Program-made: the position numbers and the translations under genes | DNA from: Dehalococcoidia bacterium | Lineage (GTDB): Bacteria > Chloroflexota > Dehalococcoidia > Plut-88900 | NCBI GenBank assembly: GCA_965249275.1 | Contig: CBDFLQ010000007.1 | Span: 544,001 to 608,000, forward strand | Reading direction: 5' to 3' | DNA length: 64,000 bases | Notes under the pieces: model-generated | Told to the model about the DNA's origin: nothing | The model's input: the letters and a program-made list of their open reading frames with translations, nothing else | The model's database searches: none | In this document: piece after piece, positions 1 through 64,000 of the stretch | Position numbering within the stretch: position 1 is the first letter of the stretch | How the letters are laid out: every line of letters starts with the position of its first letter

Positions 1-2
1 CC

Positions 3-890
3 ACCATCTTCCTGGTCGTCCCGACTGTCGTTTCCAAATGGTTCATCCGAAAACGAGGTCAAGCCCTGATCTTCTCTACAATGGGCAGGCCAGCGAGCGG
101 CCTGCTGATGCTCCCTCTTACCCAGGTCCTTATGTCCGCTGTGGGCTGGCGCACTACGTGGCTGATCCTCGGCATTGCCGTCGCGGCCATAGTAATCCCG
201 CTAAATGCGCTCTTCCTACACCGCCGCCCCGAGGACCGCGGCCTCCTCCCCGACGGTGATCCCGAGCCAATCCGCCTCCCCGACTCCTCTGAACTAATCG
301 AGTCGAGCTGGACCCTCGGTCTCGCACTCCGCACCCGGGCCTTCTGGATGGTCCTTCTAGCCACCAACCTCAGCGGCTCGGGCATCATTGGCGTACTGGT
401 CAACCAGGTCGCCTACCTGAAGGAGTTTTACAGCGATGGGTGGGCCGTCGGGGGAGCAACGCTGGTCACGGCATCCAGCCTGTTCGGCAGGTTTGGCTGG
501 CTGCTCGTCGCCGACCGCCTCAACCCTCGCTACTCCGCCGCCATCAGCTTCCTTCTGTCCGCCGCTGGGATGCTATTCTTCCTCTACGCCGACAACGTGG
601 TCATGATGGTGCTTTGGGGATTATCATTTGGTGTCGGCATCGGGGGCATGGACCCCATGACATCACTGCTGTGGGCGCGGTTCTTTGGCCGTCGATTCAT
701 AGGTTCGATTAGGGGATTCGTGACCATGACTAACATGGTATCCATAGCAGGTTCGCCTTTGCTGGTGGCTGCCATCTTTGAAGCTACCGGCACCTATAGG
801 CCGGCCTTTTTGATTCTCCTCGCTGCGTTTCTCGCGTCCGCAGTATTTATCCTCGTGTCCCGGCCCCCGAAGCGCCCCTCCCGAGAATAA
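3..890 (+). CDS. MFS transporter (5'-partial, begins before the window)
   Basis: Frame is open from position 3 (..VVSKWFIRKRGQAL..). Multiple TM helices and MFS-like motifs (LVADRLNPR, ARFFGRRFIG). Confidence 0.85.
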   Translation, partial: TIFLVVPTVVSKWFIRKRGQALIFSTMGRPASGLLMLPLTQVLMSAVGWRTTWLILGIAVAAIVIPLNALFLHRRPEDRGLLPDGDPEPIRLPDSSELIESSWTLGLALRTRAFWMVLLATNLSGSGIIGVLVNQVAYLKEFYSDGWAVGGATLVTASSLFGRFGWLLVADRLNPRYSAAISFLLSAAGMLFFLYADNVVMMVLWGLSFGVGIGGMDPMTSLLWARFFGRRFIGSIRGFVTMTNMVSIAGSPLLVAAIFEATGTYRPAFLILLAAFLASAVFILVSRPPKRPSRE

Positions 891-891
891 A

Positions 892-1917
892 GTGCTCTAC
901 ATCTTTCACGGCGAAGACGACTTCACACGGCGGGAAGCCCTTGCGCGCTTAGCCGAAAGCCTCGACGCGCCGGAGGCCCTGGCCACCAACACGTCAAAGC
1001 TGGATGGCTCGGACCTGAGCTACGAACAGCTTATGTCCATCATCAACGCGATGCCCTTCCTAGCCGAGCATCGGCTGGTTATCGTGCAGGGCCTGCTCAG
1101 CAAATCGAACCCGCCGGACCGTCGGAGGTCCGGAAGCGGCGCTGCTCCAAGACGACGTAAAGGGTCCAAGGAAGCCGCTCAATGGGACCAACTCCCAGAC
1201 GCAGTGAAAGTCATGCCCTCCACAACCGTCCTGGTTCTAGAAGACGGGCCGCTCCATAGAGACAATCCCCTGCTTAAGGCCTTCGCTCCCGACGCCCAGG
1301 TGAAAACTTTCGAGCCCCTGCGCGGGGCTAACCTACAGCGTTGGATTCGTGAACGAGTCTCAAGCACCGGAGGCCGTATATCCGAAAAGGCCGTCTCACT
1401 CCTAATGGCCTCTTTCGACGGTTCCCTCTGGAGGTTGGCTGGGAATATAGAAAAACTCAGCCTCTATGCAGCAGGCCGGGCCATTGATGAACAGGATGTC
1501 AGAAAGCTGGTCAATAGCACCCAGGACTCCAACATTTTCGCCCTGGTTGACGCAGTCATACAGGGGAATCGTACCAGGGCATTTCGTCAGCTCTCAGCTC
1601 TCATGGACGACGGAATCTCTGGCTTTCACATCCTCACGATGATCGGACGGCAGCTTCGCCTTATTGCCCTTGCCATCGACCTGCGCGCCCGCCGCGTTCC
1701 ACCCTCCGAGTTTCCGAAGCATCTTGGGATGTCATCTCGCTTTGCGCTGGACAAGGTCATGGACCAAGCCTCGACCACCACCCTACCCGCCGTCACCAAA
1801 GCCTACGAGAACGTCCTGAACACGGACCTACAGTTGAAGTCCACCGACATGCCTGAGGGAATCGCTCTGGAGATGCTTGTCGGCGACCTATCCACCACCC
1901 TCCATCCCAAGAAATAG
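892..1917 (+). CDS. holA: DNA polymerase III delta subunit
   Basis: N-terminal YIFHGED, MPFLAEHRLVIV, IEKLSLYA and NIFALVDA motifs. Confidence 0.92.
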   Translation: MLYIFHGEDDFTRREALARLAESLDAPEALATNTSKLDGSDLSYEQLMSIINAMPFLAEHRLVIVQGLLSKSNPPDRRRSGSGAAPRRRKGSKEAAQWDQLPDAVKVMPSTTVLVLEDGPLHRDNPLLKAFAPDAQVKTFEPLRGANLQRWIRERVSSTGGRISEKAVSLLMASFDGSLWRLAGNIEKLSLYAAGRAIDEQDVRKLVNSTQDSNIFALVDAVIQGNRTRAFRQLSALMDDGISGFHILTMIGRQLRLIALAIDLRARRVPPSEFPKHLGMSSRFALDKVMDQASTTTLPAVTKAYENVLNTDLQLKSTDMPEGIALEMLVGDLSTTLHPKK

Positions 1918-1966
1918 GCCTATGCCCTGCGCACAATGCCAGGACGTGAATAACAGCGTTCTACCA

Positions 1967-2602
1967 TCACCTCAGCGGCTCGGGTTGAAACCTCCCCGCC
2001 TTCAACTCGGTGATCAGGTCTTCCAAACACGAGATCCGCCGCTCGAACCGCGTACCGTTCTTCGCAATGTCGTGGGTCTGGTGTGAATCGCTGGTCGCGA
2101 CTCCTTTCAGGTTCAGCCTCCGGCAAAGCTCCATCGCGAATGCGTTCTCCTGCTCAGACCCGCGCCCGTTGTTCACCTCGGCGCCCTCCACAATTGCTAA
2201 CATACTGTTGGTGCTGGCTTTCTGGAGCATACGCTCGTACTCTTCGGCGTTCTTGAACTCGGGCCTGAACCTTCTGCGGTATGGGTGCGCCGCCAGCATT
2301 GCCCCACCGCTTTTATCCACCAAGTCCTTCAGGAACCATGTCTTGTGCATCCCAAACACGTAGTGGTCCAGCCCAAAAACCAGCAGGTGCCCTTCGTCGG
2401 TGTTTATCTCGACACCCGGGATCACCAGAAAGTCCATGCTCTTGCCAATGTCCACAAGCTCATCATAGTCCCAGAAGAAATCGTGCTCCGTAACTGCTAT
2501 CCCGTCCAATCCCGCCTTCTTAGCTACTTCTATTAGGTGCTCGGGAGCCAAGAGGCTGTCATCAGAATACTTGGACGTGTGGTTGTGCAGGTCAATTAGC
2601 AT
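1967..2602 (-). CDS. PHP domain metal-dependent phosphoesterase
   Basis: DLHNHT, AVTEHD, PGVEI, GHLL, AHPYR and SDSH metal-ligand motifs. Confidence 0.9.
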   Translation of the reverse strand: MLIDLHNHTSKYSDDSLLAPEHLIEVAKKAGLDGIAVTEHDFFWDYDELVDIGKSMDFLVIPGVEINTDEGHLLVFGLDHYVFGMHKTWFLKDLVDKSGGAMLAAHPYRRRFRPEFKNAEEYERMLQKASTNSMLAIVEGAEVNNGRGSEQENAFAMELCRRLNLKGVATSDSHQTHDIAKNGTRFERRISCLEDLITELKAGRFQPEPLR

Positions 2603-2791
2603 TGCGTCAGATTAGTTCAACGATTCACAATAGTCTGTCACGACCCCCTTGCCCCGTCAACCATCACGATAAAAGCCGCAAAGAGCTTAACGAAGGGAAT
2701 TGAAGATGAATGGGGCCTTCGAATCATAGGTCATTCCGTTTCCACTCCCCTCTTATGCTAAAATCGCACTGTCGAGCTAGGTACACTACCC

Positions 2792-3025
2792 ATGTCTACT
2801 GATTACTCCGAAATCATAACCATAGACCCCCAAAAGCGGGGTGGAAAACCGTGCATCAGAAGATTGCGAATAACCGTCTATGACGTCTTGGAATACTTGG
2901 CGTCCGGAATGACCGAGGAACAAATCCTCGCCGATTTTCCAGACCTGCAGCCCCAAGACATTAGAGCATCTCTCGCCTTCGCCGCAGACCGGGAGCGTCG
3001 CCTCGTGGCATTGCCTCCCCAATGA
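2792..3025 (+). CDS. DUF433 family protein (putative antitoxin)
   Basis: ITIDPQKRGGKPCIRRLRITVYDVLEYLASGMT..ILADFPDL..DIRA is typical of DUF433. Confidence 0.9.
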   Translation: MSTDYSEIITIDPQKRGGKPCIRRLRITVYDVLEYLASGMTEEQILADFPDLQPQDIRASLAFAADRERRLVALPPQ

Positions 3026-3075
3026 GGCTCCTCTTCGACCAATATCGGTTTCACAGACTCATGATGCTTTCGTAG
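3022..3075 (+). pseudogene. Truncated remnant of a DUF5615/PIN-like toxin
   Basis: ATGA overlap with the DUF433 stop. Reads MRLLFDQYRFHRLMMLS*, resembling the MKLLFDQNLSHRL start of DUF433 partner toxins, then stops after 17 codons. Confidence 0.6.
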
Positions 3076-3157
3076 CTCAGCATTGAACCTACCCGGCTAC
3101 CTGTTCACTTCCTGCTTGCAAAAATAACCTCGCCAAATTACCTGCTTGGAGGCCCCC

Positions 3158-4474
3158 TTGGACCCGACTACCCACTCCGTCACAATGGAAAAGATCGTAT
3201 CCCTCTGCAAACGCCGTGGCATTATCTTCCAGAACTCCGAAATCTACGGTGGTCTCGGGAGCGTGTGGGACTACGGACCCCTGGGAGTCGAGCTCAAGCG
3301 CAACGTCAAGGACGCCTGGTGGCGCTCCATGGTCCAGCAGAGGGGCGACGTTGTGGGATTGGACTCCGCAATCCTGATGCACCCCAGGGTCTGGGAAGCC
3401 AGCGGCCACCTGGATAACTTTGCCGACCCCTTGGTCGAGTGCCGGGAGTGCAACCAGCGCTGGCGGGACGACGCCCTCGCCGAGGGACGCTGCCCCAACT
3501 GCAACGGCGAGGTGAGCGATCCACGAATGTTCAACCTGATGTTCAAGAGCTTCATGGGTCCCGTCGAAGAAGATGCCGCTGTCGTCTACCTTCGCCCCGA
3601 GACCGCCCAGGGCATCTTCGTAAATTTTGAAAACGTGCTCAATTCTACTCGGAAACGGCTACCCTTTGGCATCGCTCAGATAGGCAAGTCCTTCCGGAAT
3701 GAGATCACTCCTGGCAACTTCACGTTCCGTACTCGAGAGTTCGAGCAGATGGAGATGGAGTACTTCGTCATGCCGGAGGATGCGGACTCATCCCTCCAGT
3801 ACTGGGTCGAGCAGCGATTTCAGTGGTACCTGGACCTCGGTATCCGACCCGAGAACCTGCGTCTTCGCTGGCACGATACCGATGAGCTCGCCCACTACGC
3901 AAAGGCAACCGCAGACGTCGAATACCTCTTCCCAATGGGCTGGTCCGAGTTGGAAGGCATCGCAAACCGCACAGACTTCGACCTTCTTCAGCACTCCAAG
4001 ACCAGCGGTAAATCGCTCACGGTCTTTGACGAGGAGGCCAAGCAGCACGTCACTCCCTACGTCATAGAGCCATCGGGGGGCGTGGACCGAGCCACCCTCG
4101 CCTTCCTCGTCGACTCCTATCGCGAGGAAGAGGTGCGCGGCGAGACTCGAGTCCTCCTCAAGCTCCACAAGGACCTCTGCCCCGTCCAGGTAGCCGTGCT
4201 GCCCCTCAGCCGCAACCAGCGTCTCCTTCCCTTGTCACAGCAGGTATTCGATACGGTCCGAACTGATTTCCGTGCCCAGTATGACGACGCCCAGTCAATC
4301 GGGCGCAGGTACCGACGTCAGGACGAAATCGGGACCCCGCTCTGCGTCACTGTAGACTTCGAATCTCTCGACGACAACGCCGTGACCATCAGAGACCGAG
4401 ACACCATGTCCCAGTCCCGGGTCCCCATCGCCCGTCTCGTCGAATCCGTGAGAAATTCCCTCGCCTCTCTATGA
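3158..4474 (+). CDS. glyQS: Glycine--tRNA ligase (alpha2 type)
   Basis: [44 protein letters not shown] and [12 protein letters not shown] motifs. TTG start 5 nt after GGAGG. Confidence 0.95.
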
Positions 4475-4552
4475 AACCTCTCTGACTCTTGGCCTGGGCC
4501 TCGACTTGGAATCCTTTGAAGGCTTCCCATACAATGTCGGCGGGAGACCGTT

Positions 4553-4765
4553 GTGAAAATCACCTATGACGGGGATGTAGACACTCTTTACATACGCTTC
4601 GTAGAGACTACAGTCACTACCAAGCACGTGGCCGAAGGATTGGCAGCAGATTACGATGCCAACGGGAATCTGGCCGGTATAGAAGTGCTCGATGCTACCA
4701 AGAGCCTTGGGCCCGATTCATTGAGACAGATCACGTTGGAGAACATCTCCATAGCCGGCTCCTAG
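4553..4765 (+). CDS. DUF2283 family protein
   Basis: MKITYD..VDTLYIRF...ADYD..GNLAGIEVLDA pattern. Confidence 0.85.
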   Translation: MKITYDGDVDTLYIRFVETTVTTKHVAEGLAADYDANGNLAGIEVLDATKSLGPDSLRQITLENISIAGS

Positions 4766-4789
4766 GCCCGAGTCTCCCTCGCTAGGCCC

Positions 4790-6043
4790 ATGCGCATAGT
4801 CCACTTCTCAGACCTTCACATAGGCGTCGAGAATTATGGCCGGTTGGACCCGACAACCGGCCTATCCACCCGCATGGGCGACTTCCTGTCCGCATTCGAC
4901 GAGCTGGTTGAATATTCCCTGGCCAATAGCGTCGATCTGGTGGTCTTTGCAGGCGACGCCTTCAAGAGCCGGGAGCCCAAGCAGACCCAGCAGCGGGAGT
5001 TCGCCAAGAGAGTCGCTCGGCTTGCCAATGCGGGAATTCAGGTGTTTCTCCTGGTGGGCAACCACGACCTTCCTTATGCACTGGCACAAGCCACGTCTAT
5101 CGAGATATACGACACTCTCGCCGTCCAAAACGTCACCGTCGCCGACAGGGTGGGTACTTGGACGACAGAGACTAAATCGGGACCCGTGCAGGTCGTCGGT
5201 CTCCCCTGGCCACGACGCTCCATCCTGCTCTCCCGTGACTCCGTGAAGAACCTCACCTTCGACCAACTCAACGAACAGATCCAGGACCTCCTCACAAGGC
5301 TATTGTTCAATGAAGCCGAGGCCCTGGACCCGTCCATCCCCGCAATCCTCTCCGCCCACATTACCGTAGCTCAAGCTACGGTCGGCTCCGAGCGCAGCAT
5401 GATGATTGGAAACGACCACGTCATCCTACTGAGCAACGTCGGCCTTCCCCAGTTCGACTATGTAGCTCTCGGGCACATCCACAAGATGCAGGTCCTCACG
5501 GAGTCGCCGCCGGTAGTCTATAGCGGCAGCTTACAGCGAGTGGACTTCAGTGAGGAAAAGGACCCCAAGGGCTTTTACGTAGCTGACCTGGATCCCTCTC
5601 TGCCTCAAGGCCAGCGCGTAACCAGCTTTCGATTCCAAACGGTCAACGCTCGACCCTTCGTCACCATAGACGTCGACATCCCCTCTGATAACCTCAACCC
5701 CACCACCACCATTGTCAACCGCATCCAGCAGTCTCCCATTGCTGATGCCGTTGTCCGTCTCCGCATCAAGGTCCCAGCCGAGCTCGAGTCCATGATCCTT
5801 GACGCCGACATTCGTAAAGCCCTGGCTCCTGCCCACTTCGTCGCCGCCATAAGCCGCGAAGTGGACCGAGCCCGATCCTTCAGGCTCGACGGTCAGGCAG
5901 TCGACGGCATGACGCCCCGCGACGCCCTGAAAGCCTACTTGGACTCCTCGGCCGAGACCCGCGGCTGGTCAGAGACACAAATCCGTGAGATGCTGACCCT
6001 TGGTGAGGACCTGATCCGCGAGTCCCTGGAACCCCCAGCCTGA
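4790..6043 (+). CDS. sbcD: SbcD/Mre11-family nuclease
   Basis: HFSDLHIG, FAGDAF, VGNHD, YVALGHIH and YSGS..DFSE motifs. Confidence 0.9.
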   Translation: MRIVHFSDLHIGVENYGRLDPTTGLSTRMGDFLSAFDELVEYSLANSVDLVVFAGDAFKSREPKQTQQREFAKRVARLANAGIQVFLLVGNHDLPYALAQATSIEIYDTLAVQNVTVADRVGTWTTETKSGPVQVVGLPWPRRSILLSRDSVKNLTFDQLNEQIQDLLTRLLFNEAEALDPSIPAILSAHITVAQATVGSERSMMIGNDHVILLSNVGLPQFDYVALGHIHKMQVLTESPPVVYSGSLQRVDFSEEKDPKGFYVADLDPSLPQGQRVTSFRFQTVNARPFVTIDVDIPSDNLNPTTTIVNRIQQSPIADAVVRLRIKVPAELESMILDADIRKALAPAHFVAAISREVDRARSFRLDGQAVDGMTPRDALKAYLDSSAETRGWSETQIREMLTLGEDLIRESLEPPA

Positions 6044-6100
6044 CTGACACTCGCCCCCTGGTTTGATGGCCCTTAAGCCCCGTCGATTTGGAGCGCAGCC

Positions 6101-7162
6101 ATGAAAATCTTCGATTACATGGAGCAGTACGGCTACGAGGAGCTAGCCCTCTATACTGATGAGGCAGCGGGTCTCAGGGCTCTGATTTGCATTCACGACA
6201 CCACGCTCGGGCCTGCCTGCGGGGGCACCCGCATGTGGCCCTTCGCCACCGAGGAAGAAGCGATCTTGGACGTGTTGCGCCTCGCGAGGGCCATGACCTA
6301 CAAGTCATCGCTGGCCGGTCTCGACTACGGGGGCGGCAAGGCCGTGATTATCGCCGACTCCACCACCGACAAGTCCGAGGCCCTATTCCGCGCCCACGGC
6401 CGTTTTGTCGACACCCTGGGGGGCCGTTTCATCACCACCGAGGACGTCGGCGTCGTGAACCAGGATGTTGTCCACATGCGCAAGGAGACCCGCTACGCTG
6501 CCGGTCTCCCCGAGTCCCACGGCGGACTGGGCGGGGCAGAGGTGATTACCGGGTTCGGAATCTACCAGGGGGCTCGGGCCTGCATGAAGGAGCTCACGGG
6601 CTCCGACTCCCTGGACGGGAAGACCGTCGCCATCCAAGGTTTCGGGAAGGTGGCCTACCACTACGCCCGACACCTGCGGGAAGATGGCGCCCGGATCATC
6701 GCCGCGGACATCAACGAGTCCAGAATTGCTGAGGCGGTTGCACTCGGGGCTTCCATAGTCGCGCCGGAAGAGATACATGCCGTCGAATGCGATATCTTCT
6801 CACCCTGCGCCCTGGGCGCCGCCCTAAACGACGACACCATACCTCAGATCAAGGCTCCCATAGTGGCAGGGGCCGCCAACAACCAACTTAAGGAACCTCA
6901 CCACGCAGACGCCCTCGCCGAGGCCGGCATCCTCTATGCACCCGATTACGCGATCAACGCCGGCGGTGTAATAACCGTAGCCTGTGAGGTTGAGGGTAAG
7001 AGCAGGGATGCCGCCATGTACCGGACTGCCAAGGTCTACGACACTCTTCTGGATATCTTCGCTCGGGCCAAGGCGGAGGGCATCACCACCGCCACCGCCG
7101 CAGACCGCCTCGCCGAGGACCGGATCCGCAGCGTGGCCCACATCAAGCGTACTTCCCCGTAG
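6101..7162 (+). CDS. Leucine (Glu/Leu/Phe/Val) dehydrogenase
   Basis: IHDTTLGPA.GGTRM, MTYK..GGGKAVI, QGFGKV, AGAANNQL and YAPDY.INAGG motifs. Confidence 0.92.
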   Translation: MKIFDYMEQYGYEELALYTDEAAGLRALICIHDTTLGPACGGTRMWPFATEEEAILDVLRLARAMTYKSSLAGLDYGGGKAVIIADSTTDKSEALFRAHGRFVDTLGGRFITTEDVGVVNQDVVHMRKETRYAAGLPESHGGLGGAEVITGFGIYQGARACMKELTGSDSLDGKTVAIQGFGKVAYHYARHLREDGARIIAADINESRIAEAVALGASIVAPEEIHAVECDIFSPCALGAALNDDTIPQIKAPIVAGAANNQLKEPHHADALAEAGILYAPDYAINAGGVITVACEVEGKSRDAAMYRTAKVYDTLLDIFARAKAEGITTATAADRLAEDRIRSVAHIKRTSP

Positions 7163-7208
7163 CTCACGGTCAGCCCTTACGCCGTAGTCCGGTATCTGAC
7201 TCGGAGCT

Positions 7209-7961
7209 CTACTCTTCGCGTATATTGGCCCGGGCGTCGTGGGGGTAGGTGTTGGTCTCGATCATTCGAGCCTTGACGTCTGTACGGAGCAGGTGAAGCT
7301 CCTCAACCGAGATGATCGGAGTCATCGGCGCAGTCTCGCCACCGCCCTTAATCTTCAGCTCGAAGCCCGTGTTCTCTCTCACCTCTCCGAGTGTGTGCCC
7401 CTGGTGCACAGAGACCAAATCCAATATACCCGACTCCTTCGATAGCTCCATCTTTGCCAGTGGGGTTATTACCACCACTTCCTTGGTCCGGCGGGCGAAG
7501 CCCTCCGGCGAGGAGGAAGCCGCCGAGACATAGTCAACCTTCTCCACGAATGTCCGCCTATCGTGGCGGGTTCGGAACAGGACTATTCGGGGCACGGCAT
7601 AGTAGAGGAGTCCCGTTCCATATTGACCCGGCATCCTGACCTCAGGCGAATCGGGGTCTCCGATGAGGTGCAGGTTGAAGTTGGCTTCCCGGTCTATCTC
7701 GATTCCGCTCATGAAGAAAAGGTCGAGTTTTCCCCGTTGGGCGAGGTAGTGGAAGTCCTTCCCCCCGACGAACGGGTTGTAGTAGTCGCTGTCCAGGACT
7801 ATGAATTCGCCATTCGGGGCGTGGGACGCTTCGGCTAGAAGAAGTGCGGAGGCCGGTATGAAAGACAGAGCACCACAGGCCGAGGTCTCCCAGTCATGCA
7901 CCTCCCGCGACAGGAGGACGGCCATGAACTCTTCGAATGTGCAGTTAGGCGGTTGAGACAC
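7209..7961 (-). CDS. Class I CoA-transferase-fold protein, beta subunit
   Basis: GTG start overlaps the alpha-subunit stop (TAGTG). FFMSGIEID..ANFNL, FVEKVDYVS, VITPLA and V.ENTGF motifs. Confidence 0.8.
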   Translation of the reverse strand: MSQPPNCTFEEFMAVLLSREVHDWETSACGALSFIPASALLLAEASHAPNGEFIVLDSDYYNPFVGGKDFHYLAQRGKLDLFFMSGIEIDREANFNLHLIGDPDSPEVRMPGQYGTGLLYYAVPRIVLFRTRHDRRTFVEKVDYVSAASSSPEGFARRTKEVVVITPLAKMELSKESGILDLVSVHQGHTLGEVRENTGFELKIKGGGETAPMTPIISVEELHLLRTDVKARMIETNTYPHDARANIREE

Positions 7962-8830
7962 TACCCCACCGCAGCAGGCGCCCGAACCCCCAGACCTCGC
8001 GACCGGCAATAGTCCTCGTGGTCGTGCAAGGCGTATACCTCATCGGCCAGGTAACCTTCAAAGGCCTCGTCGGAAGAGGAGGCCTCGAGGTACTTCTTCA
8101 TCTCCTCCACGTCCATGCCATAGAAGCCCGGGCACGCGCTGGGGTAGGCCCCGAAAGGCGCGTGGGCCACGGCCTTGATGTGGATTGCAGGAATGAAAGT
8201 CCCCGTTGGATCGTTCGGTGAGACCGAATCAACGACCTCCTCAACCGTCACTATCACCTTGTCCGACGCCTGCGCCAGCATCAAGGCTTCCCCGCCTTTG
8301 CTGACCAATACGTTGCCCCGACTGTCGCCCTTGCTTCCGTGGAACAATGCAACGTCAGGTGTTATGGCCTTGGCCATCACCACCATCTCCGTGGGGTCGA
8401 AGGGGTTGGGAGCCATGGTGAAGTCGTCTCTTTCCCTGATAACATCACTGCCGGCGTAGCCGAGGGTCGGGACGAAGGGGACGCCCATTGATCCAGCCTG
8501 GACCATGCTATAGAGCACGCCTCAGGTGTTGTCTTTCATTTTGATGCGGCCCTGCTTCTGGAGGCGCAGGTAGTTGGGCGCCACCCTGGCGAAGGGCTGG
8601 AAGTTAAAATCGCAGGTCTCCACAGTAGCCGTCCGACCCGCCCCGACCAGGAAGTCGAGATTCAGCGAAGCGCCCACCACACCGAGAGTGTTCAGGTCAG
8701 TGGTCCCGCCCCTGACTATCTCCCTCAATAGCGCCATTGGGGTGTAGTCCAGGCCCCCCATCATTATCACTTTGTCGCCGGTGCGTACCAGCTTGGCGGC
8801 CTGTTCCAGGGTTACGAGTTTGTCTCTCAT
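7961..8830 (-). CDS. Class I CoA-transferase-fold protein, alpha subunit, with in-frame UGA at codon 103 (candidate selenoprotein)
   Basis: ORFs 8522-8830 and 7961-8518 are in the same frame, separated only by TGA-GGC. Joined they give 289 aa with KLVTLEQAAK..GD, PMALLREI, GVPFVP..GSDV, PDVALFH..D.RGNV and IVTVEEVV motifs. Confidence 0.8.
8482..8521 (-). promoter_or_regulatory. Bacterial SECIS-like stem-loop directly 3' of the in-frame UGA
   Basis: Minus strand reads UGA GGCGU GCUCUAU AGCA UGGUCC AGGCU GGAUCA AUGGGC G. Upper stem UGGUCC/GGAUCA has a G-containing apical loop; lower stem is GCUC.AU/AUGGGC. Confidence 0.55.
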
Positions 8831-8958
8831 TTTCCCTTCCTTAGCTGTCTCTACTTGGGGGCTGCGGGCCTTCCTGTTCCCTAACGTGAGGGTATATTCA
8901 GGGGTATCCGGTGTCAAGGAAAAGATGGCGCTTGGGGCCGACGCCCAAGGGCCTGGAG

Positions 8959-11355
8959 CTAGGTCGGGGTGCGGGCTCGGGCTCCGCCGAACCGGGCCTG
9001 GACACGACGCAGTATCACCCCGAATTCCCGGTTCTCCCACATCACCAGAATCTGCGGTCCTATCAGCATGGAACTGTACGTTCCGGCAATCACGCCGATG
9101 AGCAGTACCAGGATAAACGGCAGCAGCGTACTTCCGCCAAAGAGGGCCAGGGCCATCAGCGTGAACAGCGTTGTCAGGCTGGTGTTCAGCGATCGTCCCA
9201 TCGTCTCCAGCAGGCTGTTGTTCACGGTGACTTCGAACTGCTCGCCCGTCCGCTTGAGCATGTTCTCCCTGATGCGGTCGAAGACTACGATGGTGTTGTT
9301 AATGCTGTAACCGATCACTGCCAGGATGGCGGTGATCACCATTGTATTCAGCTCAATCCCGAACACCTTCCCCATGATCGAGAAGAGGCCCAGTACAATC
9401 AGGACGTCGTGGGTCAGGGCAAATACGGCCGATAGGCTATATCGGAAGAAATGGGGCATCTTACGAAATGCCCACGCTATGTATAAGAAAACGCCGATTA
9501 TTGCGAATAGGACTGCCAGCGCTGCGTTGCGCACCATCTCAGCGGCCACTATCGGCGACACGAAGTCGACCTCGAACCGGTCTATACTCGTCCCCCCGAA
9601 GCGCTGCTCTAACGCCTGCTGAATAAGCTGGCTGTCCGAGGGGCCCACGTTCCCGCTCTGGTCTATCTCACCTTGGCCCAGCGTCTCGGTACGGATGAGG
9701 AACGCGTTTGCCTCCAGGGCCTGAACTATTGCCTCCCCGTGCCCCAGTTCCTCCAGCACCTCGCGTACCGCCTGAGACGTAACCGCACCGGTCGTGAGTC
9801 TCGACAGATCGGAGGGGTTTATGAACCGAACCTCAATGGTCGAGCCGCTTGAGAACTCGATGCCCGTGTTGAAGGCCGGAGGGAATATCAGGGACACGAT
9901 GCCCGGTAACAGGACCGCCCCAGAGATAACGAAGTACCAGACCCGCTTGTTGACCAGGTTCAGCCCACGCCGGGGGGTTGAAGCCTCGACCACCTGAGCC
10001 CCGGCCTTGCCCAGCCCGAACAACCCCGGTTTCTCTTGCACCCGGGCCCCGACGACGAACCTGAGGAAACTCCTGGTCACGAACATCGCCGAGAACATGC
10101 TCGTCACCACGCCGATGGCCAGCGTGATCGCAAATCCGGTTACCAGCGGCGTCCCCAGCTTGTTGCCGAACCACCACAAGATGGCGCAGGTAATCAGTGT
10201 CGAGACATTGCTGTCACGGATAGCCACCCAGGCCCGGTTGAACCCCGCTTCAATACCGACCCTCAGACTTCGACCGGCTCGTAATTCCTCTTTCAGTCTT
10301 TCGAATATAAGGACGTTGGCATCGACCGCCATGCCGATGGACAAGATGAATCCGGCGATGCCCGAGAGCGTAAGGGTCACGGGAAGCAGCTTGAACGTCG
10401 ACAGCACCACCATCCCGTAAATGACGAGCGCTCCCGCGGAAAGGACGCCGGGCAGCCTGTAGTAGAACATCAGGAACCCGAGGACGAGAAGCAAACCCAC
10501 CACCCCTGCTACCAGGCTCTTGCTGACCGACTCCGCGCCCAGCGTTGCGTCAACGTCCTGCTCGCGTATCGTCTGGATGGGAATGGGAAGGGCGCCCGCG
10601 TTTAGCTGAATGGCCAAGACGTCTGCTTCGTCTAGAGAGAGCCCCGTAATTACACCGTTTCTCGATATGACGGCTTGCACTGTTGGGGAAGAGATGAGGC
10701 CCCCGTCAAGATGTATCCCCAGGGGCTGGTTGAGCAGCCTGCTCGTAACTCTCTCGAACATCCTGGCGCCTTCGTCATTGAACTCGAAGGCGACTTGGGG
10801 GAGGTTGGTGCTCGGGTCAAGCAATACCTGGGAGGTAGGGAGCAGGAATTCACCCGTGACAGGCGCCAATTGGCCGGTATCGTTTGTGGTCAGGGCCGGG
10901 TCCCAGATGATACTGCCAGTGGTGGGATCGGTAACGAAAGTACCGTCTTCCTTGCGTCTCTGCTCCCGGAAATCAAGCTGGGCCGTCTTGCCAATGAGGC
11001 TCTTAGCTTGTTCCACGTCTTTGATGCCGGGTATCTGCACCATGATACGGTCGTCCCCGACCCTCTGCACGATGGGCTCCGACACCCCGAACGCGTCTAC
11101 CCGGCGCCGGATTATGCTAATGACGCCCTCCATCTGGGAGTCGGTGACGACTTCTCCCTCAGGGGGGATAGCCTCGTAGACGAGGTGGGTGCCGCCCTTG
11201 ATGTCCAGCCCTTGCCGGAATCCCTCCCTGTCAAGGCCGGGCGTCTTATTCGGGACCAGGACCACCAGGGCTGCAATGACGAGCAGGCCGATGATTATCA
11301 GGCTTAGGGTGTTGCCCTTCGGAAAGAGCTTGTATAGCCGGAGAAGTATGATCAA
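8959..11355 (-). CDS. secDF: Fused protein translocase subunit SecDF
   Basis: SecD motifs GLDIKGG, RRRVDAFGVSEP and GMAVDANVLIFER, followed in the same ORF by SecF motifs GIEFSSG and GYSINNTIVVFDRIRE. Confidence 0.95.
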   Translation of the reverse strand: MIILLRLYKLFPKGNTLSLIIIGLLVIAALVVLVPNKTPGLDREGFRQGLDIKGGTHLVYEAIPPEGEVVTDSQMEGVISIIRRRVDAFGVSEPIVQRVGDDRIMVQIPGIKDVEQAKSLIGKTAQLDFREQRRKEDGTFVTDPTTGSIIWDPALTTNDTGQLAPVTGEFLLPTSQVLLDPSTNLPQVAFEFNDEGARMFERVTSRLLNQPLGIHLDGGLISSPTVQAVISRNGVITGLSLDEADVLAIQLNAGALPIPIQTIREQDVDATLGAESVSKSLVAGVVGLLLVLGFLMFYYRLPGVLSAGALVIYGMVVLSTFKLLPVTLTLSGIAGFILSIGMAVDANVLIFERLKEELRAGRSLRVGIEAGFNRAWVAIRDSNVSTLITCAILWWFGNKLGTPLVTGFAITLAIGVVTSMFSAMFVTRSFLRFVVGARVQEKPGLFGLGKAGAQVVEASTPRRGLNLVNKRVWYFVISGAVLLPGIVSLIFPPAFNTGIEFSSGSTIEVRFINPSDLSRLTTGAVTSQAVREVLEELGHGEAIVQALEANAFLIRTETLGQGEIDQSGNVGPSDSQLIQQALEQRFGGTSIDRFEVDFVSPIVAAEMVRNAALAVLFAIIGVFLYIAWAFRKMPHFFRYSLSAVFALTHDVLIVLGLFSIMGKVFGIELNTMVITAILAVIGYSINNTIVVFDRIRENMLKRTGEQFEVTVNNSLLETMGRSLNTSLTTLFTLMALALFGGSTLLPFILVLLIGVIAGTYSSMLIGPQILVMWENREFGVILRRVQARFGGARARTPT

Positions 11356-11481
11356 CTAAATAGTCCGCCGTTCACGAGTCGGTATAACCTATTCTACGCC
11401 TTGCGGCCCCACGAGTCATTAGTGATTCCTTGCACAATTGCGTTAATGATAACTCAAACCGCCCCCCACCCCCCAGTTCAC

Positions 11482-11967
11482 CTATTCTTCCTCTTCTTCC
11501 GGGGGCAGCTTATGCAACCTGTCCATGCTCTCCAGGAGGTCGGTATAAAGAGAGCCATGGATGTGTCCGACCTCATGCTCCAGGGCCTGGGCGAGCAGGT
11601 CCGTTGCCTTGATCCTCACCTCTTTCCCGTCAAGACCCTGCCCCTTCGCCAGGACAGTTTCCGCCCTCTTGATATCCCCCCTGTAGCCCGGAATGCTCAG
11701 GCAGCCCTCGCTTACGTCACGTTCACCGGTCTTCTTCACGATCTCCGGGTTGATAAGCGTGATAACGGGCTCATCCGGCACCTCAATGACGATGACTCTT
11801 AGGGAAACACCCACTTGTGGAGCTGCAATGCCTACGCCGTTGTACTCATGCATACTTTCAAGCATGTTCTCCGCCAGCTTCTTGATATACGCGTCTATGG
11901 CGCGGACACGTTTGGCCCTCTGGCGGAGTATCGGGTCGGGGGTGACTCTAAGCGGGAGTACGGCCAA
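11482..11967 (-). CDS. def: Peptide deformylase
   Basis: GVGIAAPQVG, EGCLSIPG and EHEVGHIHG motifs. Confidence 0.95.
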   Translation of the reverse strand: MAVLPLRVTPDPILRQRAKRVRAIDAYIKKLAENMLESMHEYNGVGIAAPQVGVSLRVIVIEVPDEPVITLINPEIVKKTGERDVSEGCLSIPGYRGDIKRAETVLAKGQGLDGKEVRIKATDLLAQALEHEVGHIHGSLYTDLLESMDRLHKLPPEEEEE

Positions 11968-12053
11968 TGGGAGTCTCTACGGCGTAACGAAATATCAAGT
12001 TTGATTCAGGCACCGGCCCATTCTATGAAATGGCCTTAGACCTGTAAAGGTCG

Positions 12054-12838
12054 TGTACTCGTTCGGTAGATTAGTGACACACCGGAGTTTCATTCAGTCC
12101 TCCTGAGGCGGACCCGCCCAAGGCGGATGTTCCATCTTCGATTGTGGGGTTTCGGTTTCCGTTCTGTCTGTTAGGTTTTGGGAAGGCGATGAAAGGTCCG
12201 TGACTAGGATCCAGGCCGGAGTTTGTTGCCGAGCCGTCAGCGCCGGGCTGGCTTATCCCCACATGTTCTCGGCTGTGGTCAGGGTTGTGTGGGGCCGATC
12301 CTTCCGGCAGCGGCACTTGACCGGACCGCTGACGGGGAACATGCCGCCTGAGGCGGACTTTCAGAACCGGCGTCCCGGTGCATCGGTCGTAGAGACGGAT
12401 GGCGGGGACGGCGGGACAAACAAGGCACGAGGGCCTTGCTAGACCGGGGGTCGGTTGACCTACCCGGGAAACCGGCGCGCAATGGGCCGGAGTAAACGCA
12501 TCCGGTAATGGGAAGCGTTGAATCGGCAGGGGCGTCGTAGGACGGGGCCTGCCGCGTATAGTCTGTGGACCTTCCATCGCCTGGGCGCTGGGGAAGGGAT
12601 AGCCGGGGCCTTTGTATGAGGAGATGGCGGCGTTTGCTTGAGCCGTGGGGCGGCATGGGCCGCCCTTTGGGATGGGCTTAGACGTTGAGTCCTCGGGGCC
12701 GGGGCTGGTGTTCCCCCTGGGTTGTGTGTTCCTCCTTTGGGTTTAGGGTGAGTGGCTGGCCAGCCGGGGGTGAATATAGTACATGTGTGCAAGTCTGGTC
12801 AAGGGGTTCGTGTCACTTTTGGGAGGGCAAGAGGCTCA
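12054..12838. mobile_element. Non-autonomous ~785-bp element, copy A (IS481-like left end, decayed right end), between priA and def
   Basis: Left end TGTACTCGTTCGGTAGATTAGTGACA is nearly identical to copy B. About 140 nt at the left and 200 nt at the right are homologous to 41488-42288. Right end TGTCAC...CTCA. Flanks GGTCG/TGTCA match only partly. Confidence 0.65.
12773..12802 (-). promoter_or_regulatory. Sigma70-type promoter inside element A, with LexA-like box
   Basis: TTGACC-18nt-TATATT on the minus strand, with GCAC-ACAT-GTAC abutting the -10. Same position as the promoter in copy B. Confidence 0.55.
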
Positions 12839-12840
12839 TG

Positions 12841-15294
12841 TCACAGCAGAGTCACCGGGTCCACATCCACCGACCACCCCTCCCCCAACCCCACCCGTTC
12901 CAAAAGCCGGGCGGGCTCGTCGCATCTGATCAGGACATGCCAGCGGTACCGGCCCTTCAGCCTGGGCACAAAACACGGGACCGGACCCAGAACGTCGGTC
13001 TGAGGCAGTCCAAGCCGGTCTCGCTCCTTTCGCAGCCGGACCGCAACCTTCTGGGATTCTGCCTCGGCCTTGGCTGGATCGAATTGTGAGTGGACCAGCC
13101 TCGTTAGCCGGGCGTAGGGGGGATAGCGATTTTGCCTTCGATAGCTGGTCTCCTGCCGGTAGAATCCGCCGTAGTCGTGGTTAGCGACAGCCCGGATTGC
13201 ATAGTGATCGGGGTTGAAAGTCTGCACCACCACCCTCCCTCCCCCCGGGCCCCGGCCCGCCCGCCCCGCCACCTGGGTCAAAAGCTGGAACACCCGCTCC
13301 CCCGCCCTGAAATCGGGGAAGTTGATTCCCACGTCGGCGCTCATCACACCTACCAGTGTCACTTGCGGCAGGTGCAATCCCTGGGCCACCATCTGAGTCC
13401 CAATAAGGATGTCGATCTGACCCGTCTGCAGCTTCTCCAATACTTCCTCATGCTCTGACGGCTTGGAGATCGAGTCCCGGTCCCATCGGAATGTCCTGGC
13501 ATTGGGAAATCTCAACCGCATCTCCTCTTCAAGCCGCTGTGTGCCCGTGCCCAAGTACCCGAGGTCCGGGCTGCCGCAGCCTCGGCACATCTCGGGTTTC
13601 CTGATGTTATAGCCGCAGTGGTGGCACACAAGTTTGCCCTTGGCACCGTGATAAATGAGCGCCACCTCGCAGCGCCGACACCTGACCACCAGCCCGCACT
13701 CTCGGCAGTGCACAGACGTGGCGAATCCTCTCCTGTTTATGAAGAGGATCACCTGCTCGCCCGCGTCCAGGGCGTTGGCCATCTCATTCCGCAAAAGGCG
13801 GCTGAACATGTCGCGGTTGCCGCTTCTAAGCTCCTGTTTCATGTCCACCACGTCTACCCTCGCCATTCCTCCAGCAGCTTCCTCCCCCGCTCCCGATACC
13901 CTGGGCCCGACCGTTATGCGTCTCGGCAGCTCCAGGTATTCCAGTTCTCCTATCGACGCTTTGTACGACGTCGTGACGTCGGGCGTCGCGCTTCCGAGAA
14001 TCACCACCGCCCCCGACAGCTTCCCCAGTTCCAGGGCCGCGTCCCTGGCGTGGTAGCGGGGCGCGGGCTCCGACTGCTTGTAGGAGCTGTCGTGCTCCTC
14101 ATCAAGCACTATCAGGCCGAGGTCCGGCTGCGGCGAAAACAATGCACTTCTCGGGCCTATCACCACCCCAAATTCGCCGTCTCGAATGCGCCACCATTCG
14201 TCGAACTTCTCCCCCGCTTTCAATCGGCTGTGCAAGACGGCGACCTGTCCCGGAAATCGGCTGCTGAATCTCTGAATCGTTTGCGGGGTGAGCGATATCT
14301 CCGGCACTAGCACGATGCCCCGGCGACCCAACTCCAGGGTGCGCTCCAGCGCCCTTAGGTAAAGCTCGGTCTTGCCGCTTCCGGTAACCCCCCGCAGCAG
14401 GAACGCATTCCCCTCTCCACCCACCGCCGACTTTTCCAAAGCCTCCTTGATCGGCGCCCAGGCCCGCTGCTGGTCTTCCGTAAGCGAGGGCGCGTCCATC
14501 CGCTCGTAGTGCCTCGACGCCAGGGGGTCCCTGATGACTCGCACCTTTCGGGTTCCGACGACACCTCTCTCCTTCAAAATCTTGATGGCGCCGGGAGATA
14601 TGCTGCGCTCTCGGAGCTCCGACGCGCTAACCCCTTCCGGCATCTCGAACAGCGCATCCAGCAGTGCTCGCTGGTTGACTGCATTTTTCTTCAAACGCGC
14701 CTGTACAACCGCCTCTTCCGCGCCTACTTTCAGGAAAAACTGTGTCTCGTACTTAGGGGAAACGACGGGTCTCGGCCACTCCGACTCCCGTCTCACCACC
14801 CCCGACCTCGCCAGTTTTTCCACCCTCACCTGTGCCCTGGGCCCCAGCTTCCTCTTCAACCCGACAATTTCCGTGCGCCCCACGTCTGCCAACGCGTCCA
14901 GCACCTTCTTCTCCGATTCCGACGGGACGAAGGAGTGAGGCCAAGGCGCTGGCTTAAGCGAATAAAAAGTCCGCACCTTGCGTCGGAAGCCATGAGGCAG
15001 CATCAATGCAGCAGCCTCGAAGAGGGAACAGAGGTATCGTCGGCTTATCCATTGGGCGAGGGAGAGCTGCCGGGCGCCGAGAATCGGAACAGGGTCGACA
15101 AGCCCGATTATTTCCCTCGTTTCCTCGAAGTTGGAGGAATTGGTAAGTTGGAAGACGATGCCCTGCAGACGGCGCGGCCCGAAGGGGACCCAAACGGAAT
15201 GACCGGGTCTCAGGTCCAGGTGGGAAGGAACGGAATAGGTGAAAGTCCGGTCGGGTTCCAGGGGTGCGTCGACGGCAATCTCAGCGAATGGCAT
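12841..15294 (-). CDS. priA: Primosomal protein N'
   Basis: GVTGSGKTE, LVPEISLTPQ, DEEHD.SYKQ..PRYHAR, Cys-rich Zn fingers, and QVAGRAGR. Confidence 0.96.
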   Translation of the reverse strand: MPFAEIAVDAPLEPDRTFTYSVPSHLDLRPGHSVWVPFGPRRLQGIVFQLTNSSNFEETREIIGLVDPVPILGARQLSLAQWISRRYLCSLFEAAALMLPHGFRRKVRTFYSLKPAPWPHSFVPSESEKKVLDALADVGRTEIVGLKRKLGPRAQVRVEKLARSGVVRRESEWPRPVVSPKYETQFFLKVGAEEAVVQARLKKNAVNQRALLDALFEMPEGVSASELRERSISPGAIKILKERGVVGTRKVRVIRDPLASRHYERMDAPSLTEDQQRAWAPIKEALEKSAVGGEGNAFLLRGVTGSGKTELYLRALERTLELGRRGIVLVPEISLTPQTIQRFSSRFPGQVAVLHSRLKAGEKFDEWWRIRDGEFGVVIGPRSALFSPQPDLGLIVLDEEHDSSYKQSEPAPRYHARDAALELGKLSGAVVILGSATPDVTTSYKASIGELEYLELPRRITVGPRVSGAGEEAAGGMARVDVVDMKQELRSGNRDMFSRLLRNEMANALDAGEQVILFINRRGFATSVHCRECGLVVRCRRCEVALIYHGAKGKLVCHHCGYNIRKPEMCRGCGSPDLGYLGTGTQRLEEEMRLRFPNARTFRWDRDSISKPSEHEEVLEKLQTGQIDILIGTQMVAQGLHLPQVTLVGVMSADVGINFPDFRAGERVFQLLTQVAGRAGRGPGGGRVVVQTFNPDHYAIRAVANHDYGGFYRQETSYRRQNRYPPYARLTRLVHSQFDPAKAEAESQKVAVRLRKERDRLGLPQTDVLGPVPCFVPRLKGRYRWHVLIRCDEPARLLERVGLGEGWSVDVDPVTLL

Positions 15295-15375
15295 GGCCAA
15301 TACCGGCGGCGCTGCGTTCGGCCGCCCCGGAACAAGGAAGAGGTGAAGTGGACTCGGAAGCCGGGCCTCGGGCCT

Positions 15376-15738
15376 CTAGGTGTAGCGCTTCTCTTTGATG
15401 CGGGCCGCCTTGCCCGACAGGCCCCGCAGGTAGTACAGGCGGGCCCGCCTGACCCGACCCAGCTTTACGACTTCGAGCCTCTGAAGCCTTGGTGAATTGA
15501 ACAGGAATGTCCTCTCAACACCTACAGCGTGCGCTACCCTGCGCACCGTGAAGTTCCCATCGATGGCGCCGGAGTGGACCCTGATGACCGTTCCCTGGAA
15601 CACCTGGATACGCTCCCGGGTCCCTTCTATTACCCGGTAGTGCACCTTGACGGTGTCCCCGGGGTGTATCTCATCCAAATTAGGGTTAGGCTCGGCCTTG
15701 ACCACCGTATTTACATCAATTCCCGTTAGACCGCTCAT
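15376..15738 (-). CDS. rplS: 50S ribosomal protein L19
   Basis: [25 protein letters not shown] and [10 protein letters not shown] motifs. Confidence 0.97.
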
Positions 15739-15944
15739 GATTTTTCAGCCTCGCTGCGGGGTAGAGACTCAGTTATTCTTCTTCTCCCGCCGCTCTTCAG
15801 TTTCAAATTAGTCCATATACTCTAGCACAGTATCGCGCCAACATTGAAGGGGCCTTCACGGAGCCCTATCATACAACCCGCGCCTCCGGCGCAGGCCTTT
15901 TTCGAAAATCTACCAAACCTAAGCAGGACAATCGGAGCCTACAT

Positions 15945-16907
15945 ATGCACACCAAATCAACCTTCGCAGATATCCTCTCAGCCCGCCGCGCCATAAGCCC
16001 CTACGTTAGCAGGACTCCCCTCCGACACTACCCATCCCTCTCCGACGCCATGGGCGCCGAAGTGTACCTGAAGCACGAGAACTACCAGGTCACCGGAGCC
16101 TTCAAGGTAAGGGGCGGGATCAATCTCGTTTCCCGGCTCTCCGAAGAGGACAAGGCTCGGGGGATCATCTGTGCCTCGACCGGTAATCACGGCCAATCAA
16201 TAGCCTACGCAGGTCGGCTGTTCGGGGTCCGCGCGATTATCGTCGTGCCGGAAGGCGCGAACCCGGGCAAGGTGGAAGCGATGCGAGACTTTGGCGCGGA
16301 AGTCATCTTTCATGGCGCGGACTTCGACGAGTCCCGAGGGCACGTCGAACGCCTCTGCGCCGAGTTCGGCTACCGATACATCCACAGCGGCAACGAACCC
16401 GACCTCATCGCCGGCGTTGGCACGTACGCCGTCGAAATCATCGAAGACCTCCCTGACGTGGAAGTAATTTTCGTCCCGGTGGGCGGGGGGAGCGGGGCCT
16501 GTGGCACGGCCATCGCCGCCAAGACCATCAACCCTGCCATCCAGGTCATCGCCGTCGGAGCGGCCAAGGCCCCTGCGGCCTATCTGTCGTGGAAGAGCGG
16601 CGAGCTGGTTGAGGCCTCCATGGAGACCGCCGCCGAGGGCCTCGCGACCCGGACTGCCTTCGAGATGCCCCAGTCCATCATGCGGGACATGCTCGACGAT
16701 TTCCTGCAGGTCAGCGAGGAAGAGATCCAGAATGCGATTCTCATGCTCCTCGAAAAGGCGCGCACCTTGGCCGAGGGCGCGGGCGCCGCGTCCCTTGCAG
16801 GCGCATTGCAGATCAAGGACCAAATTCGGAGCAAGAAGGTGGCGGTTGTAATCAGTGGCGGCAACCTGGCAATGCACCAGCTAAGGTCAGCGTTGACTGC
16901 TGGTTAG
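15945..16907 (+). CDS. Threonine/serine dehydratase (PLP-dependent)
   Basis: YLKHEN.Q.TGAFKVRG, ASTGNHGQ, PVGGGSG and ISGGN motifs. Confidence 0.9.
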   Translation: MHTKSTFADILSARRAISPYVSRTPLRHYPSLSDAMGAEVYLKHENYQVTGAFKVRGGINLVSRLSEEDKARGIICASTGNHGQSIAYAGRLFGVRAIIVVPEGANPGKVEAMRDFGAEVIFHGADFDESRGHVERLCAEFGYRYIHSGNEPDLIAGVGTYAVEIIEDLPDVEVIFVPVGGGSGACGTAIAAKTINPAIQVIAVGAAKAPAAYLSWKSGELVEASMETAAEGLATRTAFEMPQSIMRDMLDDFLQVSEEEIQNAILMLLEKARTLAEGAGAASLAGALQIKDQIRSKKVAVVISGGNLAMHQLRSALTAG

Positions 16908-17002
16908 AGAGAGCCCTCGGCCCTCGAGCAGGAAGGCCAGGGCATAAGATCAGAACGGCGTAACAGGAACTCACCTCAACCGGCTCGGCCCAGCAATCGA
17001 CT

Positions 17003-18142
17003 CTAGTGTGTCTCCAGGGAAATTCCTATCGCAGAGCCTATCCCGTATGTCACACCCGCTGCGATCGTCCCGGCCAATAACATGCGTCCACCTCCCCACA
17101 GCGGGTTCTTCCCTGTGATGATCCCCAGCAGGACTCCTATCCCGACAGTTGCCACCCCGCTCACGGCTATCGTGAGCATTAGCGCAAGGAGGCCTTCGGT
17201 AAACAAGTTCGGCAACAGGGGTATTACTGCCCCCAGGCCAAAGGCCAGGAAGGAGCTTATCGCCGCCATCCACGGGTACCCGAGCTGGCTCGGGTCCAGG
17301 CCCAGCTCTTCACGGGCCAGCGTAGCCAGGGCCACTTCCGGGTTGGAGATGATCCGCTCGGCAACAGCTCGGGCCTCCTGTCTCGTGAAACCCTTTCGTT
17401 GATATATAAATGCCAGCTCCTGCATCTCCTCCTTTGGCATCTCCTCCAGCTCGGCCCTTTCCACCTCAATCTCTCTCTCGTACACGTCCCTCTGTGCCCT
17501 CACCGACACGTACTCCCCCGCCGCCATTGAGAACGCCCCAGCCAGCAGCCCCGAGATACCCGCTATCACGATGAAGTTAGGGTCCGAGGTAGCTCCGGCC
17601 ACCCCCATCACAAGGCTCAGGTTCGACAGCAGTCCGTCGTTGAATCCCAGGACTCCTGCCCGAACGTTCACCGTGCCGCTGTAGTGGCGGCGCTCCAGGG
17701 AAAGTATCTGGGTATGGTCGGGCCGACCGGCCAGCCGACCCAGCACGTTGAAATGCTCGATTTCTTCCTGGACTATGTTGGTCGCCTCCGGGTCCTCCCT
17801 GTAGGTGCTAGCGTCCGCTGCCTCAGATTTCAGAATCATAGGCATGACGGCTCGGGTGCCGAGCACTCGGGCAACAGTGCGCAGCACTATCACGCGCAGA
17901 GTCCGCCGGTAGTCGTCCGGCGATTGGTCTTCCAGCCCCAGTTTGCGCGACCAGATCCGGACGTGACGCATCTCCGCCTGCGCCAACCTTCGAAAAAGAC
18001 CGGCCCGTTCCTCGTTCCTCTCGACGCCGGACAGGTCACGGTATAGCTGTACCGCCTCTAGCTCATTCTTGAGGTATCTGCGATATCGCTGGTGGTCCGT
18101 TTCTTTGGGACCGGACCTTTTGATTTTCAGTCCTCCCAGCAT
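17003..18142 (-). CDS. VIT1/CCC1 family transporter with N-terminal rubrerythrin-like domain
   Basis: LGFNDGLLSN and AGAFSMAAGEYVSV motifs. N-terminal ExxH pairs (EMRH, EIEH). Confidence 0.88.
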   Translation of the reverse strand: MLGGLKIKRSGPKETDHQRYRRYLKNELEAVQLYRDLSGVERNEERAGLFRRLAQAEMRHVRIWSRKLGLEDQSPDDYRRTLRVIVLRTVARVLGTRAVMPMILKSEAADASTYREDPEATNIVQEEIEHFNVLGRLAGRPDHTQILSLERRHYSGTVNVRAGVLGFNDGLLSNLSLVMGVAGATSDPNFIVIAGISGLLAGAFSMAAGEYVSVRAQRDVYEREIEVERAELEEMPKEEMQELAFIYQRKGFTRQEARAVAERIISNPEVALATLAREELGLDPSQLGYPWMAAISSFLAFGLGAVIPLLPNLFTEGLLALMLTIAVSGVATVGIGVLLGIITGKNPLWGGGRMLLAGTIAAGVTYGIGSAIGISLETH

Positions 18143-18193
18143 TAAGTGGTCCCTCTAGTCATCAAACGTCTTCCCCATCTTATCCAACGCCTC

Positions 18194-19699
18194 TCACTCT
18201 TCCGCCTGCGACAACACGTAGTTGATCAGCGTCCTTACCGGCACCCCGGTCGCGCCCTTCACGACGTAGCCCTTCGTCTTACTCGACATGAAGGTCCCAG
18301 CGATGTCCAGGTGCACCCAAGGAGTATCCTCGCTGAATTCGGAGAGGAACTGAGCCGCGGTTATCGAACCCGCCGGCCTGCCACCCGTGTTCTTCACGTC
18401 CGCAACGTCGCTTTTGTTCTGCTCCTTGTATTCATCAAACAGAGGCAGCTGCCAAATCTTCTCCCCCGCCTCCTTCCCCGCCCCGATCACGCTCTCGACC
18501 AGGTCCTGGTCATTCCCGAATACCCCCGAGCTCACGTGCCCCAGGGCTATGACTATGGCTCCGGTAAGTGTCGCAATGTCCACCATCGAGGTGAGGCCAA
18601 TCTTCCGGCCGTAGGAGAGGGCGTCGGCGAGCAGAAGCCTGCCTTCGGCGTCGGTGTTCTCAATCTCGATGGTCTTGCCGTTCATCGCCCTTACCACGTC
18701 GCCCGGCTTCTGGGCCGCACCTCCGGGCAGGTTCTCGGATGCGGGGACGAGGCCCGTGACGTTGATCTTCGGCTTAAGCTTCCCTATAGCTCCCATCGTA
18801 GCTATAACCGACGCCCCACCCGACATGTCGCCCTTCATCTCGCCCATATTGGCCGCCGGCTTGAGAGATATTCCTCCCGAGTCGAAGGTCACTCCTTTCC
18901 CAACGAGCCCAATGTTCTTATCGGCTCCGTCTCCCGCGCCGCGATATCGCAATATGATGAACTTTGGCGGCTGGCGGGTCCCCTTGGCGACACCGGCAAT
19001 TGCCCCCATCCCCAGCCCGTCCATCTGCATCTCGTCCAGCACCTCGACTTCCAGCCCCGACTCCTCTGCGACCCGCTCAGCCGTGGCGGCCATGTCTGTC
19101 GGCGTCATGTAGTTGGCCGGTTCGTTGGCCATGTCTCGGGCCAGGTTAGCCGCCTCGGCGATCACCCTACCCTTCTCCACGCCTGCTTCCAGCACTGCCA
19201 GCTTCGAGTCGTCCACCTCCACCAAGGTCAGTGTCTCAATTTCGCCTGTCTCGGGCGCAGTGGTCCGGTGCTTGGAAAACCTATACGTCCCAAGCACGCT
19301 GCCCTCGGCTATCGCGCACGCCGACTCCCCGGCATCCATTCCACCTATCCCTGCCCCGTGCACGATCGTCGCAATCCTCCTCACGCCCTTCGCCCGGAGG
19401 TTGCGGCAGAGACCGCCCATCACCCGGCGCACGGTGTCCTCATCGAACTTCTCTTTTTTGCCCAGGCCAACCACCACTACCCGCTTTGGAGCAATTTTGC
19501 CCATCGTGTGCAGCTGGACTATCTCTCCCTCCTTGCCCGTCAACTCGCCATCGGCTATCAGGTTGCTGATAGCCCGGTCCAGCGCCATGTCCACCGCTCC
19601 CGTGCCGCCGCCCGGCTGCTTGACCCCCTCGAACAGGTTGACCACCGCAGCGTCGGTTTTCAGTTCCGTTATGTTGCCTTGGACAACGGTTATTTCCAT
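18194..19699 (-). CDS. pepA: Leucyl aminopeptidase (M17)
   Basis: GKGVTFDSGG, MKGDMSG, NTDAEGRL and WVHLDIAG motifs. Confidence 0.95.
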   Translation of the reverse strand: MEITVVQGNITELKTDAAVVNLFEGVKQPGGGTGAVDMALDRAISNLIADGELTGKEGEIVQLHTMGKIAPKRVVVVGLGKKEKFDEDTVRRVMGGLCRNLRAKGVRRIATIVHGAGIGGMDAGESACAIAEGSVLGTYRFSKHRTTAPETGEIETLTLVEVDDSKLAVLEAGVEKGRVIAEAANLARDMANEPANYMTPTDMAATAERVAEESGLEVEVLDEMQMDGLGMGAIAGVAKGTRQPPKFIILRYRGAGDGADKNIGLVGKGVTFDSGGISLKPAANMGEMKGDMSGGASVIATMGAIGKLKPKINVTGLVPASENLPGGAAQKPGDVVRAMNGKTIEIENTDAEGRLLLADALSYGRKIGLTSMVDIATLTGAIVIALGHVSSGVFGNDQDLVESVIGAGKEAGEKIWQLPLFDEYKEQNKSDVADVKNTGGRPAGSITAAQFLSEFSEDTPWVHLDIAGTFMSSKTKGYVVKGATGVPVRTLINYVLSQAEE

Positions 19700-19712
19700 T
19701 TATGAGTCTCCT

Positions 19713-20348
19713 CTAGTCTCCGTTTATGACTTTCAGTTTATTCGATATTTTCACGATTGCCGGTGTTATGTCTTTCGAAGTATCTACGACAAAGTGAGGT
19801 CTCGCCACTGGCTCCTCGCGGGCCTTCATCTTCAAATAGACGTCCCATCCCGCATTCGACGCTCCGTCCTTCGAAAGCCCCCGCTCCCGACGCCTGAGTC
19901 TCCGGCGCACTTCGCTCTCCGGCGCCTTTACCCTTACCACTACTACCTCCGCCCCCCTTCCCTCCGCCGCCGTGTATGAATAGGCTCGGTCCCTCTCCGT
20001 AACGTTTGTAGCGTCCAACAGGACGGGTACGCCGTTGTCCAGTAGCTCATCCATCAGCCTGCGGCACGCTGCAAACACTCGAAGGTTCTCCTCGGCATTA
20101 TACGCGGGCACAACCATCAATGCCTTCCGCGCCGCGTCCGACTCTATCATCTGCACCCGCGCTTCGGCGGCCAGGCGCCGCGCGAAATGGGTCTTGCCGG
20201 CCCCCGGTAGCCCACACATCAATACCAGGTACGGATTGGCAACGGGCGGCGGGGGTGCAGGGAGGCGACTCTTCAGCAGTTCCACGTCGGCTTCCAGCCG
20301 AACGGCAGGGTCGTCTACTCTTGCAAGGTCAGGGCGATGGCAGGCCAT
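19713..20348 (-). CDS. P-loop kinase (AAA_33-like)
   Basis: LMCGLPGAGKT, ESD..RK and VLLDATN motifs. Start position uncertain. Confidence 0.8.
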   Translation of the reverse strand: MACHRPDLARVDDPAVRLEADVELLKSRLPAPPPPVANPYLVLMCGLPGAGKTHFARRLAAEARVQMIESDAARKALMVVPAYNAEENLRVFAACRRLMDELLDNGVPVLLDATNVTERDRAYSYTAAEGRGAEVVVVRVKAPESEVRRRLRRRERGLSKDGASNAGWDVYLKMKAREEPVARPHFVVDTSKDITPAIVKISNKLKVINGD

Positions 20349-20372
20349 TCAATCGCACCGCGGCTCGAGCCG

Positions 20373-21062
20373 CTACCTCGTCACCCGGTCATAAAGGGCC
20401 CTGTTCCGCACAACCTGTTTCAGGTCCTTTCCCTCTGCGATGTCGTCCGACAACCCACCCGTTATACGGCGCACCACGATTGCGATAGCCATAGCCAGCA
20501 AGGCCCGAACAACGGGCTTGGGCTCATTCATTAGCCATGCAAACAGCGGCATGCCCACCCAGCCCGCAAGCATCCCCAGGGGAACTTCATCGGTGCTTTT
20601 GCTGGGGAACTTCATACGCTGCTTCCACGTCAGGTCGTTCCGCATCATGATTGGGAGAGACCTTATCGCTCCTCCGGCAAGCATCGGAATGAGCGCCATT
20701 AGGAACGACTTCGGACTTAGCGTCAATGCCAAGCCGATCGCCGAGGAGTTTCCCCTGCCGCCGTCGAATTTCTTGAAGACGGGCCACATCTGCGCAATCA
20801 GGCCGGCCACCGACCCCGCACACCCCACCCCCTTGCCCAACCCCAGTACACCGGCCACCATCGCCGGCAGCGCACCCTTCCCGACATCGAATGCTCCACC
20901 AATCATCCCGCTCATCGCACCCGACGTCTGCCACAGATTGCCCGCGCCCACGTTGCCTGTGCCGACTTTTCGGAGGTTCGTGCCCTTCTTCTTAGCCAAT
21001 ACCTCGGTGACGGGCAACGATCCGTACAGATAGCAGACCAATATGTAAAGTGCCTTAAACAA
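20373..21062 (-). CDS. PlsY-like glycerol-3-phosphate acyltransferase
   Basis: YLYGSLP, LRKVGTGNVGAGN, FDVGKG and WPVF..F.GGRG motifs. Confidence 0.8.
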   Translation of the reverse strand: MFKALYILVCYLYGSLPVTEVLAKKKGTNLRKVGTGNVGAGNLWQTSGAMSGMIGGAFDVGKGALPAMVAGVLGLGKGVGCAGSVAGLIAQMWPVFKKFDGGRGNSSAIGLALTLSPKSFLMALIPMLAGGAIRSLPIMMRNDLTWKQRMKFPSKSTDEVPLGMLAGWVGMPLFAWLMNEPKPVVRALLAMAIAIVVRRITGGLSDDIAEGKDLKQVVRNRALYDRVTR

Positions 21063-21080
21063 ACCGCTCTTCCCCGTTAC

Positions 21081-21938
21081 TTATCCGGTGTAATAAGTGA
21101 GACCCAGGACCCCGGGGCCCGTGTAGATGCCCATAACCGGTGTCAGGTGGGACATCAGCAGCTCGGCGCAGTCTACCGTCTCTCCGACAATACGGGCAAA
21201 CGCCTCGGCTTCCTCCGGAACGTTGGCATGCAGGACTGCCACCCGCACCGTCTCCTTCCCTTCCGTGTCCCTCTTCAGCATTCTCAAGATTTTGCCTTCG
21301 GCGGCCTGACGACTTCTCGCTACCGTTACGGGTTTCACCTGTCCCGTCTTCAACGAGAGTATCGGCTTCAACCCGATGAGCGATGCTCCCCACGTGGCGA
21401 TTCTCGGGAACCGGCCGCTGCGGCCCAGGTACTTAAACGTGTCGATCACGGCCACCAAACGCACCCGGGACCTGACCGATTCGGCTACGCGCGTGACCTC
21501 CTCCAATGATGCTCCCTCCGCCGCCGCCCGAGCCGCCGCCAGCACCACGAACCCCTGTAGCATTGCCGCTCCACCCGAGTCCATGATTTCGACTTGTGTA
21601 GGCGAGGAGTCTGTAACCACCATTCCCTTAGCCACAGTCGCCGCTCGGTGCATACCACTGAACCTCGACGATACGGTGATGCAAAGTATCGCCTCGAAGT
21701 TCCCAATGAGGTCCTCGAACGTCTCCACGTACGCTCCCGGCGATGCGGGGGATGTAGTCGGCGGCTTCTCGGAGGTTTCCAGGCGTCGGTAGAAGTCGGC
21801 CATGTCTAGCGTAGGATCGTCGGACACCACGGTGTCGCCAAAAACATAGGTAAGGGGTACGACGCGAATGCCAAGCTCCTGAGAGAGCTCATGAGGTATG
21901 CAGGAGGTGCTGTCGGTTACTATGGCTACCTTAGGCAT
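21081..21938 (-). CDS. DegV/FakB family fatty-acid-binding protein
   Basis: IVTDSTS, PTTSPASP, SSRFSG, YL.RSGR and GIYTGPG motifs. Confidence 0.92.
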   Translation of the reverse strand: MPKVAIVTDSTSCIPHELSQELGIRVVPLTYVFGDTVVSDDPTLDMADFYRRLETSEKPPTTSPASPGAYVETFEDLIGNFEAILCITVSSRFSGMHRAATVAKGMVVTDSSPTQVEIMDSGGAAMLQGFVVLAAARAAAEGASLEEVTRVAESVRSRVRLVAVIDTFKYLGRSGRFPRIATWGASLIGLKPILSLKTGQVKPVTVARSRQAAEGKILRMLKRDTEGKETVRVAVLHANVPEEAEAFARIVGETVDCAELLMSHLTPVMGIYTGPGVLGLTYYTG

Positions 21939-22016
21939 CGCTTGATAACAGGGAAGAAGCCGGGCGTCGTTCCGCCCCCGAGTCCAACGATGATATAGGG
22001 TATCAGGCTAACTACG

Positions 22017-22280
22017 CTAGCCCAGTCTTCCGGAGACGAGGGAGACTACCCATAGGAGCAGCACCGCAACCATCGGGCTGAAATCCAGTGTGCCGCCCCG
22101 GTACACCAGCTTCCTGATCGGGGCCAGGATTGGCTCCGTCACCCTGTAAAGGACGTGCATCAGAGAGGCGACCCACTGCCGGTCCGTCCCCATTGGGAAG
22201 ACCATGCTCAGGATCATGCGGGCAATTATCATCCAGGAGAGGACTTGAGTCAGCGCTGCGATAAAGGTGAATATCACCAA
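22017..22280 (-). CDS. YggT family membrane protein
   Basis: TEPILAPIRK...LDFSPMVA motif; lies next to proC. Confidence 0.88.
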   Translation of the reverse strand: MVIFTFIAALTQVLSWMIIARMILSMVFPMGTDRQWVASLMHVLYRVTEPILAPIRKLVYRGGTLDFSPMVAVLLLWVVSLVSGRLG

Positions 22281-22281
22281 A

Positions 22282-23079
22282 TCAACCCACCCTCTGAGCT
22301 TTGTGGTATGCCTCGACTACGGCCCTGATAAACAGGCCCCTGAGTCCGCCCTCTTCCAGGACCAGCAGCGCCTCGGCAGTCGTGCCTCCGGGGGAGGTCA
22401 CCATGTTCTTCAACGCCGCCGCGTGCACCCCCGACTCCTTGTACAGCATCGCCGACCCCAGCACCGTTTCCAGCACCAGTTTCTCCGACACGTCCCTGGA
22501 CAGCCCCACGTGCACCCCCGCATCTATCAACGATTCGATGATCAAGAAGGTGTAGGCCGGGCCGCCGCCGCTCAGGGCCGTCGCCATGTCCAGGTACTTC
22601 TCGTCCTCTACGTAGATCTCCTCACCCAAGGCCTGAAGTATCTGGGATCCCGCTTCCCTGGCCTCGGGGCCCGCGCCGTCCGCAGTGGTCCACATCGTTA
22701 TCCCGCGGCCTATCTGGGCCGGGGTGTTGGGCATTGCTCTCACCAGAACGTCGTGGCCCAGCCCCGAATGCAGGGTGTCGAGCTTCACGCCGGCCGCTAT
22801 GGACACGACCACCTGGTTCGGACCAACTCGGCCCTGCAGTTCCTTCAGTACGTAGGGCATGACCTGGGGCTTTACCGCCAATACCACAGCCTCACGGTCT
22901 TCCAGGGCCGAAAGATTGTCTTCCGCGGCACCCACCCCATAGGTCTTCACCAAGGCCATGCGTCGGGGCTCGAGGGGCTCGCTGACAAGGATGTCGGGAG
23001 CCTTGGCGACTCCCCGTTCGATGACGCCGCGGACTATGGCCTCGGCCATAACTCCGCCGCCGATAAAAGACAGTTTTAT
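22282..23079 (-). CDS. proC: Pyrroline-5-carboxylate reductase (probable ATA start)
   Basis: (M)KLSFIGGGVMA, LAVKPQ, RAMPNTP, ALSGGGPAY and VTSPGGTT motifs. AAGGAGG precedes ATA at 23077-23079. Confidence 0.92.
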   Translation of the reverse strand: MKLSFIGGGVMAEAIVRGVIERGVAKAPDILVSEPLEPRRMALVKTYGVGAAEDNLSALEDREAVVLAVKPQVMPYVLKELQGRVGPNQVVVSIAAGVKLDTLHSGLGHDVLVRAMPNTPAQIGRGITMWTTADGAGPEAREAGSQILQALGEEIYVEDEKYLDMATALSGGGPAYTFLIIESLIDAGVHVGLSRDVSEKLVLETVLGSAMLYKESGVHAAALKNMVTSPGGTTAEALLVLEEGGLRGLFIRAVVEAYHKAQRVG

Positions 23080-23181
23080 GCTGGGCCTCCTTAAGACGAC
23101 GTTGCAGCTACTGGCCTTGCACGGCCGGAAGCTGCATAGTAGATTATATCACTCACGCCCGGATCGAACGTGTTTTTGGGT

Positions 23182-23332
23182 AAAAGAGTGGGCACCCTGG
23201 GGGGAGGTGGCGCCCAAGGGTGCCCGAGGTCGTGTGCGCTGGGAGGAACAGCGCACCGGGGTACAGGCAGAGGGGAGATTAGCCCGATGGCTCGGGCCAC
23301 GTTCTGGGGGAGCGTTCTCCCCGACTGCCCTC
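23182..23332 (-). ncRNA. Candidate multi-hairpin sRNA or 3'UTR with C-rich (CCUCC) loops, ending in a terminator
   Basis: Hairpins GUGCGCUG-UUCCUCC-CAGCGCAC and GGGCACCCU..ACCUCC..AGGGUGCCC followed by ACUCUUUU, plus a branched domain closed by GGCAG..GGGGAGA/UCUCCCC..CUGCC. Confidence 0.5.
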
Positions 23333-23348
23333 AGTTGATATTAAGAAT

Positions 23349-25736
23349 TTATCCGCATTTGTTGTATCCACATCCGTAGCACGTCACGCAGCCTTCCTGG
23401 TAGACCAGGTTTCCGTTGCACTCCGCGCATCGGCCCGAATAGGTCGTCTTTCCATTACCGTTTCCGTTGCCGTTCTTTTCCATCTGCGGCAGTGGGATCT
23501 GCGCACTGACCACCGCCGAATCGGCCGTTTCTACCCAATCCTTATGCTCCATCAGGTGCCGCGACAGCACGAGCGCCACCGCGTCCGGCCCCGACTTCAC
23601 CAACTCTCCTTCGTTCCAGGCCGGGCAGCAGGTTATGCCCCTTAGCTGGTCGATCACGTCCTCAGGCTCGATACCCGAGCGCAGCGCCAGAGACGTCAGC
23701 CGCGATATCGCTTCCAGCTGCGCCGAGTCGCAACCCCCGGCCTTGCCCAGGTTGGAGAAGACTTCAAAGGGACTCTTCTCCTCATCGAAATTGACGGTCA
23801 CGTACATGTTCCCGTGACCCGTGTGTACTTTTTCGGTAATGCCCTGCACCTTGGACGGCCTGCGTCTTGGCGTCGGGCTCGCCGCCACGGGCTGCTCGCC
23901 ACTGCGGGCTTTTTCAGTCTGGCCGATGTTCAATACCTGCTTGCTCTTGCTGCCGTCCCGGTAGATGGTCACACCTTTGCAACCTTCTTGGTAGGCAAGC
24001 ATGTACACCTTGCGCACGTCTTCTATGGTGGCGTTGTTTGCGAAGTTCACGGTCTTGGAAACCGCGTTGTCCGTGTATTTCTGGAACGCCGCCTGCATCT
24101 TCACATGCCACTCGGGGCTTATGTCGTGGGAGGTTACGAAGACATCCTGCACCCACTGGGGCACTTCATCCATGCCCTGCGCGCTCCCGTGGTCCGCCAG
24201 CTTTTCCATCAGTTCGGGGCTGTAGAACCCCTCCCGACGGGCCACCGCCTCGAAATACGGGTTCACTTCCACCAGGCGGGCATTGTCCATCACGTGCCTG
24301 ACATAGCTCAGCGCAAACAGCGGCTCTATGCCACTGGAGCAGTTGGCGATAATGCTGATTGTGCCGGTAGGAGCAATGGTAGTCCTGGTGGAGTTCCGCA
24401 TCGGCCTCGGGCCCAGTTTCCCGTCCGGACCGTACTCCGAGTCATCCCAGTCCAGGAAGTTCCCTCTCTCCGCCGCAAGCTGCTCCGACGCTCCCGACGC
24501 CTTTTCGTCGATGAACCTCATGATCTGTTCGCCCAGGTCCAGCGCACTCTGTGAGTCGTACGGAATGCCCAGAAGGATGAGCGTATCCGCCCAACCCATG
24601 ACGCCGAGACCTATCCGCCGGATACTCGTCGACGTTTCGGCGATCTCCGGGATCGGGTATTTGTTCATGGTGACCACGTTGTCCAGGAACCGGACAGAGG
24701 TCTCGACCACGGTTCCCAGCCCGTCCCAGTTCACACCGGGCCCACCCTCTGCTTCCACCACGAACTTGGCGAGGTTAATCGACCCCAGGTTGCAGGAGTC
24801 GTATGAGTACAACGGCTGCTCGCCGCACGGGTTGGTGGCCTGGATCGGGCCTCTCTTCGGTACGGGGTTGGAGCGCGCGTCGTTCATCCGGTCGATAAAG
24901 ATGATTCCCGGGTCACCCGTCTTCCAGGCGCTTTCCACCATCTCGTCGAACATGGGCTTGGCGTCTACCGACTTAACCTTCTCATTGTTGTGGGGATTTA
25001 CCAAGTCGTGTCTGCCGCCGGTCTCCACCAGTTGCATGAACCGCTCGGTAACAGCCACCGAGATATTGAAGTTCTGCAGTGATGTGTCGTCATCCTTCGA
25101 GTGGATGAACTTGATAACGTCGGGGTGGCCCACGTCGAGAATGCCCATGTTGGCCCCGCGCCGAGTCCCGCCCTGCTTCACCACGTCTGTTGCCGTGTCG
25201 AAGATTCGGATGAAGGAGACCGGCCCGCTGGCCACGCCACCCGTAGACCCGACTCTGTCGCTCTCGGGCCTCAGGTTGGAGAAGGCAAACCCAGTGCCGC
25301 CACCGCTCTTATGTATAACGGCAGTGTGCTTCGCCGCTTCAAATATTCCGTCTATCGAGTCCGGCACCGCCAGCACGAAGCACGCCGAAAGCTGCTGCAA
25401 TTCTCGGCCTGCGTTCATCAGGGTCGGAGAGTTCGGCATGAACTGGTTGCGGGCCATCATCTGGTAGAACCGCTCTGCCAGCTCCTCCATCTCCAACGCG
25501 TTAGCGCCATACTCCTTGTCACCTTGAGCTATGTTCCGCGCCACGCGGCGGTAAAGGTTCTCCGGCACTTCAACCGGCTTGCCTTTCGCGTCTTTGACCA
25601 AGTACCGCCGATTGAGAACGGCAATGCCGTTCTCAGACACCAGTGGCAACTTATTGCCTTGGCTATCGGAGATTTCTTTGGTCAGGCCTCGCACCATCTG
25701 CGAGTGAACGGTTGTCTTGGTCTCTACCTTCTTCAT
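23349..25736 (-). CDS. nrdJ: Class II (adenosylcobalamin-dependent) ribonucleotide reductase
   Basis: PNSPTLMNAG, SACFV, RRGANM, ATNPCGEQ, TIAPTGT and TIYRDGS motifs. C-terminal TSCPD-like domain and EGC..C..CG..KC. Confidence 0.94.
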   Translation of the reverse strand: MKKVETKTTVHSQMVRGLTKEISDSQGNKLPLVSENGIAVLNRRYLVKDAKGKPVEVPENLYRRVARNIAQGDKEYGANALEMEELAERFYQMMARNQFMPNSPTLMNAGRELQQLSACFVLAVPDSIDGIFEAAKHTAVIHKSGGGTGFAFSNLRPESDRVGSTGGVASGPVSFIRIFDTATDVVKQGGTRRGANMGILDVGHPDVIKFIHSKDDDTSLQNFNISVAVTERFMQLVETGGRHDLVNPHNNEKVKSVDAKPMFDEMVESAWKTGDPGIIFIDRMNDARSNPVPKRGPIQATNPCGEQPLYSYDSCNLGSINLAKFVVEAEGGPGVNWDGLGTVVETSVRFLDNVVTMNKYPIPEIAETSTSIRRIGLGVMGWADTLILLGIPYDSQSALDLGEQIMRFIDEKASGASEQLAAERGNFLDWDDSEYGPDGKLGPRPMRNSTRTTIAPTGTISIIANCSSGIEPLFALSYVRHVMDNARLVEVNPYFEAVARREGFYSPELMEKLADHGSAQGMDEVPQWVQDVFVTSHDISPEWHVKMQAAFQKYTDNAVSKTVNFANNATIEDVRKVYMLAYQEGCKGVTIYRDGSKSKQVLNIGQTEKARSGEQPVAASPTPRRRPSKVQGITEKVHTGHGNMYVTVNFDEEKSPFEVFSNLGKAGGCDSAQLEAISRLTSLALRSGIEPEDVIDQLRGITCCPAWNEGELVKSGPDAVALVLSRHLMEHKDWVETADSAVVSAQIPLPQMEKNGNGNGNGKTTYSGRCAECNGNLVYQEGCVTCYGCGYNKCG

Positions 25737-26056
25737 TGCGCCGAGTCTTCTTTCCCAAGTCCACCTCACTAGAGGCGGGCGATACTTAAATGCTTCGAAC
25801 CATTACGAAATATCTTCTGTTGTGCGTAGTCCCCCTCAGCCGGACCCAGCTCCGTGACTGGATGCCAGCGACTCCGTTAAGACATCTGTCATTTCCGACT
25901 CCTCAAAATATCCCTCAGCACTCGCATCTTCGGCGTCCACTTCGTCGGTGCCCTGTTTAGGATTAGTAAGCCGGACTCCGTTCCTGCTCGCCACCACATA
26001 TGTGTCAAGGGGCGTTTTTGCCTTCATCAATTTCATCGCCTATCTCCCTATCGCCT

Positions 26057-26596
26057 CTATGACTGCGAGCGTCCTTCTCTACGCCGCGCTTCCTGACGCC
26101 CCTGCTCGATGAACATCGGCAGCTGCGCCGATGGAGACACGGCAACGGCTGAAGAGCTTAGTAAAGAGTCCACTTCTTCCTTGAACGTTTCCACGTCCTC
26201 AAAATCGCGGTAGACGCTTGCGAACCTGATGTAGGCCACGCGGTCCAGGTCTCTCAGCCGAGTCATCACCATTTCGCCTATGATACCCGTCGGCACCTCG
26301 GCTTTACCGAGCTTCTGCAACTCTTCTTCGATCTCGTCGACCATCTTCTCGATGGATCCCAAGGGCAGGGGTCTTTTGGCACAGGCCTTGTGAATCCCCG
26401 AGGCCAGCTTGGAGCGGTTAAAGAGCTCTCGGCGTCCATCCCCTTTGATCAGGGTGAGCACTGCTCCCTGCACTCGTTCCAAGGTCGTGTAACGGAGCCC
26501 GCAACGGAGGCACTGCCGCCGACGCCGCACCGCACTGTCTACGGTCCTGGAGTCGATGACTTTCGAATCTTCGAAGTCACAAAAGGGACATCTCAA
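26057..26596 (-). CDS. nrdR: Transcriptional repressor NrdR
   Basis: MRCPFC..DSKVIDSR..RRRRQC..C..RYTT.E and VAYIRFASVYRDF motifs. Confidence 0.96.
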   Translation of the reverse strand: MRCPFCDFEDSKVIDSRTVDSAVRRRRQCLRCGLRYTTLERVQGAVLTLIKGDGRRELFNRSKLASGIHKACAKRPLPLGSIEKMVDEIEEELQKLGKAEVPTGIIGEMVMTRLRDLDRVAYIRFASVYRDFEDVETFKEEVDSLLSSSAVAVSPSAQLPMFIEQGRQEARRREGRSQS

Positions 26597-26639
26597 GGTT
26601 TATAGACTCCGTCGGTAAGGGAGGCGTAAAATCCGTAGC

Positions 26640-26687
26640 ACCACAAGATGTAGTGCTAGTTGCTTAAGCTACTACTACATGTTAGCG
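26640..26687. promoter_or_regulatory. Tandem NrdR boxes upstream of nrdR-nrdJ
   Basis: ACCACAAGATGTAGTG and ACTACTACATGTTAGC start 31 bp apart, matching the NrdR-box pattern and spacing, next to a minus-strand TTGACA. Confidence 0.7.
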
Positions 26688-26757
26688 GTGTCAAGCTATG
26701 ACAGCCGCAATTTTTGGGCAAAATCTTTGACTGAGTTCGAATTCAGTTAAAGATTGG

Positions 26758-27879
26758 CTAGCGGAATGACCTGGACGTCCTGGCGCCCGACCCCCGCTTG
26801 AAAAGCCCACCGAACCGAGACCCATTCTTACCGTTCCGCAGCCCGTTCACCCGTCCCTTTAATCTTTCCGGCGCTTCCCGGCCTTGGGACGTGATCACCC
26901 GTCCTTTTGGCAGCTCCTCACCGGTGCTGCCCATCTCCAGTCCCGTGGCTATCAGCGTTATCCGCACCTTCCCCTCCAGCTCCTTGTCCCGCACTACGCC
27001 GAATATCACCAGGGCATCGGGGTTGGACGCCCTGCTCAGCAGCTCTGCCGCCCTGTTGGTCTCGCCCAATGTTAAGTCGTCTCCGCCCGATATGTTCAGC
27101 AGCACGCCGGTCGCGCCATGGAAAGACGATTCCAGCAACGGCGACGCCAGTGCCTGAGTCGTTGCCTTAATCATCCTGTCTTCACCCTCCCCCACCCCAA
27201 TCGCCATGAGTGCATGGCCGCCGTCCTGCATCACGTTGCGAACATCTGCGAAGTCCACGTTGATCTCGCCCGGAACGTTGATTATGTCGGATATAGCCTG
27301 CACTCCCTGGGCAAGGACGTCGTCCACCATGCCAAAGGCTTCCGACATCGGCAAATCGTACTCGCAGGCATCCAGAAGCCGGTTGTTGTCGATAGTGATG
27401 AGGGTGTCGACGTGCTCCACCAACATGTTTATGCCTTCTTCGGCAACGCTCATGCGGGCCCGGCCTTCAAACGAGAACGGCTTGGTGACGACCCCTACGG
27501 TCAAGGCTCCCAATTCCCGCGCCAGTTCCGCGACTATGGGGGCCGCTCCTGTACCGGTGCCCCCACCCATCCCCGCCGCCACGAACACCATGTCGGCGTC
27601 CCCGATCATCTCTTCTATCTCTTCCTTGCTCTCCTCGGCGGCCTTCCAGCCCATGCTGGGATCGCCGCCGCTGCCGAGCCCGTTGGTAGTTGACGGCCCG
27701 ATGCACAGCCGGTTGGGCACCTGCATCAGGTCCAGGGCCTGGGCGTCGGTGTTAATACAGGCAAGGTCCAGGTTCTTGGCCTTGCCGACGGCCATCCGGG
27801 TGACCGCATTGCTTCCCCCACCCCCGACTCCTATGATCTTTACCTTCGCCAGATTGAGCTGCTTTGGCCTTCTTATCAT
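26758..27879 (-). CDS. ftsZ: Cell division protein FtsZ
   Basis: GVGGGGSNA, INTDAQAL, GMGGGTGTG, PFSFEG and T7 loop INVDFADV. Confidence 0.96.
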   Translation of the reverse strand: MIRRPKQLNLAKVKIIGVGGGGSNAVTRMAVGKAKNLDLACINTDAQALDLMQVPNRLCIGPSTTNGLGSGGDPSMGWKAAEESKEEIEEMIGDADMVFVAAGMGGGTGTGAAPIVAELARELGALTVGVVTKPFSFEGRARMSVAEEGINMLVEHVDTLITIDNNRLLDACEYDLPMSEAFGMVDDVLAQGVQAISDIINVPGEINVDFADVRNVMQDGGHALMAIGVGEGEDRMIKATTQALASPLLESSFHGATGVLLNISGGDDLTLGETNRAAELLSRASNPDALVIFGVVRDKELEGKVRITLIATGLEMGSTGEELPKGRVITSQGREAPERLKGRVNGLRNGKNGSRFGGLFKRGSGARTSRSFR

Positions 27880-27955
27880 TTCTCATTCCCTTTCGCGCTC
27901 TGACAAAAGAGCGCCGACATGGGTACCGGGCTTGTCCGCCAGCCGGACCTGCTTG

Positions 27956-28879
27956 CTAGACCCTTTCTCCCACCCTCAGCCTTGCGCTTCGGGCCCTGGG
28001 GTTGCTGGACACTTCCTCTTTGCTCGGAGCTATGGCTTTACGAGTGATCCGCTTCATGCGGCGCACCCTTCCACACGTGCATACGGGCAGCTCGGGAGGG
28101 CATACGCATATCCCTGACTCCCCGCGCAGGAACGACTTTACGAGAGCCGCTTCCAGGGAGTGGTAGGTGATGACCACCAGCCTCCCTCCTACCGCTAGCA
28201 GGTCTATAGCGCCTTCCAGCCCGCCTTGCAGATTTTCAAGCTCCCTGTTTACCTGTATACGGAGCGCCTGGAAAGTCCGGGTTGCGGGATGGATTTTCCG
28301 CCGCCCCCCACCCGACACCCTCGAAATAATCGCCGCCAGGCTGCCCGTTGATTTCACGGGGCGTGCGTTAACAATCGCCTCCGCTATTCTCCGGGCCCGT
28401 GGCTCTTCCCCGAATTCCCGGATCGTCTGGGCCAGTTCTGCCTGCGGCCACGTGTTGACAATTTCGCCCGCCGTCAGACCCTGATCCGTATCGAACCTCA
28501 TGTCCAGGGGCCCGTCCCCCTGGAAGCTGAATCCCCGACCCGGATCGTCAATCTGCCGAGACGAAAACCCGAGATCGAATAGCACGCCGTTCAGTTCCCG
28601 GAATCCAGCCTCCGTCGCAATAGACTTCATATCCGCATAGTTCGCTGCCCTCGCCTCGAACGCACCTTGGAAATGCGACAGCCGCTGCGAGGCTATCGAC
28701 ACAACAGACGGATCGGCGTCCAGGCCCAGAACCCGGCCCCCGGGCAGACACGACTCCATGATCGGGCTGGAGTGACCTCCCTCGCCCATCGTCGCGTCGA
28801 GGTATGTGCCTCCGGGCCTGACATTTAGGCCCTCCAACACTTCCGCCGTCATAACCGGTTGGTGCCTGTATTCACTCAT
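27956..28879 (-). CDS. rsmH: 16S rRNA m4C1402 methyltransferase
   Basis: HQPVM..EV, DATMGEGGH, DLGFSS.Q.D..RGFSF, HPATRTFQALRI and NPRARSA motifs. Confidence 0.95.
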   Translation of the reverse strand: MSEYRHQPVMTAEVLEGLNVRPGGTYLDATMGEGGHSSPIMESCLPGGRVLGLDADPSVVSIASQRLSHFQGAFEARAANYADMKSIATEAGFRELNGVLFDLGFSSRQIDDPGRGFSFQGDGPLDMRFDTDQGLTAGEIVNTWPQAELAQTIREFGEEPRARRIAEAIVNARPVKSTGSLAAIISRVSGGGRRKIHPATRTFQALRIQVNRELENLQGGLEGAIDLLAVGGRLVVITYHSLEAALVKSFLRGESGICVCPPELPVCTCGRVRRMKRITRKAIAPSKEEVSSNPRARSARLRVGERV

Positions 28880-28907
28880 TGTCAGAAAGACGTGCTGCTT
28901 GGTTCCC

Positions 28908-29336
28908 CTAAGGCCGGTCGCTCAGTCCCTGGGCTATCTCGGAGGCCTTCTCTTCCATCAACTCCCGTTCCCGGGCCCAAAGCTCCTTGCCCCATATCTC
29001 CAGGTGACTCCCCACCCCCGCCACCACCACTTCTTCATCGATCTGAGCGTATTCCCGTAGTGGAGTCGGCAGACCCAGTCTGCCCAGTCGGTCCAGCGTC
29101 AATCGGAAAGCGCTGGAGAACACCAGCCGGTTCACGAGCCTCGCCCCGCGGTCGGTAGCCGGCAGCGAGGCGTATTCCTCGGCCAGCCGGTCCCAGGTCG
29201 TAGTGGTATACGCAACTATGCAGTTATCATAGCCACGAGTTACGACTATGCCGTCACTGAAATCGCCTCGAGCCTTGGGCGGAATCGCCACCCGCCCCTT
29301 TTGGTCCAGGCGATATTCATACTCCCCGAGAAACAT
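28908..29336 (-). CDS. mraZ: Transcriptional regulator MraZ
   Basis: MFLGEY..LDQKGRV, D..GR..LP..LREYA and EIW motifs. Confidence 0.93.
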   Translation of the reverse strand: MFLGEYEYRLDQKGRVAIPPKARGDFSDGIVVTRGYDNCIVAYTTTTWDRLAEEYASLPATDRGARLVNRLVFSSAFRLTLDRLGRLGLPTPLREYAQIDEEVVVAGVGSHLEIWGKELWARERELMEEKASEIAQGLSDRP

Positions 29337-29345
29337 AGGCATCGC

Positions 29346-29397
29346 CCACCTGTCCCCACTAGTCCCCACATTCTACCACTCAGGGTGCCACTGTCAA
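29346..29397 (-). promoter_or_regulatory. mraZ promoter with four MraZ-type GTGG direct repeats
   Basis: CCAC at 29346, 29356, 29366 and 29376 (exact 10-bp period). TTGACA-16nt-TAGAAT on the minus strand. Confidence 0.75.
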
Positions 29398-29453
29398 CGC
29401 AAAACAGCGCCGATTTCCTACCGTGCTATCATGGATTGCGGATACCAAAAGAC

Positions 29454-29939
29454 ATGTCCCCATTCAACGTAGGCATACTCACCAGCAGCGATCTCGGGGC
29501 CCAGGGCAAGCGCGAGGACGCGAGCGGGCCTCTCATCAAGGAAATGGTTGCCGCACTAGGCATGAATCCCGCCAAATATGTCGTAGTGCCGGATGATCAG
29601 CACCAGATAGCTGACACCCTCCGCGAATGGGCTGACAGCGGCGCAGTCGACCTAGTACTCACCACCGGAGGCACGGGTCTCGGGCCCCGGGACGTCACCC
29701 CCGAGGCTACCCTGTCCGTCATAGAACGCCAGGTCCCCGGCATCCCCGAAGCCATGCGCCTCGCCAGCATGCAAAAGACGCCGATGGGCATGATCAGCCG
29801 ACAGGTGGCGGGCGCCAGGGGCTCATGTCTGATAGTCAACCTCCCCGGCAGCCCGAAGGCCGTCCGGGAATGCCTGGACGCCATCTCTCCGGTCTTGTCC
29901 CACGCCCTCACCCTGCTCAAGGGCGACACCGCTCACTAG
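29454..29939 (+). CDS. Molybdopterin adenylyltransferase (MogA/MoaB family)
   Basis: REDASGP, VVPDD, TTGGTGLGPRDVTPEAT and NLPGSPKA motifs. Confidence 0.9.
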   Translation: MSPFNVGILTSSDLGAQGKREDASGPLIKEMVAALGMNPAKYVVVPDDQHQIADTLREWADSGAVDLVLTTGGTGLGPRDVTPEATLSVIERQVPGIPEAMRLASMQKTPMGMISRQVAGARGSCLIVNLPGSPKAVRECLDAISPVLSHALTLLKGDTAH

Positions 29940-29957
29940 CAGGCTCCGGCCCTCGCC

Positions 29958-30677
29958 ATGAACTTTCACATCTTTACATTATTCCCCGGCATGTTTCACG
30001 GCCCGATCAGCGAAAGCATCATAAAGCGCGCCCGGGACAGGGGTTTGATCAACGTCCACCTCCACGACATCCGTGACTACGCCGAGGACAAGCACAGGAT
30101 CGTCGATGACTACGCGTACGGTGGAGGCCCCGGTATGGTCATGAAGCCCGAGCCCGTCTTCAAGGCAGTCGAGACCCAGCTTGCCCTCATCCGCGAAACA
30201 CAACCCACACCCGACCCAATTCCCGTGATATTGCTCAGCCCCAAGGGTCGGGTCCTTACTCAGAAGGTCGCTGGGGAATTGGCCCAACACCCCGACATCG
30301 TTCTTCTCTGCGGCCACTACGAAGGCGTGGACCAGCGAATTGTCGATCATCTCGCTACTGACGAAATTAGCATCGGAGACTACGTGCTCACCGGCGGAGA
30401 GCTTGCGGCCATGGTCGTCATCGACTGCGTAGCCCGTTTTATGCCTGAGGTCCTGGGTTCCGAGGAATCAACCGCCCGCGAGTCACACACCGACGGCCTA
30501 CTCCAGTACCCCCAGTACACCCGTCCCCCCGAGTTTCGGGGCTGGTCGGTGCCGGAAATCCTGCTCTCGGGTCACCACGCGCGCATCGATTCCTGGCGGA
30601 AGGAGCAGTCGCTCCTCGAGACTCAGCGCCGCCGCCCCGACCTCCTAAAACAACCGGAAAACAACCCAGAACACTAA
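29958..30677 (+). CDS. trmD: tRNA (guanine37-N1)-methyltransferase
   Basis: [34 protein letters not shown] and YPQYTRP motifs. Confidence 0.96.
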
Positions 30678-30741
30678 TCCGCTCACTCACCATTCAGGCT
30701 TCCGAAAGCAATGCGTTCCCTCTGCCCATCACCTTTTTTCC

Positions 30742-30770
30742 TTGACCCCCCCAATGCCCGATGCTAGAAT
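30742..30770 (+). promoter_or_regulatory. Sigma70 promoter of the tRNA pair
   Basis: TTGACC-17nt-TAGAAT with extended TG, just upstream of tRNA-His. Confidence 0.65.
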
Positions 30771-30791
30771 CCGCCACACGTCTCTACTCAT

Positions 30792-30868
30792 GGTGGGCGT
30801 AGCCTAGCGGTTAAGGCACCAGGTTGTGGCCCTGGAGATCGAGGGTTCGAATCCCTTCGCTCACCCCA
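30792..30868 (+). tRNA. tRNA-His(GTG)
   Basis: G-1, acceptor GTGGGCG/CGCTCAC, anticodon arm CCAGG-TTGTGGC-CCTGG, GGTTCGAATCC, C73 and encoded CCA. Confidence 0.95.
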
Positions 30869-30902
30869 TGTCCTTTTAAAACTTCACCCGGCGGAACACT
30901 TT

Positions 30903-30978
30903 GCGCCTGTAGCTCAGCGGATAGAGCATCGGTCTTCGGAACCGAGGGTCGGGGGTTCGAATCCCTTCAGGCGCACCA
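30903..30978 (+). tRNA. tRNA-Arg(TCG)
   Basis: Acceptor GCGCCTG/CAGGCGC, anticodon arm TCGGT-CTTCGGA-ACCGA, GGTTCGAATCC and encoded CCA. Confidence 0.95.
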
Positions 30979-31017
30979 TTTAGACCATTATCACCATCCC
31001 GTTTCTGGAGGTGGCTT

Positions 31018-31857
31018 GTGAAATTCGGAGATATCGATGTTCACGTCATTAGTGACGGCACTTTCAAACTCGACGCGGGCGCGATCTTCGGCGTCGTTCC
31101 TAAGACCCTCTGGCAGCGCAAAGTCAAAGCCGACCGCAGGAACAGGCTTCAAATGGGCCTCAACTGCATGCTCATCCACTCCAACGGCCACAACATCCTC
31201 GTCGACACGGGCATCGGCAAAAAAGAGTCCGATCGCGACAAGGACATTTACGGACTCTCGGCAGGCAAGATCCTCCGGCGTCTCAAGGAGCACGGGCTCG
31301 GCCCCCGGGACATAGACCTCGTGATCCTGTCCCACCTCCACTTCGACCACGTGGGCGGCTGCACCCGCTTCAACTCAAAGGGCGAAGCGGTTCCGACCTT
31401 CCCAAAGGCAAAATACCTGGTCCAGCGCGCCGACTGGGAAGAGGCCACACACCCCAACGAACGCAACAAGGCCGCCTACCACCCCGACGATTTCGAGCCG
31501 CTCCTCTTCAACAAACAGCTTGAGCTGCTCGATGGTGACACTGAGATTGAAAAGGGCGTCGATACCGTCCTGACAGGGGGACACTCGGCGGGGCACCAGC
31601 TAGTCATGGCCGGCACGGGCCAGCGCAAAGCCGTGATCCTGGGAGACCTGGTCGCTACTTCCCATCACCTGCCCTTGCCCTACATCCCCGCCTTCGACCA
31701 ATACCCGATGGAAAGCATGGAGCGCAAGCGCAAGTTGCTGGAAGACGCCGAGAAACACGGCTGGCTCCTGATCTTCGCCCACGACCCTGAGACCATCTCC
31801 GGCTACGTGGAAAGCCGCAATGGGCGCGTACTCCTCAAACCCGCCAAAGTCTGTTAG
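31018..31857 (+). CDS. MBL-fold metallo-hydrolase
   Basis: LDAGAIFGVVPK.LW, SHLHFDHVGG, GGHSAGHQ and FAHD motifs. Confidence 0.9.
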   Translation: MKFGDIDVHVISDGTFKLDAGAIFGVVPKTLWQRKVKADRRNRLQMGLNCMLIHSNGHNILVDTGIGKKESDRDKDIYGLSAGKILRRLKEHGLGPRDIDLVILSHLHFDHVGGCTRFNSKGEAVPTFPKAKYLVQRADWEEATHPNERNKAAYHPDDFEPLLFNKQLELLDGDTEIEKGVDTVLTGGHSAGHQLVMAGTGQRKAVILGDLVATSHHLPLPYIPAFDQYPMESMERKRKLLEDAEKHGWLLIFAHDPETISGYVESRNGRVLLKPAKVC

Positions 31858-31876
31858 TCACCCTTCTCCACCAGGG

Positions 31877-33217
31877 CTAAGCCCTTTCCACTAGCAACCC
31901 CTTGCCAACTTCACTCGTGGCTACCCCACGGGTGATTTCATTTTCGGCAGCTCCACTGTCCGAAGCGTAGGCGCGGATGTAGTTGTCCGAAAGCCCAGAC
32001 CAGTACTCCGACCCGTCCACCCGTACCTTCTCCTCCCACAACACGTCCAACGGCTTCCCAAGGAAAGCCCGCCGGTACTCGACCCCCACCTCACCCGACA
32101 GCGCAAGCATCCGGCCCATCCTGTCTCGCTTATCCCCATCGGACACTGCTGCATCGAAATCGTACGCCCGGGTCCCGGGCCTCCGTGAATACGGGAACAC
32201 GTGGACTGCTGCGAAGGCCATCTCACGGCAGAACCGATAACTCTCTTCGAACTCCTCCCAAGTCTCTCCCGGAAACCCGACCATCACGTCAGTCGTGATA
32301 GCGATTTGTGGGAGGGCCTCCCGGAATCGGCATACGGCCCTTCTATACCCATCTACCCTGTATCGTCGGCCCATGCGGCTCAGTACGGCGTCGCTGCCGC
32401 TCTGCAGCGCTATGTGAACATGTCTGCACACCCGACTATTGCCGAACGCCCGCAGCAGCCTTGGCGTCACATCCTGCGGCTGTATGGAGGAGACCCTCAA
32501 CCGCGGCAGGTCCGTCTCCTCCAGGACTCGTTCGATCAGCCCGTGCAGCCGACCATCGTACCCTTCCGGGTCCCGGCGAAACTCGGCGGTCGGGGGGTAC
32601 TGGCCATAGGAGCCGATCTGGGGGCCGGTGATAACCACTTCCTTGAATCCCTCATCCACCCGTGCACGGATGTCGGCCAAGGCCTGCTCCAGGGGCACGT
32701 TGAATTCCCGACCCCTCGTCATAGGTATTACGCAGAACGCGCAGAACTGGTTGCACCCGTCCTGAATCTTCACGAAAGCCCTGCTCCTCCCCACCCCCCT
32801 CACATCCGCTATAGGAGACCGAGCGACCCCATCTTCCCAGTCCGCCATCAACTCCGACGCCACCTCTGCCAGCCGACCCTTGTCCTTGTTCAGGACCACC
32901 GCATCTACACTTTTAAGTGCTTCAACTTCCCCCGTGGCCCGGGTCGCGTAGCATCCCGTCACGATCACTTTCGCCTGCGGGTTCCTTCTCCGCGCCCCCC
33001 CGAGCCACTGCCTGCCTTTCGCATCGGCCACGTGGGTCACGCTGCACGTGTTCAGCACGTACAGATCAGCCTCGGCGGACTGGTGCACAACTTCGAACCC
33101 GACCTCCGCCAATCGGCGGCTCATTGCGTCCGCCTCGGCCTGGTTCAGCTTGCACCCGTGCGCCGCTACCGCAACGCGAGGCTTATCTGATCGTCCTGTT
33201 GAAAGTTTGCTCGGCAT
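31877..33217 (-). CDS. mtaB: tRNA methylthiotransferase (MtaB-like)
   Basis: GCKLNQAE, NTCSVT, VTGCYA, KIQDGCNQFCAFC, HVFPYS.RPGT and SDNYI motifs. Confidence 0.85.
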   Translation of the reverse strand: MPSKLSTGRSDKPRVAVAAHGCKLNQAEADAMSRRLAEVGFEVVHQSAEADLYVLNTCSVTHVADAKGRQWLGGARRRNPQAKVIVTGCYATRATGEVEALKSVDAVVLNKDKGRLAEVASELMADWEDGVARSPIADVRGVGRSRAFVKIQDGCNQFCAFCVIPMTRGREFNVPLEQALADIRARVDEGFKEVVITGPQIGSYGQYPPTAEFRRDPEGYDGRLHGLIERVLEETDLPRLRVSSIQPQDVTPRLLRAFGNSRVCRHVHIALQSGSDAVLSRMGRRYRVDGYRRAVCRFREALPQIAITTDVMVGFPGETWEEFEESYRFCREMAFAAVHVFPYSRRPGTRAYDFDAAVSDGDKRDRMGRMLALSGEVGVEYRRAFLGKPLDVLWEEKVRVDGSEYWSGLSDNYIRAYASDSGAAENEITRGVATSEVGKGLLVERA

Positions 33218-33360
33218 TGTTAGATAATTGCATAATGCTGGAAAGAAATTCTGTCCGGCCACGCACTTTTCACATACGCCATACATTATCCGGTATCCCG
33301 CGCCCTCAATGCCACCTGGTCGCCGCCTGCTCAGTCATCCCCAGATTTGACATTAGCCTG

Positions 33361-33378
33361 TTGTGTTATAATTCACAT
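33361..33378 (+). promoter_or_regulatory. Rex/CRP-like palindrome overlapping an extended -10
   Basis: TTGTGTTATAATTCACAT is TGTG(T)-N6-TCACA with TGnTATAAT inside it. Confidence 0.45.
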
Positions 33379-33474
33379 CCGAAAGAAGTCTGATGATTAC
33401 CTTGTTTTCACCCGAATCTTTTTTCACCCATACCCTGTATGACCTGCTAGGGCCGCACGGCCCAGGGAGTGCCC

Positions 33475-35013
33475 ATGACTGTCCAGGCGACTAGGGGCGT
33501 AGGATCCCGAACGTACCAACGTCCCCGCAGAGTCCTTTTAACAGAGCCGCCCAACAGCCTCTTTGTCGGCTTTAACGCCACGGTGATTGTCGAACCCCTG
33601 GGCTTGGAATACTTGGCCGGAAACCTCCTCGACATCGCTGACGTCCGTATCTATGACATGCGCGTCGACAAGAAGCCTCTGGCCCAGGTCATCGAGGAGT
33701 TCAAGCCCGACGTAGTCGGTATACGAGAGGGCTACACGGTCGACGTCTCGTCCGTTAAGAACTTGGCCCGGGACATCAAGAAGATATCCTCGGACATAAT
33801 CATCATTGTAGGCGGTCATCACGTCTCCCTCGCACCCCAGGACGCATTCAGCCCGGACATCGATGCAATCGTCATCGGCGACGGTGAGAACACCTTCCGC
33901 CGCCTTGTCCTCAGCCTCCAGAATGACCGGGGACTCGACTCTATACCCGAGGTTATCTACCGCACCGCCAGCGGGGACTTCGACCAGTCCAACACCAAAG
34001 TAATAAAGAAGAGCTCCCTTAAGGAGTTCGACTCCCTATCCATGAACGAGCGCCCTCTGCCCGCCCGGCATCTCGTAGACCAGTACAGGGACGACTATTT
34101 CTTCCTATATCACACCAAGCCCTACTCCGTAGAAATGGCTCGCGGTTGCATCTACCGGTGCAACTTCTGCTCCGTCCACGAGTTCCACCGCGGCGAGTAC
34201 AAGGTCCAGGGCAACGATCGCACGCTCCTTGAGCTTTCCAAGCTTCCCCGCAATTCGTGGATCAACATTGTCGACGATTTGGCCATCCAGGAGCTTCCCG
34301 GCTCCCTCAAAATGGCCTACCCCCCGGGATTCGATCCCATGGACGACCTCGCCGACAAGATCATCGACATGGATCTCGGCCAACGTTACTGGATGCAGGT
34401 CCGCGCCGACAACGTGGTCCGAAACCCCAAGAAGTTCGAAAAATGGGCCAAGGCCGGGCTCGACACCGTGTTGGTCGGCCTTGAATCCTTTGAACAGAGC
34501 GACCTGAACTCCGTTGCCAAGGGCACCCGTGTCGGTGACAACGAGAAGTCCATCGACATCCTCCACAGCATGGGCATTCGGATTTGGGGCGCCGTTATGA
34601 TCTTCCAGCATTGGATGGATAGTAACTTCGAAAACCTCAAGGAGAAGGTCAACGAGACCAGGATCGAGTTTCCCAACTACACAATACTCACTCCCCTGCC
34701 CGGCACCGGTCAGTGGAAGGATATGCACAGCAAGCTGGTTACGAAGGAGCCCCACTTCTTCGACTTCCTCCACAGCGTATTGCCGACCAAGTTGGGGGGC
34801 GAAAAGTTCTATGAGCAGTACGCCTCCCTTTGGCGCACCGTGGGAGACGGAGGGATGGACAGGATCAGGAGAATGATCAACGAGGTTTCCACAACCCGGG
34901 AGAGCGTTATCAAGTTCCTCCGCCAGTACAGGACCCTCTCCGACATTGAGACCTACCGCCGAGGCATTGAACTCCTGGACCAAGGGCCCCCTGCAAAGCA
35001 GCCTTCCCCTTAG
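33475..35013 (+). CDS. Cobalamin-binding radical SAM protein (class B methyltransferase-like, HpnR-like)
   Basis: EPLGLEYLA, IIVGGHHVS, GDGE, RGCIYRCNFC, GLES, ILTPLPGT and FD..H.VLPT motifs. Confidence 0.85.
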   Translation: MTVQATRGVGSRTYQRPRRVLLTEPPNSLFVGFNATVIVEPLGLEYLAGNLLDIADVRIYDMRVDKKPLAQVIEEFKPDVVGIREGYTVDVSSVKNLARDIKKISSDIIIIVGGHHVSLAPQDAFSPDIDAIVIGDGENTFRRLVLSLQNDRGLDSIPEVIYRTASGDFDQSNTKVIKKSSLKEFDSLSMNERPLPARHLVDQYRDDYFFLYHTKPYSVEMARGCIYRCNFCSVHEFHRGEYKVQGNDRTLLELSKLPRNSWINIVDDLAIQELPGSLKMAYPPGFDPMDDLADKIIDMDLGQRYWMQVRADNVVRNPKKFEKWAKAGLDTVLVGLESFEQSDLNSVAKGTRVGDNEKSIDILHSMGIRIWGAVMIFQHWMDSNFENLKEKVNETRIEFPNYTILTPLPGTGQWKDMHSKLVTKEPHFFDFLHSVLPTKLGGEKFYEQYASLWRTVGDGGMDRIRRMINEVSTTRESVIKFLRQYRTLSDIETYRRGIELLDQGPPAKQPSP

Positions 35014-35038
35014 ATCCGTGTAAAGGCAGGACTTTCCA

Positions 35039-36283
35039 GTGCTTGACCACCGTGTAGTAGTCACAGGCGTTGGCTTGGTTACCCCTCTCGGAATGGACGT
35101 AGAGTCTACTTGGGGGAGCTTGATTTCCGGTCAGTCGGGCGTCGGATATATCACCGCCTTCGATTCCTCCGACTACGAGACCCACATCGCCGCCGAAGTC
35201 TCCGACTTCAACCCCAACGACCACCTGGACCGCAAGGCCGCACGGCGGATGGACCGTTTCGTCCAGTTCGCCGTAATCGCCGCCAGGGAGGCCGCCGCCC
35301 AATCAGGCCTTGAAATTACCGACGAAAACGCTGGCGACGTAGGAACGGTTATCGGGAGCGGCATCGGGGGACTTATCACGCTATCGGAGCAGTTCAACGT
35401 GCTCCGGGACAAGGGCCCCTCTCGTATCAGCCCTTTCCTGGTGCCCATGATGATCACCGACATGGCTTCCGGCCAAGTCTCGATTGACCTTGGTATCAAG
35501 GGGCCCAATTTCTGTACGACTTCCGCCTGCTCCAGCGGCAGCGATGCCATAGGCGCCGCTTACCAGCTCATTCAAGCCGGCAAGGCTAAGGCCATGATTA
35601 CCGGTGGCGCCGAGGCAAGCATCACGCCCATCGCCGTTGCCGGGTTCAATGCCGCCAGGGCACTGTCCACGAGAAACGACGAGCCCCAGAAGGCTTGCCG
35701 CCCCTTCGACGCTGGTCGGGACGGCTTCGTCATGGGCGAAGGCGCCGCTATGCTGATGATCGAGGATATGGAGCACGCTGTCGGGCGCGGCGCTACCATT
35801 CTCGCCGAACTCATTGGATACGGCACCTCCGGAGACGCCTTCCATCTCACCGCGCCCGCCGAGGGCGGTGAAGGCAGCATTCGAGCCATAAAGATGGCCT
35901 TGGGTGACGCCCAGGTCCAACCCGACGATATCGACTACATCAACGCCCACGGCACCTCCACACCCCTCAACGACAAGTTCGAGACCCTTGCCATCAAGAA
36001 AGTCTTCCAGGAAGAGGCCTACCGCATCCCAATCTCTTCTACCAAGTCCATGACCGGCCATCTCATTGGCGCCGCAGCCGCTCTTGAGGCCGCCATCACC
36101 GTACTGGCCATAGACCGAGGCGAAATTCCACCCACCATCAACCTCGAAGACCCCGACCCAGAATGTGACCTGGACTACACCCCCCACATCCCCCGCCGCG
36201 GCGAGGTAAAAGTCGCACTCTCCAACTCTCTCGGGTTCGGCGGCCACAACTCGGTGCTCGTCTTCCGCCAACCCCCCGCCTAG
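35039..36283 (+). CDS. fabF: 3-oxoacyl-ACP synthase II
   Basis: RVVVTGVG, SACSSG, YINAHGTSTP, KSMTGHL.GA and SNSLGFGGHN motifs. Confidence 0.95.
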   Translation: MLDHRVVVTGVGLVTPLGMDVESTWGSLISGQSGVGYITAFDSSDYETHIAAEVSDFNPNDHLDRKAARRMDRFVQFAVIAAREAAAQSGLEITDENAGDVGTVIGSGIGGLITLSEQFNVLRDKGPSRISPFLVPMMITDMASGQVSIDLGIKGPNFCTTSACSSGSDAIGAAYQLIQAGKAKAMITGGAEASITPIAVAGFNAARALSTRNDEPQKACRPFDAGRDGFVMGEGAAMLMIEDMEHAVGRGATILAELIGYGTSGDAFHLTAPAEGGEGSIRAIKMALGDAQVQPDDIDYINAHGTSTPLNDKFETLAIKKVFQEEAYRIPISSTKSMTGHLIGAAAALEAAITVLAIDRGEIPPTINLEDPDPECDLDYTPHIPRRGEVKVALSNSLGFGGHNSVLVFRQPPA

Positions 36284-36606
36284 CCAGCCCACCCCCTCCC
36301 CCCCACCAACGCCCGATTACGCGCCATTCCGATGCCTTTTTGTTGCCATTCCGAGGCTCCGCGAGGAATTTTAGGCATATCTCTCCCCAGCCGCCTAAAC
36401 GCCAATACCCATCAACCCTGTCCCTCTACATGCTCCTTTAGCCAATGGCCAACAAAAATGCAGGCCATTTGTGATGACCCATAATTCTTGTTCCTCTGAC
36501 GGGGATGTGAGGTGCTACTTCTCCCAAAAGGCCAACCCCCGGCGTATGCTATAATCAGGCTGCCCGACAGGGTCAAACCTACCCATAACTCACGAGGTGA
36601 GTTGCA

Positions 36607-36975
36607 TTGCAACCCGGCGAAATCAGCTCCTCCGAACGCATGTGGGCCGCCCTTGCCCACTCCATACTCCTGCTAAACGTCATCCCCGTTTTCCTGGGAC
36701 CATCAGTCGTGATTACGATGGGCATATGGGTCTTCAAGAGGAAGGGTTCCGACTACGTTGGCTTTCAGGCCCTGCAGGCCTTTATTTTCCAGGTCGCCGT
36801 AGCCTTCCTCGCAATTATCCTTGGCATGGTGATCGATCCAGCAGCAGCCTTGATCGTGCTGATTCTGCCAATCATCTACTCGATGTACGGCGCCTACCGA
36901 TGCAACCAGGGCCATGAGTTCCGATACGTGTTCATCGGCGATTTTCTCACGTCTATAATCACCAAAGACAAGTAG
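36607..36975 (+). CDS. DUF4870-like membrane protein
   Basis: ERMWAALAH...FQALQA..FQ...G.EFRY..IG pattern with TM helices. Confidence 0.75.
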   Translation: MQPGEISSSERMWAALAHSILLLNVIPVFLGPSVVITMGIWVFKRKGSDYVGFQALQAFIFQVAVAFLAIILGMVIDPAAALIVLILPIIYSMYGAYRCNQGHEFRYVFIGDFLTSIITKDK

Positions 36976-37159
36976 CCGGTTCAGTGCAACCCAGGGTGGG
37001 CCCCGACACCACTTGATCATACCGTTCGTATATATTTCGGCCAGGTAGTTGATGGGAGGGTCTTAATCGTGACCCGTGTGGCCTCGGAGTTAGTGCATCG
37101 GTCCGTCCCGACTTATAGTGCCTTTTGCCTTGGTCGGGATCTTTCGGAAGGCAAGCCCC

Positions 37160-37849
37160 ATGCCGTATAACCCGGTTGTAGACTCCAAGGTCTGCCGGCA
37201 CTGCTCGGTTATCGCCTCCGTCAGGGAAACCCAGTGCCGTGGCTGCGGCGGACGCTCCTGGGGCCCGATTCCCGACTCGCTCCTCCACAGCGTTGACCCT
37301 GATGTAATCAGAAACGGCCATGGCATCATCAGGCTGGACGGCTACCGGCCGCTGACCTGGCCCCCACCCGAAACAGAGCTCCGTGAACAAGACGTTGCCC
37401 CTGTTCCCCGCAAAGACCCGGACACCGCTGCCATGCTTGCCTCCCTCTGCAGCATGATCGGGATCTGGGGAGTCGGGCACATCTACGTCGGGAAGGTTAT
37501 CACCGGCCTATCGCTGATGATTGCGGGTTCCATCGTCTGGGGTATTTTTGTGCTCTTGACCTTCATCGGAGAAGGGCCGGTCTTCTACGCTCTCGGTGTG
37601 CCGGCCTGGGTTGCCCTCATCTTCCTTGCCTACCCAACCAACGAGTCCGACCCCCTCCGCGGCCGCAGATTCATCTTGCCCGGGATCGCCATTACGCTAA
37701 CCACGTATATGGTCTGGTCCAACCTACAATACACATACGTCTTCGTTACCATCGGGATTACCGCCTGGGTATACCTCACTATCCGCGCCTTCACCCTCGC
37801 CAACGAATACAACGACGAGCTGGACCGCAGCGGACTATCCCTCTGGTGA
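37160..37849 (+). CDS. Hypothetical membrane protein (Zn-ribbon plus TM2-like domain)
   Basis: CRHC..CRGC, KDP.TAAMLA..GVGHIYVGK, and several TM helices. Confidence 0.65.
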   Translation: MPYNPVVDSKVCRHCSVIASVRETQCRGCGGRSWGPIPDSLLHSVDPDVIRNGHGIIRLDGYRPLTWPPPETELREQDVAPVPRKDPDTAAMLASLCSMIGIWGVGHIYVGKVITGLSLMIAGSIVWGIFVLLTFIGEGPVFYALGVPAWVALIFLAYPTNESDPLRGRRFILPGIAITLTTYMVWSNLQYTYVFVTIGITAWVYLTIRAFTLANEYNDELDRSGLSLW

Positions 37850-37868
37850 TCCTTTCCTCCTGCCCGGA

Positions 37869-39587
37869 ATGACGAAATTCCGCTGGGCCATTTCGCCCCC
37901 CGTGCCCCGGGACGCGCTGTCACGGCTCAGAGGCATTCCCCTCTCGACCGCCCAGATTTCATACAATCGCGGCCTCACCGACCTTTCGCAAATCAAGAAA
38001 TTCCTCTCAATCGAGCATCGTCCCCTACCCGACCCCAACCTCCTCCCCGATATCGCACCGGCCATCGAGCGCATCGCCGCGGCCATCCAGAAGCGCGAGC
38101 TCATCGCAGTCTACGGTGACTTCGACGCCGACGGTGTAACCGCAACGGCCCTGCTGAATAACGGCTTGACCGGCCTCGGGGCGCGCACCACTCCCTATAT
38201 TCCTCATAGAACGGAGGAAGGACACGGGCTCAGCGTTCAGGGGCTCGAAAAGTTCGGAGGCCTGGGCGTCGGCCTGATCATTACAGCCGACTGCGGCGTC
38301 AGCTCTCTAGATGAGATAAATCTCGCCAACGAAATGGGCATCGACGTCGTCGTCACCGACCACCACACCCCCCCACCCGACCTTCCCCCCGCCCTCGCCG
38401 TAATCGACGCCAAGCGCCAGGACTCTGAATATCCGTTCCGGGAGCTGGCGGCTGTCGGGTTGGCCTACAGGATAATTCAAACTCTCCGGGGTCACCTGGG
38501 CTACGATGAGGACGAGAGCCTGCTGGACCTCGTCGCCTTAGGATCCGTCGCCGACATGGCGCCGCTGGTCGATGACAACCGCAACCTGGTCAAGCGCGGC
38601 CTTGAAGTCCTGAACAGGGCCGAGCGTCCCGGCCTCAGGGAACTCATGTCTCGGGCCGGCGTGGACCCCGGTAACCTGGACGCCGAGTCCATCTCGTTCA
38701 CATTAGCCCCGAGGATCAACGCTGCCGGCAGGGTAGACCACGCCATCACCAGTTACAGGCTTCTCACCGCCACCTCTGCCGCCGAGGCCCAGCCCCTGGC
38801 AGAGGAGTTGAACACCCGCAACCGACAGCGCCGCAGCCACACCGAGGACGCCTTCGCGAAAGCCCAGGCTCAGGTCGGCGATTCCCCCGTTTCTAGTCCC
38901 ATCATCATCGCCGGGGGCCCGGGTTTCGAGCCAGGCGTCGTGGGGCTGGTCGCCGGGAAGCTCAGCGAGGAGCATTACAAACCGGCGGTCGTGCTGTCCA
39001 CCGGGCCCGAAATCTCACGCGCTTCCTGCCGCTCCATCCCGGAGTTCGACATCACCGCAGCCCTCCAGCAGTGCGCCGACCTGTTCATCCGCCACGGCGG
39101 TCACTCCCAGGCCGCCGGTTTCGTCATAGCCAACGAGAACATCGAAGAGCTCAAGGGTCGCCTCACCGAGATTGCCGCCGAGAGGCTCGGCGCCCTCGAC
39201 CTTCAGCCCTCAATCAAGATCGACGTAGTCATGCCTCTCACCCAGATCGAGGCTCGGCTGCTCAAGTTCATCCAGCTCCTGGAGCCCGTGGGTCAGGGAA
39301 ACCCCCGGCCCATGTTTCTTTCCAGGAGGCTTACGCCACTCGGGGTCCGCACCATGGGCGCCGACGCGTCTCACTTGAGGATGTCCCTGCAGGATGGAGC
39401 GTCTGTCTGGAATGCGGTCGCCTTCAAAATGGGCCACCGGCTCGGCGAACTGACCGGCCCTATAGACGCGGTCTACCACATCAAGACCAACCGTTGGAAA
39501 GGTAGAGAGCGGCTAGAGCTTGAGCTGGTCGATTTCGCGCCTGCCGGGCAGTGCACACCTGCGTCCAGTCAGCAAAAACCGTACTAG
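37869..39587 (+). CDS. recJ: ssDNA exonuclease RecJ
   Basis: YGDFDADG, ITADCG, TDHH, PRINAAGR, GGHSQAAG and EP.GQGNPRP motifs. Confidence 0.95.
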   Translation: MTKFRWAISPPVPRDALSRLRGIPLSTAQISYNRGLTDLSQIKKFLSIEHRPLPDPNLLPDIAPAIERIAAAIQKRELIAVYGDFDADGVTATALLNNGLTGLGARTTPYIPHRTEEGHGLSVQGLEKFGGLGVGLIITADCGVSSLDEINLANEMGIDVVVTDHHTPPPDLPPALAVIDAKRQDSEYPFRELAAVGLAYRIIQTLRGHLGYDEDESLLDLVALGSVADMAPLVDDNRNLVKRGLEVLNRAERPGLRELMSRAGVDPGNLDAESISFTLAPRINAAGRVDHAITSYRLLTATSAAEAQPLAEELNTRNRQRRSHTEDAFAKAQAQVGDSPVSSPIIIAGGPGFEPGVVGLVAGKLSEEHYKPAVVLSTGPEISRASCRSIPEFDITAALQQCADLFIRHGGHSQAAGFVIANENIEELKGRLTEIAAERLGALDLQPSIKIDVVMPLTQIEARLLKFIQLLEPVGQGNPRPMFLSRRLTPLGVRTMGADASHLRMSLQDGASVWNAVAFKMGHRLGELTGPIDAVYHIKTNRWKGRERLELELVDFAPAGQCTPASSQQKPY

Positions 39588-39603
39588 GACCCGTCAGCAG
39601 GCT

Positions 39604-40419
39604 TTAGGCAGCGGGAGCTGGCTGGATGCTCGGGGTCCGGCGGTCCAGCACCGAGCCTCCCATGTATCCCAGCCAAATCGGCACCAGTGGCAGGATACAC
39701 GGCGACAGGAACGACAGTATGCCGCCCGCAAACGCTATTATTATCGATGCCCCGCCCATCCCCGTGACTTCGCTGCTGCCCGTTACCTCGGGTATGAAGG
39801 TGAAGTAGGAATTCAGCTGCTGCAGGGAGCCGGTCACAATGAGCGCTCCAATCAACACCAACAGCAGTCCGCTTATCAGCTCAATGAACTCGAGGTACGG
39901 GTTGACCTTCTTCAGCCACCGCTTGGCAACGCCTATGAAGGCCCCGACCAACAGGAATGGCAACCCCAGGCCCAGGGAGTACGCGAACATCAGCACCGCA
40001 CCCTGCCCTATCGAACCCTCCAGTGTCAGGGACAGGATCCCCGCCAGGATCGGGCCCACGCACGGCGTCCATCCTATGGCAAACGCTGCCCCCACCACCG
40101 CCGACCGCATTAGGTTCGGCTTGTCACCCGCCCCAATCCCGATTCCTCTTTGCCGGTACAGAATGCTGGTTAGCGGGCCGAACCGCACAATCCCGCTCAG
40201 GTGAAATCCCAGGATAATCAGTAACGTCCCCGCCCCGATCTCTAGCCAGTCCCGCCAACTCCCCGTCCCGAGGGAACCCAACAGCGCCCCCAGCCCCGTG
40301 AACACCAGCGAGAACCCGGCCACGAACGCTACTGCATGAATGAACGGCGCCGGCGAGAACCCGAGTTTCGCTAGGCCACTCGGTGCGGTCTGCTGCGCTC
40401 CTGTTCCGGGATTCACCAT
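39604..40419 (-). CDS. ccdA: Cytochrome c biogenesis protein CcdA, circularly permuted
   Basis: FAIGWTPCVGPIL and YSLGLGLPF are present. The normally N-terminal AFAGGILSFLSPCILPLVP block sits at the C-terminus. Confidence 0.85.
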   Translation of the reverse strand: MVNPGTGAQQTAPSGLAKLGFSPAPFIHAVAFVAGFSLVFTGLGALLGSLGTGSWRDWLEIGAGTLLIILGFHLSGIVRFGPLTSILYRQRGIGIGAGDKPNLMRSAVVGAAFAIGWTPCVGPILAGILSLTLEGSIGQGAVLMFAYSLGLGLPFLLVGAFIGVAKRWLKKVNPYLEFIELISGLLLVLIGALIVTGSLQQLNSYFTFIPEVTGSSEVTGMGGASIIIAFAGGILSFLSPCILPLVPIWLGYMGGSVLDRRTPSIQPAPAA

Positions 40420-40542
40420 AGCGCTAGCGGCTCCTCTCTTGTCCTGTAACCGTTACTCTTAGTATGTCAACAAAAGACCGGCTCGGGCAACAAGTCCCTC
40501 ACACCATTTAACGAATTACTCTAGCAAAAGTTGCCCATTGCA

Positions 40543-41379
40543 TCACGTGCTCTTCAATGACGGACTCGGACCACGGGGCCCTTCAGAACGCTGGCGCACC
40601 AGCAGAAACGCCCCGACTGCGAAGACCGCTACCATCGTTAGCAGAGATATTACATGCGCCTGATGCAAAGACCCTATTCTCCCCGGATCGTCCCGCGTGA
40701 ACTGCACAGCGAACCTTATAGCCGCATACGTCCCGAGATAGATCAGCATCACCATACCGTCGGGCTTCACCCGGCCGATGAGCCGCATTATGACGAAGAA
40801 CAGCAGTACGTCGCCCACCATCTCGTACGCAACGGATGGGTGATACGCAAGCTCCGACCCGCTCTCGGATACGGGAATCGCCGGTCTGCCCGTATTCAGG
40901 CCCGGCCAGTTGGCGTGGGTGTGGACCCAGCCCCACGGCAGACTCGTCCGGGTGCTGAAGTGCTCTCCATTGATCACGTCCCCCACCCGGCCAATAGTCT
41001 GAGCGACCAGCATCATGGGGGCGCTAATGTCGGCGATCTTGCCCACGGACTGCTTATTCAAAATCGCCCAGGTGACACCGGTAATCGTCCCACCTAGCAA
41101 AGCACCCCACAGCCCCACACCGCCATTCCAGATGGTGAATATCTTTACCGGGTCGTTTATGTAATAGGACCAGTTATCAAATACGTGAACCAGCCGAGCC
41201 CCCACCACCCCTCCCGGCACCGCCCACGCTGCGCAGGAATAGATGACCTGGGGGTCCATGCCCCTGTCCCGCGCAAGCCTCGCCGTGCCGAATACCGCAA
41301 ATGCCACCCCCAGGGCCGTGAATATCCCGTGCCACGACAACCCCCCAATCAGAAAGGGGTCCATGTTGATTTCAAGCAT
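40543..41379 (-). CDS. lgt: Prolipoprotein diacylglyceryl transferase
   Basis: SWHG, GARLVHV, WNGG..LWG, QTIGRVG..INGE, HPS..YE and RF.VQF.R motifs. Confidence 0.9.
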   Translation of the reverse strand: MLEINMDPFLIGGLSWHGIFTALGVAFAVFGTARLARDRGMDPQVIYSCAAWAVPGGVVGARLVHVFDNWSYYINDPVKIFTIWNGGVGLWGALLGGTITGVTWAILNKQSVGKIADISAPMMLVAQTIGRVGDVINGEHFSTRTSLPWGWVHTHANWPGLNTGRPAIPVSESGSELAYHPSVAYEMVGDVLLFFVIMRLIGRVKPDGMVMLIYLGTYAAIRFAVQFTRDDPGRIGSLHQAHVISLLTMVAVFAVGAFLLVRQRSEGPRGPSPSLKST

Positions 41380-41487
41380 CCTTGATCTCGGGCTCCGTCC
41401 TTATCGTATAAGTAGTCCGATCAGCTTCACTATCCGTTCACTTCACCCATCCAGTGTAGCCTCCCCGCCGAATGTCGGTCAATCCGC

Positions 41488-42288
41488 TGTACTTGTTCGG
41501 CAGGTTAGTGACACACCGGCCTTTTCTTCAGTCCTCCAGAGGCGGATGTTCCATCTTCGATTGTGGGGTTTCGGTTTCCGTTCTGTCTGTTGGGTTTTGG
41601 GAAGGCGATGGAAGACGCTTGCTGGACGCTACCCCCGTTCCTGTGCCTCGGGTGCTCCGACGCCCTGGGGCAAGGGCGTCCGGCCCGCTTTTGCCGCTGC
41701 TGCGGCCTCTGGGCCTGTATACGCTGGACATGGGCAGGGACCTTCAGGGCCACCGGGTCCGAGCCTGACTCCGGGGGGTTGGCTGCACCGCTTAAGGGCG
41801 GCTAGGAGGCTCGTCCAGCGTCCGGGTGGAGCCTCTTGCAGGCGTAATATGTCCAGGTTTGCCGGTGCGACCCGGAGCGCAGGGACCACCGGCTCCCGGC
41901 TTGATTGAGCGGACGGTGTACCGAGAGGACCTCGGCGCCGGGCCTATCCGACCGCTATTCCGCTTGAAGGAGCGGCATCTCCGTTAGGAGCCTCACATGG
42001 AACGATAGCGAACCAGGGCGTCTTTCCATCGCCTGGGGGTCAGGGAAGGGGGCACGGGACCCGGTGGGGATGAGGAGATGGCGACTTTCGCTTGTGCCGC
42101 GGGCCTGCGCGAGGGCCGTTGGGATGGGCTGAGGCGTTGAGTCCTCGGGGACCGGGGCTGGGCTTCCCCCTAGGTTGTGGTTCCTCCTTAAGGTAGTTGG
42201 GTTAGGTGGTCTAGACCTGGCTACAATATAGAACATACGTCTTATCATGTCAATAGGTTAATGTCACCACTCTATGTGAACGGGATCA
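41488..42288. mobile_element. Non-autonomous 801-bp element, copy B, with TG..CA ends, imperfect TIRs and 5-bp target duplication TCCGC
   Basis: TCCGC|TGTACTTGTTCGGCAGGTTAGTGACA ... TGTCACCACTCTATGTGAACGGGATCA|TCCGC. Homologous to 12054-12838. No transposase ORF. Confidence 0.75.
42225..42253 (-). promoter_or_regulatory. Near-consensus sigma70 promoter inside element B, with LexA-like box
   Basis: TTGACA-17nt-TATATT on the minus strand, with AGAC-GTAT-GTTC abutting the -10. Confidence 0.65.
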
Positions 42289-42374
42289 TCCGCCCGACCC
42301 TCCTTTACCATCCGTTATCGCGTTATGTTAAACTTGTTCGGTATTCATCCTCATATTTATAGGAGAGTGGCAAG

Positions 42375-43307
42375 GTGAAAATAGTAATCGATGCATTTTT
42401 AACTCATCTCACCGTGGAACGCGGCCTTTCCGCCAACACCCTATACGCCTACCGTAACGACCTCTACCAGTTCCTGGAGTTCATCGAAACGGGCCTCGGG
42501 CCCAGGAAGCGTGTCTCCAACTGGGGAGGCGTAGATCGCGACATGGTCGCCAAGTACGGCCTCGATCTCCGGGACCGCACCTTCAAGGACTCCACCATCG
42601 CCCGCAAGATCGCCGCCATCAAGTCTTTTTTCGCGTTCCTGGTCGACGAGGGTGACATCGAGACCGCCCCCACCGAGCATATGAACTCGCCGAAGGTTGG
42701 GCGGGCCCTGCCAAAAGCCCTCTCCGTCGAGGACATCAATAGGCTCTTAACTGCGACCAGGGAACGCAAGACCCCGGATGGCCGGCCTAAACCCGTCTCT
42801 CCCGACAGCCTCCGTGACTGCGCTATGTTGGACCTCTTGTACGCCAGCGGACTCCGAGTCACCGAGCTAGTTTCCCTCAACGTTGCCGACGTCGACATTC
42901 GCAACAACCATGTTCGATGTCTGGGCAAGGGCGGCAAGGAGAGGATCGTTCCCATCCACCAGGAGGCCTCCGAGGCCCTGCGGGAGTACGTCGAGCGAGC
43001 TAGGCCTCGCCTCCGAAAGAAGTTCGAAGAGCAGGCTCTGTTCCTGAACCGCCGCGGCGACCGTCTCACGCGGCAAGGCTTCTGGCTTATCTTGAAGGGT
43101 TACGCAAAAGAGGCCCAGATAAAGACCCCCATAACCCCCCACGTCCTCCGTCATAGCTTCGCCACCCACATGCTCAGAGGTGGCGCACCCCTCAGGCACG
43201 TCCAGGAGATGCTCGGCCACGCCAACATCTCTACGACCCAGGTCTACACCCACCTTGCAAGCGATCAGGTGCGTGACCAGTACGACAAAGCGCACCCCAG
43301 GGCCTGA
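42375..43307 (+). CDS. xerD: Tyrosine recombinase XerD
   Basis: VERGLSANT..AYRNDL, LYASGLRVTEL, GKGGKER, LTRQGFW, TPHVLRHSFATH and LGHA.ISTTQVYTH motifs. Confidence 0.92.
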   Translation: MKIVIDAFLTHLTVERGLSANTLYAYRNDLYQFLEFIETGLGPRKRVSNWGGVDRDMVAKYGLDLRDRTFKDSTIARKIAAIKSFFAFLVDEGDIETAPTEHMNSPKVGRALPKALSVEDINRLLTATRERKTPDGRPKPVSPDSLRDCAMLDLLYASGLRVTELVSLNVADVDIRNNHVRCLGKGGKERIVPIHQEASEALREYVERARPRLRKKFEEQALFLNRRGDRLTRQGFWLILKGYAKEAQIKTPITPHVLRHSFATHMLRGGAPLRHVQEMLGHANISTTQVYTHLASDQVRDQYDKAHPRA

Positions 43308-43376
43308 GTCTCGGCATTTGCGGCCCCGGTTTCGCGCCGACTATAATCAGACCATAGAAACGCATCAGGACTAAAC

Positions 43377-43745
43377 ATGGCAAAAAAGTCAAAGCGGTTC
43401 GCCGCCAAGCAATCCTCAAGTACCAAGCGAAAGAAGGGTAAGGCGGGACTGTCCCAGCGGCAGATCGAGCTTTCAGGAGTCTCTGCCCCCACTCCCACCC
43501 CTCCCCCCGCAGCCGACGCCGCGGATACAGGGGCCCCTGTCCTTGAGTCCACCGAAGCCCCTGAAACAGGCTCTCCCTCCGAGACCCCGGAGCAGGCTAC
43601 GCAACCTGGACCCCAGGTCGCCGCCCCCGCAGCTGTCGGTGCACCCTGGCGTTACGGCTACGTCCTCACTGACGTCAAGCGCATCGGCCTGATGACTGTG
43701 GTCGTAGCCCTTCTCCTCGGCGCCCTTACTTTCATCCTCAGATAG
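43377..43745 (+). CDS. Hypothetical protein with basic N-terminus, Pro/Ala linker and C-terminal TM helix
   Basis: Clean ORF with YGYVLTDVKRIG followed by a TM helix. Confidence 0.65.
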   Translation: MAKKSKRFAAKQSSSTKRKKGKAGLSQRQIELSGVSAPTPTPPPAADAADTGAPVLESTEAPETGSPSETPEQATQPGPQVAAPAAVGAPWRYGYVLTDVKRIGLMTVVVALLLGALTFILR

Positions 43746-44102
43746 CCCCCTCTCTCCATTCATTCCGGCCTGGGGCCGGGATCCAAGAGTGGGGGAATGG
43801 CCGCTTCCCCAGTGGGATTGTGACACCGCCCCGTTGACTAGCGCCGCATTGTTGTACTATCTTCCCCTCCCCACTTGCATCCATCACACACCATCAATTG
43901 CCGATTACAAAACAAGAAAAGCTAACGACACTTCTTCCACAACCTCTGACACCGAATTTTCTCCAGGATGATCAAACAATCAAACATCGTGCCTGATAGC
44001 TGCAAACAATCGTACGCAAAGCTGTTTCCACTTGATTGTCCGCTTTCCTTTTAATTGTCATATGTCAACTGTGCTCAGGCCGCATGCTAGAATTACCTGG
44101 TA

Positions 44103-45935
44103 ATGCCTACGCTCTCTATCGCAGACCAGGTAAAGGCCACGCCCACTAAACCCGGCGTCTACATCTTCCGGGACGCCTCCGGCAAGGTTATCTACGTCGG
44201 CAAGGCCGCGGGCCTGCGCAGCCGAGTCCGCTCCTACTTCGCCGACTCCTCTTCACTCACCCTCAAGGGTCGGCACCTCGCCGCGCGCATCGCCCAGTAC
44301 GAATACGTAGTCACCGATTCCGAGGGCGAGGCCCTCATCCTCGAAAACACCCTCATCAAGCGCTACAAGCCCAAGTACAACGTCCGCCTCAAGGACGACA
44401 AGACATATCCCTACATCAAGATAGACCTGGAAGAGGAGTTCCCCCGCGTCTACTTCACCAGGAGACTGGACGACGAGCGCGGCGCCCGATACTTCGGCCC
44501 CTTCGCATCCGCCAGCTCCGTCCGACGCACCCTGGACCTAATCAAGAAGCTCTTCCCTTACCGGTCCTGCACCAAGAACATCACCGGCACCGACCCGCGC
44601 CCCTGCCTCGACTTCTACATCCACCGTTGTGTCGGGCCGTGCATCGGGGCGGCGTCCAAGGACGAATACCGCCAGGTTATCGACCAGGTCATCCTGTTCC
44701 TCGAAGGGAAGCACGAGACCATAGTCAAAGACCTGAGCGCCAGTATGCACCAGGCCGCCGAGCGTCTCGAGTTCGAGCGCGCCGCCGCCCTCAGGGACCA
44801 GGTACGCGCCATCGACAGGGTATCGCAGACGCAGAAAGTCCACTCCCTACACCTCAAGGACGAGGACTACATAGCCCTGTCACGCGGCCAGGACGAGGCA
44901 TGGATCGAGATATTCTTTGTCCGTGCAGGCAAGACCGTAGGCCGAGACCACTTCATCATGGAAGGCACCCAGGACGAGGGTGACGCCGATATAATGGCCG
45001 GATTCATCAAGCAGTTTTACGACTCGGCATCCTACGTCCCGCCCCTCCTCCTTCTCCAGCACGCACCTGTTGACTCCACCTTGATTAACTCTTGGCTGGA
45101 GAGTAAACGAGGCCGCAGAGTCCATATGAAAGTCCCCCGCCGCGGCAACCGTAGAATGCTGCTGCAGATGGTCGCCGCCAACGCGGAGCAGGGGCTCGCG
45201 CAGCGCCACATCAAGTGGCTGGCCGACGCCGACGCCATCACCGGGGCCATGTCTGAGCTTCAGGAGCACCTCAACCTCCCCGAACTGCCCCAGCGTATGG
45301 AATGCTACGACATTTCCAACATTCAGGGCTCAAACCCCGTCGGCTCAATGGTCGTCTTCGAAAACGGAAAACCCAAGCCTGCCCACTACCGCAAGTTCAA
45401 GATCAAGACCGTCCAGGGCATCGACGACTATTCCATGATGCAGGAGATGCTCCGCCGACGCTTCCGCCGGCTCAAGGACGCCGTCAACGCCAAACCCGAC
45501 GGCTGGACCATCGTCCCTGACCTCGTCCTCATCGACGGAGGCAAGGGCCACCTTGGCGCCATACACCAGCTCTTCCTGGAACTCGGCATCGCCCATATCC
45601 CCCTGGCCAGTATCGCAAAGCGCTACGAGGAGGTGTTCCGCCCCGACAGCAAGGAGCCTATCATCCTGCCTCGCAGTTCGCAGGCCCTCTACCTTGTCCA
45701 GCGCATCAGAGATGAAGCCCACCGCTTCGCCATTACCTTCCACCGGCAACTGCGGAAGAAGAGCAGCGTGAGGTCGGCCATGGACTCTGTCCCGGGCATC
45801 GGGCCCAAACGAAAGAAGGCCCTCATCCGCAGGTTCGGCACGGTCAACGCGATACGCGAGGCCGACACCAGTGAAATCGCAGCCGTGGTCGGGATGACCC
45901 AAAAGCTCGCCGAAATTGTCAAAGAGCACCTCTAA
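44103..45935 (+). CDS. uvrC: Excinuclease ABC subunit C
   Basis: PGVY..IYVGKA..LR.RV.SYF, YNVRLKDDK, ECYDIS, LIDGGKG, RDEAHRFA motifs and HhH. Confidence 0.96.
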   Translation: MPTLSIADQVKATPTKPGVYIFRDASGKVIYVGKAAGLRSRVRSYFADSSSLTLKGRHLAARIAQYEYVVTDSEGEALILENTLIKRYKPKYNVRLKDDKTYPYIKIDLEEEFPRVYFTRRLDDERGARYFGPFASASSVRRTLDLIKKLFPYRSCTKNITGTDPRPCLDFYIHRCVGPCIGAASKDEYRQVIDQVILFLEGKHETIVKDLSASMHQAAERLEFERAAALRDQVRAIDRVSQTQKVHSLHLKDEDYIALSRGQDEAWIEIFFVRAGKTVGRDHFIMEGTQDEGDADIMAGFIKQFYDSASYVPPLLLLQHAPVDSTLINSWLESKRGRRVHMKVPRRGNRRMLLQMVAANAEQGLAQRHIKWLADADAITGAMSELQEHLNLPELPQRMECYDISNIQGSNPVGSMVVFENGKPKPAHYRKFKIKTVQGIDDYSMMQEMLRRRFRRLKDAVNAKPDGWTIVPDLVLIDGGKGHLGAIHQLFLELGIAHIPLASIAKRYEEVFRPDSKEPIILPRSSQALYLVQRIRDEAHRFAITFHRQLRKKSSVRSAMDSVPGIGPKRKKALIRRFGTVNAIREADTSEIAAVVGMTQKLAEIVKEHL

Positions 45936-45951
45936 CCCCGCTCCCCCAAAC

Positions 45952-46848
45952 ATGCCCGATCAAACGCAAAACGCGCTGACAAACCTACAGGAGGGAGTCC
46001 GACTCCTCGACCAAGGTCAGATCAATGAGGCAATCGGCTTATTCGATCTCGCTATCCGGCTCGACGGTACGTTGGTGGACGCTTACCTCCGCCGCTCCGA
46101 GGCCCACAATTTCAAGGGTCAGGCCGGCAAGGCAGTCACCGACGCAACCAAAGCCCTGATGCTCGACGCCCAAAACGCCGGGGCGTACGTCGACCGCGCC
46201 GCCGCATATGTCAACATGGGCAATTTCGAGCGCGCCCTCGCCGACTCCAATGAAGCCATCGCACTGAAGCCCACCGCCGCAGCCCACGTCAACCGGGGCG
46301 CCGCCCACAGGGGTTTGGGTAAAGTCGTCATGGCACTCGGTGATTTCAACAAAGCAGTCGGCCTCGACCCTCGGTATCCCCTCGCCTACAGCCACCGAGC
46401 CAGCGCCTTCCTAACAATAGGCGCTTTCGATAGAGCGATTCAGGACACCACCGCCGCCATTGACCTGGACCCGCACCTGCCCCAACCCTATATCGATCGC
46501 GGTGAAGCCTACAGACACAAAGGTGATTTCGATGCAGCCGTCAAGGACGCCTCCACTGTCCTGAGTCTGCAACCCAATCTCGTCATTGCGCTGGTAAACC
46601 GGGCCGCAGCCTACCTTGACCAGGATTATGCCCCCGACGCCCTCGCCGATTCCGAGGCCGCCCTTAACCTCGACCCGGACAACGTCCTCGCCATTAACAA
46701 CCAGGCCGTGGCACTGGCCAAGATGGGCCGTACGAAAGACGCCCTCGACTCCCTCGCCCGCGCCCTAACGCTCGCCCCGACCGACGAAGTTCGAGCCCAT
46801 ATAACCATGGTCATGGACCGGCTTACCGGCGATCAGTCGCCTTCTTAG
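45952..46848 (+). CDS. Tetratricopeptide repeat protein
   Basis: Repeated AY..RA.AY..G....A..D...A..L.P units. Confidence 0.88.
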   Translation: MPDQTQNALTNLQEGVRLLDQGQINEAIGLFDLAIRLDGTLVDAYLRRSEAHNFKGQAGKAVTDATKALMLDAQNAGAYVDRAAAYVNMGNFERALADSNEAIALKPTAAAHVNRGAAHRGLGKVVMALGDFNKAVGLDPRYPLAYSHRASAFLTIGAFDRAIQDTTAAIDLDPHLPQPYIDRGEAYRHKGDFDAAVKDASTVLSLQPNLVIALVNRAAAYLDQDYAPDALADSEAALNLDPDNVLAINNQAVALAKMGRTKDALDSLARALTLAPTDEVRAHITMVMDRLTGDQSPS

Positions 46849-46945
46849 CAACATGTCGGTTGCTTGTTGAGGCACCGGATGAAAGTGTCGCCTCTCCACT
46901 TGGTGTAAAATTGACCTACGTCGTCTGATCCCTTTCAACTATCTA

Positions 46946-47614
46946 ATGCGATTCATAATCACCTTGACCCTAATCGTGGCCCTCCTGGGCTTTGCCGCAG
47001 CTTGCAGCTCGGGAGCAGCGCCTACGGCCACCCAGCCCGCGCCCACCCCACCCCCGACCACCCCCCCGGCGACCCCCACCCCAGTCCCTACCGCCCTGAT
47101 CGAATGGTCGGATGAAGACTGCATATTCCGACCCCACGGCGAGTTGGGAGAGCTAACCAGGGTCACGCGTACATATGTCGAGAACGAACCTAAGCGCAAC
47201 GTCGAGCGCCTATTCCTCAAATTCCACCAGTCTGAAGCCGAATCGACCATCCTTCGCTGCGACATGAACACAGCGGGACTCTTCTCGACCTGGTGGGTGC
47301 AGTCTTTCCCCACCGAACAGGACGCCCAACGTCTCTTCGAGTCCCTCATTCTTGTCACCCGCCCCGGAGTCGATAGGCTTAACCAAAACCCTCGGTCCTG
47401 CGCCCTCATCAGAGCCGGAAAGGACGGGCAAGACAGCTACAACCTGGATTTCGTAGACAAGGGCATCTGCGAAAGCAGCGTCTTCAACGGGCTCAGCGGG
47501 ATCGTAATCTATGGCAACACTGTCATAGGCATAGACTCCCAGTTCTACGAAGAGTTCTTTGAGGCTCTCCTGGTCCACGCCAAGGCCCTCGTAGACAAGA
47601 GGACCTCCTCCTAG
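46946..47614 (+). CDS. Putative lipoprotein with Pro/Thr linker
   Basis: Signal peptide ending FAAAC, followed by a PTPPPTTPPATPTP linker. Confidence 0.75.
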   Translation: MRFIITLTLIVALLGFAAACSSGAAPTATQPAPTPPPTTPPATPTPVPTALIEWSDEDCIFRPHGELGELTRVTRTYVENEPKRNVERLFLKFHQSEAESTILRCDMNTAGLFSTWWVQSFPTEQDAQRLFESLILVTRPGVDRLNQNPRSCALIRAGKDGQDSYNLDFVDKGICESSVFNGLSGIVIYGNTVIGIDSQFYEEFFEALLVHAKALVDKRTSS

Positions 47615-47615
47615 C

Positions 47616-48449
47616 TTGCGTGTCCCCGGCCTGTCCCCGACTTCACCTCTGCTTACCAGTGCCCCGACGCGTCCCATACTAACCCTCCGCGCTCTATTCG
47701 AAAACAGGTTCGTCAAGGAGGGTTCGCTCCTGGTCCTCGGGTACATCGTCTACATGTCCCTGCGCCACGTCTTCCTCGAAGAGGTTGAGGCAGTCGGCCG
47801 GACAAACGCCCTCAAAGTAATCGATATCGAGAAATTCCTGGGCATCTACTGGGAGCCCGCACTCCAGTCCCGCCTCCTCTCCGAGGCCTCGTGGATCGTG
47901 ACCTTCTTCAACTGGGCCTATTCTCTGGGTTTTCTACCTGTAATAGTGCCCGGGGCCGTGGCACTCCTCTGCCTCCGCTACGATTCATTCGTCTATTTCC
48001 GAAGGGTGTTCCTCATAAGCTACGTGATTACATGGGTGCTGTGGTTAACCCTTCCCGTCACCCCACCCAGGCTGATGTTAGAAGAGGGCTTCGTAGATTC
48101 CATAGAGGTCATGGGGCCGGCATTCTATAACAGCAAGCAGTCCATCGCGTACTATAACCAACACTCCGCCATGCCCAGCATGCACTTTGGGTGGACCCTG
48201 CTCTTCTCGATAATGCTCCTGAAGACCGGGAGCCGAGCCCTGCGCCTATTCGGTGTCATCCTCCCAATAGTGGCCTTCGCAGCGATAGTCGTGACCGCCA
48301 ACCATTTCTTCCTGGACGCGGTAGTCGGGGGTGGCATCATTGGTCTGGCCTTCGCTATATACCATCTGGCAGCCCGCTCCCCGAAACCACGTGCCTCCTC
48401 CACTCGATCATCGACAATGATAGCACGAAGTGATATCATTTCATCGTGA
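47616..48449 (+). CDS. PAP2/Aur1-like (inositol phosphorylceramide synthase-like) membrane protein
   Basis: P.TPPRL, NQHSAMPSMHFGW and TANHFFLDA motifs. Start uncertain. Confidence 0.8.
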   Translation: MRVPGLSPTSPLLTSAPTRPILTLRALFENRFVKEGSLLVLGYIVYMSLRHVFLEEVEAVGRTNALKVIDIEKFLGIYWEPALQSRLLSEASWIVTFFNWAYSLGFLPVIVPGAVALLCLRYDSFVYFRRVFLISYVITWVLWLTLPVTPPRLMLEEGFVDSIEVMGPAFYNSKQSIAYYNQHSAMPSMHFGWTLLFSIMLLKTGSRALRLFGVILPIVAFAAIVVTANHFFLDAVVGGGIIGLAFAIYHLAARSPKPRASSTRSSTMIARSDIISS

Positions 48450-48709
48450 GGCGGAAGCACCGCAGGACTCTCGCCGCGATATTAGAAACCCCGACTCGGT
48501 CAGGAATTCGTTGGGAAGACATAGAATCGCTCCTCCTAGCCTTGGACGCCGAGATAGAGGAGCGGGCCGGATCCCGGATCGGTGTACGGCTAGAATTGCA
48601 TTTCGCAGTTTTCCATCGTCCTCACCCTCAACCGGAAGCCAGCAAAGATCTTGTAAAAGCCGTCAAACACCTTTTAAGAGAGGCAGGGATCACCAATGCT
48701 GACCTATAA
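48446..48709 (+). CDS. HicA family toxin
   Basis: KHRRTL.AI...IRW.DIESLL.AL...GSR...FHRPHP pattern; overlaps the HicB gene. Confidence 0.85.
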   Translation: MRRKHRRTLAAILETPTRSGIRWEDIESLLLALDAEIEERAGSRIGVRLELHFAVFHRPHPQPEASKDLVKAVKHLLREAGITNADL

Positions 48710-49022
48710 GGGATACATAGCCAAAGTCGATATAGACTTGGAAGAGGGGATATTGTCGGGACGTGTGGTTAATATCCGAGACATAATCCATTTTCAAGCA
48801 GATACACCGGCACAACTTCAAAAGGAATTCGAGTTCTCTGTCGATGACTACATCGCCTTCTGCAAAGAGAAGGGAATGGAGGCCGAGAAACCGCGCTCTG
48901 GCAAAATCTCCCTTCGTGTTTCTCCAGAGCTCCATCGAGCCGCCGTATCGGCCGCCGCCCGCGAAGGCAAGAGCCTTAACGCTTGGCTCTCCAAAGCTAT
49001 TGAAAAGGCCGCTATCGGCTGA
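48696..49022 (+). CDS. HicB family antitoxin
   Basis: LTYKGY, SVDDY..FC and SGK..LR..PELH...A..EGKSLN.W motifs. Confidence 0.88.
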   Translation: MLTYKGYIAKVDIDLEEGILSGRVVNIRDIIHFQADTPAQLQKEFEFSVDDYIAFCKEKGMEAEKPRSGKISLRVSPELHRAAVSAAAREGKSLNAWLSKAIEKAAIG

Positions 49023-49062
49023 CCTCCGTTTTCAATTGTCCCTTGTATATCCATAAAGATCA

Positions 49063-49096
49063 GAGGGGCTGGCAATGCCAGCCCCTCAGCCTTTTT
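49063..49096 (+). terminator. Intrinsic terminator between hicB and the convergent SDR gene
   Basis: Perfect stem GAGGGGCTGGC-AAT-GCCAGCCCCTC followed by a T tract. Confidence 0.7.
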
Positions 49097-49110
49097 CACT
49101 CTTTGCTGTC

Positions 49111-49923
49111 CTAGTGCTCCATTATCAGACCACCGTCGATGTTTATGGATTGACCGTGGATCCACGATGCTGCGTTGGTGCACAGGTATGCTATGAACTC
49201 TCCCACCTCGTCATCTGTTCCGTTACGCCCTATCGGCGTTGTCTGGGCCATCTTCTCCCATGCATCCGAATAGACCAGATCGTCCATTCTGTGAGTGTCA
49301 ACTGCACCAGGGCACACGCAATTCACGTTCACGCCATACGGCCCGAGCTCCTCGGCCATAGTCTGAGTCATTGCCACCTGTGCGAAACACCCCGCGCAAT
49401 AGGCAAGAGCATCGGCAGTGCCCCGCTTACCGGCCCCCGACGACACGTTGATTATCTTGCCACCCTCGCCTCGGGCCAACATCACCTGTGCCGCCGCTTT
49501 GGAGCAGAGGTAAGTGCCCCAGACCTTGATATCCACCACTTTCTTGAAATAGTAGTCGTCTAACTCGACTGTCGGGACCCGGTCCGCCCCCCGGGCATAG
49601 GCAGCGTTGTTTACTACAATGTCGATCCGCCCGAACTCCCGCACCGTGTTTGCCGTCATCTCAGTCACGTCCTCGGGGTTTGACACGTCCACGACCTGCG
49701 GCAAAGCCCTCCGCCCGAGAGCCTGCACCTGCTCCGCCGTACTCTCGATGTCCTTCCAGCCTATTGCCTTCTCGTCATCCGGAAAGCTGGCCGGGTTTCG
49801 TCCTGTACCCGTCGGTACTACGTCCGCACCCAGTTTGGCCAGTGCCACGCACGCCGCCCTGCCGATGCCCCTCAATCTACCTGCACCGGTGACTATCGCT
49901 ACTTTTCCGTCCAGTTCACCCAT
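49111..49923 (-). CDS. SDR family oxidoreductase (tandem copy 2)
   Basis: VTGAG...GIG, VNNAA and VNCVCPG motifs. Near-identical to 50028-50840. Confidence 0.9.
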   Translation of the reverse strand: MGELDGKVAIVTGAGRLRGIGRAACVALAKLGADVVPTGTGRNPASFPDDEKAIGWKDIESTAEQVQALGRRALPQVVDVSNPEDVTEMTANTVREFGRIDIVVNNAAYARGADRVPTVELDDYYFKKVVDIKVWGTYLCSKAAAQVMLARGEGGKIINVSSGAGKRGTADALAYCAGCFAQVAMTQTMAEELGPYGVNVNCVCPGAVDTHRMDDLVYSDAWEKMAQTTPIGRNGTDDEVGEFIAYLCTNAASWIHGQSINIDGGLIMEH

Positions 49924-50027
49924 TGTGTTCTCCACTCAATTCTTATCCCGAAAACACGTTCACTCTAACTCTGATGAGTATTAAGCGTGCCCAGAAAATG
50001 CTCTGGCGCTCCAGTTCATGTTTCTCC

Positions 50028-50840
50028 CTAGTGCTCCATTATCAGGCCGCCGTCGATGTTTATGGACTGGCCGTGTATCCACGACGATGCCTTAGTGCAA
50101 AGGTAGGCTATAAACTCACCCACCTCCTCATCCGTCCCGTTCCGTCCTATCGGCGTTTCCTGGGCCATCTGGTCCCATGCGTCCGAGTAAACCAGATCGT
50201 CCATCCTATGGGTGTCGACTGCCCCCGGGCAGACGCAATTAACGTTCACCCCGTAAGGGCCCAACTCCTCGGCCAGCGTCTGTGTCATTGCCACCTGCGC
50301 AAAGCATCCGGCGCAATAGGCAAGGGTGTCAGCGTCTCCCTTCTTTCCCGCCCCCGACGACACGTTGACTATCTTTCCACCCTCCCCCCGAGCCAGCATC
50401 ACCTGCGCCGCCGCCTTAGAGCACAGGTACGTGCCCATTATCTTGATGTCGACAACCTTCTTGAATATGGCGTCATCCAGGACCACCGTAGGGACGCGGT
50501 CGGCGCCCCGGGCATAGGCAGCGTTGTTCACCATGATGTCGATTCGACCGAATTCCCGGACCGTTTGGGCGGCCATCTCAGCTACGTTCTCCGCGTTGGA
50601 CACGTCCACGACCAGCGGCAGCGCCCTCCGCCCGAGGGCCCGCACCTGCTCCGCCGTACTCTCGATGTCTTTCCAGCCTATTGCCTTCTCGTCATCCGGG
50701 AAGCTGGCCGGGTTTCGACCTGTTCCGGTCGGCACTATATCCGCTCCCAGCTGTGCCAGTGCGACGCACGCTGCCCTGCCGATCCCCCTCAATCTCCCCG
50801 CTCCCGTGACTATTGCTACTTTTCCATCCAGCTCACCCAT
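50028..50840 (-). CDS. SDR family oxidoreductase (tandem copy 1)
   Basis: Same motifs as 49111-49923 and the same 270-aa length. Confidence 0.9.
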   Translation of the reverse strand: MGELDGKVAIVTGAGRLRGIGRAACVALAQLGADIVPTGTGRNPASFPDDEKAIGWKDIESTAEQVRALGRRALPLVVDVSNAENVAEMAAQTVREFGRIDIMVNNAAYARGADRVPTVVLDDAIFKKVVDIKIMGTYLCSKAAAQVMLARGEGGKIVNVSSGAGKKGDADTLAYCAGCFAQVAMTQTLAEELGPYGVNVNCVCPGAVDTHRMDDLVYSDAWDQMAQETPIGRNGTDEEVGEFIAYLCTKASSWIHGQSINIDGGLIMEH

Positions 50841-50981
50841 TTTGTTCTCCGTTCCGTTGTAGGCCGTCGAAATCCGGGTCCTTGAATGCCGAAAAGTCTA
50901 GAGACCGCTCACCCAATCCGTCAACGCTCTTACACTCTTACACCCTTGCACCTGACACTCAAACCCCATACTCTACCCGTC

Positions 50982-51851
50982 ATGCAGGACTTCAAGACGG
51001 GGACCATAACAGCAAATGCGGTCGACTTCAGCTACGTCGAGGCGGGGAGTGGGCCTCTTGTCCTGTGCTTCCACGGCTTCCCCGACAACGCCTACACCTA
51101 TCGCTATCTTCTCCCTCAACTCGCCGACGCCGGCTACCGAGCCGTTGCGCCCTTCATGCGGGGTTACGCTCCTACACCCGTTCCTGCCGACGGGAGATAT
51201 CAGTCGGCCGTGCTTGGCCGGGACGCCTTGGCCCTGATCCAGGCTCTGGGGGCCGAGTCCGCAATCCTCATCGGCCATGACTGGGGCGCCCTTGCCACTT
51301 ACGCAGCCGCGACTCTCGAGCCCGAAAAGGTTGTCAAGCTCGTTACCCTAGGCTCCGCTCATCCCGGCGCATCCCTTGATCACGACTTCGACTACCTGCG
51401 TGGCACCTGGCATTCCTACTACTTCCAGCTCCCCTCCGCCGAGGCCACTCTCCCTCATGACGACTTCCAATTTATCGTCGACTGGTGGAAGAACGCTTCT
51501 CCCAACTGGGACATCCCGCCCGAGTTGCTGGAGTCGGTGAAGAATACCTTCCGACAACCGGGAGTAGTGAAGGCCGCTCTCAATTACTACCGCCACGCCA
51601 TCAACGCGTCTCTGCGAGACCCTAGCCTCGAAGACACCGAGGCTAAACTCGCTGACGGCCCCGTCACCGTGTCCACTCTCGCTCTTCACGGCACCCATGA
51701 CCGTCCCAAGCGCCTCGAATCTTTCGAGCAGATGGACCGTTTATTCTCAGGCCCATTGACCAAGGTAGTCATCCCAGGTACGGGCCACTTCGTCCACCTC
51801 GAAGAACCCGAGCAAACAGCCCGGTTGGTCCTGGATTTCCTGGGTTCCTAG
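50982..51851 (+). CDS. Alpha/beta hydrolase (epoxide hydrolase-like)
   Basis: HGFPD, GHDWGA (Asp nucleophile) and GHFVHLE.P motifs. Confidence 0.9.
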   Translation: MQDFKTGTITANAVDFSYVEAGSGPLVLCFHGFPDNAYTYRYLLPQLADAGYRAVAPFMRGYAPTPVPADGRYQSAVLGRDALALIQALGAESAILIGHDWGALATYAAATLEPEKVVKLVTLGSAHPGASLDHDFDYLRGTWHSYYFQLPSAEATLPHDDFQFIVDWWKNASPNWDIPPELLESVKNTFRQPGVVKAALNYYRHAINASLRDPSLEDTEAKLADGPVTVSTLALHGTHDRPKRLESFEQMDRLFSGPLTKVVIPGTGHFVHLEEPEQTARLVLDFLGS

Positions 51852-51871
51852 CGACAGCCAAAGGTTCCGGC

Positions 51872-52723
51872 CTAGGCCCAATCCGCGTCCAGGCCAGTCA
51901 TTTGGCAGCTCACGTCCCACAGGCGTCGGGTCGTTGCTTCGTCGTAAGACTCGAGAGACGACTCGACCGCACGCTCCCGGACGAAGTAACGTCCACTCAA
52001 TCCCTCAACTTCCTCCGATGATGCAAGATAGACCGACGTCCGGGCCCCGGCCTCCGCATCGACTGAAATTATCCTGGTCACGGCCTTTAGCTTACGCGGC
52101 AATCCTCCGGCGTCGGCCAGCAGGTTGGTAGCCACTATCCCCGGATGAAGGCAGTTGACAGTGACCCCAGTCCCTTTCAGCCGCCTGGCAAGCTCGTATG
52201 TGAAGAGGATGTTAGCCAGCTTCGTCCGACCATATACCTTGGTCCGGGTATAGCCTCGTTCGGAGTGAAGGTCCTCAAAATCAATAACCGCACCCGCGTG
52301 CACCTGCGATGAAACGTTCACTATTCGCCCCGGCGAGCTAGCTTTCAGAAGGTCAAGGAGCAGGCCGGTCAGAAGAAAGTAAGCAAGGTGATTCACGGCG
52401 AACTGCCTCTCAAATCCGTCACCGGTCACTTCCCGCCGACGCGGTATCACCGCCGCGTTGTTCAACAGCACGTGAAGTTCTCCGAAGCCTTCTTTCACCT
52501 CTCCTGCGAGCTTTCTTATCGAGTCTTGATCTGAAAGCTCCGCAATGAGCAGATGCACATTACCATTCCCTGACTTATCTTTGACCAATTGATGCGCTTT
52601 CCGGCCCCGCCCCTCGTCCCGGCTCACCATCAAGACTTGGGCTCCCAGCTTCGCCAGGCCCAGCGCCGTGGTTAGCCCGATACCCGCGTTCGCACCCGTG
52701 ATCAAGACCGTCTTATCTTTCAT
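51872..52723 (-). CDS. SDR family oxidoreductase (retinol dehydrogenase-like)
   Basis: ITGANAGIG, LNNAA, NHLAYFLLT, YGRTK and LHPG motifs. Confidence 0.9.
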   Translation of the reverse strand: MKDKTVLITGANAGIGLTTALGLAKLGAQVLMVSRDEGRGRKAHQLVKDKSGNGNVHLLIAELSDQDSIRKLAGEVKEGFGELHVLLNNAAVIPRRREVTGDGFERQFAVNHLAYFLLTGLLLDLLKASSPGRIVNVSSQVHAGAVIDFEDLHSERGYTRTKVYGRTKLANILFTYELARRLKGTGVTVNCLHPGIVATNLLADAGGLPRKLKAVTRIISVDAEAGARTSVYLASSEEVEGLSGRYFVRERAVESSLESYDEATTRRLWDVSCQMTGLDADWA

Positions 52724-52819
52724 TAGTTCGCGATTGCCTCTCCTCAAATTTCACTTCGACGAGAATACCAGACTATGTGTGTCCCCCACCCATGTATAAT
52801 CCCCAACCGCGAGGCCAAT

Positions 52820-53698
52820 ATGAAGCTGCACCTGATAGACGGCACCTACGAGCTGTTCCGCGCCCATTTTGCGATGCCGCCCCTCTCCACCCCCGACGGT
52901 CGGCCCGTGGGAGCGGTCAGGGGCCTGGTCCAAACCCTTCTTTTGCTCCTGCGCCAGCCCGACGTCACACATGTCGCATGTGCCTTTGACCACGTTATCA
53001 CCTCCTTCCGTAACGACCTCTTCGAGGGGTACAAGGACGGGACGGGCATCCCGGAGGAACTTGCCTCCCAGTTTTCCCTTGCCGAGGACGCGGTGCGTGC
53101 GCTTGGTATAGTCGTTTGGCCCATGGTCGAGTTTGAAGCCGACGACGCCCTCGCAACAGCTGCCGTTAGATGGCAGAACGCCGAGGAAATTGAGCAGATA
53201 GTCATCTGCTCTCCCGACAAAGACCTATGCCAAGTCGTCTCCGGTGACAAGGTAGTCTGCCTGGACAGAAGACGGGAGATCGTCCTAGACGAGCCCAGTG
53301 TCATCGACAAGTTCGGAGTCGCCCCGCCCTCCATCCCCGACTTTCTAGCCTTGGTCGGAGACAATGCCGACGGCATCCCGGGCATTCCTCGCTGGGGCGC
53401 ATCCAGCACTGCAACCATCCTCGACTCCTACCGCCGCATCGAGGACATACCCCCGGACCCCGGCCAGTGGAACGTGAAAGTCCGTGGCGCGATGGCCCTT
53501 TCGCAAAACCTGGAAACCATGCGGAGCCAGGCCCTTCTCTACAAGAAGCTCGCGATCCTGAGAACAGACGTCCCGCTTGAGGAGGAACTGGAAGACCTGC
53601 GATGGAGCGGTCTCCCCAACCCAGGGTTCCACGACTTCTGCAGCAGTTTGGGTTTCACCCGTCTGGCAGAGTCCAATCTGCCTGTCGCGGGTAAGTAA
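52820..53698 (+). CDS. 5'-3' exonuclease / flap endonuclease
   Basis: LIDGT, SFRN..F.GYK, EADD, DKDL.Q and LVGD.ADGIPGIP motifs. Confidence 0.9.
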   Translation: MKLHLIDGTYELFRAHFAMPPLSTPDGRPVGAVRGLVQTLLLLLRQPDVTHVACAFDHVITSFRNDLFEGYKDGTGIPEELASQFSLAEDAVRALGIVVWPMVEFEADDALATAAVRWQNAEEIEQIVICSPDKDLCQVVSGDKVVCLDRRREIVLDEPSVIDKFGVAPPSIPDFLALVGDNADGIPGIPRWGASSTATILDSYRRIEDIPPDPGQWNVKVRGAMALSQNLETMRSQALLYKKLAILRTDVPLEEELEDLRWSGLPNPGFHDFCSSLGFTRLAESNLPVAGK

Positions 53699-53749
53699 GC
53701 ATCGAGAAATTCGCTGTATTCTTCGATGCTTACTTAACCCTTTGGAGAG

Positions 53750-54310
53750 TCATCCCTCCCGGGTAACCCAACTCCAGTCCCCTACACTACCGCGCTTGTT
53801 CAGTCCCCTTTGCTGGCCCCTCAGATACGAAATCTGCCCGACGTGCTGTGCAATCTCACAGATAAGATGGGTCCACACCCGGCCTATCGTGTAGCCCCGT
53901 CGCCTCGGGTGATCGCTCGGCGGGATGTGGTCATAGTCATAGGGCTTTAGGGAGCGATGGTAGGCCCTGCTTTCGGTGCGCACCTCACGCCTATACTGGA
54001 CAAGCTCCTCAATAGGCGGGTTGGGGAATGCCGCCAACTGCTCCCGTCCGTACCCAAATCCCGTGTCGCCCGCCGCTATACCCCACCGAGTCGTCCATCC
54101 TCCTCTCTCAAACACCTGGGGCTGCCTTAACGAATAGTCGCTGACAAATATGTCCTCGGCTCGACTCATGTGCCAAACGAGAAAGCATATCGAGTTGGAG
54201 TCCTCGTCAGGCCTCCACACCAGCTCCTCTCGGCTCAAGTCTTCCAATTGATGAACCAATTCCTTTTCCAATTCTTCAAAACTCTCTTCCACCATCTGCC
54301 TAACGTCCAT
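53750..54310 (-). CDS. DinB family protein
   Basis: NSI..LVWH and H...E..QHVGQI.YLRG motifs. Confidence 0.85.
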   Translation of the reverse strand: MDVRQMVEESFEELEKELVHQLEDLSREELVWRPDEDSNSICFLVWHMSRAEDIFVSDYSLRQPQVFERGGWTTRWGIAAGDTGFGYGREQLAAFPNPPIEELVQYRREVRTESRAYHRSLKPYDYDHIPPSDHPRRRGYTIGRVWTHLICEIAQHVGQISYLRGQQRGLNKRGSVGDWSWVTREG

Positions 54311-54418
54311 ATCGTGCCTCTCTATGAAAAGTCTAGTTGGGTGGGAGCGGGATGCACCCGGGCCTAATTATACCTGCCCCTTTGTGCCAAGCTGCAGGGT
54401 GACAGCCAGTATTCAACC

Positions 54419-54868
54419 TTAGTTGATCAGCAAGGAACCGCCCCATTCCCCTACTTCGGCAGGGGCCAGCCGGATTACGCCCGGCAAGTTGTCAAAGTCC
54501 GTGTCCGCTGAAATGATGCGGTCGACGCCCAGCCGTTTCATCACTGCTGCATGAACTAGGTCACGAGAACTCACCTCCGGGTAACGGTCCGCGAGATCGC
54601 CGGCCCACTCGACGTCTTCGAGGAATACAGGCTCCACTCTGTAGCGCATGGCCTCCGCGAAGGACTGAAAGATATCTCGGCCCAATGCCCATCTACCGGA
54701 AGAGCGGTATCGGTGCAAGAGTTCTTGCAGCACTTCGCCATCGGTAAAGAATGACCGCGGATGTAGAGCAACCACCCTCAATACTTGCAAGCAGGGTGCC
54801 TTGTAAGGATGCTCTCTCCCACCCGCATAGATCGGGATGTTTGCGTCAATAAAGGCCGCCGGGCTCAT
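54419..54868 (-). CDS. VapC-family PIN toxin
   Basis: FIDANI, EVLQE, RD.VHAA and SADTDFD motifs. Confidence 0.88.
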   Translation of the reverse strand: MSPAAFIDANIPIYAGGREHPYKAPCLQVLRVVALHPRSFFTDGEVLQELLHRYRSSGRWALGRDIFQSFAEAMRYRVEPVFLEDVEWAGDLADRYPEVSSRDLVHAAVMKRLGVDRIISADTDFDNLPGVIRLAPAEVGEWGGSLLIN

Positions 54869-55094
54869 GAGCCGCCTCCAGTTCTCGGGACAGCTGCTCG
54901 GGGTCGGGGACGTCTTCAACTTCCAGGCTTCCTATCCTTTCGACAGCCCGTATGCGACGCCCCAGCATTATTTCTTCGTATGCGTCGTCTATCAAACGCC
55001 TGACAACTTCGGAAATCGGCTCGCCCTTTTCTTCAACCAGTATTTCCAGCCTTCGGCGGTGCTCCGAATCAAGACGCACGTCCAACCTTGCCAT
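54846..55094 (-). CDS. Putative RHH-type antitoxin (VapB-like)
   Basis: Short ORF overlapping the PIN gene start, with RLDVRLD...SEVVRRLID. Confidence 0.75.
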   Translation of the reverse strand: MARLDVRLDSEHRRRLEILVEEKGEPISEVVRRLIDDAYEEIMLGRRIRAVERIGSLEVEDVPDPEQLSRELEAAHEPGGLY

Positions 55095-55239
55095 GTATTC
55101 CTCCCTGTACGTGCTCAAATGTACGGAAACAATTGTCCGTCAACAGCCATATCCTGTCAATGCTGACGTTAAATGGGCGCTCCTGAACTCCCCCCACCCG
55201 CTATACTATCCTCCGACACCCCTGCTAAAGGACAACTAC

Positions 55240-56091
55240 ATGCTTGTAACAGAACGCCGGATGCGGTTCAGGGACTACCTAGCACGGGAAGGCTGTGTAC
55301 GGCCCGCCTCCGTGTTCGACGCCATGTCCGCCCGGCTCGCCGAGGCCGCAGGCTTCGAGATCGGCATGCTTGCCGGGTCTATAGCGTCTGCCGTCGCCAT
55401 AGGCGCTCCCGACTGGACCCTGATCACCCTCACCGAGTTCGCCGACCAGGCCCGGCGCATCACCCGGGCATCCGACATCAGCCTTATGGTCGACGCCGAC
55501 CACGGCTACGGCAACGCCCTCAACGTCATGCGAACCGTTGAGGAGATGGAGAACGCCGGGGTTTCCGCCCTGACAATCGAGGACACCGTGCTCCCGGTTC
55601 CCTTCGCCTCGGGCCCCGATCTGCAGTTAATCTCCATCCCGGAAATGACCGGTAAGCTCAAAGCCGCCCTGCGGGCCCGACGCGACGAATCTCTCGTGAT
55701 TATCGGTAGAAGCATCGCTGGCCCCGACTCCGTTGTGGAGCGCGCTCGCGCCTATGCCAAGCTGGGTGTAGATGCGCTGTTCTTCACCGGTATCTCTACC
55801 ATCGCTCTTTTGGAAGAAGTGCGTAAGGCCGCACCCATACCTCTCCTCACGGGTTCAAGTTCACCTGAGCTTGACGATCTTGATCGCCTGGCATCCGTTG
55901 GAGTAAGAATCGCACAGAAGGGGCACCTGCCCATCCGGGCAGCGATAAATGCGCTCTTCGATACCTATAAGGCGCAGAAGTCGGGCCTGGGAGCCGCCGA
56001 CCTCAAAGGCACCCTCGCCCCCGAAGAAACGATGAGCATCGCTCTAGGCCAGGACGCCTATGACCAGTGGAAACAGGAGTTCCTAACCTAA
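55240..56091 (+). CDS. Isocitrate lyase/PEP mutase family protein (oxaloacetate decarboxylase-like)
   Basis: SVFD.MSAR, GAPD..LITLTEF, VDADHGYGNALNV and IEDT.LP motifs. Confidence 0.88.
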   Translation: MLVTERRMRFRDYLAREGCVRPASVFDAMSARLAEAAGFEIGMLAGSIASAVAIGAPDWTLITLTEFADQARRITRASDISLMVDADHGYGNALNVMRTVEEMENAGVSALTIEDTVLPVPFASGPDLQLISIPEMTGKLKAALRARRDESLVIIGRSIAGPDSVVERARAYAKLGVDALFFTGISTIALLEEVRKAAPIPLLTGSSSPELDDLDRLASVGVRIAQKGHLPIRAAINALFDTYKAQKSGLGAADLKGTLAPEETMSIALGQDAYDQWKQEFLT

Positions 56092-56116
56092 CGAGCGCAG
56101 ACTCTCGGCTGCGGGG

Positions 56117-57769
56117 CTACGTCGCGTAGGCCTCTGCCCCGGGTCTCCGGTACACCTCCCGGCCCCCGAGAAACACGTAGTCCACTTTCACGTCCAGCAG
56201 TTCGTCACCCGTCATGCCCATCGGGTCACGGTTCAGGACTACGATGTCGGCCAACTTGCCCACTTCCAGGCTTCCCTTTGAATCTTGCTCGCCAAGGGCA
56301 GCCGCCGGATAGATGGTGTGCATCTTCAGCGCTTCGTCTACCGACACCCTCTGCTCCGGGTCGATTATCTGTCCGGTGAACGTCTGACGCTTCACGGCAC
56401 ACCAGATGCTGAAGAACGGGTTCAGGTGCCTGACCTCTGAGCCCGATCCGTCTGAGCTGCAGGGCAGCTCCCACCCATCGTCCAACATGGTGCGGAACGA
56501 AAACCTGCCCTTGCTGGCATAGTCGCCCATGTAGACCGGGAAGTAGTCCCCGAAGGTGTAGAGGAAAACGGCCTGGGGCGCCGGCATGATGCCCGCCCTG
56601 CGCCACAGCTCCCGGGTCCCGGGGTCCGACACGAAGTTCCCGGCGTGCTCCATCCGGTTCACCATATGGCCCGTCGGCGGGTCACCAAGTTCGATAGCCA
56701 CCTTGCACATCGACTCCTGGGCCCTCTCACCGTTGCAGTGGATGATCAGCTGCAGCCCCGCCTCCCGGGTCCCGACCATCGCATTGAGGATTTGGCGCCG
56801 GTTTAGGCCCAGCTTCCCCCTCGAACCATTCCGTCCGACGTAGGGCAGCTTCACCGCCGCCAGCGCCGCGGAGTACCCCCCGTCGGCGAACATCTTAACC
56901 CCTTGAATGCGCATGTACTTGTCATCGGAGTTGATGGTGAGGTGCTCCTGCCACCGGCACGCATCCTTGATCGACATGAGCCGCGGTGCCCATATGTACG
57001 TCCTGAACCGGACGTTTATCTCGCCGCTGCCGATCAGCCGGTCTGCCAGCTCGATACCCTCGGAGCTGTGGGATATGTCCCCGATTGTCGTCACGCCGTT
57101 GGTGGTCAAATGCTCACGGGTTATCGCCTTAAGGGCCTTCTCCTTGGTAGACAAGTCGGGGCGGGGTATGGGGAGCAGGTGCTCGAGGTCCCTGATGATT
57201 CCATTGGGGTGACCCGACTCATCGAGCTCCACCGTGGCGCCTGCCGGGACTCGGAAACCCGGGCCAATGCCCACCAGTTCCAGGGCCTTGGAGTTCAGTA
57301 TCAGGTTGTGGCCCCCGGCCATCATCGCCACAGGGATATCGGTGCTCACCTTGTCCAGGTCGTGTCGGTCGGGAAGGCGTTTATCCTTGAGTTTCTGGTC
57401 TTGGAACAGGCTCCCGTGGCCAAATAGCCAGCCCGTCTCCTCCGCCATGTCCATTCTCTCTCGGAATGCCTCTATAACGTCGTCTATCGTCTCCCGAGGA
57501 GGAGTGTGTACGTCGACCCGGTTGTACAGGGCCAAAGACGCCATCTCAGGGTGTACGTGGACGTCGACGAATCCCGGCATTATGGGCCGGTTCCCGAAAT
57601 TGTACGTGGTGTAGTTCTGACCCAAACCGCCCGTAACCGCATCTCGCGGGCCAACACCAGCGATCGTATCACCATTCACGGCCACCGCATCGTCGTCTCG
57701 GCCAGATTTTCCGGCCATCGTTATAAGCTGCCGAGATTTCAGCAGCAGCCTTTTATCCCCCGACGCCAC
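56117..57769 (-). CDS. Amidohydrolase-3 family protein
   Basis: PGFVDVHVH, KMFADG, H.NGE, RMEHA, SSD and GSLEVGKLADIVVL motifs. GTG start inferred. Confidence 0.85.
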   Translation of the reverse strand: MASGDKRLLLKSRQLITMAGKSGRDDDAVAVNGDTIAGVGPRDAVTGGLGQNYTTYNFGNRPIMPGFVDVHVHPEMASLALYNRVDVHTPPRETIDDVIEAFRERMDMAEETGWLFGHGSLFQDQKLKDKRLPDRHDLDKVSTDIPVAMMAGGHNLILNSKALELVGIGPGFRVPAGATVELDESGHPNGIIRDLEHLLPIPRPDLSTKEKALKAITREHLTTNGVTTIGDISHSSEGIELADRLIGSGEINVRFRTYIWAPRLMSIKDACRWQEHLTINSDDKYMRIQGVKMFADGGYSAALAAVKLPYVGRNGSRGKLGLNRRQILNAMVGTREAGLQLIIHCNGERAQESMCKVAIELGDPPTGHMVNRMEHAGNFVSDPGTRELWRRAGIMPAPQAVFLYTFGDYFPVYMGDYASKGRFSFRTMLDDGWELPCSSDGSGSEVRHLNPFFSIWCAVKRQTFTGQIIDPEQRVSVDEALKMHTIYPAAALGEQDSKGSLEVGKLADIVVLNRDPMGMTGDELLDVKVDYVFLGGREVYRRPGAEAYAT

Positions 57770-58859
57770 AGGCCACCCCCTTCCCCGCCAGGACCGGTTC
57801 CCGTCCATTCGTAGCCGACTCCCGGGCCCTGTAGGGAGTCATAACTTCTTTGGCGAACAGCTTCAGAGACCGCATCATATCCTCGTGCCCTGGGCCGAAG
57901 TGTGTAAACAGTGAAAGGTGATCGAGACCCGCTCTATCGAAGGCGTATACCTTCTCCAGGACCTCGTCGGGAGTTCCCATGAGCAGGTTGTCATAGACCT
58001 CCTGCTGGGATGGGTCATCGTCGTTGGACTCGGGGGCCACATAGGCCCTGGGGTTGGAGTTCTGGGTGTAGTCGTGCAGCCGGGTCCCGATCCGGTGGTT
58101 AATCACTACGTCCCGCGTCTTGGCGAATGCCTCCTCCTTGGTCTCTGCCACATAATACATCCTCGACATCCCAACTCTCTGCTCCCCGCGCGCATGGCCA
58201 GACTCTTCCCTCCCCTGATGAAAAGCGTCACATATCCGCTGGATGTGGCTCATGGGACGCCGGAAGGGTGCATTGAATACGTTGTATCCCTTGCGGGCAT
58301 AGTGCAGCGCCGTGGATTCGTGCATGCACCCGACCCAAACCGGGGGGTGAGGGTCTTGCACGGGTCGGGGCCAGATATACGTGTTTTCGAAAGACCAGAA
58401 CTTGCCCTCGTGCGCTATCCCTTCGTCCTTGCTGTGCCAGACCTTTTCCAGGATTTCGAGAGACTCATCAAAGCGGGCCCGGCTGTCCCCGAACTCCTGC
58501 CCGAAGCGGTCAAACTCGTACTTGTAGGCGCCCCTTGCCACGCCCAGCTCAAACTTGCCGTTCAGCATGTTGTCAGTGGCGGCTATGTCGCCCGCTATCG
58601 CCAGGGGGTGGTGGAACGGCAGAAGGACTACCGCAGTCCCGACGGTCGCGTTCTTCACGTATTGCCCGACCTGGGTGGCGCCCAGCAGCGCGTTCGGCGC
58701 AGGGATGTAGTGGATCAGGTGGTGCTCCGGCACCCAAACGTTGTCGAACCCGAGGTCATCGGCGAGAATCGCTAGCTCCAGCATGTTCTTGTACATGTCC
58801 AGGCCGCGCTGCTCTTCGTAGATCTGCATAAAGGAGAGGAACAGGCCGAATGTCATCAT
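57753..58859 (-). CDS. Luciferase-like (LLM class) flavin-dependent oxidoreductase
   Basis: GFDNVWVPEHH, LPFHHPL.IA, ELGVARG and PRPVQDPHPPVW motifs. Confidence 0.92.
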   Translation of the reverse strand: MMTFGLFLSFMQIYEEQRGLDMYKNMLELAILADDLGFDNVWVPEHHLIHYIPAPNALLGATQVGQYVKNATVGTAVVLLPFHHPLAIAGDIAATDNMLNGKFELGVARGAYKYEFDRFGQEFGDSRARFDESLEILEKVWHSKDEGIAHEGKFWSFENTYIWPRPVQDPHPPVWVGCMHESTALHYARKGYNVFNAPFRRPMSHIQRICDAFHQGREESGHARGEQRVGMSRMYYVAETKEEAFAKTRDVVINHRIGTRLHDYTQNSNPRAYVAPESNDDDPSQQEVYDNLLMGTPDEVLEKVYAFDRAGLDHLSLFTHFGPGHEDMMRSLKLFAKEVMTPYRARESATNGREPVLAGKGVACGVGG

Positions 58860-58981
58860 GGTCTATCTGTCCTTCAGGTGTTGCCCGTTTAGAAATTGCG
58901 ATATCCGGCTATCGGACATTCGCCAGGCTCGGCAAACAATACCTTTGCCACGCCAAAACTGTCAATTCGCCTTGCGAAATC

Positions 58982-59932
58982 CTACGCCAGACACCTCAAA
59001 GGACTCCCTCCGTTATAATCCTCCATCTCTGCGATGATAGGCCTCATCTCCAGTTTTTCGCCCCACTTCTGTCCTTTGATCTCTGAAAAGGCACGGTGAA
59101 TGTTTCCCACCAGCCGTTCCGAGTCATGCCATTCTGAGAACTCGCCGAGGTCCGCGCTTCGGGCTATCTCCAACGGCCCCGCACCCGCGTCAAACCCCTC
59201 CCTGGCGATGTCCTGAACAAACCTGAGATATGCCTCGGTGGGGTCGAAAAGTTCTGGGCCGCACACGGGCCCGTGGCCCGGGACTATGGTCTCGGGACCG
59301 AGCGCTCTGAGCTTCTCGACGGCCTCCAAAGACCCGGCCACCGACCCCATGACGACAAACGGTGTCCCTTCATTGAATATCAGATCGCCTGAAAACAACA
59401 GCTTTAGGTCGGGGAGCCACACCACGGTGTCGTTGGTCGTGTGGGCGGGGCCCATGAAGATAAGCTCCAGCCTCAAGTCCTCGACGTGCAGAGTCATTTT
59501 GTCCTGATAGGTCACCGCCGGGGCGGCCAGTTCCAGGTTGCCCCAGTCCACGTTGGGGAACAGCATTCCTATGGGGTTGTCGGGCTGGGGAAGTCCCGCC
59601 TCCAGTATGGCTTCCCGGCATAGCTCGTGTGCAACAATGATCGAATCCGGGAACAGGTAGTTCCCGTGGGTGTGGTCGCCGTGGTGATGCGTATTGATCA
59701 GAGTTTGAAGCGGCAGCTTGGTTACTCCCCGTATCGAATCGATAAAGGTACGCGTCCTGCGCTCGGTGAAGCAGGTGTCAATGACCGTCGCCCCCCTCCT
59801 CCCGACCACGAAACCCGCGTTGTTCAATCCCCAGCTCCCGTCAGCTTGCAGATAGCAGAAGATGCGATCAGCCACTTCCTTCACCTCGGGCGGCGGGAGT
59901 TCACTGCTCTTTTCGAATTGGTCGATGCTCAT
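58982..59932 (-). CDS. MBL-fold metallo-hydrolase (cyclase-like)
   Basis: WGLNNAG, NTHHHGDHTHGN, AHTTND, SGDLIF and VPGHG motifs. Confidence 0.88.
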   Translation of the reverse strand: MSIDQFEKSSELPPPEVKEVADRIFCYLQADGSWGLNNAGFVVGRRGATVIDTCFTERRTRTFIDSIRGVTKLPLQTLINTHHHGDHTHGNYLFPDSIIVAHELCREAILEAGLPQPDNPIGMLFPNVDWGNLELAAPAVTYQDKMTLHVEDLRLELIFMGPAHTTNDTVVWLPDLKLLFSGDLIFNEGTPFVVMGSVAGSLEAVEKLRALGPETIVPGHGPVCGPELFDPTEAYLRFVQDIAREGFDAGAGPLEIARSADLGEFSEWHDSERLVGNIHRAFSEIKGQKWGEKLEMRPIIAEMEDYNGGSPLRCLA

Positions 59933-60072
59933 GGGATTTCCCTTCTTGCGCTATTCCGGAAATGGTCTCGCTTGCCGTACCGAGGTTCCATATTATATTG
60001 TCACGGCGAAACATCCCAATACCGCGCTCATCTAGCGCCCCGATACCAGGGCCCAAGACACGGGAGACCAAC

Positions 60073-61284
60073 ATGAGACCGCTGGAAGGCATCAAGGTAG
60101 TTGAGCTAGGCATCTGGTTCGCAGGGCCTGCCGCCGGTATGCTCCTCGCCGAGTGCGGCGCCGACGTCATCAAGATCGAGCCCCTCGACGGCGGAGACCC
60201 CATCCGGGGACTCGACCTGGAGGAACGCTGGGGAGCCAAGACCCCACCCTTCAACTACATGGCGGAAATGGTCAACCGCGGCAAACGCAGCGCAGGCATC
60301 GACCTCCGCAAGCCCGAGGGCCAACAGCTCGTCTACCGTCTCGTCCAGACCGCCGATGTCTTCGTCACCAATGTCCGTCCCCAGGCCCTTGATCACCTGG
60401 CAATGACTCCCGAGACCATCACCGCCCTCAACCCCAGACTTATCTACGGTCTCCTCACCGGATTCGGCCCCAAGGGCCCCGACAAGAACAAGCCCGCCTT
60501 CGACGAGGTAGGCTTCTGGGCCCGAGGGGGGTTCCTGTCCTTCATGGGAGAACCTGGTGGACCACCGACCCACCTCCACGGCGCTATGGGAGACCTGACT
60601 GCTGCCGTCTGCATGACCAATGCCATCTCCCTTGCCCTGTTTGCCAGGGAGCGCACCGGCAAAGGCCAGATAGTCGATGCTTCTCTTCTGTCCAGTGGAA
60701 TGTGGGTGGCAGGCTACGACCTTCACCGCACCCTGTTCTCCGGCGAAGACGTGCTTCGGGAGACCCGCACTTCCGCACCCAGCCCCCTATATAATACCTA
60801 CCAGTGCGGCGATGGCCGCTGGGTCCAGTTTTCCATGCCCCAAGGCGACCGCTACTGGGGCCCGACTTGCAGAGCCCTCGACATCCCGGACCTGGCCTCC
60901 GACACCCGGTTCAACACCCACGGCAAGATGATGAAGAACCATATCGATGCCATAAAGCTCCTAGACAAGGCCATAGCCCGTCGCCCTCTCGCCGAGTGGG
61001 CCCCCCGTTTCGATGAGTGCCAGCTGGTCTGGGCCCAGGACGCCCGACTCTCGGAGGTGGTAGCTGATCCGCAGGTCGAGGCAAACAATTTCCTCGCTAA
61101 TGTGGACCACCCGGGTCTCGGAGTCTTCCCAGAAATCGGTGTGCCCTTCGCCCTGCGGGGCACGCCCACGCATCCCTCGGGACCCGCGCCCGAGTGGGGT
61201 CAGCACACTGAGGAAGTGCTACGTGAACTCGACTATTCCTGGGAGCAAATCATCGAACTGAAAGACCGATCCGTCATAGCCTGA
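60073..61284 (+). CDS. CaiB/BaiF (class III) CoA transferase
   Basis: PLEGIKVVEL..AGP, GADVIKIE, NRGKRS..IDL, GD and GQHTEEVL motifs. Confidence 0.92.
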   Translation: MRPLEGIKVVELGIWFAGPAAGMLLAECGADVIKIEPLDGGDPIRGLDLEERWGAKTPPFNYMAEMVNRGKRSAGIDLRKPEGQQLVYRLVQTADVFVTNVRPQALDHLAMTPETITALNPRLIYGLLTGFGPKGPDKNKPAFDEVGFWARGGFLSFMGEPGGPPTHLHGAMGDLTAAVCMTNAISLALFARERTGKGQIVDASLLSSGMWVAGYDLHRTLFSGEDVLRETRTSAPSPLYNTYQCGDGRWVQFSMPQGDRYWGPTCRALDIPDLASDTRFNTHGKMMKNHIDAIKLLDKAIARRPLAEWAPRFDECQLVWAQDARLSEVVADPQVEANNFLANVDHPGLGVFPEIGVPFALRGTPTHPSGPAPEWGQHTEEVLRELDYSWEQIIELKDRSVIA

Positions 61285-61314
61285 AACCGCAGTGAACTCA
61301 AGGGAGGAGCAGAA

Positions 61315-62094
61315 ATGAGCCAGGAAACGCTGATATATGAACTTAAGGAAGACGGAATCCTCTGGATCCGCTTCAATCGTCCCCGATCCCTCAACGCCGT
61401 TAACCGCACCTTTGCCAGGGAGCTCCGGGAGGCCGTGGAGCAGGCCGAGGCGGACCCCGACGTCAAGATTGTTATCCTCACCGGCGAGGGCCGGGCCTTC
61501 TGCGCGGGCGCCGACCTTAAAGAGGCCGCCGCGGGCATCCCTGCAGGCCAGGAAAAGCGCAGTACCCATAACCTGCAAACCGTGGCCCAGGTCCTGAGAG
61601 ACATGCGAAAAGTCGCCATTGCCGCAGTCAACGGATACGCTTTAGGCGCGGGCTGCGAGATTGCCCTCGACTGCGACCTGGTGGTTGCGTCCGAGGAGGC
61701 CAAGTTCGGATTCCCGGAAACGGGTGTCGGCGCTACGGTAACCGGTGCGGGCACATACCTGCTGCCGCAGGGTATCGGTCTGGCCCGGGCCAAGGAGCTT
61801 ATCTACCTGGGAGAGCATGTCCCTGCCGCCGAGGCCCAGAAACTCGGCATGGTCAACCGCGTCGTCCCCGCGGACAAGCTGGTAGAAGAGGCCACCGCCG
61901 TTGCCCACAAGGTGCTTGAAAAGTCACCCATGGCCATTGCTCTGGCCAAGGCTGCCCTCAACGTCGGCGCCGAGTCGAACTTCGGCGCCGCCCTGACTTA
62001 CGAGCGCGATTCCAGCATTGCCGCAGCTTCCACCGGCGACATGGTGAATGCAGGCCAAGCCTTCAAAGAGAAACGTCCGCCTAAGTTCCAGTAA
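61315..62094 (+). CDS. Enoyl-CoA hydratase/isomerase family protein
   Basis: NRP..LNA, AFCAGADL, NGYALGAGCE and FGFPE motifs. Confidence 0.92.
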   Translation: MSQETLIYELKEDGILWIRFNRPRSLNAVNRTFARELREAVEQAEADPDVKIVILTGEGRAFCAGADLKEAAAGIPAGQEKRSTHNLQTVAQVLRDMRKVAIAAVNGYALGAGCEIALDCDLVVASEEAKFGFPETGVGATVTGAGTYLLPQGIGLARAKELIYLGEHVPAAEAQKLGMVNRVVPADKLVEEATAVAHKVLEKSPMAIALAKAALNVGAESNFGAALTYERDSSIAAASTGDMVNAGQAFKEKRPPKFQ

Positions 62095-62106
62095 GGGAGC
62101 GAGTCG

Positions 62107-62901
62107 ATGGACATGGAGCTGGACGGCAAAGTGGCCGTCGTAACAGGGGGCAGCCTGGGAATCGGGAAGGCCGTGGCTCGGGAGCTGGCCAAGGAGGGTG
62201 CTCAGGTGGTTATCTGCGCCCGCCGACCCGGCCCGTTGCAAGATGCAGCCTCCGAGCGGGAGCGGGAGACTGGCAGCAAAGTTCTCGCCGTGACCGCCGA
62301 CACCACGAAAGCCGACCAGGTGACCAACCTGTTCGATGTCACGATGTCCGAGTTCGGGAAAGTAGACATACTTGTAAACAATGCCGCCGTAGTGGGTGGG
62401 CTACTGCAAGGGCCCCTGGAGGAAGCTACGGAAGAGCTCTTATCGGAAGACCTGGATACCAAGGTGGTGGGTTACTTTCGAACGGCCCAGGCAGTGGCGC
62501 CCCACATGAAACGGCAGGGTTGGGGTCGGATAGTAAACATCGGCGGGATGTCGGGGCGCTATGCCGGGGTGATCAGCGGAGTCCGCAACGCGGCCGTTGC
62601 CCACCTCACCAAGACCCTATCCGGTCAACTGGCTCCCTACGGTATCACGGTAAACACGATCCACCCAGGCACCGTTCGCACGGAACGGACCGACTCCGAC
62701 TACGAAGCAGAGGCCGCCGCCAAGGGCATCCCTAAGGCAGAAGTTGAACAACAAGCCGCCGAAGCCCAGTCAATAGGCCGGATCGTTGACGCCAGTGAGA
62801 TAGGTCACCTCGTTTGCTTCCTAGCCTCCCCCAGAGCGGCGGCGATCACCGGCGAGGTCATCGCTGTAGATGGGGGGCGCGGGTCTGCCGTGTTCTTCTA
62901 A
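62107..62901 (+). CDS. Atypical SDR family oxidoreductase
   Basis: VTGGSLGIG, LVNNAA and TIHPG motifs; no YxxxK. Confidence 0.88.
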   Translation: MDMELDGKVAVVTGGSLGIGKAVARELAKEGAQVVICARRPGPLQDAASERERETGSKVLAVTADTTKADQVTNLFDVTMSEFGKVDILVNNAAVVGGLLQGPLEEATEELLSEDLDTKVVGYFRTAQAVAPHMKRQGWGRIVNIGGMSGRYAGVISGVRNAAVAHLTKTLSGQLAPYGITVNTIHPGTVRTERTDSDYEAEAAAKGIPKAEVEQQAAEAQSIGRIVDASEIGHLVCFLASPRAAAITGEVIAVDGGRGSAVFF

Positions 62902-62980
62902 CGCCCGTCAGGGCGTTTAGCCATCGGGGCAAGTGGGGAAAAGGCTCCCCAAAGCTATAGTACGGCAGTCCATTTTCGGC

Positions 62981-64000
62981 TCAGGACGTGATAAGGCCCT
63001 CCTGGGGCTGGATCCAGGGTAGATTGTAGAGCGGTGCGAACTGAGGGGCCCGGGGTATCGGCATCTCCGCAAATGGCACGTCGATTATCACGGGCGCCCG
63101 GCGTTCAAGCGCAGCGGGAATCAGCGTCTCCAGCTCAAGGGGATCATCCGCTCTCATACCAATCGCGCCAAACGACTCGGCAAACTTCACAAAATCCGGG
63201 TTGTGCAAATCCGTCCCGTAAGTTCCGTTAAACACATCCTCCAGGTCTCGGGCGACATTGCCGTAAGAGTCGTTTCTGAAGACAATCGTAATAACGTTGA
63301 TGCCGTACTTGACCGCGGTCGAAAGCTCAGATGAATTAAACATGAAACCGCCGTTCCCGGCCATATATATAACGGCGCGGTCCGGCTTGGCCACCTTGAC
63401 TCCCAACGCTGTCGGAAACGCGTAGCCCAGGTTGAACGAATAGCCGGAATCTATGTATGTCTTCGGGTGATTCACCTTCCAGTGGGTGCGGGCGTAGTAC
63501 CCAAACTGCGTAACGTCCCAAACTATGAAGGCGTCTTCCGGGACGCCCTTCTGCATCGCCTCCAGGACCGGGTACTGCGGCTCCTTCAGCCCGATGTCGT
63601 AGTACGATATCAGGCTGCGCGCAGCTCTCACCGCTTCCGCGGGCGAAGGTCGATCTCCTGCACCGGCCTCCATCAGGTAAGGAAGCAGCGCCTCGATTGT
63701 GGCCCGTGCGTCGCCGTGCAAAGGTATCGTGTTGGCCTGGATCCTGGTAAGTTCCGTGTCGTCGATATTGACGTTTATCAATGTCGATGCCTCACCCGCC
63801 GGATTCCCGAGCGAAAAACGCGCCCCGATTCCTATAACCACGTCCGCCGACTGCATCACCTCGAACAGCTAGTTCATTTCCTGCCTTTCGCCCCTAGGAC
63901 TGAAGCAGGAACCGTACGACAGCAGATGGTTGTCCGGGATGGTCCCCTTGCCTCCGCTGGAAGTTACTACCGGTATGTTTGTCGCCTCCGCCAGCTTGAT
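62981..64000 (-). pseudogene. Thiamine pyrophosphate-binding protein (acetolactate synthase-like), 5'-partial, with internal TAG
   Basis: The frame continues upstream of the TAG at 63869-63871 (..SGGKGTIPDNH..EMN*LFEVMQSADVVIGIG). TPP-binding motif appears as GNGGF..N. Confidence 0.7.

Follow-up and report, generated by a model that had tools for sequence, protein, structure and literature searches.

A selenocysteine almost certainly encoded in the active site of a CoA-transferase-fold protein with two subunits in a Dehalococcoidia bacterium

A gene pair in the 64,000-nucleotide window (the whole stretch of DNA that was analyzed) from a Dehalococcoidia bacterium raises the question of whether an in-frame TGA in the alpha subunit gene is a stop or a selenocysteine (Sec) codon, and what a Sec would do in a CoA-transferase fold. 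The alpha and beta genes (Table 1) would form a two-subunit enzyme and appear to be translationally coupled, with a one-base overlap (TAGTG) between the stop of alpha and the GTG of beta; this GTG start was placed from the sequence itself and from orthologue HSPs beginning at residue 16. Pfam CoA_trans (PF01144) matched both subunits, giving this fold in beta (32.5 bits) as well as in alpha, where one continuous domain ran across both halves (residues 9-223, 56.6 bits). The AF2 model of alpha (pLDDT 95.0) matched solved folds in Foldseek with TM values of 0.86 to GctA (1poi_A) and 0.85-0.87 to IpdA, and alpha is assigned to the GctA/AibA/IpdA branch of the CoA-transferase fold. The frame was open apart from codon 103, in the context KMKDNT-U-GVLYSMVQAG, as claimed in a sequence-only reading that had described a single in-frame TGA between two intact halves.

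Table 1. Features of the alpha-beta gene pair, in coordinates of the window.
Feature	Position	Strand	Details
Putative Shine-Dalgarno-like stretch	8835..8842	minus	purine-rich AAGGAAGG; few bases 5' of the alpha ATG; read directly from the sequence
Alpha subunit gene	7961..8830	minus	289 codons including Sec103; ATG 8830-8828, stop TAG 7963-7961
In-frame TGA (U103)	8522..8524	minus	sole TGA in an otherwise open frame, ATG 8830 to TAG 7963-7961
SECIS-like hairpin	8489..8505	minus	UGGUCCA-GGC-UGGAUCA; 7 bp, GGC apical loop
Beta subunit gene	7209..7961	minus	probable start GTG 7961-7959; ORF 7209-8009

Comparison of homologues revealed the TGA at the same column in all 16 close (best) orthologues, at identities from 100% down to 35%, and its recurrence in every close orthologue examined argues that the codon is not there by chance. 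The DNT-x-G clade, including Chloroflexota, Betaproteobacteria, SAR324, and others, carried TGA in 66 of 67 loci and TGC in the remaining one. Among 86 aligned sequences, the 16 TGA forms were accompanied by 50 full-length homologues with Cys at the Sec column in the motif D-x-T-C-[GP], which confirmed both the D.TCP motif given in the sequence-only reading and the Cys/TGA alternation for which it had proposed to search. A second subclade (EH[TA]-U/C) likewise alternated between Sec and Cys, and a scan of the phylum identified five further TGA places in four other genomes, of which the four that were checked all fell at the Sec column. The possibility of an assembly error was also checked: contigs of four independent runs (studies) bridged the codon, and the 40 differences listed, of 116, include none at 8522-8524. 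TGA ended 239 of 916 long frames in the genome, where it is an ordinary stop, and it has therefore not been reassigned genome-wide. The TGA in alpha almost certainly encodes Sec at the active site.

A stem-loop with a G-containing apical loop had been described just downstream of the codon; the hairpin exists with a GGC loop, but the conserved one starts 17 nt after the UGA (16-nt spacer, 23 nt from UGA to loop) and is not adjacent to it. The published bSECIS model includes a loop of 3-9 nt that carries a G within its first two nucleotides, a stem of 4-16 bp, a UGA-to-loop distance of 16-37 nt, and a minimum free energy of -7.5 kcal/mol or lower (PMC13188914). The hairpin agreed with this model in loop, stem, G position, and spacing, while its folding energy reached the model value only with flanks (-13.3 kcal/mol over 48 nt), the core hairpin alone being weaker (-6.4 kcal/mol). 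The 76-nt region after the UGA did not exceed shuffles in stability (z = -0.24), so it is conservation and covariation that speak for the hairpin. In a set of 71 sequences (58 distinct), 96.3% of cells were paired compared to 84.2% in shuffled sequences, a value reached by none of 500 shuffles, and three pairs changed on both sides (slid controls, 23-48%). At columns 23/33, a non-synonymous U-to-C change (23) was matched by a synonymous GGA-to-GGG change (33), yielding 29 UA and 27 CG pairs. In addition, CAG-GCU was kept at wobble positions, and the Cys form L155 read CAG GCC GCA and was without the hairpin; only five Cys-form DNA sequences were usable as hairpin controls.

A search for the Sec machinery identified selA (541.3 bits), selB (369.4 bits), and selD (388.7 bits) in this genome, all above cut-offs, with selD itself carrying one TGA. 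In this assembly, which is 87% complete, neither Rfam RF01852 nor ARAGORN in default and relaxed modes located the tRNA-Sec gene selC, nor did cmscan reveal a tRNA-Sec around selA, selB, and selD. The RF01852 matches in the assembly were rejected as tRNA-Ser, and the relaxed ARAGORN calls were rejected as implausible, one of them being a 10-copy 85-nt repeat. All five congeners (same-genus genomes) carry selC, and their whole selC region was without a match in the 87%-complete assembly. The selB gene was also present in all four TGA-form genomes tested from other taxa.

The AF2 model placed Sec at the first residue, the N-terminal end, of a helix (residues 104-116) that follows a strand. HMMER paired it with the Glu in the IpdA segment REMD-E-G (6co6_A, 6con_A), and in 6coj_A, titled 'IpdAB E105A' in the PDB, the aligned residue was Ala; the correspondence with IpdA REMDEG and its Glu105 proposed from the sequence was therefore recovered. 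The beta ORF did read APNGEFIVLDS in translation, and the accompanying claim that beta is without the catalytic Glu was borne out in substance but not in position, as the Glu site lies three residues further on. The canonical catalytic Glu aligned with the Leu of FIV-L-DS and not with the P of PNG. A 'PNG' derived by mutation from 'ENG' was rejected by this alignment, and the HAPN motif was common to all branches of the beta subunit. Glu occupied the beta Glu site in all 14 canonical partners and in none of the 83 U-type, three C-type (0/86 U/C), or five E-type partners, and the beta Glu (x-E-x-G) of class I CoA-transferases is replaced by Leu here. Because beta has lost the CoA-carrying Glu, the enzyme is not a CoA-transferase, and its catalytic residue is likely Sec or Cys. 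The U/C sequences formed one group beside alpha-Glu sequences in a quick tree in which support for that group was only 84 and IpdA itself was absent.

The closest match in sequence and fold was the class I glutaconate CoA-transferase GctAB of Acidaminococcus fermentans (PDB 1POI; 1.5e-35, 32% identity), which shares PF01144 and the alpha-beta gene pair but differs in its catalytic beta Glu, present in none of the U/C-type partners, and in the Gln of GctA at the Sec column. Also close is IpdAB, which hydrolyzes ring C of COCHEA-CoA in steroid catabolism (Rhodococcus jostii, M. tuberculosis; PDB 6CO6, 6CO9, 6COJ, 6CON). Both systems have the two-subunit CoA-transferase fold, a beta subunit without the transferase Glu, and a functional residue that lies on alpha in the matching column of the alignment. 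They differ in that this residue is Glu105 in IpdA compared to Sec (Cys in relatives) here, identity is only 24%, HMMER gives a weaker E-value (2.7e-18) than for GctA, and no steroid-catabolic neighbors were seen here; environmental alpha-Glu sequences fell outside the U/C group in the quick tree without IpdA.

The proposed mechanism begins with UGA codon 103, which would be decoded as Sec by SelB and tRNA-Sec under the direction of the GGC-loop hairpin. The catalytic residue would have moved to alpha as in IpdAB, Sec, or Cys in relatives, taking the place of Glu. We infer a selenolate at the helix N-terminus in the alpha/beta active-site cleft that would be the catalytic nucleophile and attack an acyl-CoA-type substrate at a carbonyl or an activated double bond, and the outcome would be covalent, thiolase- or hydrolase-like chemistry. 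Taken as a whole, a Sec-decoded, non-transferase, two-subunit enzyme with Sec as the catalytic nucleophile is the probable explanation.

A genuine active-site Sec could also serve as a general acid/base in an AibAB-like decarboxylase, isomerase, or hydratase of a glutaconyl-type acyl-CoA, without a covalent intermediate, and this is considered unlikely. Selenols have a low pKa and are poor proton donors at neutral pH, and a swap between Sec and Cys is characteristic of residues with nucleophilic or redox roles. The IpdAB residue at or near the Sec site acts as an acid or base rather than as a nucleophile. Acid/base chemistry is also consistent with AibA/AibB from Myxococcus xanthus (PDB 5MZW-5N03), a 3-methylglutaconyl-CoA decarboxylase that has the CoA-transferase fold without transferase activity and a Cys in the active-site cleft; AibA was the second-best solved relative (7.7e-24) and AibB the best match of beta (1.4e-11). 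Subclade b reads REH[TA]-U/C-Y compared to REHDGY in AibA, and a leucine-type dehydrogenase gene, a conserved convergent neighbor in three of this family's genomes, is in keeping with a theme of branched-chain acyl-CoAs, but that link is limited to one family. To our knowledge, there are no Sec forms of AibAB. In AibAB, the residue at or near the Sec site acts as an acid or base and not as a nucleophile, a Cys in the same cleft having been proposed as proton donor (PMC7756340). This is Cys56 of AibB, which replaces the beta Glu (PMC7756340), whereas here that site on beta is Leu, and the Cys/Sec lies on alpha at a position that is Gly in AibA.

A redox role for a genuine Sec, by reductive cleavage as in the glycine and proline reductase B proteins or by a selenenyl-sulfide couple, is suggested by the fact that most catalogued prokaryotic selenoproteins are redox proteins and is very improbable here. 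The context DNT-U-G has neither a UxxC nor a CxxU motif, the domain searches gave no redox cofactor domain, and the fold and its relatives carry out acyl-CoA chemistry. C74 was the one nearby invariant Cys in alpha and was set aside as a selenenyl-sulfide partner, being shared with non-Sec GctA. The pair resembles GrdB (glycine reductase) and PrdB (D-proline reductase), in which Sec attacks carbon, as a catabolic enzyme outside the thioredoxin fold that has Cys homologues and Sec decoded by a bacterial SECIS within the coding region; it differs in its unrelated fold, in having no UxxC motif, and in having no reductase partner proteins encoded near the alpha-beta pair. The least likely alternative, and a remote one, is that the TGA is a true stop (a pseudogene or two split peptides), an assembly error, or part of another genetic code: database gene calls end or start at it (62 of 120 listed homologues are C-terminal pieces starting just after it), a GTG lies two codons past it, and the assembly yielded no selC, but the TGA persists across phyla and at identities as low as about 35%, purifying selection acts on both halves, the codon aligns with Cys, and a covarying hairpin follows it, while the bridging contigs speak against an assembly error and the use of TGA as an ordinary stop against another code.

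The nucleophilic Sec enzyme would be a new kind of selenoprotein, with Sec in an acyl-CoA-processing fold where a relative uses a carboxylate, whereas the catalogued prokaryotic ones are almost all redox proteins. The family is widespread and is absent from the selenoprotein catalogues examined, including the 119-family catalogue of 2026, in which no Sec CoA-transferase-fold family was found. It was frequent in SAR202/Dehalococcoidia and uncultured Betaproteobacteria, and as had been predicted for standard annotation, gene callers truncate the gene. Because C-terminal stumps make up about half of the database entries listed, metabolic reconstructions of SAR202/Dehalococcoidia and Betaproteobacteria miss an enzyme and a selenium requirement. 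The U/C forms add a third state (Sec/Cys) to the beta-to-alpha shift of the catalytic residue in the CoA-transferase superfamily and give a natural Glu/Cys/Sec series for studying the contribution of selenium to catalysis. More tentatively, and less likely than not, this could be the first selenoenzyme in which Sec, set in a CoA-transferase scaffold, catalyzes covalent, non-redox chemistry on an acyl-CoA-type substrate, with C-C or C-S cleavage via a selenoester or seleno-adduct; some of the carbon catabolism in SAR202/Dehalococcoidia, and in many Betaproteobacteria of fresh water and groundwater, would then require selenium.

Gene neighborhoods differed between taxa and name no substrate. No partner gene was common across phyla in a Pfam search of 13 loci (120 of 144 ORFs, with antisense and overlapping ones dropped) or in ORF clustering over 67 loci, and only the alpha-beta pair was conserved. 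Higher neighbor counts for alpha/beta-hydrolase (48) and esterase (30) were rejected, as they were inflated by antisense ORFs over alpha/beta. The clusters over the 67 loci included the TctC receptor (28), cupin (8), alpha/beta-hydrolase (7), esterase (5), FAA-hydrolase (5), PHB-type esterase (5), and 2-hydroxyacid dehydrogenase (4). In the window, the neighbors of the pair were SecDF, the Leu-type dehydrogenase, peptide deformylase, and PriA, with other neighbors in other taxa.

Selenocysteine (Sec) is almost certainly encoded by the in-frame TGA at codon 103 of the alpha gene, based on the conservation of this codon, cysteine in homologues, a downstream hairpin, the Sec machinery, and the exclusion of assembly error and code reassignment. 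The codon lies within KMKDNT-U-GVLYSMVQAG and the sequence just ahead of the alpha start codon is AAGGAAGG. Re-reading the ORF on the minus strand showed all coordinates and residues of the sequence-only reading to be right. Read through, alpha has 289 residues with one Pfam CoA_trans domain (PF01144; residues 9-223, 56.6 bits). The beta gene likely begins at GTG 7961-7959 with a one-base overlap with the alpha stop (TAGTG), judging from the sequence itself and from orthologue matches that start at residue 16 of the long ORF.

Positions in the window of the alpha-beta gene pair, its hairpin, and neighboring features.
Feature	Position	Strand	Remark
Alpha ORF	ATG 8830-8828 to TAG 7963-7961	minus	sole interruption TGA 8524-8522 (codon 103)
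Beta ORF (long form)	7209-8009	minus	PF01144, 32.5 bits
Hairpin UGGUCCA-GGC-UGGAUCA	8505-8489	minus	16 nt past UGA
Convergent dehydrogenase and SecDF flanks	6101-7162 and 8959-11355	plus and minus, respectively	order not kept outside the family of the window
Two overlapping ORFs between deformylase and priA	12071-12792	minus	translations Pro/Arg-rich

Six-frame searching of the genome of the window (G000) and 60 relatives, 61 genomes in all, identified alpha matches in 36. The 16 best places, spanning 100% to 35% identity and four family labels, each contained one TGA at the same alignment column; the other matches (≤37% identity) had no stop, bar one weak 22% match. A phylum-wide scan (401 genomes) yielded a further five TGA places in four other genomes (two in G357 and one each in G108, G319, and G120), four of which were confirmed at the Sec column. 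The pair in G357 are alpha paralogues (C563:1309-2166 and C445:1248-2027), 40% and 35% identical to the query, respectively. An all-prokaryote scan with one genome per species recovered 80 loci, including a DNT-x-G clade of 67 (42-97% identity) with TGA in 66 and TGC in one (L155), where L167 was counted as TGA from a stop inside the match with a context too short to print; the remaining 13 loci (28-34% identity) had N, H, or S. According to record titles, the TGA forms belong to Dehalococcoidia, SAR202, many Betaproteobacteria/Burkholderiales MAGs, SAR324, and a Lambdaproteobacteria MAG. The Sec column, tallied over 29 translated loci together with 57 full-length database proteins, held C (50), TGA (16), N (10), H (3), E (3), M (2), G (1), and L (1), and the Cys homologues shared D-x-T-C-[GP], in line with the D.TCP motif that the sequence-only reading gave for related proteins. 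Cys and TGA also alternated in a second subclade, [RT]EH[TA]-x-[AYI], with TGA in L068, L080, and L086 and Cys in L041, L065, L067, and L073. Assembly error and genome-wide TGA reassignment were excluded as causes: of the 916 long stop-to-stop frames in G000, 239 ended in TGA, and codon 103 was bridged by contigs of four runs, each from a different study and one a metatranscriptome; no contig differed at 8522-8524 among the 40 differences listed, with 76 further differences existing.

The stem-loop with a G-containing loop expected downstream of the TGA was found as a hairpin with a GGC loop and a covarying stem. The seven stem pairs formed in 96.3% of cells over 71 sequences with the TGA, 58 of them distinct, versus 84.2% when shuffled (0/500 shuffles as high), and sliding the partner by 1-3 columns gave pairing of only 23-48%. 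Changes on both sides occurred in three pairs, such as pair 23/33 (29 UA vs 27 CG), in which an amino-acid-altering U-to-C (Val/Ile to Ala) was matched by a synonymous Gly GGA-to-GGG change, and CAG-GCU-GG was near-invariant across phyla including wobble positions. The Cys controls totaled five only: L155, the sole Cys form of the DNT-x-G clade, reads CAG GCC GCA with no such hairpin, which was absent as well from the four Cys forms of the second subclade. Core folding energy was -6.4 kcal/mol in the window (-13.3 with flanks) and -8.4 in the betaproteobacterial version, and the 76-nt region was no more stable than shuffles. Loop, G position, stem, and spacing agree with the bacterial SECIS model as published in section 5 of a recent review (PMC13188914).

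The search for Sec machinery gave a mixed outcome. Genes for SelD (388.7 bits), SelA (541.3 bits), and SelB (369.4 bits) were identified in G000, all above curated cut-offs, and selB also occurred in the Cys-form genome and in 4/4 genomes of other taxa with the TGA form. The selC gene (tRNA-Sec) was not found in the 87% complete G000 assembly, although tRNA-Sec with a UCA anticodon was detected in 5/5 same-genus genomes (Rfam match of 95 nt, 65.8-67.3 bits; ARAGORN gene of 99 nt). Searched by blastn against G000, three of the ~3.1-kb tRNA-Sec regions of these congeners (loci L053-L057) gave no match, indicating an assembly gap at selC. Ten near-identical 85-nt stretches in G000 called tRNA-SeC by ARAGORN at a relaxed threshold were rejected as miscalls of a dispersed repeat (e.g., C3:7910-7994, C6:765-849, C6:56272-56356, and C7:168764-168848, all outside the window) that is perhaps part of an insertion sequence. 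The selD gene of G000 (C2:14217-15140, locus L009) likewise contains one in-frame TGA, making its selenophosphate synthetase a probable selenoprotein.

Standard annotation truncates the Sec forms, in keeping with the anticipated splitting of the gene. Among the 120 database homologues listed, 62 had <215 residues and opened with the first Met downstream of the TGA (e.g., MVQAGSMG or MG[IV]PFVPT); the motif occurred in none of these 62 and the Cys motif in 47 of 58 full-length entries. No NCBIfam model names the Sec/Cys alpha family, the best match, TIGR02429, reaching 29.6 bits where its cut-off is 128.5. The 119 families and subfamilies in Table 1 of the 2026 prokaryotic selenoproteome review include no CoA-transferase (PF01144; PMC13188914), and term searches of the 2022 review, the BSepDB main text, and the GOS paper retrieved none, where supplements and the BSepDB database could list it. 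Full-text literature searches likewise returned no Sec-bearing CoA-transferase-fold protein by title and abstract start and, for PMC5736913, by passages. The sequence-only observation is confirmed, and alpha is almost certainly a genuine, widespread selenoprotein absent from the catalogues examined.

The closest solved relatives of alpha by sequence were GctA of glutaconate CoA-transferase (1poi_A, 1.5e-35), AibA of 3-methylglutaconyl-CoA decarboxylase (5mzw_A, 7.7e-24), and IpdA of the steroid ring-C hydrolase (6coj_A, 6co6_A, and 6con_A; 2.7e-18 to 2.1e-15). An AlphaFold model built from 44 sequences (mean pLDDT 95.0, pTM 0.92) gave Foldseek TM scores of 0.86, 0.78, and 0.85-0.87 to GctA, AibA, and IpdA, respectively. 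Sec was predicted as the first residue of helix 104-116, preceded by strand 98-101 (numbering of the modelled protein P0001, starting one residue ahead of Met1), and catalytic Cys or Sec commonly lies at a helix N-terminus. The Sec column holds Gln in GctA and Gly in AibA, whereas in IpdA it holds the Glu of REMD-E-G, as had been proposed from the sequence. Comparing 6coj_A ("IpdAB E105A COCHEA-CoA complex") with 6co6_A placed Ala exactly at this column, and Crowe et al. in 2018 are said to have identified Glu105 as the catalytic residue of IpdAB. This enzyme opens ring C by retro-Claisen hydrolysis (review, PMC6678751).

The canonical transferase Glu (x-E-x-G) was compared in 106 aligned beta sequences paired with their own alphas. 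Glu was absent from beta wherever alpha had U (0/83, mostly Leu; FIV-L-DS in the window), C (0/3), E (0/5), or G (0/1), and present in 14/14 pairs with N, H, M, or S. The suggestion that beta lacks the Glu held, with Leu in its place, but PNG is not a mutated ENG, as HAPN is a common motif three residues upstream of the Glu site. Five other Chloroflexota pairs (L064, L074, L083, L084, and L088) carried Glu aligned with the Sec (EETEA), and beta was Glu-less in four, that of L084 not being recovered; by their residues these would represent an IpdAB-type swap outside any steroid context inspected. Alpha sequences (89, left from 133 once rows >85% identical were removed) were placed in a maximum-likelihood tree from a quick search with SH-aLRT support only. 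Canonical sequences (27 rows) and Glu-less ones (62 rows) separated, each with support 93, and among the Glu-less rows 53 U/C rows formed one group (support 84) adjoining the alpha-Glu sequences. The U/C group comprised two subclades (support 99 each), and the U label must have changed four times or more along the tree. Further residues that set the U/C group apart were alpha G125 and R135 and beta S49, R146, and T147, with R135 common to the alpha-Glu type. Eight loci with "Bordetella parapertussis" or "Streptomycetaceae" MAG titles (L113, L114, L116, L121, L127, L134, L157, and L154) fell amid Burkholderiales MAGs, and the organism labels of these environmental MAGs are probably unreliable.

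The pair has a class I CoA-transferase scaffold that lost the residue forming the enzyme-CoA thioester and gained Sec or Cys at the alpha position used by IpdAB; by alignment, Sec occupies the equivalent of IpdA Glu105 in a Glu-less heterodimer. A selenol has a low pKa and high nucleophilicity, which together with the Sec/Cys exchange suggests residue 103 as the catalytic nucleophile. In a CoA-bound acid it may attack a carbonyl or an activated double bond, and the seleno-adduct would lead to hydrolase-, thiolase-, or retro-Claisen-type chemistry. The main alternative is that residue 103 serves as an acid/base in an isomerization or an AibAB-like decarboxylation, for which a beta-subunit Cys in the cleft of AibAB has been proposed as proton donor (PMC7756340). 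A redox center is less likely, as alpha lacks UxxC and CxxU motifs and no cofactor domain was found in it. A nucleophilic residue 103 with hydrolase or thiolase chemistry, as proposed from the sequence alone, is plausible.

Gene context in the window, other Chloroflexota, and the 67 clade loci named no substrate. The order SecDF, alpha, beta, and a convergent Leu/Val-type dehydrogenase was shared by the window and two relatives (L102 and L091; 83% and 63% alpha identity). Neighbors in other Chloroflexota were an acyl-CoA synthetase, an FAD oxidase with an aminotransferase, a NUDIX gene with a ketopantoate-reductase-like gene, or an IMPDH/FMN-dehydrogenase-like gene. TctC-type carboxylate receptors occurred at 28 of the 67 clade loci and cupins at eight, and alpha/beta-hydrolases, esterases, FAA-family hydrolases, and 2-hydroxyacid dehydrogenases at 4-7 each. 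The sole constant partner of alpha was the beta subunit.

Follow-up and report, generated by a model that had tools for sequence, protein, structure and literature searches.

A candidate minus-strand noncoding RNA family derived from a phage-type terminase gene fragment in a Dehalococcoidia genus

Large structured noncoding RNAs (ncRNAs) such as OLE, ROOL, GOLLD, raiA, and HEARO/omega RNA are intergenic, hundreds of nucleotides long, and transcribed from promoters of their own. They contain many helices kept by compensatory changes, including a long-range stem around a large domain, and HEARO is also found in many ORF-less copies. Another group of intergenic sequences, represented by the Correia elements of Neisseria, ERIC, and REPIN, consists of MITEs and promoter-bearing repeats. 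The unit described here resembles both groups: it has the size, location, promoter, compensated helices, and long-range stem of the former and, like the latter, is multicopy, non-coding, intergenic, promoter-carrying, and either present or absent between relatives.

Two copies of the unit, A and B, occur in the window (the whole 64,000-nt stretch of DNA analyzed), where an earlier note had pointed out a long-range helix enclosing a hairpin-dense domain. Our preferred reading, with a probability of about 0.55, is that the unit specifies a ~0.75-kb minus-strand ncRNA, that it belongs to a superfamily derived from a fragment of the terminase large subunit gene (terL), and that the helix closes its central domain.

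Organization, distribution, and genomic sites of the unit

Both copies consist of a minus-strand promoter, a folded 5′ domain, a stem-closed domain, and a C/A-rich tail (table 1). The near-consensus promoter of copies A and B is kept in all full copies, and the copy A-type promoter module, which is conserved across copies, heads terminase-like operons as well. This sigma-70-type promoter, preceded by a GTGACAC palindrome, would start a minus-strand transcript, in copy A near position 12766. At its 5′ end, the predicted RNA would form a hairpin and then a folded domain of ~180 nt, followed by a 15–20-bp closing stem that joins the ends of a multi-helix domain of 300–530 nt, and would finish with a C/A-rich, G-poor tail (~60–100 nt) stopping a few bases before the −35 element of the host gene. 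Both ends of the transcript are predicted from sequence features.

Table 1. Features of copies A and B and the adjoining host promoters (window coordinates; sequences of the stem strands and tail in RNA sense).
Feature	Position	Strand	Remarks
Copy A promoter module	12773..12821	-	10/12 consensus matches; 2 sites found vs 0.2 expected; GTGACAC palindrome 12810-12816, -35 TTGACC 12802-12797, 18-nt spacer, -10 TATATT 12778-12773
Copy A 5′ domain	12583..12766	-	terminal hairpin 12754-12765
Copy A closing stem, 5′ strand	12559..12582	-	AGGCGAUGGAAGGUCC..GACUA; pairs with 12184-12206
Copy A central domain, class 1	12207..12558	-	multi-hairpin fold
Copy A closing stem, 3′ strand	12184..12206	-	UAGUC..GGACCUUUCAUCGCCU; one G·U pair
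Copy A C/A-rich, G-poor tail	12086..12183	-	UCCCAAAACCUAACAGACAGAACGGAAACCGAAACCCCACAA..CUGAAU
Copy A optional 3′ module	12053..12085	-	CCGGUGUGUCACUAAUCUACCGAACGAGUACAC; adjoins host promoter; in 34/115 copies
Host def promoter	12020..12048	-	TTTACA-17-TAGAAT; directly downstream of copy A unit
Copy B promoter	42225..42253	-	TTGACA-17-TATATT; 11/12 consensus matches
Copy B 5′ domain	42035..42218	-	row L006 of 5′-domain alignment
Copy B closing stem, 5′ strand	42013..42034	-	AGGCGAUGGAAAGACGC..CUGG; pairs with 41603-41625
Copy B central domain, class 3	41626..42012	-	
Copy B closing stem, 3′ strand	41603..41625	-	CCAG..GCGUCUUCCAUCGCCU
Copy B C/A-rich tail	41520..41602	-	
Copy B 3′ module	41487..41519	-	
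Host promoter-like site before lgt-like gene	41453..41482	-	TTGACC-18-TACACT; gene name by eye from translation

The 5′ domain of copy A contains covarying hairpins inside an inner GAGGA/UCCUC helix, and its SD-like AAGGAGG (12731–12737) is predicted to pair with CCCUUCCC directly ahead of the closing stem. The lengths of 5′ domains showed no 3-periodicity. The tail is composed of 40% C, 40% A, 11% G, and 9% T (115 copies) and carries a CAACYGAA-like motif in 110 of the 115; in copy A it also contains an optional hairpin insertion (UCGAAGAU..GGAGGA) that is found in 40/115 copies. No intrinsic terminator was found at copies A and B. Rho, which is present in all eight sister genomes and was not found in the window's own assembly (87% complete), probably ends the transcript within the tail.

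At least 52 copies of the unit are present in this 2.9-Mb Dehalococcoidia genome, and among the genomes searched the unit is limited to the genus. Of 54 copies examined in the window genome, 52 contain the strand pair GGCGAUGGAAG ... CUUCCAUCGCC (minus-strand sense) at a spacing of 299–531 nt, and so do another 63 copies retained from eight sister genomes. The resulting set of 115 compared copies leaves out L062 and L075 (false 3′ match), and L071 and L085 gave no match. Among the matches listed in a 17-mer scan, most were single chance matches in unrelated taxa, and several per record were observed only in chromosomes of Dehalococcoidia MAGs; a regular-expression scan with a composition filter recovered fewer copies than BLAST. 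The Rfam search proposed in the earlier note yielded no known family for the unit: the whole window at gathering threshold returned two tRNAs only, the region 11900–12900 at E values up to 10 gave a chance miRNA match only, and twelve further loci of varied classes gave the neighbouring 5S rRNA only. In the parts of the literature consulted, no match to a described RNA family was found.

Comparison of sites within the genus suggested a long residence of some copies. The priA–def site carries the unit in eight of nine genus genomes, where the identity of flanking genes falls to 72–74%. The locus is empty or replaced in G003, and the def promoter is conserved in all nine genomes, the element-free one included. 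Presence/absence polymorphism was also evident at five other loci, which lack the unit in the window genome and carry it in G001, G003, or G007. In four of these five comparisons, right-side similarity resumes at or a few nucleotides before promoter-like hexamers identified by eye, and in the fifth just ahead of the tmRNA gene; identities of the upstream-flank HSPs range from ~77% to 92%, so these junctions are blurred. Small REP-like repeats often flank the units. Terminal inverted repeats are absent; a 7–8-nt GTGACAC palindrome lies near both ends in a nonterminal position, followed on the 3′ side by ~20 conserved nucleotides, a module missing in 81/115 copies. We also looked for a clean cut-and-paste signature (TIR plus TSD), and none was found at the five filled/empty pairs: one pair shows a possible 9-nt duplication (TTTGTYGMC), and the others show none or sequence replacement.

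Genes downstream of the units include def, lgt-like, argC-, proA-, leuS-, and glnS-like genes (the last five named by eye), as well as tRNA, tmRNA, and 5S rRNA genes. On a crude ORF map, the downstream gene is co-oriented with the unit in 38/52 copies and the upstream gene in 17/52. This bias, together with the ending of the unit at or a few nucleotides before a by-eye host −35 in 4/5 filled/empty comparisons, speaks for a cis-acting leader or insulator, whose transcription or folding would tune the downstream host promoter, for instance by read-through, occlusion, or a ligand-sensing fold. We consider this reading improbable, because the downstream genes are functionally unrelated and 14/52 copies point away from the next gene. 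In addition, the unit and the gene are separated by a distinct host promoter, and the unit neither forms a riboswitch-like 5′ UTR nor precedes genes of a common pathway. Sites that lack the unit have a conserved host promoter too, indicating that the gene does not depend on the unit, and a role as regulator of the neighbouring host gene is unlikely. Under the ncRNA reading, the copies would be old and mostly inherited vertically, with gain and loss at promoter-proximal sites.

The closing stem and the domains around it

As read directly from the window sequence, the helices of copies A and B are located exactly where the earlier note had placed them. The single A·C mismatch of the copy A stem on the plus strand corresponds to a G·U pair on the minus strand. 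Covariation was then assessed in an enlarged set of copies, as that note had recommended. In 39 copies of mixed classes, 97.8% of 584 cells at 15 stem pairs were paired, compared with 91.4% in shuffled alignments (a level reached in 0/500) and no more than 49.8% after sliding of the partner strand, and the covariation score was 0.232 vs 0.119 in shuffles (0/500); thus, the stem exceeds all 500 shuffles and the slid controls. At three neighbouring pairs, both strands switch (AU 21/GC 17, CG 21/UA 16, and GC 20/CG 17), and another is GC in 38 copies and AU in one. The change from GGUCC/GGACC to GACGC/GCGUC, first noticed between the two window copies, therefore consists of three true compensatory pairs in the 39-copy stem alignment, which split only two deep lineages and so represent few independent events. 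In the inner part of the stem, C·A (G·U on the other strand) was observed in 8 copies vs U·G in 4. In our preferred reading, this helix closes the large central domain of the ncRNA.

Folding energies of both copies were better than those of dinucleotide shuffles on both strands (copy A, z = −4.99 on the minus and −5.36 on the plus strand; copy B, −2.97 and −2.45, respectively). Considering that the two strands fold almost equally well, energy does not choose between them. Predicted helices contain 121 G·U vs 22 A·C cells in class 1 (23 copies) and 69 vs 4 in a four-class comparison (32 copies). Since A·C is the G·U of the opposite strand, this excess points to a minus-strand RNA. The plus-strand form in which the RNA had originally been written is not supported, as both the promoters and the G·U excess favour the minus strand.

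Helices outside the stem were also compared between classes. Here 98.0% of 1005 cells were paired vs 94.7% in shuffles (0/500), with a covariation score of 0.157 vs 0.091 (0/500) that also lies above all slid controls, the structure having been derived from the same alignment of related sequences on which it was scored. One such pair is AU in 12 copies, GC in 10, and UA in 8. Within class 1 alone, compensatory change was found in 4 of 102 predicted pairs and the covariation term was −0.12, so that most support comes from comparisons between classes, which involve related sequences and less secure alignments. The 5′ domain shows compensatory change in 6/30 predicted pairs (28 copies). Taken together, the suggestion that selection acts on the fold is supported: pairing in the closing stem and in six or more other helices of the enclosed domain has been maintained across classes through compensatory and G·U changes. 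Helices maintained in this way and the lack of a conserved reading frame are the general marks of a structured ncRNA, and the unit shows both. Contigs from RNA libraries of two studies cover positions 12131–12697 at 90–95% likeness; they derive from relatives or paralogues, carry no strand, ends, or level, and are a weak hint of transcription; stretches that they do not cover carry no information.

The central domains fall into at least 14 recurring classes. Copy A belongs to class 1, which accounts for 23 of the 115 compared copies, and copy B to class 3 (12/115); common helices with compensatory changes were detected in several classes. The enclosed sequences of A and B, described earlier as unrelated, indeed show no relationship by BLAST or at the profile level; neither is unique, as each recurs in many copies. 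The classes of the middle domain combine variously with 5′-domain subtypes, types of tail, and optional modules, and the orthologous priA–def site contains class 1, 7, or 12 depending on the species. It is most likely that recombination via the stem and flanks, which are invariant, reshuffles the 5′ domain, central domain, and tail, a process that would make the centre look like an exchangeable cassette. The idea of a scaffold with such a cassette thus survives as far as modules are exchanged, and needs correction in that the cassette is drawn from a limited set of recurring classes instead of being unique to each copy. Site-specific inversion between the stem strands was considered as well and rejected, with 0 minus-strand matches among the 115 central domains.

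These data also bear on whether the unit is a DNA-level repeat only, that is, amplified and decaying copies of a terL fragment, which could be a MITE-like or REP-associated mobile cassette or relics spread by recombination; its inverted repeats would then have a role in DNA or none, and any RNA would be a by-product. This reading is unlikely in our judgment, though likelier than the other rivals. In its favour, the family derives from a gene fragment, units are mosaic, flanked by REP-like sequences, and variably present between species, both strands fold equally, and covariation within class 1 is small. On the other hand, a G·U excess over A·C is unexpected for double-stranded or cruciform DNA, helices are kept across classes by compensatory changes, and the near-consensus promoter has been retained in all full copies. 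The unit has also stayed at one site while its neighbours diverged to 72–74% identity, and terminal inverted repeats, a consistent target duplication, and inverted central domains (0/115) are all lacking.

Terminase origin of the superfamily

A sister family (family 2) of 13 copies provided the link to a protein-coding gene. Its frame is open in 12 of the 13, and the region has no stops and a length divisible by three. A profile of the family-2 ORF matched a TerL-like protein over 180 columns (residues 192–380; hhalign probability 100%, E = 7e-51, 43% identity). This TerL-like protein in turn matches terminase-large-subunit PHROGs (E = 2.6e-6), and its gene is driven by the same promoter module as the units. 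Stand-alone promoter modules head terminase-like operons and family 2, not transposases. Using TerL as a tblastn query, we obtained matches to 12/13 family-2 copies and 11/115 copies of the flagged family (family 1); at the DNA level, one class-5 family-1 core is 73% identical to a terL gene over 265 nt (E = 1e-34). Family 2 and family-1 classes 4, 5, 8, and 11 are homologous to residues about 190–390 of TerL-like genes that the genome itself carries. The stem strands fall on TerL codons ~229–234 and ~361–365, which are partly paired already in the intact gene (−17.4 kcal/mol). These results show that the superfamily, which is genus-wide, is of terminase origin, from an internal piece of a phage-type terL and the promoter of that operon. 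A reasonable scenario is that codons ~190–370 of terL and the operon promoter gave rise to the superfamily, in which family 2 would have kept the frame and family 1 lost it.

Copies A and B have no match to the terminase profile. Copy A may be tied to terL through class 5, to which a class-1 copy other than A is similar over roughly the first 64 nt of the central domain, together with an alignment made by eye, and its terminase ancestry is plausible on this sequence evidence. For copy B, no link to terL was found with the terminase profile.

Although family 2 has an open frame, its three codon positions change equally (0.253/0.256/0.251) and its residues drift. The ORF was assigned to no family in Pfam or PHROGs, and AlphaFold2, run on the family-2 product with an alignment of 52 sequences, predicted no fold (pLDDT 47, pTM 0.12). 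It is very doubtful that the flagged copies encode a terminase-fragment polypeptide, a reading suggested by the family-2 frame, by at least 461 family-2-like ORFs in public gene calls, and by a 168-aa minus-strand ORF in copy A. In family 1, stem-to-stem lengths are spread over the three residues modulo 3 (42/45/28; 115 copies), all three frames are interrupted by stop codons in most copies, frameshifts separate the class-1 copies from one another, and neither flagged copy has a conserved ORF. We conclude that family 1, including both flagged copies, is non-coding; in our preferred reading it has lost its frame and is kept as a folded RNA.

The family-2 region, which is stop-free, a multiple of three, and enclosed by a long stem, recalls the templates of never-ending ORFs. 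The unit could accordingly be imagined as a template RNA for a reverse transcriptase (RT), retron- or DRT2-like, with the stem uniting the template ends. However, RVT_1 was not found in the window genome or in five of eight family-carrying sister genomes, and no RT gene adjoins any copy examined; we regard this reading as close to refuted.

Proposed function and comparison with known systems

Among the roles listed in the earlier note, a large ncRNA fits best. Nothing was found in support of a guide or a ribozyme, the latter also having no Rfam match, or of a single-stranded DNA or reverse-transcription intermediate, RT being absent from 6/9 genus genomes. Our guess is that the ncRNA acts as RNA and is switched on with the terminase operon through the promoter module common to both, for instance to titrate, as decoy or sponge, a factor that binds the promoter or the terL message; the idea is suggested by this common module and by the descent from terL. 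A bolder version, which we hold to be quite doubtful, is a domesticated decoy array. Dozens of copies of the terminase-operon promoter would each drive an RNA mimicking the folded terL message. Once a related phage or phage-like element activates its late genes, the array would soak up the activator of the promoter or a terL-mRNA binder, and the reassorting classes would track terL variants. Such an array would represent RNA-based, gene-fragment-derived defence or control without a protein component of its own. The siting at host promoters and the promoter held in common with terminase operons make a regulatory or anti-phage role directly testable.

If the ncRNA reading is correct, part of a phage gene for DNA packaging has become at least 50 promoter-driven, folded RNA genes, which by our own arithmetic fill roughly 2% of a small genome. 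This would clearly exemplify the birth of a structured RNA family from coding sequence, with the fold kept and the coding sense lost, and family 2, with its open frame and drifting residues, makes this transition visible. In practice, hundreds of "hypothetical proteins" deposited on the basis of gene calls come from these units, and future ncRNA searches will keep finding the family anew.

Unlike MITEs and promoter-bearing repeats, the unit is ~0.75–1 kb long, without terminal inverted repeats or a consistent target duplication, its internal fold is under RNA-type selection, and copies are kept at orthologous sites over long divergence. Like retron msr-msd and DRT2, it has a stem around a cargo region, which in family 2 is stop-free and in frame; unlike them, it has no associated reverse transcriptase and occurs as dozens of dispersed copies. 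With the TerL genes of tailed phages and phage-like elements it shares homology (family 2; classes 4, 5, 8, and 11) and the promoter module, but only an internal fragment is present, residues are not conserved, and the flagged copies have neither a frame nor detectable protein similarity. Finally, it differs from OLE, ROOL, GOLLD, raiA, and HEARO in lacking an Rfam covariance-model match, in its at least 50 copies per genome within one genus and beside host promoters, in its reassorting central classes, in its descent from terL, and in having a sister branch that retains an open frame.

The repeat unit and its closing stem

Alignment of the copy A and copy B loci revealed that both helices are enclosed in a larger repeated unit, with conserved left and right flanks and a centre that could not be aligned between these two loci. 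BLAST searches with the flanks against the organism's own assembly (2.9 Mb, 7 contigs, 87% complete) gave 54 matches longer than 100 nt for the right flank and 40 HSPs for the left flank, 31 of which were paired with a right-flank match at a gap of 330–620 nt. The two stem strands, GGCGAUGGAAG and CUUCCAUCGCC in the minus-strand sense, lie 299–531 nt apart in 52 of the 54 copies of this genome. Another 67 loci were retrieved from eight other genomes of the genus; both strands were found in 65 of them and 63 were retained, two with a false 3' match being left out, and the total set for comparison contained 115 copies from nine genomes. The most likely reading is that the unit is an RNA gene with its own promoter, folded and non-coding, and a member of a multicopy superfamily that is restricted to the genus and derives from a fragment of a terminase gene; the helix flagged in the earlier note is most likely the closing stem of the unit's central domain.

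Coordinates of the unit, its relatives and neighbouring features (window positions unless a contig is named; G000, the window's own genome; L, locus)
Feature	Location	Strand	Remarks
Copy A, closing stem	12184-12206/12559-12582	minus
Copy B, closing stem	41603-41625/42013-42034	minus
Conserved left flank, copy A	12050-12200
Conserved right flank, copy A	12567-12830
Small REP-like repeat	12338-12362
Copy-B locus and downstream flank	C7:584839-586190		window ~40840-42190
Second version of copy-B locus	C4, ~6650-8090		diverged
Adjacent tRNA genes	30793-30865, 30903-30975	plus	Rfam 67.0 and 70.7 bits; no bearing on the unit
Terminase-like pair	G000:C7:110669-112614 (L254:208-2015)		then ordinary BamB-like and YidC genes, no full prophage
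Terminase-like pair	G000:C5:3-2120 (L255)		at contig end
Third stand-alone promoter module	G000:C7:348958 region	minus	tandem repeats follow
Family-2 example	G000:C5:157046-157891 (L116)
Family-2 example	C5:734689-735477 (L118)
Family-2 example	C6:946595-947470 (L124)

The second version of the copy-B locus includes its downstream flank, and one sister-genome flank matches both the C4 and C7 versions at 83%, which points to redundancy in the assembly or to a strain variant; the stated contamination of the MAG is 3.2%.

The helix claimed for copies A and B could be read in the sequence of both, at the positions given for it. Across 39 copies of mixed classes (a class being a recurring sequence group of the central domain), 97.8% of the 584 cells in 15 stem pairs were standard pairs versus 91.4% after shuffling (0 of 500 shuffles as high), and pairing was at most 49.8% when the partner was slid by 1–3 columns. 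The covariation score of the stem was 0.232 versus 0.119 in shuffles. The outer 11 bp are nearly invariant, and the inner stem occurs mainly as either GGUCC/GGACC or GACGC/GCGUC, with three pairs changed on both sides between them (AU 21/GC 17, CG 21/UA 16, and GC 20/CG 17). The three compensatory pairs that had been proposed are therefore correct, and these changes separate just two deep lineages. One additional full compensation, GGCAAUGG/CCAUUGCC, was found alongside three A.C cases without compensation. In the folding-energy comparison suggested in the earlier note, each strand of copies A and B folded better than its dinucleotide shuffles (z −2.45 to −5.36).

Strand, anatomy and coding potential

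Copies A and B each have, at their right edge, a promoter near consensus that reads leftward (TTGACC-18-TATATT in copy A, TTGACA-17-TATATT in copy B), and this leftward promoter is conserved across the family. In the predicted helices, G.U cells exceeded A.C cells, each of which would be a G.U pair of the opposite strand, by 121 to 22 in class 1 (23 copies) and by 69 to 4 in four other classes (32 copies). Judged from sequence, both the promoter and the G.U excess thus point to the minus strand as the RNA of the unit. The inner stem is less clear on strand, with C.A in eight copies and U.G in four. Mainly because the substitutions are of RNA type and the promoters are retained, it is rather unlikely that the unit is purely a DNA-level repeat.

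As the folded RNA gene that we prefer, the unit begins in RNA sense with the promoter, which has a GTGACAC palindrome upstream of its -35 element, followed by a 5' hairpin that varies in sequence among copies and keeps its self-complementarity. AAGGAGG has a predicted partner, CCCUUCCC, immediately before the closing stem, and an inner GAGGA/UCCUC helix encloses covarying hairpins; compensatory change was observed in 6 of 30 pairs of this 5' domain. After the 5' domain come the closing stem and central domain, and the tail (C 40%, A 40%, G 11%, T 9%) contains a CAACYGAA-like motif in 110 of the 115 copies. There are also an optional inserted hairpin (40/115 copies) and an optional 33-nt 3' module (34/115). 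Considering this tail composition, that no intrinsic terminator was found at copies A and B, and that Rho is encoded in all eight sister genomes, we may reasonably infer that the transcript ends in the tail via Rho. The RNA-binding domain of Rho was not found in the organism's own assembly, which is probably a gap in this 87%-complete MAG.

No conserved reading frame was found in family 1, the branch holding copies A and B. Stem-to-stem lengths modulo 3 were distributed as 42, 45, and 28 over the 115 copies, most of which have stop codons in all frames. Class-1 copies are frameshifted relative to one another, and 5' domain lengths form a continuous spread. A coding role of the flagged copies is very improbable, and a function as RT template can be given hardly any weight at all. 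A search against Rfam, a check proposed in the earlier note, gave no relevant match.

Relationship with terminase genes

The promoter module also occurs on its own, outside family 1. At two loci it is followed by a small basic ORF and then by a 462-aa protein similar to the terminase large subunit (TerL), which matched terminase-large-subunit PHROGs with E-values of 2.6e-6, 3.8e-6, and 2.5e-4; the own genome has two full-length copies of this gene. By eye, the third stand-alone module is followed by five tandem repeats of ~73 nt, consisting of GGATGCCTGCGGCAATGCGCCGCGGAAGAA plus a similar spacer, which lead into an ORF similar to the small one in the terminase-like operons.

Family 2, the sister branch, comprises 13 loci of the own genome outside the window, headed by the promoter module. 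Their body has motifs and a shortened closing stem in common with family 1, and they carry SD and ATG with an ORF of 216–346 aa. In 12 of the 13 copies, the stretch from ATG through the 3' stem strand has a length divisible by three, with ten different lengths (525–750 nt); the 3' strand of the remaining copy is not recognisable. The reading frame stays open: frame 0 has no stops, and each other frame has 1–6. Change is equal at the three codon positions (0.253, 0.256, 0.251), and the product belongs to no Pfam family and has no predicted fold (pLDDT 47, pTM 0.12). At least 461 ORFs of this type have been called in public data.

The family-2 profile aligned with residues 192–380 of the TerL-like protein (probability 100%, E 7e-51, 43% identity over 180 columns); no alignment was obtained with the small upstream ORF of the terminase operon. 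With TerL as query, tblastn detected 12 of 13 family-2 copies and 11 of 115 family-1 copies (classes 4, 5, 8, and 11), and at the DNA level a class-5 core matches a terL gene at 73% over 265 nt (E 1e-34). The stem strands correspond to TerL codons ~229–234 (GKGRF) and 361–365 (GPSIV), stretches which already pair (9+3 bp) in the intact gene. On such sequence comparisons, the terminase origin of the superfamily is confirmed. Copies A and B were not detected by the terminase profile. Considering this result, together with the first ~64 nt that class 1 has in common with class 5 (seen with a class-1 copy other than A, E 6.6e-6) and several common motifs read by eye, terminase ancestry of copy A appears likely, by an indirect link. 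From the common promoter module and the gene of origin, our guess is that the RNA would be co-expressed with the terminase operon, and it might be a decoy for one of the factors of this operon.

Exchangeable centres, genomic sites and distribution

Clustering of the central domains revealed 10 classes in the own genome and 14 over nine genomes. Copy A belongs to class 1 (23 copies) and copy B to class 3 (12 copies); because classes recur, the centre is not unique to each copy. Classes 4, 5, 7, and 8 are alignable and have one common architecture, with helices at the same places and different letters. Across them, a long-range pair is AU 12/GC 10/UA 8, and one hairpin site carries GCUCCU/AGGAGC, CCCCU/AGGGG, or UCUCU/AGAGA. 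In this alignment, from which the structure itself was derived and whose sequences are kin, 98.0% of 1005 cells were paired, a level that none of 500 shuffles reached (94.7%), and the corresponding covariation scores were 0.157 and 0.091. Class 1 shows compensation in 4 of 102 pairs, its variation being too low for a covariation test.

Class 2 is combined with either of the two 5'-hairpin subtypes (8 and 7 copies), as is class 3 (8 and 3 copies), and tail types and optional modules are mixed within most larger classes. At the site between priA and def, four genomes have class 1, three have class 7, and one has class 12. No inverted centre was found among the central domains of the 115 copies. 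Given the recurring classes and this reassortment, the original picture, in which a structured cassette is exchanged within a conserved scaffold, describes the unit fairly; modules were likely exchanged by recombination via the invariant stem and flanks.

The priA-def unit is present in eight of the nine genus genomes, with flanking genes down to 72–74% identity. In the ninth (G003, L044) the unit is absent, and a homologue of its promoter is followed by ~230 nt of unrelated AT-rich sequence and then the def promoter, which looks like cassette replacement; all nine genomes have a conserved def promoter. Five other sites, one upstream of a 5S rRNA gene and one upstream of a tmRNA gene, are occupied in a sister genome and empty in the own genome. 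At four of them, right-hand similarity restarts at or a few bases before a host -35 identified by eye; at the fifth, the restart lies farther from the unit, directly ahead of the tmRNA gene. The boundaries on the left are less orderly: REP-like repeats and sequence replacement were observed there, and a possible 9-nt duplication at just one site. No terminal inverted repeats of the unit were seen, which gives no support to an IS481-like cut-and-paste mechanism. On a crude ORF map of 52 copies, the downstream gene is co-oriented with the unit in 38 and the upstream gene in 17. A cis-acting role on the neighbouring gene is distinctly unlikely, as the adjacent genes are of varied kinds and retain promoters of their own with or without the unit.

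Small REP-like hairpin repeats of several families (e.g., GAAAGTCCGCCTCAGGCGG, CGTCATTCCGAGGCTCCGCGAGGAATCTGGGG, and GGGGGATCAAGGGGGTGAGGGTTCC) are scattered in genomes of the genus, with insertions both within variable loops and ahead of the promoters of many units.

In BLAST searches, the 5' domain matched all eight other same-genus genomes and none of 32 others, three of which belong to the same taxonomic family. Its covariance model matched the own genome and four of four same-genus genomes and, under stricter filters, none of 146 other genomes of the taxonomic class; thus, neither method found the family outside the genus among the genomes searched. Titles and abstract openings in the literature contained no account of such a family. 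In its size and fold, the RNA gene proposed here is similar to the orphan large ncRNAs, and its copy number and position are like those of promoter-bearing intergenic repeats, but the defining tests of the two groups place it in neither.

What the first reader, a model, noticed from the sequence alone, without database searches (positions are those of the whole stretch)
41488..42288. Transposase-free ~800-bp mobile element with TG..CA ends and a perfect 5-bp target duplication; second diverged copy 29 kb away
Seen: the segment is bounded by TCCGC|TGTACTTGTTCGGCAGGTTAGTGACA and TGTCACCACTCTATGTGAACGGGATCA|TCCGC (imperfect ~26-bp TIRs, 5-bp direct repeat). It has no credible ORF. A homolog at 12054-12838 shares the left end almost exactly, plus ~140 nt of left flank and ~200 nt of right flank, but has an unalignable core. 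Knowledge: TGT-starting ends with short target duplications are typical of IS481-family (rve integrase-type DDE) elements; this assignment is from memory of end patterns. Inference: a family of non-autonomous elements mobilised in trans whose cargo is a promoter plus a large structured RNA rather than a protein. That is larger and more organised than an ordinary MITE and is the best candidate here for an undescribed system.
Basis: partly seen in the sequence, partly recalled or inferred. Interest (0 to 1): 0.82.

Follow-up and report, generated by a model that had tools for sequence, protein, structure and literature searches.

The report
Promoter-seeking transposon carrying an RNA gene
This is a transposase-less offshoot of an IS481-type jumping gene that lands just upstream of bacterial promoters, carries its own promoter plus a roughly 700-base non-coding unit, and has multiplied to dozens of copies per genome in one Dehalococcoidia genus.

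Summary
The 801-bp segment is one of 54 copies in this 2.9-Mb genome. The family occurs in all 8 other species of the genus and in 0 of 392 other genomes of the class searched.

It is mobile. Of 41 two-ended copies in three species, 20 have perfect 5-bp target duplications. A precise empty lgt-xerD site exists in relative G003.

The ends match the inverted repeats of a ~1.07-kb IS481-like insertion sequence. That IS is broken in two congeners and has an open 351-aa reading frame in a metagenome contig. The IS481 guess is therefore supported.

The downstream end lies exactly 5 bp before a TTGAC-type -35 hexamer of a co-oriented host promoter. This holds at 39 non-redundant sites and for the autonomous relatives.

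Each copy carries a consensus promoter, conserved 5' and 3' segments, and a covarying 20-24-bp helix around a variable core. Evidence that the cargo is a structured RNA is weak. Transcription is only hinted at.

About half the copies lack the repeats; this is unexplained.

The parts
41453..41482 (-). Host promoter of lgt (TTGACC, 18 nt, TACACT). Its -35 hexamer starts 5 bp beyond the element's downstream end.
   Evidence: Promoter scan. The downstream ORF 40543-41379(-) is Pfam LGT.
41483..41487 (.). Target-site duplication, left copy (TCCGC).
   Evidence: A single TCCGC occupies the empty site in G003.
41488..41516 (-). Downstream terminal repeat. On the minus strand it reads ...GTGTGTCACTAACCTGCCGAACAAGTACA.
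   Evidence: Aligns with the downstream ends of the G005 IS and the metagenome IS. Twenty-four such ends occur in the own genome.
41517..41602 (-). Conserved 3' segment. It is a C/A-rich tract (...CCCAAAACCCAACAGACAGAACGGAAACCGAAACCCCACAATCGAAGAT) and includes one copy of a small unit, TCCGCCTCTGGAGGA, at about 41533-41553.
41603..41618 (-). One strand of the long closing helix (plus-strand letters AGGCGATGGAAGACGC).
   Evidence: the repeat finder pair I2. Helix analysis over 106 haplotypes.
41619..42017 (-). Variable core. It is one of about 7-10 unrelated sequence types; most cores are 340-410 nt.
   Evidence: No coding signal.
42018..42034 (-). Other strand of the closing helix (plus-strand letters GCGTCTTTCCATCGCCT).
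42035..42216 (-). Conserved 5' segment, with invariant blocks AAGGAGGAAC, GAGGACTCAACG, AGCCCATCCCAA and GCCATCTCCTC, plus one small covarying hairpin.
   Evidence: Alignment A1 of 67 copies. nhmmer finds 54 in the own genome. Hairpin counts. RNA-library contigs cover 42024-42146.
42225..42253 (-). The element's own promoter (TTGACA, 17 nt, TATATT), reading into the element.
   Evidence: 11 of 12 consensus positions. The motif GTGACA..CCCCTTGAC is seen in 50 of 54 copies by regular expression, and in the others by eye in the alignment.
42261..42288 (-). Upstream terminal repeat. On the minus strand it reads TGATCCCGTTCACATAGAGTGGTGACAT.
   Evidence: Aligns with the upstream ends of the G005 IS and the metagenome IS. 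Twenty-one such ends occur in the own genome.
42289..42293 (.). Target-site duplication, right copy (TCCGC).
12054..12838 (-). Second family member in the window, between priA and def. It has the downstream repeat (12054-12079), its own promoter (12773-12802) and a different core type. It has no outer upstream repeat.
   Evidence: Neighbours identified by Pfam.
12020..12048 (-). Host promoter of def (TTTACA, 17 nt, TAGAAT), starting 5 bp beyond the end of the second copy.

Best explanation
The segment is a non-autonomous derivative of an IS481-family insertion sequence.

Shown:
- It keeps the two roughly 28-nt terminal repeats of a ~1.07-kb IS.
- It makes 5-bp target duplications.
- It is present or absent at orthologous sites among congeneric species.
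- It sits in one orientation with its downstream end exactly 5 bp before the -35 hexamer of a host sigma-70-type promoter.
- In place of the transposase gene it carries about 700 bp with no recognisable similarity to that gene.
- That 700 bp holds a near-consensus promoter placed just inside the upstream repeat, a ~200-nt conserved 5' segment, a 340-410-nt core that exists in several unrelated versions, and a ~130-nt conserved C/A-rich 3' segment.
- The two conserved segments are clamped by a 20-24-bp helix whose two strands change together between subfamilies.

Inferred:
- A DDE (rve) transposase of the parental IS, supplied in trans, moves the element.
- The transposase, or a complex it forms at promoters, reads the promoter and sets position and orientation. 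This gives the element a harmless landing site.
- The unit is transcribed from its own promoter on the window's minus strand, towards the downstream host gene.
- The long helix would then form in the RNA and could be a processing site.

What the transcript does is not known. My best guess is that it serves the element itself or alters expression of the gene downstream. Copies without terminal repeats are immobile remnants or spread in another way.
For: Copy number and spread.
- 54 copies in the own genome.
- The motif occurs 22-57 times in each of 9 genomes of the genus, and in 0 of 392 other genomes of the class searched.

Mobility.
- 20 of 41 two-ended copies have a perfect 5-bp duplication and 12 more match 4 of 5. 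The control 5-mers reach that level in 0 of 41.
- G003 has a precise empty lgt-xerD site reading ...GGTCAATCCGCCCGG... with one TCCGC. G007 also lacks the element there.
- The same site is occupied in G001, G004 and G008 and in G002 and G005.
- A second site is occupied in the own genome and G002 but not in G005 or G003.

Parent IS.
- Metagenome contig L196 holds a 351-aa open reading frame with IS481 as its best family (192 bits). The DNA just after it carries the element's downstream repeat almost letter for letter.
- G005 holds a frameshifted copy (57-60% identity) bounded by both repeat types and a perfect GTGGA duplication.
- G007 holds another copy with an internal stop.
- The element interior shows no similarity to the transposase (best tblastn E = 0.81). 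Its DNA matches the IS only at the ends.

Target rule.
- At 39 non-redundant sites from three species, the five bases after the duplication are T 35, T 33, G 34, A 26 and C 24 of 39.
- 25 of 39 sites match TTGACA at 4 of 6 or better, against 3% of random genome positions.
- 30 of 39 have a -10-like hexamer at a spacer of 16-19.
- 25 of 25 copies with the downstream repeat have a co-oriented gene downstream.
- Sites next to the IS-type copies show the same geometry. These are the 20 distinct sites found in the metagenome contigs plus one each from G005 and G007. Of these 22 sites, 13 have TTG at +6..+8 and 19 have a -10-like hexamer.

Cargo.
- The promoter is conserved in all copies.
- There is no minus-strand terminator-like site in the element.
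- Cognate helix strands pair at a mean of -34.5 kcal/mol, against -28.9 (sd 0.5) when partners are permuted. None of 300 permutations reached the observed value.
- RNA-library contigs from two studies cover the conserved 5' segment.
Against: - No transposase of the parental type with an unbroken frame was found in any of the 9 genomes of the genus with this query at E <= 1e-10. Two of 9 have broken copies, and the own genome has none. Present-day mobility in this genome is therefore not shown.
- About 29 of 54 own-genome copies lack both terminal repeats yet keep the promoter and both conserved segments, with sharp shared boundaries. The transposon model does not explain how these spread.
- Structure of the supposed RNA is poorly supported. 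The fold z-scores are 0.16 and 0.04. RNAalifold gives a covariation term of -0.18 and 1 of 20 compensatory pairs. G-U versus A-C counts in the helix give no strand call (38 versus 49).
- The long helix could equally be a DNA-level inverted repeat.
- Transcription rests on a promoter motif and on contigs from RNA libraries. Those contigs may contain DNA, carry no strand information, and do not cover 42159-42341.
- No control was computed for the -10 counts.
- Many of the 67 ends counted are orthologous between species, which is why they were reduced to 39.
- The fixed 5-bp spacing argues for a mechanism. Even so, selection for harmless sites cannot be fully separated from targeting without an experiment.
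Confidence: 0.7

Rival explanations
1. This is an ordinary large MITE. The conserved inner segments are cis-acting transposition sequences, or simply young shared ancestry. The long helix is a DNA inverted repeat. The promoter is a by-product of the parental IS's 5' region and no RNA function exists.
For: - The thermodynamic and covariation signal for an RNA fold is weak.
- There is no Rfam match.
- The element's -35 box aligns with the GTGTCA that precedes the transposase start codon in the parental IS, so two substitutions suffice to create it.
- G-U/A-C counts show no strand bias.
Against: - Copies that have lost both terminal repeats, and so cannot transpose, still keep the promoter and both conserved segments.
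- The core is replaced by unrelated sequences while its length stays mostly 340-410 nt.
- Helix extensions differ between subfamilies yet stay complementary. Protein-binding repeats do not need that property.
Confidence: 0.2
2. The primary entity is a multicopy host non-coding RNA gene family of this genus. The copies bounded by IS481-type repeats are a secondary capture of that gene between two IS ends, which then spread it further.
For: - About half of the copies have no terminal repeats, and all begin and end at the same points: GTGACAC before the -35 box and ...CAACTGAATAA at the 3' side.
- Each core type contains both repeat-bearing and repeat-less members.
- The family is kept in all 9 genomes of the genus.
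Against: - No mechanism is seen that would multiply a repeat-less gene to about 29 dispersed copies.
- The GTGACAC at the start of every copy is the inner end of the IS repeat. This suggests that repeat-less copies descend from repeat-bearing ones.
- No function, partner protein or known RNA family is attached to it.
Confidence: 0.25
3. The position next to promoters is not targeting. It is survivorship: insertions occur widely, but only those just upstream of promoters are tolerated and kept.
For: Intergenic, promoter-upstream sites are the least harmful. Many sites are old and shared by several species.
Against: - Survivorship would give a spread of distances and both orientations.
- Observed instead is one distance: T at +6 in 35 of 39 sites, T at +7 in 33 of 39 and G at +8 in 34 of 39.
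- Observed instead is one orientation: 25 of 25.
- The same geometry appears for the IS-type relatives in contigs of much lower G+C.
- A different rve IS sits 4 bp upstream of the -35 box of the elements' own promoters in 10 of 10 copies.
- Three different element variants occupy the identical lgt site with the identical duplication in different lineages.
Confidence: 0.1
4. The repeat-less copies spread through an RNA intermediate, as SINE-like retro-copies of the transcript.
For: They have sharp common boundaries near the predicted transcript ends.
Against: - The promoter, which lies upstream of the predicted start, is part of every copy.
- No reverse transcriptase link was examined or seen.
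- There are no poly-A-like tails.
Confidence: 0.04

Closest known systems
IS481-family insertion sequences (rve-type DDE transposase). The type member IS481 of Bordetella is recalled, not looked up.
   Same: - Terminal inverted repeats begin with TG(T).
- The target duplication is short and of fixed length (5 bp here).
- The parental IS is ~1.07 kb with a single 351-aa ORF whose best NCBIfam hit is IS481.
- Its relatives carry HTH_23/28/29/32 and rve_3 domains.
   Different: - The element has no transposase gene.
- Its target is a position relative to a promoter's -35 hexamer rather than a short palindrome. The NCTAGN target of IS481 is recalled from memory.
- My four literature searches found no description of such a target for the family.
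- ISfinder could not be consulted.
Bacterial MITEs. Examples are MITEAba12 and the 2024 review of prokaryotic MITEs (both seen only as search listings and abstracts), and the Correia elements of Neisseria (recalled).
   Same: They are non-autonomous, bounded by inverted repeats and target duplications, lie between genes, are mobilised in trans, and some carry promoter activity.
   Different: - This element is 740-900 bp rather than roughly 100-400 bp.
- Its interior is better conserved than its terminal repeats.
- It has a complete promoter and a long internal unit with swappable cores.
- Its insertion site and orientation are strict.
Safe-haven targeting by Tn7 (attTn7) and by yeast Ty1/Ty3/Tf1 elements near transcription start regions (all recalled).
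   Same: Insertion is site- and orientation-specific at a place that spares genes. Tn7 also has TGT ends and 5-bp duplications.
   Different: The parent here is a single-protein IS481-like element, not a multi-protein Tn7 system or a retroelement. The landmark is a sigma-70-type promoter, used at dozens of sites per genome.
Large bacterial non-coding RNAs in Rfam (OLE, GOLLD, ROOL, HEARO/omega RNA, raiA).
   Same: The size class is the same (600-800 nt). Like HEARO, the family is multicopy and tied to a mobile element.
   Different: There is no match to any of 4227 Rfam models, even at E up to 10. Covariation support is weak. The middle part is not conserved.
Processing helices that bracket rRNAs in precursor transcripts and are cut by RNase III (recalled analogy).
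   Same: A helix of 20 bp or more, formed by sequences flanking a several-hundred-nucleotide core, downstream of a strong promoter.
   Different: This is purely an analogy. No cleavage, enzyme or mature product has been observed here.

Membership tests
Non-autonomous derivative of an IS481-family IS | Terminal repeats homologous to those of an autonomous IS of the family | tested here: met
   - Downstream end: the last ~30 nt are nearly identical to those of the G005 IS and metagenome IS L196.
- Upstream end: TGATCCCGTTCACATAGAGTGGTGACAT against (T)GATCTCGTTCAGAAAGATAGGTGACAC.
Non-autonomous derivative of an IS481-family IS | The partner encodes an IS481-family (rve DDE) transposase | tested here: inconclusive
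   The L196 ORF scores 192.1 bits against NF033577 IS481. This is its best family but lies below the curated cut-off of 224. IS3 is second at 85 bits. Relatives carry rve/rve_3 and HTH domains.
Non-autonomous derivative of an IS481-family IS | Short target-site duplication of constant length | tested here: met
   The duplication is 5 bp: 20 perfect and 12 at 4-of-5 among 41 copies, with the control reaching that level in 0 of 41. The G005 IS copy has GTGGA on both sides.
Non-autonomous derivative of an IS481-family IS | No transposase gene inside; presence/absence at orthologous sites | tested here: met
   No coding signal. tblastn best E = 0.81. Empty sites in G003 and G007 and in G005 and G003.
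Non-autonomous derivative of an IS481-family IS | A transposase with an unbroken frame available in the same cell | tested here: not met
   With the L196 protein at E <= 1e-10, 0 of 9 genomes of the genus have an unbroken copy. G005 and G007 have copies with stops or a frameshift. The own genome is 87% complete.
Classical MITE | Small size (a few hundred bp at most) with an interior of no conserved content | tested here: not met
   Two-ended copies are 717-1199 bp. The promoter and two inner segments are conserved in all 54 copies.
Known structured RNA family (Rfam 15) | Match to a covariance model | tested here: not met
   Only two tRNAs pass the gathering threshold in the window. In 41300-42400 the best E-value is 0.11, to an unrelated viral motif.
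Structured non-coding RNA in general | Conserved secondary structure supported by compensatory changes or unusual stability | tested here: inconclusive
   For: the closing helix (0 of 300 permutations reach it) and a 4-bp hairpin with 6 double changes. Against: z = 0.16 and 0.04, and 1 of 20 alifold pairs compensatory.
IS200/IS605-type elements (target-adjacent insertion without duplication) | No target duplication, subterminal hairpins instead of inverted repeats, Y1 transposase | tested here: not met
   Duplications and inverted repeats are present. The partner is an rve-type enzyme.

The most novel reading that the evidence does not exclude
A subgroup of IS481-like transposases recognises active sigma-70 promoters. 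It may do so by reading the -35/-10 pair directly or by docking on promoter-bound RNA polymerase. It integrates 5 bp upstream of the -35 hexamer in one orientation, which would be a bacterial counterpart of promoter-targeted integration in yeasts.

In one Dehalococcoidia genus, a transposase-less derivative has been turned into a vehicle for a promoter-driven RNA of about 700 nt. The 20-24-bp clamp of that RNA would be a processing site releasing interchangeable ~400-nt core RNAs. The host or the element has kept this multicopy RNA family, even in copies that can no longer move, because the RNA does something. Possibilities include tuning the promoters it sits beside or controlling the parental transposase.
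Probability: 0.25. Interest if true: 0.88.

Novelty: new variant of a known kind. Interest (0 to 1): 0.74.

Why it matters
First, the target rule. Dozens of independent sites in three species place the element's end exactly 5 bp before a -35 hexamer and facing the gene. The transposase-bearing relatives in unrelated low-G+C contigs do the same. I found no description of a bacterial IS that uses promoters as landmarks. The literature check is limited to open-access text, and ISfinder was not available. If the rule is mechanistic it is directly testable with a one-protein system. It would explain how such elements reach 22-57 copies in 3-Mb genomes without breaking genes. It could also give a tool for promoter-proximal integration.

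Second, the cargo. A non-autonomous element whose interior (promoter, two conserved segments, a covarying clamp, swappable cores) is better kept than its ends is not how MITEs normally look. It suggests either a new multicopy RNA or a new kind of cis-acting transposon architecture.

Third, every co-oriented copy puts a near-consensus promoter about 750 bp upstream of a host gene with no terminator in between. The family may therefore reshape transcription across the genus.

Tried and rejected
- Rfam: no family matches.
- Thermodynamic stability of the whole unit on either strand: no signal.
- Mutual information on 142 copies of the 5' segment was dominated by subfamily signal and was not useful.
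- RNAalifold on both strands gave different folds. The lower energy of the G-rich strand reflects G-U pairing and was not taken as evidence.
- Strand call from G-U versus A-C. A first count on 53 own-genome copies looked biased. The bias vanished with 106 haplotypes (38 versus 49), so it was rejected.
- Protein coding in the core. One core type is open in one frame in 8 of 13 copies. However, gap lengths and variable columns are not 3-periodic and the other copies are broken, so it was rejected.
- The rve insertion sequences of the own genome as mobilisers (329 aa x12, 401 aa x8, 381 aa x2). Their ends differ and no locus scored against the element's ends, so they were rejected. The 1.2-kb IS5-like family (x11) is unrelated.
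- The 1306-bp rve IS found inside the elements' promoters. Its ends do not match, so it was rejected as mobiliser.
- Element interior as a decayed transposase gene: no similarity.
- Viral contigs: neither the 5'-segment motif nor the end motif occurs.
- RNA runs. The stretch 42159-42341 and most of the core had no cover in the four RNA libraries laid.
- Target duplications of the metagenome IS copies. My automatic end-finding gave mostly non-matching 5-mers. The contigs may be chimeric across repeats or my end coordinates may be off, so no claim is made from them.
- Literature: four searches gave nothing on this family or on -35-targeted IS. I read listings and abstract starts only, and opened no paper. 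Supplementary files were not consulted.
- A covariance model and a wider RNA-model search were not built. Distribution rests on BLAST and a motif with up to 2 mismatches, so diverged relatives outside the genus could be missed.
Full report
**What is there.** TCCGC flanks both sides of an 801-bp segment (41488-42288). Its ends are imperfect inverted repeats, and a related segment lies at 12054-12838. Pfam confirms the neighbours: lgt and a XerD-like recombinase for the first copy, priA and def for the second. No Rfam family matches.

**Scale of the family.** The window lies in a 2.9-Mb, 7-contig assembly (87% complete).
- BLAST of the right-hand third finds 54 copies, and the left-hand end gives 49 hits. 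A profile of the conserved segment again finds 54.
- All 8 other species of the genus carry the family. None of 3 other genera of the family or 29 other families did by BLAST.
- A 27-nt motif with up to 2 mismatches occurs 22-57 times in each of the 9 genomes of the genus. It occurs in 0 of 392 other genomes of the class.
All lay in six chromosomes titled 'MAG: Dehalococcoidia bacterium'.

**Anatomy.** Aligned copies share the following, on the window's minus strand:
- a motif GTGACA(C/T);
- 7 nt later, a promoter CCCCTTGAC, 17 nt, TATATT (TTGACA/TATATT in this copy, 11 of 12 consensus positions);
- a ~200-nt segment with invariant blocks;
- a core of mostly 340-410 nt that falls into about 7-10 mutually unalignable types;
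- a ~130-nt C/A-rich segment.

The two conserved segments are joined by a helix whose first 11-12 bp are constant. Its next 8-12 bp differ between subfamilies yet remain complementary. The mean duplex energy is -34.5 kcal/mol for true partners, against -28.9 (sd 0.5) for permuted partners. None of 300 permutations reached the observed value, over 106 distinct haplotypes. Relatedness of copies inflates such a test. The point is that each subfamily has its own matching pair of extensions.

**Mobility.**
- Eighteen own-genome copies have both outer ends.
- Over three species, 41 two-ended copies give 20 perfect and 12 four-of-five 5-bp duplications. The neighbouring control 5-mers reach four of five or better in 0 of 41.
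- The lgt-xerD site is empty in G003. Its flanks are 91-95% identical to the window, and a single TCCGC stands exactly where the element would be. The site is also empty in G007. It is occupied in G001, G004 and G008 and in G002 and G005.
- A second site (own genome C6:177385-178152) is occupied in G002. It is not occupied in G005 (10 nt between the flank matches) or in G003 (137 nt against 98 expected).
- Contig C4 of the assembly is a 92-94% identical second version of the window region. It has, at the same site and with the same duplication, an element whose body is 95.6% identical to a different paralogue. G001 has yet another core there. The site has therefore been used repeatedly, or its occupant has been replaced.

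**The parent.**
- None of the four multicopy IS families of the own genome has matching ends.
- A scan of metagenome contigs for the downstream end found 23 contigs of 41-52% G+C. None has the conserved RNA-side segment, and many matches lie at contig ends, as expected of repeats.
- One contig (L196, 1227 nt) is essentially a whole IS. It has a 351-aa ORF whose best family is IS481 (192 bits; cut-off 224). The ORF is followed by the element's downstream repeat and preceded by a repeat like the element's upstream one.
- With that protein, G005 shows a frameshifted copy at 57-60% identity and G007 a copy with an internal stop. The other 7 genomes of the genus, the own one included, show nothing at E <= 1e-10.
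- The G005 copy is bounded by TGATCTCGTTCAGAAAGATAGGTGACAC and ...GTGTGTCACTAATCTACCGGACGAGTACG, with GTGGA on both sides.
- The element's interior has no detectable similarity to the transposase or its gene beyond the terminal ~50-70 nt.
- The element's -35 box aligns with the GTGTCA that precedes the transposase start codon.
- The transposase family is large and unnamed in metagenomes. It gave 7975 proteins at E <= 1e-30 among 8000 scored, mostly on ~1.1-1.4-kb contigs.

**The target rule.**
- In the direction of the element's promoter, the downstream end is followed by the 5-bp duplication and then a -35-like hexamer.
- 67 ends from three species reduce to 39 distinct sites. The next bases are T 35, T 33, G 34, A 26 and C 24 of 39.
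- 25 of 39 match TTGACA at 4 of 6 or better, against 3% at random genome positions. 30 of 39 have a -10-like hexamer 16-19 nt further on. No random control was run for the -10.
- The promoter scan independently calls the lgt promoter at exactly this place.
- With crude gene calls, 25 of 25 copies having the downstream repeat have a co-oriented gene downstream. Copies without it split 17 to 10.
- The IS-type copies behave alike: of 22 distinct sites, 13 have TTG at +6..+8 and 19 have a -10-like hexamer.
- A different, distantly IS481-like 1306-bp IS sits 4 bp upstream of the -35 box of the elements' own promoters in 10 of 10 copies fetched.
- One fixed distance and one orientation are hard to explain by survivorship alone.

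**Is the cargo an RNA?**

For:
- the promoter is kept in every copy, including those that have lost both terminal repeats;
- the clamp helix covaries;
- a small hairpin has 6 double changes, with 94% of cells paired against 7-68% when the partners are slid;
- core length is constrained;
- there is no terminator-like site on that strand;
- contigs from four RNA libraries of two studies cover 42024-42146 with many paralogous pieces.

Against:
- z-scores of 0.16 and 0.04;
- an alifold covariation term of -0.18, with 1 of 20 compensatory pairs;
- no strand bias in wobble pairs;
- RNA-library contigs give neither strand nor ends and may include DNA.

I therefore treat transcription as likely and function as open.

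**What remains unexplained.** About 29 of 54 copies lack both outer repeats and 7 have only the downstream one. The repeat-less copies begin at the inner GTGACAC and end at ...CAACTGAATAA. They are often flanked by other repeated palindromes. Core types cut across the repeat-bearing and repeat-less classes, which points to recombination among copies.

**Verdict.** The 'large structured RNA' part is not established. The most notable result is new relative to the finding: a promoter-anchored, oriented insertion site shared by the element and its autonomous relatives.

Noticed in passing
L127:1472-2777 (G005), and L126, L128-L135: A 1306-bp IS encodes a 423-aa rve protein with a weak IS481 hit (50 bits). 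In 10 of 10 copies fetched it sits at the same point inside the elements' promoters, between GTGACACGAA-CCCC and TTGAC, that is 4 bp upstream of the -35 box. It was not among the PF00665 (rve) matches in the own genome.
   Followed up: partly
window 41533-41553, and other copies in the own genome: A ~15-21-nt unit (TCCGCCTCTGGAGGA, sometimes with GGAACA) occurs in 0-4 tandem copies in the 3' segment. It is also inserted into the 5' segment of a few copies (for example C6_42205, C6_148357, C7_805019).
   Followed up: no
G000 contig C4 against window 39783-48576: Contig C4 (9 kb) is a 92-94% identical second version of this part of the window. It is probably a second strain binned into the assembly. 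Contig C3 likewise duplicates part of C6.
   Followed up: partly
own genome, e.g. C7:509988-511118, C5:20854-22220, C5:329744-330947: Other active-looking IS families are present.
- A ~1.09-kb IS (329-aa rve protein, 12 copies). Its ends contain the hairpin ATTCCGAGGCTCCGCGAGGAAT, which also occurs as solo palindromes.
- A ~1.36-kb IS (401 aa, 8 copies) and a ~1.23-kb IS (381 aa, 2 copies), lying beside CCCTCTCCC...GGGAGAGGG palindromes.
- A 1.2-kb IS5-like family (11 copies at 99.4-100% identity) flanked by CTAG.
   Followed up: partly
L047 and L095 (OY764147.1); G004 and G008: In some species the conserved GAGGACTCAACG...CCCATCCCA motif occurs twice, 85-88 nt apart, within one copy. This is an internal duplication of part of the 5' segment.
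   Followed up: no
own genome C6:81722 and C5:615787 downstream flanks: Two copies sit directly upstream of tRNA gene promoters. The window also has two tRNA genes at 30793-30865 and 30903-30975, unrelated to the element.
   Followed up: no
flanks of repeat-less copies, e.g. own genome C6:415811, C7:461512, C7:980375: Repeated GC-rich palindromes, such as GGGCGACCGGCCGGTCGCCC, follow the 3' end of several repeat-less copies. A ~100-nt shared segment precedes the promoter of others.
   Followed up: no
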